NCBI GenBank assembly: GCA_964016885.1
Contig: CAXHJY010000866.1
Coordinates: forward strand, 58,137 to 122,136
DNA from: Eledone cirrhosa
Taxonomy: Eukaryota
DNA length: 64,000 bases
Direction: 5' to 3'
How positions within the stretch are numbered: the first letter of the stretch is position 1; each line of letters begins with the position of its first letter. The position numbers were made by a program, and so were the translations under genes. The notes under the pieces were generated by a model. That model saw only the letters and a list, made by a program, of their open reading frames with translations. It had not been told where the DNA came from and did not search any database. Below are positions 1 to 64,000 of the stretch, in pieces.

Positions 1-43032: not shown

Positions 43033-43815
43033 TACTTATGTATGTGAGCACGTCTTTGTGTGCGTGTGCGTGTGTGTGTCTGTGCGTGTGCTGTTTGTGT
43101 GTGTGTGTAGATCTCTTCAATATTGCAATTTTATAAACATTCACATTTAAAGGAGATTCTCATTTGCAATATATATATATATTTTTTTTTTTGCATGTAT
43201 TGGCGCCTACGTACAATAATTAGCAACTTATTGTTACATGTTTCTGTACAAATGCCGATGTGCTTTCGTGCAGTACTTTAAAATATTGCCTGTGTTTTTT
43301 TGGTATGTCCTTTTTTAATCAATAAACGACTTCAACGAATTATTATTGACTAATGTCCTACACACACACCGTTCTTCGTTACCTTTTCTGCCTTATCTCT
43401 ATCAGCATGGATACGTACTAGTCGATATGTGTTTATGGGAAATAAGCTAAAGGCTGAACGTGATTATACTCTAATGATTAAAGTTACATCTACTGAGATA
43501 TGTCCTGCTCTAAACAATATTCTGTATGAACTGTAGAAATTGTTCATGTCATTACAGATTTTAACGGCGTTAGTGCCGTATTTAGTGTTATTTGAATACG
43601 ATCTTTACAACCAAAAGATCACGTGAGGTTATATCCAAGTCTGTGTCCTATAAGAATCCAATTACCATACATTGTCCATACAATTTCTACTCATTGATGT
43701 GTTATGGTTTATTCAACCATTGATTTATTTATGTAAACATATTAACTCTTCTTTCACGTTGTTGGATATCTTATCGAATAAATGTCAAATAAAATACTAC
43801 ATCTTTGTTTGAGCC

Positions 43816-44340
43816 GTTAGAAATAACAGCTTTTCGTCTTCTACTTCGTCTTCATCGCTCACTTCCTACTGGGAGTGTCGTGGGGGCAGAGTCCTCAAAC
43901 ACTCCCTCTAGTGGGCCCTGTCAGAAATAACATATCTCTTTCTTGGTCCTCGTCTTCGTCACCTGAGAGAGTCGTGGGGACAGAGTCGCCAAACACTCCC
44001 TCTAGTGGGCCCTGTCAGAAATAACAGCCCTTCTTCTTGGTCTTCGCCTTCGTCACCCACTTACTACTGAGAGAGTCGAGGGGACAGAGTCGCCAAACAC
44101 TCCCTCTAGTGGATCCTGTCAGAAATAACAGCCCTTCTTCTTGGTCTTCGCCTTCGTCACCCACTTACTACTGAGAGAGTCGAGGGGACAGAGTCGCCAA
44201 ACACTCCCTCTAGTGGATCCTGTCAGAAATAACAGCCCTTCTTCTTGGTCTTCGTCTTCGTCACCCACTTACTATTGAGAGAGTCGAGGGGACAGAGTCG
44301 CCAAACACTCCCTCTAGTGGATCCTGTCAGAAATAACAGC
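43816..44340. repeat. 104-bp minisatellite, ~5 units
   Basis: gtcagaaataac recurs at 44014, 44118, 44222 and 44326. Confidence 0.95.
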
Positions 44341-44950
44341 TCAATAATCTAAATCACAAATCCTATGAAATTCGTAATGAAAAACTACGAAAACAAATGC
44401 TAACCCAGTAATATGAACATTGTGCCTAAAAACATGATTCGATGTACAGAGATCGATCCTAGATCAAATGTATTTGATATGTTCATATGGTCAGGTTTTT
44501 ATTGTGGCTAGGCAACATCATCATCAACAACAGAGCCGAGTTGTGTTAACACTTGTAACACATATTACTAAAAGGTTGTAACGGAGTCAATTCAGTCAGC
44601 GTGTCGTTAAATATGTTGTTAATAAACTAATGTTTTATTTTAGTTTGTTTGTTTTTGCTGTGGTGGTGGGAGCGGCGGTTCTATGCTAATATATGATATC
44701 TGAAATGTCTTGACCGGTTTCCATAAATATCTAAATCTATATATAACAAGAATTGTCAGTAATACATATCCTGATTCGCGCATGCGCGTTCTCTCTGAAA
44801 AAAATTGATTTTCTATTTCATTTCACACAGACACGCAAACACATACACACACATATATATATATACATATATATGTATATATATATATATATATATACAC
44901 ATACATATATATATATATATATAAATATACATACATATATATATATATAA

Positions 44951-44997
<47 letters not shown>

Positions 44998-45817
44998 ATA
45001 GCGGCTGTCCCCCCCCCCCATATTCCCATGGACAGGAGTTTTGTAAATTATGTAATGTAGAATTATTTTGTATTATGAAATCCAAAAACATTTTATTAAA
45101 TAACAGAATAGAGCGATCGTTATACTGTAACCATCGCTTAAAATCTACATTTTCATATTATAAATACTACCAGGATTGAACGCCTGTCTCTATCTCCGTT
45201 TCATTGTCAAAATAGATATTAACATTCTTTATTAGTCTTAATTCTATCAACTCTTCTATTATTTACCTTTTAATATAAACTGCTATAGGTAAAATGAAAT
45301 TTCTGATTTCTTGATTCAATTCCCTAATGCATATACCAGCTGGCTACTATCATTGATGTTATTCAGTAGCAATCGAAATCTCCCCCTTCCCCAATTGACA
45401 CTTTATAATTAATACTACTTCACCAAATGACCAGCCCTGTCCACTGTCCAATTGGTCAAGTAGAGATTAAAATTGGCACTCCCAAAATTCTTATTTAGAT
45501 TTACTCATGGTATTCTCATTAGAAACCCATTATATACATGTTTAGCAGTAAATTAATTTGCCATCTGTCATATACTATCCCCTCTTTTTCTTCCTCTATT
45601 ACTAATATAAATACTTCAATTTTTCTGATTTTATCCAATTTATCCAAAATCTCTGAAGAAGTGACAACTGATTATACATTTGCTATCGAATACTTGCTAA
45701 CATTATAAGATTACGCAAGCAGCGATACATAGGTATTCCGTCTGTTACAGAAACATATGTCAATACCTAATAAATTCCTTTTTAAAAAAAGCACTTTCAT
45801 TTTATATTCATCCTTTC

Positions 45818-45896
<79 letters not shown>

Positions 45897-45912
45897 TATA
45901 TATATATATACA

Positions 45913-45952
<40 letters not shown>

Positions 45953-46027
45953 TATATATATATACATATATATAATATATATATATATATTATATATATA
46001 TATATAATATATATATACATATATATA

Positions 46028-46058
<31 letters not shown>

Positions 46059-46214
46059 CATATATATATTATATATATATATATATATATAATATATAAT
46101 ATATATATACATATATATAATATATATATATATACATATATATAATATATATATATATACATATATATAATATATATATATATGCATATATATAATATAT
46201 ATATATATATATAC

Positions 46215-46292
<78 letters not shown>

Positions 46293-46296
<4 letters not shown>

Positions 46297-46630
46297 CAAC
46301 CCCCCCCCCTCTCTTATTTGAAGAACTATTGTAACGCGAACTGGCGCGAAATTTATTATAATTATTGACAAACCAATCAAATTACTTCTCGAAAAACCTG
46401 GCTTTTGAGCCACTTTTTCCATATAAAACAAGTAACATTTAGAGACCAACCAGATGTGAGAAAAACCACAGAACCTCCATCTCAACTCACCTTTTGAAAA
46501 GCAGAAGAACTGCGAAACCGGTAAAGGAACCAAATAGATATATATATTTTTAAAAAAATAAATATATATATATTTTGAAAAAAAAATAAGTCTTCAGTTG
46601 CATTTTCGATTTCATCCCTTTTTCTTTATA
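46293..46630 (+). mobile_element. solo Penelope terminal repeat in a TA tract, with hammerhead 46490-46527
   Basis: Homologous to 42640-42900. cctt-TTGAAAA-gcag-aagaa-ctgc-GAAAC-cg-GTA-aagg. Confidence 0.8.
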
Positions 46631-46657
46631 TATATACATATATATATATATATATAA

Positions 46658-46824
<167 letters not shown>

Positions 46825-46901
46825 CATACATATATATATATATATATACATACATATATGTATATATATATACATACATATATGTATATATATATACATA
46901 C

Positions 46902-47000
<99 letters not shown>

Positions 47001-47021
47001 CATATATATATATATACATAC

Positions 47022-47118
<97 letters not shown>

Positions 47119-47249
47119 TATATATAATATATATATATATAATATATATATATATATATAATATATATATATATATTATATATATATATATAATATATAT
47201 ATATATATATAATATATATATATATATATAATATATATATATATAATAT

Positions 47250-47304
<55 letters not shown>

Positions 47305-47456
47305 TATATATAATATATATATATATAATATATATATATATATATAATATATATATATATATTATATATATATATATAATATATATATATATATATAATA
47401 TATATATATATATATAATATATATATATATATATAATATATATATACATATATATA

Positions 47457-47491
<35 letters not shown>

Positions 47492-47647
47492 CATATATAT
47501 ATTATATATATATATATATATATAATATATAATATATATATACATATATATAATATATATATATATACATATATATAATATATATATATATACATATATA
47601 TAATATATATATATATGCATATATATAATATATATATATATATATAC

Positions 47648-47731
<84 letters not shown>

Positions 47732-47735
<4 letters not shown>

Positions 47736-48070
47736 CAACCCCCCCCCCCTCTCTTATTTGAAGAACTATTGTAACGCGAACTGGCGCGAAATTTATTATA
47801 ATTATTGACAAACCAATCAAATTACTTCTCGAAAAACCTGGCTTTTGAGCCACTTTTTCCATATAAAACAAGTAACATTTAGAGACCAACCAGATGTGAG
47901 AAAAACCACAGAACCTCCATCTCAACTCACCTTTTGAAAAGCAGAAGAACTGCGAAACCGGTAAAGGAACCAAATAGATATATATATTTTTAAAAAAATA
48001 AATATATATATATTTTGAAAAAAAAATAAGTCTTCAGTTGCATTTTCGATTTCATCCCTTTTTCTTTATA
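47732..48070 (+). mobile_element. duplicate of 46293-46630 (1440-bp period), hammerhead 47930-47967
   Basis: Essentially identical sequence, including the flanking microsatellite pattern. Confidence 0.8.
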
Positions 48071-48097
48071 TATATACATATATATATATATATATAA

Positions 48098-48276
<179 letters not shown>

Positions 48277-48329
48277 CATACATATATGTATATATATATA
48301 CATACATATATGTATATATATATACATAC

Positions 48330-48426
<97 letters not shown>

Positions 48427-48447
48427 CATATATATATATATACATAC

Positions 48448-48556
<109 letters not shown>

Positions 48557-48638
48557 TATATATAATATATATATATATAATATATATATATATATATAAT
48601 ATATATATATATATTATATATATATATATAATATATAT

Positions 48639-48670
<32 letters not shown>

Positions 48671-48797
48671 ATATATATATATATAATATATATATATATA
48701 ATATATATATATATATATAATATATATATATATATTATATATATATATATAATATATATATATATATATAATATATATATATATATATAATATATAT

Positions 48798-48831
<34 letters not shown>

Positions 48832-48839
48832 ATATATAT

Positions 48840-49003
<164 letters not shown>

Positions 49004-49068
49004 TATATATAAATATATATATATAAATATATATATAAATATATATATATAAATATATATATAAATAT

Positions 49069-49103
<35 letters not shown>

Positions 49104-49512
49104 CAATATTAAATGAATGGAAAACTATATTTGTAAAGCCATATTTGTTTCATTATATATGTTTCGGGGATGTCATATTATCGGTGTGCTGTGCCTTCAT
49201 CGGACAAAGTACAATGTGGGCAGTTTTGTGGATGGATATGTTCGACATACCGTGGTAAACATCAACTTCATTTGAAGAGGTTTACGCTGAAGTTGATGAA
49301 GTTGATGTTTGTTGCGGTATGTCGAATGTGTTTATCTGTGAGACTGTTTATATTGTGTTTTGTCTGATGAAGGCGTAGCATGTTGTTGGTGTGATGTCCC
49401 CGAGGTGTATATAATGAGGTAGATATGGTTTTGTAGATATGGTTTTCCATTTGTTTAATATTGTAAATATGCTCCAAATATTTGTCGAGTGCTTTTATAT
49501 CAGTTTTATATC

Positions 49513-49515
<3 letters not shown>
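49104..49515 (+). mobile_element. fold-back Penelope terminal-repeat element with A-to-G hypermutation in both arms
   Basis: 49104-49270 aligns to 15832-15990 and 49296-49510 aligns to 20110-20310. Differences are almost all A>G on the + strand. Confidence 0.85.
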
Positions 49516-49543
<28 letters not shown>

Positions 49544-49553
49544 CATATATATA

Positions 49554-49594
<41 letters not shown>

Positions 49595-49598
49595 TATA

Positions 49599-49679
<81 letters not shown>

Positions 49680-49704
49680 CATATATATATACATATATAT
49701 ATAC

Positions 49705-49793
<89 letters not shown>

Positions 49794-49802
49794 AATATAT
49801 AC

Positions 49803-49864
<62 letters not shown>

Positions 49865-49865
49865 G

Positions 49866-49896
<31 letters not shown>

Positions 49897-49898
49897 GT

Positions 49899-49937
<39 letters not shown>

Positions 49938-49941
49938 TATA

Positions 49942-49978
<37 letters not shown>

Positions 49979-49980
49979 GC

Positions 49981-50113
<133 letters not shown>

Positions 50114-50121
50114 CATACATA

Positions 50122-50341
<220 letters not shown>

Positions 50342-50490
50342 CGTATGTACGTATGTATGTACGTATGTATATATATATGTACACATATATATATACATTT
50401 ATACATATATATATATATATATATATGTATACATGTATATATATATGTATATATGTATATATATATGTATATATATATGTATGTATATAT

Positions 50491-50596
<106 letters not shown>

Positions 50597-50610
50597 TATA
50601 TATATACATT

Positions 50611-50657
<47 letters not shown>

Positions 50658-50749
50658 CATATACATACATATATATATACATATACATACATATATATAT
50701 ATATATACATATATATATACATATATATATACATACATATATATATATG

Positions 50750-50899
<150 letters not shown>

Positions 50900-50908
50900 C
50901 ATATATAC

Positions 50909-51034
<126 letters not shown>

Positions 51035-51055
51035 GCATATATACATATATATATA

Positions 51056-52774
51056 CATTATGAAGAGAGAAGAAACATTTAGATATAATTAGTAATAAAA
51101 TGTATCATACCTAAACTGCTCCTAAATTCCTCGACTACGTAGTTTCGTGGCATAAACAAAAACAATATATCAGAGATATAGAGTCCTTGCGAGGTCTGCC
51201 GACTTATCAAGAGGATACCTCATTTTACTAGTCTCAAGAACGCGTCTACACGACGTGAGAAAGAATCCCAAAAGGCGGAGGGGGAGATAGTCACGCGATA
51301 TAACGCTCGAGAAACAGAGCTAAGCCTCCTATAACCACGAAGAAAATACCACGGGGGCGGAGGGGGTATTCATATCGAGGCCGCAGAAGAGGAAGTGAAG
51401 AAGGCGAGAAGTATGAGTAATGGAAGCTTTCCAGTTGTCCCCACACTTCAAAGATTGCTCGACCAGAGGGAGTTATTAACAATATATTTAGAAACACACA
51501 GATACACGCGGACACACACATATAGACATGAATGCATCCGCACCCAACTGTGAGTTAAGGGTGCCAACTTCACCGATGTTGCTCAATGAATGACTGGGAC
51601 AGACCAATTCAGTTTGAACCAGACTGAACCAGTATCAGAGTTAAAAATACATTATGAAGAGAGAAGAAACATTTAGATATAATTAGTAATAAAATGTATC
51701 ATACCTAAACTGCTCCTAAATTCCTCGACTACGTAGTTTCGTGGCATAAACAAAAACAATATATCAGAGATATAGAGTCCTTGCGAGGTCTGCCGACTTA
51801 TCAAGAGGATACCTCATTTTACTAGTCTCAAGAACGCGTCTACACGACGTGAGAAAGAATCCCAAAAGGCGGAGGGGGAGATAGTCACGCGATATATATC
51901 TCTGATATATTGTTTTTGTTTATGCCACGAAACTACGTAGTCGAGGAATTTAGGAGCAGTTTAGGTATGATACATTTTATTACTAATTATATCTAAATGT
52001 TTCTTCTCTCTTCATAATGTATTTTTAACTCTGATACTGGTTCAGTCTGGTTCAAACTGAATTGGTCTGTCCCAGTCATTCATTGAGCAACATCGGTGAA
52101 GTTGGCACCCTTAACTCACAGTTGGGTGCGGATGCATTCATGTCTATATGTGTGTGTCCGCGTGTATCTGTGTGTTTCTAAATATATTGTTAATAACTCC
52201 CTCTTGTCGAGCAATCTTTGAAGTGTGGGGACAACTGGAAAGCTTCCATTACTCATACTTCTCGCCTTCTTCACTTCCTCTTCTGCGGCCTCGATATGAA
52301 TACCCCCTCCGCCCCGTGGTATTTTCTTCGTGGTTATAGGAGTCTTAGCTCTGTTTCTCGAGCGTTATATCGCGTGACTATCTCCCCCTCCGCCTTTTGG
52401 GATTCTTTCTCACGTCGTGTAGACGCGTTCTTGAGACTAGTAAAATGAGGTATCCTCTTGATAAGTCGGCAGACCTCGCAAGGACTCTATATCTCTGATA
52501 TATTGTTTTTGTTTATGCCACGAAACTACGTAGTCGAGGAATTTAGGAGCAGTTTAGGTATGATACATTTTATTACTAATTATATCTAAATGTTTCTTCT
52601 CTCTTCATAATGTATTTTTAACTCTGATACTGGTTCAGTCTGGTTCAAACTGAATTGGTCTGTCCCAGTCATTCATTGAGCAACATCGGTGAAGTTGGCA
52701 CCCTTAACTCACAGTTGGGTGCGGATGCATTCATGTCTATATGTGTGTGTCCGCGTGTATCTGTGTGTTTCTAA

Positions 52775-52782
<8 letters not shown>
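51056..52782. mobile_element. retrozyme-like ~594-bp unit in tandem and inverted arrangement
   Basis: Minus-oriented 1.4 units (period 594) are joined at ~51893 to plus-oriented 1.5 units (period 593). Hammerheads at 51128-51215(-), 51722-51809(-) and 52453-52540(+). Confidence 0.8.
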
Positions 52783-52808
<26 letters not shown>

Positions 52809-52809
52809 C

Positions 52810-52911
<102 letters not shown>

Positions 52912-52912
52912 T

Positions 52913-52954
<42 letters not shown>

Positions 52955-53038
52955 CATATATATAATATATATATATATATACATTTATATAATATATATA
53001 TATATATATATACGTATATATATATACATATACATACA

Positions 53039-53071
<33 letters not shown>

Positions 53072-53073
<2 letters not shown>

Positions 53074-53620
53074 GGCGGCTGCCAACTCGTTTTTCGAGTA
53101 CGGCCACTACTTTATATCCATGTAGGAGAACTCCTACCGATGTGCTGAACGAGTGTGACTCTTTAGTCCAGCCAGCGACTTGAAAACTCTGGTACAAACA
53201 CTACACTTGTGACAATTATTGACACATAGTGCTGGGCCATGGTACCATATGTCGACAAGTGCAGAGAGAGCTCCAGATATAAAGCAATGCCTGTGCCGTG
53301 AAGCTTTTATAGTGAGCAAAGGCATTGCACAAAGCCAGTCCCACTCTCTTAACCAAGAGGATATTTACCAAAAAGAAGAACAAGTCAACATCATTGGATA
53401 CCATCAGGGTTGCAGGTGTTTTATCAGAGTTTTCCTTCTCCTAGAATTCTGCCTTGACAAAGGCTAAGGGGTCATCTCTCCCGGTGGTTTTGGATGGCCA
53501 TTGACTCTTAAAAGCTCCTTTGCCCTTTGACAGGTTTTGTTTTTAGTCCCGCAGGATGTCCAAAGTCACCCTCCTCACCAAGAAACCTTGGTGGGGTTGC
53601 CAGTTTAGTCGCCAACGACT
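53072..53620 (-). mobile_element. non-autonomous RTE-like derivative (second copy)
   Basis: Reverse-complement homolog of 10690-11240. ORF 53134-53325 ends in a C2H2-like motif. Confidence 0.65.
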
Positions 53621-57860
<4,240 letters not shown>

Positions 57861-58267
57861 GATCGATCGACTTTCGTCAAGTCGGACCAGTTGCTAATAT
57901 AGTGCAAGAATGACAGGAATGATGGTCTGTTGCGTCATACATAATATACCCTTCCTTTGAAAACATCATATAAAGCAACATTTCAATAAAGAAACATTTC
58001 AACCATAGGTGAAATTCACAGTCATGGTCGCATCATGGTCGCATATTATCTGTATCTATTTGCTTGGGAATCATGAGATGGCACGTTCAATCCAATTGCA
58101 TGGTATCTTGGACAATTGTAATTTAGTCATAGTCTCTGTTCACCTCATGCCAGGTGAGTGAAGTTCGATAGACGGAAACAGACAGGATGTCCGTCAGATG
58201 AACTGTCATTGTAAGTCAAATGCCAGTCCTTGTCATACCTTGTGTTATGGAGATTCTGCACAAAAAT

Positions 58268-58455
58268 AATTGGTTCTACTTTTGGCACAAGGCCAGCAAT
58301 TATTCCAGTGCATTAGAGGTACTTTATTTTATCGATGTCGTAAGGATGAAATGCAAAGTTAACCACGTCGGTATTTGAACTCAGACCGGAAAGGGACATA
58401 ACTCTTTGGTGGAAAGCATGATGTCTGACACTCTACCGATACTGCCAATCCAACG
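58268..58455 (-). mobile_element. SINE family A
   Basis: Reverse complement of the family A consensus. Confidence 0.8.
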
Positions 58456-58629
58456 CCTTAAAAAGGTTAGAGAAACAGTCATCTACAAGTACATTTATGA
58501 CAAAAGTGACGGAGACCATCCCGTTACATACGTTCAACAGCTTTTAGACTCCAACAATATTTGTTAGACGTGTGCTATTTTTGAATCTCTGATTAATAGT
58601 ATATGAACTGCAGTGTAATTCGATCTTCA

Positions 58630-58668
<39 letters not shown>

Positions 58669-59258
58669 CTTTGTGTGTGTAGATAAATCTACCAAAATAA
58701 ACGGTAGTGTCCAATCCGTATGAAGAACTCAATGTAATCTAAATATAGAAGATATGAAAAGAGAAAATGCATTCAAAAGTTAACGACAAAAAATCATAGG
58801 AAAACAGTCAAGATAAAATAATAAAAACAATGAAATAAAAACAAAGAACAGGTTCCGTATATTGAAAAATTCATCGTTTTACGATCGTTTCTGGGATATA
58901 TATGTGTCTTAGATCTTTAACATGATATACATACTATGTAAGAAACTATGACAAATTATCAACACTCTCATCCCACAATTTTCTTTCCCTTCGATTTTAA
59001 CAGCATTTTATAATAACACTAAATTTTTTGGGACTCCTTCACTATCTCCTTGATTTGACCTCATTCTAACCCCTATCTTTCTCTTCCCCATTATAATCTT
59101 TTCATTCAAAGCATAAATTTACATTCCTCCACTCCTAGCATCAAGTTCTACTACTGTTATTCTATCAACTTGACCTCTATCTCTTTTCTATTGGACAATT
59201 CAAAACCTGTTCTCAAACAGACATTTTATATTAATACTTTGTTTCTTTCAATAAACAT

Positions 59259-59404
59259 ACTTCATAATTTCTGAAGATGGCATGTATAGGTGAAGGTATG
59301 TATATCTCCTCTGATAATCTGTAATATTTTTTACATAGATCTTTAACATGATATACATACCAACACACATATATATCCAAGAAACGATCGTAAAATGATG
59401 AAGT
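59259..59404 (+). ncRNA. hammerhead ribozyme with long helix II, inside a fold-back element (58814-59458)
   Basis: acttcataattt-CTGAAGA-tgg..ggtatgtatatc...gatatacatacc..cca-a-GAAAC-gatc-GTA-aaatgatgaagt. 58814-58907 is the inverse of 59365-59458. Confidence 0.75.
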
Positions 59405-59557
59405 TTTCAATATAAGGAACCTGTTCTTTGTTTTTATTTCATTGTTTTTATTATTTTATATATGTATATATATATATATTTATATATATACGTAGGTCCC
59501 GGGTTGAGTCGGGGATAACCACAGTAAGTAAGGTATTCAATACATGGCAGAGTAAAT

Positions 59558-59688
59558 TTTTTTTATTTTATAGAAGGAGCTTCTACAGGACTAGTACTGT
59601 TTCGTTCAGATGAAATCTTCAGGAAGAAGATTTCATCTGAACGAAACAGTACTAGTCCTGTAGAAGCTCCTTCTATAAAATAAAAAAA
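59558..59688. repeat. perfect 63-bp hairpin containing hammerhead core pieces
   Basis: 59558-59620 is the reverse complement of 59626-59688. The minus strand reads CTGAAGA-tttca-tc-tgaac-GAAAC-agtacta-GTC. Confidence 0.85.
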
Positions 59689-59734
59689 TATTTATATATA
59701 TATATATATATTTATTTATTAAAGATATATGTTT

Positions 59735-60210
59735 ATATATAGTGAGAGAAATAGCCATATATCGTATAATAAACACAGTATATTATATATATAGACCAAA
59801 TACATATTCTATAGAAGAATATGTACACAGGTAGAATCGTGAGTGAAACGTTATACCGCTATTTCATACCTGGAAATGTAGCAAAAAATCACTATATGTA
59901 ATTGATCATCGAAAAAAATCAATCACTATAATCGATCATCGAAGAAAAATTATCGACTGTGATTAAACCACACGAGACTCAGGTACTCATCACAGGTTTA
60001 GTATCACCATTCTCAGGGAAATATTTCCCTTAGATTATATTGATCGATTTTGTTTTCAATGATCGTTTATATTGATTGATTTGTTTTTGATGATCGACTA
60101 CATAGATTGATTTTTAGCTCCATCTTCCAGGTATGAAATAGAATATGTATTTGGTATATACACAATATACCGGGTTTCTTTTACGATATATGGCTCTCTC
60201 TATATATATA
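59735..60210. mobile_element. imperfect fold-back/MITE-like element
   Basis: agccatatatcgta..accaaatacatattctat and ctatttcatacctgga are mirrored at 60127-60197. Confidence 0.65.
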
Positions 60211-60881
60211 TAAACATGTATATTTTAATTTTGTTATTATGACTCGAGATAAACTATATTGAGCTTACTTATTGAGAAACAGTAAATTCTAAACCGATCT
60301 GAAATATGTTGATTCATCATTTATATATATATGCTCGCTGCTGGTTGAGGTTGCGTTACCTAACTTTATTAGAGCTTTCTAGAATTGTTTCTCTTTTAGC
60401 AATATGATTTTGTGTGTTTTTTCTTGTCTAAAGTTTATTTAGTCAAACCTGTTTTTGTCGAAACACTAAGCTACAGTTCCTTGACACAGACACATAAACG
60501 CATTGATGAAGTGTCACAGTCACACGAATATACACATATATACACACACCAAAATACACACATGCGCAGGCACGCATATATATATAGCTAAGGATCCGCT
60601 AAGGTGAAACAATTGTTCTCGGTATGGTGAACTAACTGTTGTGTAACCACTTCTATATATATATATATATATATAAAATATTCATTTTATTTTCAATACA
60701 CCATGAATTTAGATTTTGATGTCGATTATTATGTTTATTCTATGTAAATATTTGATTTCTTTATATTTGATGTCACGTATTCTATATGAAGGTGCGTAGA
60801 TTTTTCGTTATGAAGTTCAACGTTCGATTGTAAAACAGAAGTTCGATTCCCTGCTGCGCGTTGTATCTATGAGCATATCAT

Positions 60882-61068
60882 TGTGGATTGGCAGTATCGG
60901 TAGAGGGTCGGACGCCATGCTTTGACGCATAGTTACGGCCCGTGCCATTCTGAGTTGAAATCCCGCCGAGGTTAACTTTGCCTTTCATCCTTACGGGATC
61001 GATAAAATAAAGTACCAGTAATGCACTGGGTAATTGCTGGTCTTGTGCCAAAAAGTAGAAACAATTAT
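60882..61068 (+). mobile_element. SINE family A, near full length
   Basis: Match to family A consensus. Confidence 0.85.
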
Positions 61069-61478
61069 ATTGCTGCAGTTTATTCAGTTGCATTCGTAAT
61101 ACAAATGACCAAATTTGCTACACATTAGAACTTTGCTAACCATTAGAATCTAACTGATGTTTGAGTTAAAAACCTGTCCGTGAAATGCTAAGTAATGTGT
61201 ATATACATCAGTATAGTTAATACGAAGTATTGTGTGATATGTAACCAATGAGATATGTAATACAGTTTCAGAAAGCCAGTACAATGCTGTAGAAATATAT
61301 AAAATCCCAGGATGACAAATAAAACAAAACAAAGTCAAGTTTTACCCAGTATAATTCAAGATGATATCTCGGGGCTAAACGAACCTTTCGAATGTAAAAT
61401 GAAAACAGTTCAAATTAAAAAAAAATCAAAACAGTTAGTGAAGAGCACAGTTCATCTTGTTTTGAAGTTTATCAGTTA

Positions 61479-62427
61479 TCTATATATATATAAAACTGTG
61501 GTTGTCTGTCTGTCTATGGATTTTTGGCACACATCTCCTCTTAGAATCTCTCACGGAATTGCACCGAAATTGCTATACTTGTACATTGAGCCCTAGCGAA
61601 GACATCGGAAAAAAAATATTTCAAATTGACCCACCCTATGTGACGAAATCGAATATAATGTATCGATTTTTGAGCGTAAGTTATCAGTTATTTCCCTTTG
61701 TTCTGTTTACATTGAGCGTCTTACGTAAACAATTACGCTGGCTTTCTCAGCGTTTAAAATGACATTAACACAATACACGAACAGTTGTCGAGCCAGCAAA
61801 ATATTGACCTGCAAAATTCACCAGTTCGAACACTAAGCTTCCGTTTTGCTTCATTTCCATTTAAAATCATTTTAAAACAATATTTTTACTTGAAAACAAG
61901 TCTATTTAAAGACTACGTAAAACAAGCAAATATTTCGTCGTTAGGCGTGCAGACAAACAGTCGTGCAGACAGACAGTCGTGCAGAGAGGTGATATAGGCG
62001 TGCAGACAGACAGTCGTGCAGAGAGGTGATATAGGCGTGCAGACAGACAGTCGTGCAGAGAGGTGATATAGGCGTGCAGACAGACAGTCGTGCAGAGAGG
62101 TGATATAGGCGTGCAGACAGACATAACTGATAATTTGGTTACGCTAATGTTTTTATCTGCGTTGCAGTGTTTACATTTTCGATCTTTGTTAATAAATAAC
62201 CAGTGCAGTTTCTATCCCCAGCATCCTCTTTTGTTATAACATTCGGGTTATCGTTATGTTTTCTTAACTTCATAAGGCATATTGTTGGTTGAGGGAATAT
62301 TAATCAAAAACACCACATGCAAGTCTGCACAGTAGACACTACAGTTTTTAAGCAAGAAAGAAACTTAACATTGTAACTTTAACACAGCTACTGAGCGACC
62401 CCGAGCAACGCCGGGCTTTACTGCTAG
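61479..62427 (+). mobile_element. non-autonomous Helitron with internal 37-bp tandem repeat (61943-62122)
   Basis: A|TCtatatatatataaaactgtggttgtctgtctgtc ... cccgagcaacgccggg hairpin, then CTAG|T. Confidence 0.8.
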
Positions 62428-63443
62428 TATATAATATATAAATATCATGATCATGTGTTTCCGTAGAGCAAACAATGGAACACTCATCGTTGAAACCGGA
62501 GTTCTATCCCAATATACAACTTATAGACTTTTCAATTACAATATAGACTTTTATTTATTTATTTTTCGTCACATCGGTACTCATGTCATTCATTCGTTTA
62601 AATCCTTTATACACGTATTTCCACGTGTTTTATTGCGTTATCAAACTGAATGACAATCGAGTAAAATGACAAATATAAATTCTATTGAATTGAAATAAAT
62701 TGGAAACTTAAAAACCAAATAAGTTTTTCTTTTCAAAGATTATTTTTAATTTGTCGATTAAAAATACAAACACAATTATAAATGAGATAATTGTGTCCTG
62801 ATGGATAGAAGTAAAGTAATAAGAAGACTATAAATATTCTTGAATTGAAATTATGGTATTTTAATTAGGTTTGAGACATAAACAGATGGGAACCTAGAAA
62901 CGAATGTTATTTTTCTTTACCAAATTAATTGTTACGAATATAACTATTAAATATCTACGGTCTGTGAACACCTCGAAAATTGTATACACATGACGAAGAG
63001 GCATTGTAATTTTCTCTTTTATGATGTTTATTTATAAATTATTAAATAAAAGCTTTTGATTTCTGTTTTCGTCTGGTTAATATTCTATATTTCAATATTA
63101 TATCTGTAGACGCAGTCACATATACACATACAAATGATGAAGCAGTGATACACACATATATACACAACTACGCACACATGACCACACGCACAAAGAGACG
63201 CATATCGAGAAAGCAAATTACGAGAGACACTGTGTCATCGTGAGGATTAAAGGCACGAAGTCCTTTTATTATGATTTTCAACTAATGATTGTAAAGTCGA
63301 AGGCTTGGTTACCGTCGGTGCGTTAAGGCCCCAATCAGTGCATTTTATTTCACATTGCTCCAATCAACTCAGTTGCCCGAAAATATACACATACATACAT
63401 ACATTCATACATACATACATTTATATACACGCATATATATATT

Positions 63444-63520
<77 letters not shown>

Positions 63521-63552
63521 GAAAACACAGGTAAGCATTATATAGTTAGTCC

Positions 63553-63585
<33 letters not shown>

Positions 63586-63727
63586 ACCATAAGTGAAGTC
63601 CGACGACCTTTTGATTCCAGAGTCGGGCCTGATTGATACCGATCGAAGATTGTGCTGATGTTCAATCACGAAATGCGCGTCACACATCAATAGATGTGAT
63701 GAAGATCTAACAACAGGACCTTTTTAT

Positions 63728-63785
<58 letters not shown>

Positions 63786-63883
63786 CATACAAGGGTCACA
63801 AAAATGTATACACACATTCATTACCTCTACAGGAATTATTTATTAGAATACTGTCGAAGTGTGTATACTTTTTGGGGACATCC

Positions 63884-63916
<33 letters not shown>

Positions 63917-63929
63917 CTATGTATATATG

Positions 63930-64000
63930 ATGTTAGAAAAACCACAGACCCTCCATCTCAACTCTACTTTTGAAAAACAGAAGAACTGCGTCACCGGTAA
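63930..64000 (+). mobile_element. degenerate copy of the Penelope terminal repeat/hammerhead seen at 42780-42840
   Basis: agaaaaaccacagaccctccatctcaactctacttTTGAAAAacagaagaactgcgtcaccggta. The GAAA box is mutated. Confidence 0.7.

What the first reader, a model, noticed from the sequence alone, without database searches (positions are those of the whole stretch)
49104..49515. Genomic fossil of an ADAR-hyperedited hairpin RNA: same-strand A-to-G changes in both arms of a hammerhead fold-back retroelement
Seen in sequence: this TA-flanked element is an inverted repeat of the Penelope terminal repeat. By manual alignment, the right arm (49311-49475 vs 20118-20280) has about 23 A>G changes against about 3 other substitutions. 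The left arm (49104-49262 vs 15832-15990) also has about 23 A>G changes, on the SAME (+) strand. The arms therefore mismatch each other as G:T pairs. Changed As mostly follow T or A, while As directly after G are spared (gaaat>gaggt twice). Changes largely stop beyond the duplex (after ~49475). Related copies (15.8, 20.2, 22.5 kb) have A at the alignable sites, so G is the derived state. The ribozyme GAAA box becomes GAGG. Established knowledge: ADAR deaminates A to I in long dsRNA, disfavours a 5' G neighbour, and reverse transcriptase reads I as G. APOBEC or CpG decay would give C>T/G>A instead. Inference: a fold-back transcript was hyper-edited, then reverse-transcribed (probably by a Penelope RT) and integrated. 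RNA editing would thus have been written into germline DNA, possibly as a host defence that disables the ribozyme.
Basis: partly seen in the sequence, partly recalled or inferred. Interest (0 to 1): 0.95.

Follow-up and report, generated by a model that had tools for sequence, protein, structure and literature searches.

The report
RNA editing copied into octopus DNA
A small jumping-gene hairpin in an octopus genome carries about fifty A-to-G changes of the kind that RNA-editing enzymes make, and other copies like it show that edited RNA has repeatedly been copied back into inherited DNA.

Summary
Confirmed and extended. The 49104-49505 fold-back is an inverted insertion of a Penelope-like terminal repeat. 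Against unedited genome copies it has 23/72 and 24/57 A>G in its two arms, on one strand, with 0 T>C and 1/11 in the unpaired tail; 29 of 29 best relatives are unedited. The host is an octopod with ADAR genes. Motif scans found five more independent edited insertions of this family among 6,111 repeat matches, and two clear ones in a second family. Pooled 5' neighbours: U 46%, A 40%, C 23%, G 5% (p=4e-12). Edits stop at loops and tails and lie on the RNA strand. One edited hairpin rides in the 3' UTR of another Penelope-like element: 40 of 40 copies on 17 contigs are edited and have gained more A>G. Best explanation (0.92): ADAR edited read-through hairpin RNA, which Penelope-like reverse transcriptase then inserted. 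'Defence by ribozyme inactivation' is unsupported. No reads confirm the window allele. Precedents are ADAR-edited retroviral sequences and APOBEC-edited endogenous retroviruses; nine literature searches found no report of inherited ADAR-hyperedited retrotransposon copies.

The parts
49104..49271 (+). Left arm: antisense copy of the Penelope-like terminal repeat, ending at the tail-less end; 23 of 72 A read G on the + strand
49272..49295 (+). Apex/junction: part of the inner stem missing and a short duplication relative to unedited hairpins (inferred reverse-transcriptase slip at the tight apex)
49296..49463 (+). Right arm: sense terminal repeat; 24 of 57 A read G on the + strand
49364..49422 (+). 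Minimal type I hammerhead-like motif: core C3-A9 at 49364-49370 unchanged, G12-A15.1 box at 49402-49405 with its last two A's changed to G, predicted cut after 49413
   Evidence: positions read by eye; stems; no Rfam match; motif numbering recalled
49464..49505 (+). Unpaired 3' tail, shortened by about 45 nt; 1 of 11 A read G
48700..49103 (.). TA-microsatellite left flank (part shown; target sequence of the family)
49506..49900 (.). TA-microsatellite right flank (part shown)
15832..20360 (+). Unedited 5'-truncated Penelope-like copy of the same family with long inverted arms; GIY-YIG-type endonuclease ORF at 17582-18487; used as a reference
22405..22800 (-). Unedited fold-back of a sister subfamily, tail on the left; reference for the edited copy on C3

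Best explanation
1) Penelope-like elements in this octopod genome insert into TA repeats as inverted pairs of their 3' end, one arm with a tail and one without (shown). 2) Such an insertion, or two neighbouring copies, is transcribed by read-through and folds into a long RNA duplex (inferred). 3) ADAR deaminates a quarter to a half of the duplex A's on that RNA strand and spares loops, tails and A's after G (pattern shown; enzyme inferred). 4) The RNA still ends in a sense terminal repeat, so a Penelope-like reverse transcriptase copies it, reads I as G, and inserts it at a new TA site in the germ line (inferred from ends, 5' truncation and strand). For the window copy the template was the + strand and priming began inside the unpaired tail. 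5) It is a rare by-product, not a targeted defence, but it is heritable: one edited hairpin inside the 3' UTR of another Penelope-like element was amplified and gained further A>G in later rounds (amplification shown; later rounds of editing inferred).
For: Spectrum 47 A>G: 0 T>C over both arms. Six independent insertions of this family (window; C2:369.87 Mb, 56 A>G; C3:156.11 Mb; C22:27.43 Mb; C320; carrier founder) with different junctions, orientations and subfamily backgrounds; shared edited sites are 1.3-2.0 times chance in all 10 pairs tested, no higher for window-C2 than for unrelated pairs. Pooled 5' neighbours T 121/262, A 99/246, C 22/94, G 4/82, p=4e-12; 3' neighbours flat; upstream G depletion is the metazoan hyper-editing motif (PMC5625713). 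Duplex restriction: C2 tail 0/35, carrier loop 1/21, carrier tail 1/33; in the 1.5-kb flank carried along at C22, two small hairpins have 12/27 and 7/19 changes and their tails 0/26 and 1/32. The edited strand is the sense strand of the carrier ORF and of the 3' repeat at C22 and C9, i.e. the RNA, not the cDNA. Carrier lineage: 40 of 40 hairpin copies on 17 contigs edited, 28 shared and 28 variable A>G sites; polymorphic columns in the duplex 33 A/G vs 6 C/T, elsewhere in the same element 75 vs 74, p=1e-4. ADAR deaminase exons on C6, C1, C25, one 94% identical to Octopus vulgaris ADAR2; octopus had the most hyper-edited reads in the species table, and lizard Penelope RNA is heavily edited (PMC5625713).
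Against: No RNA or raw DNA reads of this animal were available, so inosine, germ-line expression and the window allele are unverified; C893 is a 122-kb unplaced contig. At C320 and C22 only the 5' antisense arm is edited and no partner is present in the DNA; the upstream partner that would explain this is seen only at C9. No unedited source copy with the same junction was found for the window copy (40 scored of 2,220 candidates), C22 or the carrier hairpin. The 28 variable sites in the carrier lineage show no 5' G avoidance (4 of 8 G-preceded A's vary). Pfam does not recognise either family's ORF. The second-family hit on C4 gave mixed counts (13/11/12/12; 22 A>G, 27 T>C).
Confidence: 0.92

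Rival explanations
1. Adenines were deaminated in DNA, on the new cDNA strand of the RNA:DNA hybrid during reverse transcription (ADAR on hybrids, or an unknown deaminase), as APOBEC does for cytosine.
For: At C320 and C22 the single edited arm has its changes on the strand that would be first-strand cDNA if each arm were primed separately, running beyond its present partner and through the tail. ADARs can edit the DNA strand of hybrids in model substrates (review PMC12925331).
Against: A hybrid covers the whole cDNA, yet tails, loops and non-hairpin flank are spared (0/35, 1/21, 1/33, 0/26, 1/32). Both-arm copies need changes on the sense arm too. In the carrier the edited strand is the ORF's sense strand. 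An antisense-tail scan gave 7 matches, of which only C22 is hyper-edited. C9 shows an edited upstream sense partner.
Confidence: 0.04
2. Sequencing or assembly artefact, or edited cDNA mixed into the assembly.
For: No reads confirm the window allele; palindromes between long TA runs are hard to sequence.
Against: 29 equally palindromic copies are clean. Edited copies lie inside contigs of 32-443 Mb. 28 identical changes recur in 40 copies on 17 contigs. At C22 two inverted copies carry the same changes mirrored. The neighbour bias is ADAR-like.
Confidence: 0.02
3. As in the best explanation, but the process is an evolved host defence that inactivates the ribozyme and stops the element.
For: The G12-A15.1 box is changed in all four events whose sense arm is edited (window, C2, C3, carrier). 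The single edited copies have no descendants among the scan hits.
Against: Those A's follow A, a favoured context, and 25-50% of all duplex A's change. About 6 events among 6,111 matches. Edited RNAs did integrate. Ribozyme mutants did not reduce insertion in vitro (PMC11167929). Genomic survivors cannot show RNAs that editing destroyed, so a defensive effect on RNA stability is not excluded.
Confidence: 0.12
4. Reverse-transcriptase error (G opposite U under nucleotide-pool imbalance) or biased repair of DNA cruciforms.
For: Could give one substitution type on one strand.
Against: Misincorporation acts on the cDNA strand and would not respect duplex borders; cruciform repair copies existing differences and would mirror them; neither predicts sparing of A after G.
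Confidence: 0.02

Closest known systems
ADAR-type A-to-G hypermutation in avian retroviruses (Rous-associated virus, avian leukosis virus; Hajjar & Linial 1995, Felder 1994, seen only through review PMC12925331)
   Same: An inverted-repeat RNA region with nearly half of its A's changed to G, carried into DNA by reverse transcription.
   Different: Virus isolates rather than inherited chromosomal copies; here a non-viral Penelope-like element, at least eight separate insertions, and one lineage that kept spreading.
APOBEC-edited endogenous retroviruses in vertebrate genomes (PMC4866542, passages; PMC2873906, passages)
   Same: Hypermutated retroelement copies fixed in the genome, recognised by one substitution type, strand bias and a neighbour motif.
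   Different: G>A from cytosine deamination of cDNA, not tied to RNA duplexes; that screen looked for G>A in LTR elements and found invertebrates negative. Here A>G, RNA strand, duplex-restricted, invertebrate.
A-to-I hyper-editing of repeat RNA (inverted Alus, frog Harbinger hairpins, lizard Penelope; PMC5625713, passages)
   Same: Same substrate type, density and 5' G depletion; Penelope RNA is a known target; octopus is the most heavily hyper-edited species in that table.
   Different: Those edits are seen in RNA against an unedited genome; here they are in the genome.
Canonical C-terminal-endonuclease Penelope-like elements (PMC8557442, passages; PMC11167929, main text)
   Same: Inverted 5'-truncated copy, tail at one end only, microsatellite target, hammerhead motif in the terminal repeat.
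   Different: Tail about 90 nt rather than 30-40; clade not assigned here; no editing described in the passages read.
Non-LTR retrozymes (bioRxiv 10.64898/2026.07.22.740005, part 1 of 5)
   Same: Non-coding, Penelope-derived, type I hammerhead.
   Different: Retrozymes are tandem direct repeats with a ribozyme in each unit; this is one inverted pair with a single sense motif.

Membership tests
ADAR hyper-editing signature | Clustered A>G on one strand, complementary change absent | tested here: met
   47 A>G, 0 T>C in the arms
ADAR hyper-editing signature | Confined to double-stranded RNA | tested here: met
   tails and loops 1/11, 0/35, 1/21, 1/33, 0/26, 1/32; two one-arm cases lack a visible partner
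ADAR hyper-editing signature | Depletion of G 5' of the edited A | tested here: met
   4/82 vs 242/602, p=4e-12; not seen for the 28 later sites in the carrier lineage
ADAR hyper-editing signature | Edited strand is the transcribed (template) strand | tested here: met
   sense strand of the carrier ORF and of the 3' repeat at C22 and C9; for the window copy alone either strand could have been the template
ADAR hyper-editing signature | ADAR genes in the host | tested here: met
ADAR hyper-editing signature | Inosine in the RNA; ADAR dependence; germ-line expression | not testable with these tools
   no RNA run listed
Penelope-like element (C-terminal endonuclease) | RT followed by GIY-YIG endonuclease with Cys motifs | tested here: inconclusive
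   Carrier 828-aa frame has RT-like, Cys and YIG motifs in that order (motifs recalled) and look-alike clusters with GIY-YIG/RVT_1 on 18-77% of members; window ORF is 42% identical to its C-terminus; Pfam gave no hit; no tree built
Penelope-like element (C-terminal endonuclease) | Inverted 5'-truncated copy with variable spacing | tested here: met
Penelope-like element (C-terminal endonuclease) | Tail at one end only | tested here: met
   43 of 43 ordinary inverted pairs; tail longer than the 30-40 nt described
Penelope-like element (C-terminal endonuclease) | Microsatellite (TA) target | tested here: met
   29 of 29 left flanks end in TA runs
Penelope-like element (C-terminal endonuclease) | Hammerhead ribozyme in the terminal repeat | tested here: inconclusive
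   core boxes in order, stems I and II fold weakly (-2.3, -4.9 kcal/mol); no Rfam hammerhead match; cleavage untested
APOBEC-edited retroelement | G>A clusters on the sense strand | tested here: not met
   0 G>A in the arms
Non-LTR retrozyme | Two or more tandem direct units, each with a hammerhead | tested here: not met
   single inverted pair
MITE / fold-back DNA transposon | Symmetric ends, fixed size, DNA intermediate | tested here: not met
   asymmetric tail, spacing from about 100 bp to over 4 kb, many different apices

The most novel reading that the evidence does not exclude
In octopods, ADAR editing plus Penelope-like retrotransposition forms a standing route from RNA editing to inherited DNA change: any duplex in a read-through transcript, including passenger and flanking sequence, can be written back with A>G, and an element that keeps transposing gathers new edits round after round, so ADAR acts as a directional germ-line mutator whose site preferences are recorded in the genome.
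Probability: 0.6. Interest if true: 0.88.

Novelty: new variant of a known kind. Interest (0 to 1): 0.8.

Why it matters
A-to-I editing is described as not directly inherited (PMC7703385), and a 2016 review says that a role of ADAR in shaping or suppressing retrotransposon subfamilies by mutation had not been determined (PMC4982230); write-back of edited RNA has been argued for mainly from correlations (PMC10209271). These copies are single-molecule records of that write-back in a lineage known for heavy editing. They imply ADAR activity on repeat RNA in germ-line cells, give its site preferences without RNA data, show that a Penelope-like enzyme can copy long inosine-rich hairpins and carry 1.5 kb of flank, and offer edits as markers of which RNA templated each arm of an inverted insertion, an open point in the Penelope mechanism. 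A reference-free G:U-versus-A:C scan makes the question testable in any genome. The scale found is small (about 0.1% of repeat matches) and only repeat sequence is affected so far.

Tried and rejected
Sequencing runs: one listed, kind unknown, 5% of words; no RNA holder listed. Its contigs mostly read A at edited sites and none spans the element: no evidence either way on the window allele. Rfam: 0 matches at gathering score in the window; 23 sub-threshold matches on an unedited copy, none a hammerhead. Pfam: no hit for the endonuclease ORF or the 828-aa ORF. A two-G motif found only the window copy. An apparent mirrored T>C in the C2 apex proved to be native sense sequence (corrected in notes). 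My first reading that the amplified edited hairpin was the carrier's own terminal repeat was wrong: the carrier has its own repeat 2 kb downstream. Common descent of the window and C2 copies rejected. Single-G hits L064-L067, L069-L073, L079, L089, L094, L095, L098, L101, L102 are not hyper-edited; L123 and L182 judged unedited by eye; L122 and L138, L139, L141-L143 were judged from the matched motif only. The reference-free scan of 840 kb of overlapping loci (167 inverted pairs, 43 with six or more transitions) flagged known copies plus L053, which was a misalignment; its masking missed the C2 and C3 copies, so it is no census; nine other inverted pairs in the window show no skew. Earlier findings of the scan: none. 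Hajjar & Linial 1995 and Carmi 2011 were not held. A last clean recount of the second-family arms without TA runs was not run, so C9 upstream-arm and C4 counts rest on the noisier.

Full report
OBSERVATION. The window is G000:C893:58137-122136 of a 3.0-Gb eukaryote assembly. The element at 49104-49505 lies between long TA runs. A genome search with it scored 40 of 2,220 candidates; the other 39 are full-length fold-backs at 84-86% identity. Of the 29 fetched, all carry 0-2 A>G against their majority sequence. Against one of them (L021) the window copy has 23/72 A>G in the left arm, 24/57 in the right, 1/11 in the tail, no T>C, G>A or C>T, and one transversion. The unedited RNA folds into a perfect hairpin of about 186 bp (-293 kcal/mol); with the changes read as G it still folds (-220) through G:U pairs. 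A after G is never changed (0/14), A after T most often (29/59).

WHAT THE ELEMENT IS. A motif from the repeat with A/G left open matches 6,111 places; the first 100 listed are mostly inverted pairs about 100 bp to over 4 kb apart. In 43 of 43 ordinary pairs examined exactly one arm has the tail and the arms are nearly identical. Inverted truncated copies, a one-sided tail and microsatellite targets are typical of Penelope-like elements (PMC8557442, passages), and the purified lizard enzyme extends both target strands from two RNA start sites that define the tail (PMC11167929, main text parts 1-2 of 4). The window's copy at 15832-20360 has an ORF (17582-18487) 42% identical to the endonuclease end of a full-length 828-aa frame found elsewhere, which has RT-like, Cys and YIG motifs in order and look-alike clusters with GIY-YIG and RT families; Pfam itself gives no hit. 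So the fold-back is the short end of the normal insertion spectrum. This matters: an inverted arm made during insertion from an edited RNA has mirrored changes, as seen in L124 and at C22. Co-strand changes in both arms mean that both arms were already in one molecule when it was edited.

HOST. Deaminase-domain exons of the ADAR family lie on C6, C1 and C25; the C6 piece is 94% identical to Octopus vulgaris ADAR2, so the host is an octopod. Octopus had the most hyper-edited reads in a cross-species table, upstream G depletion is general, and lizard Penelope RNA is heavily edited (PMC5625713, passages).

OTHER EDITED COPIES. Motifs with one or two fixed G's (1, 4, 10, 46, 3 and 7 matches) gave five more independent insertions. 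(a) C2:369.87 Mb: full hairpin in the opposite orientation, 30/73 and 26/57 A>G, tail 0/35. (b) C3:156.11 Mb: sister subfamily, 22/48 and 20/41. (c) C320: antisense arm 37/160, edited beyond its partner, sense arm 0/57. (d) C22:27.43 Mb: antisense arm with tail 34/88, sense arm 2/86. (e) a founder hairpin now in many copies. The motif recovered every event found by the other four single-G motifs (9 of 9), so the family total is probably near six, about 0.1% of matches, although exact-match motifs miss diverged copies. Pooled 5' neighbours are T 121/262, A 99/246, C 22/94, G 4/82 (p=4e-12); 3' neighbours are flat. Shared sites between events are 1.3-2.0 times chance in all ten pairs, which fits site preference, not descent. 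In a second repeat family a two-G motif gave 5 matches: the C22 flank again, C9:18.40 Mb (antisense arm 51 A>G, 1 T>C over 690 nt), C2:96.36 Mb (12 and 0), C4:344.88 Mb (looks edited by eye, counts mixed) and C1:83.46 Mb (not edited).

RNA, NOT cDNA. The one-arm cases raised the possibility of deamination of cDNA in the RNA:DNA hybrid. C22 argues against it. Its junction occurs twice in the genome, 1.8 kb apart and inverted: one insertion whose longer arm carries 1.5 kb of upstream flank, both arms sharing the same edits. In that flank two small hairpins of the second family are changed in both arms on the same strand (12/27, 7/19) while their unpaired tails are not (0/26, 1/32). At C9 the edited antisense arm faces an edited upstream sense copy (20 and 25 G-type mismatches against 1 and 8 of the opposite type) while the 3'-most sense arm is clean. 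The simplest reading is read-through RNA in which the antisense arm pairs with an upstream copy, leaving the last sense repeat free for the enzyme to start on; at C320 and C22 that partner is not in the DNA and is assumed lost by 5' truncation, or the template was switched (the C22 arms differ at four non-A>G positions). This remains unexplained in detail.

AN EDITED LINEAGE. A junction motif with A/G open matched 36 places; 40 hairpin copies on 17 contigs were examined and all are edited, with 28 A>G shared by at least 90% and 28 variable (inverted duplicates of one insertion are counted separately). The unpaired part of the longer arm is spared (1/21), although the same sequence is heavily edited in the window copy, where it is paired. 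The hairpin sits in a TA run in the 3' UTR of a different Penelope-like element that has its own terminal repeat 2 kb downstream, variable 5' truncation and its own inverted arms. Within this element polymorphic columns are 33 A/G vs 6 C/T in the duplex (217 columns) and 75 vs 74 elsewhere (3,864 columns), p=1e-4 (depth is greater over the hairpin, which inflates density but not the ratio). That points to further editing in later rounds; against it, the later sites show no 5' G avoidance, and no tree was built.

MECHANISM AND DEFENCE. Shown: insertion anatomy, spectrum, strand, duplex limits, neighbour bias, recurrence, amplification. Inferred: read-through transcription, ADAR as the enzyme, the Penelope-like RT as the copier, germ-line timing. 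For the window copy the + strand RNA is the likely template, with priming inside the tail and a slip at the apex; the reverse direction would make the changes cDNA changes and fits worse with the spared tail and with the other copies. The ribozyme box is hit in all four events with an edited sense arm, as expected at this density; the motif cannot fold inside the long duplex, and ribozyme mutants did not lower insertion in vitro. I therefore treat this as leakage past editing, not as evidence of defence.

WHAT IS KNOWN. ADAR-type hypermutation of an inverted repeat in avian retroviruses was reported in the 1990s (through review PMC12925331, passages; the original was not held). Inherited hypermutated retroelements are known for APOBEC, with invertebrates negative for G>A (PMC4866542, passages; PMC2873906, passages; Carmi 2011 not held). 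A review of ADAR in viruses has no retrotransposon passage (PMC8586724). A 2016 review calls ADAR's role in Alu subfamily evolution undetermined (PMC4982230, passages). Nine full-text searches (listings and abstracts) showed no report of ADAR-hyperedited retrotransposon copies in a genome; subscription journals and supplements were not searched, so a prior report cannot be excluded.

VERDICT. Real, recurrent and best explained by ADAR editing written back by retrotransposition (0.92). New variant of a known kind; interest 0.8.

Noticed in passing
G000:C22:27423750-27429780 (L180): Both arms of one inverted insertion share a junction found nowhere else in the assembly and identical edits, suggesting that one template (or one arm copied from the other) makes both arms; in the carrier family either the tailed or the tail-less arm can be the longer one.
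   Followed up: partly
L002-L030, hairpin apex: The 29 unedited hairpins have many different apices at one hot spot that coincides with a native near-palindrome, so they were probably formed independently many times.
   Followed up: partly
window 51060-52780: A 1.45-kb fold-back with partial tandem copies of another TA-flanked repeat; no strand skew (5 vs 4).
   Followed up: partly
window 4859-6483 (-): Fragments of a non-LTR retrotransposon; RVT_1 hit E=4e-10.
   Followed up: no
window about 46000-48450: Tandem duplication of about 1.4 kb (two pairs of identical ORF ends) just left of the element's TA flank.
   Followed up: no
L129:1026-3483: An 819-aa open frame resembling the carrier's N-terminus by eye, probably another intact Penelope-like family; no Pfam hit.
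   Followed up: no
run X1, loose end at window 49204: One 255-nt contig end looks like an independently A>G-rich variant of the repeat; run type unknown.
   Followed up: no
L082 and L124:1873-2100: Two carrier-derived copies end at the passenger hairpin's tail rather than at the carrier's own repeat, suggesting that the edited hairpin can still serve as a start site.
   Followed up: partly
G000:C6:13644405-13646174: ADAR2-like deaminase domain in only two pieces here, against five or four exons at the C1 and C25 loci; the tool's 700-aa open frame was not reproduced (273 aa).
   Followed up: no
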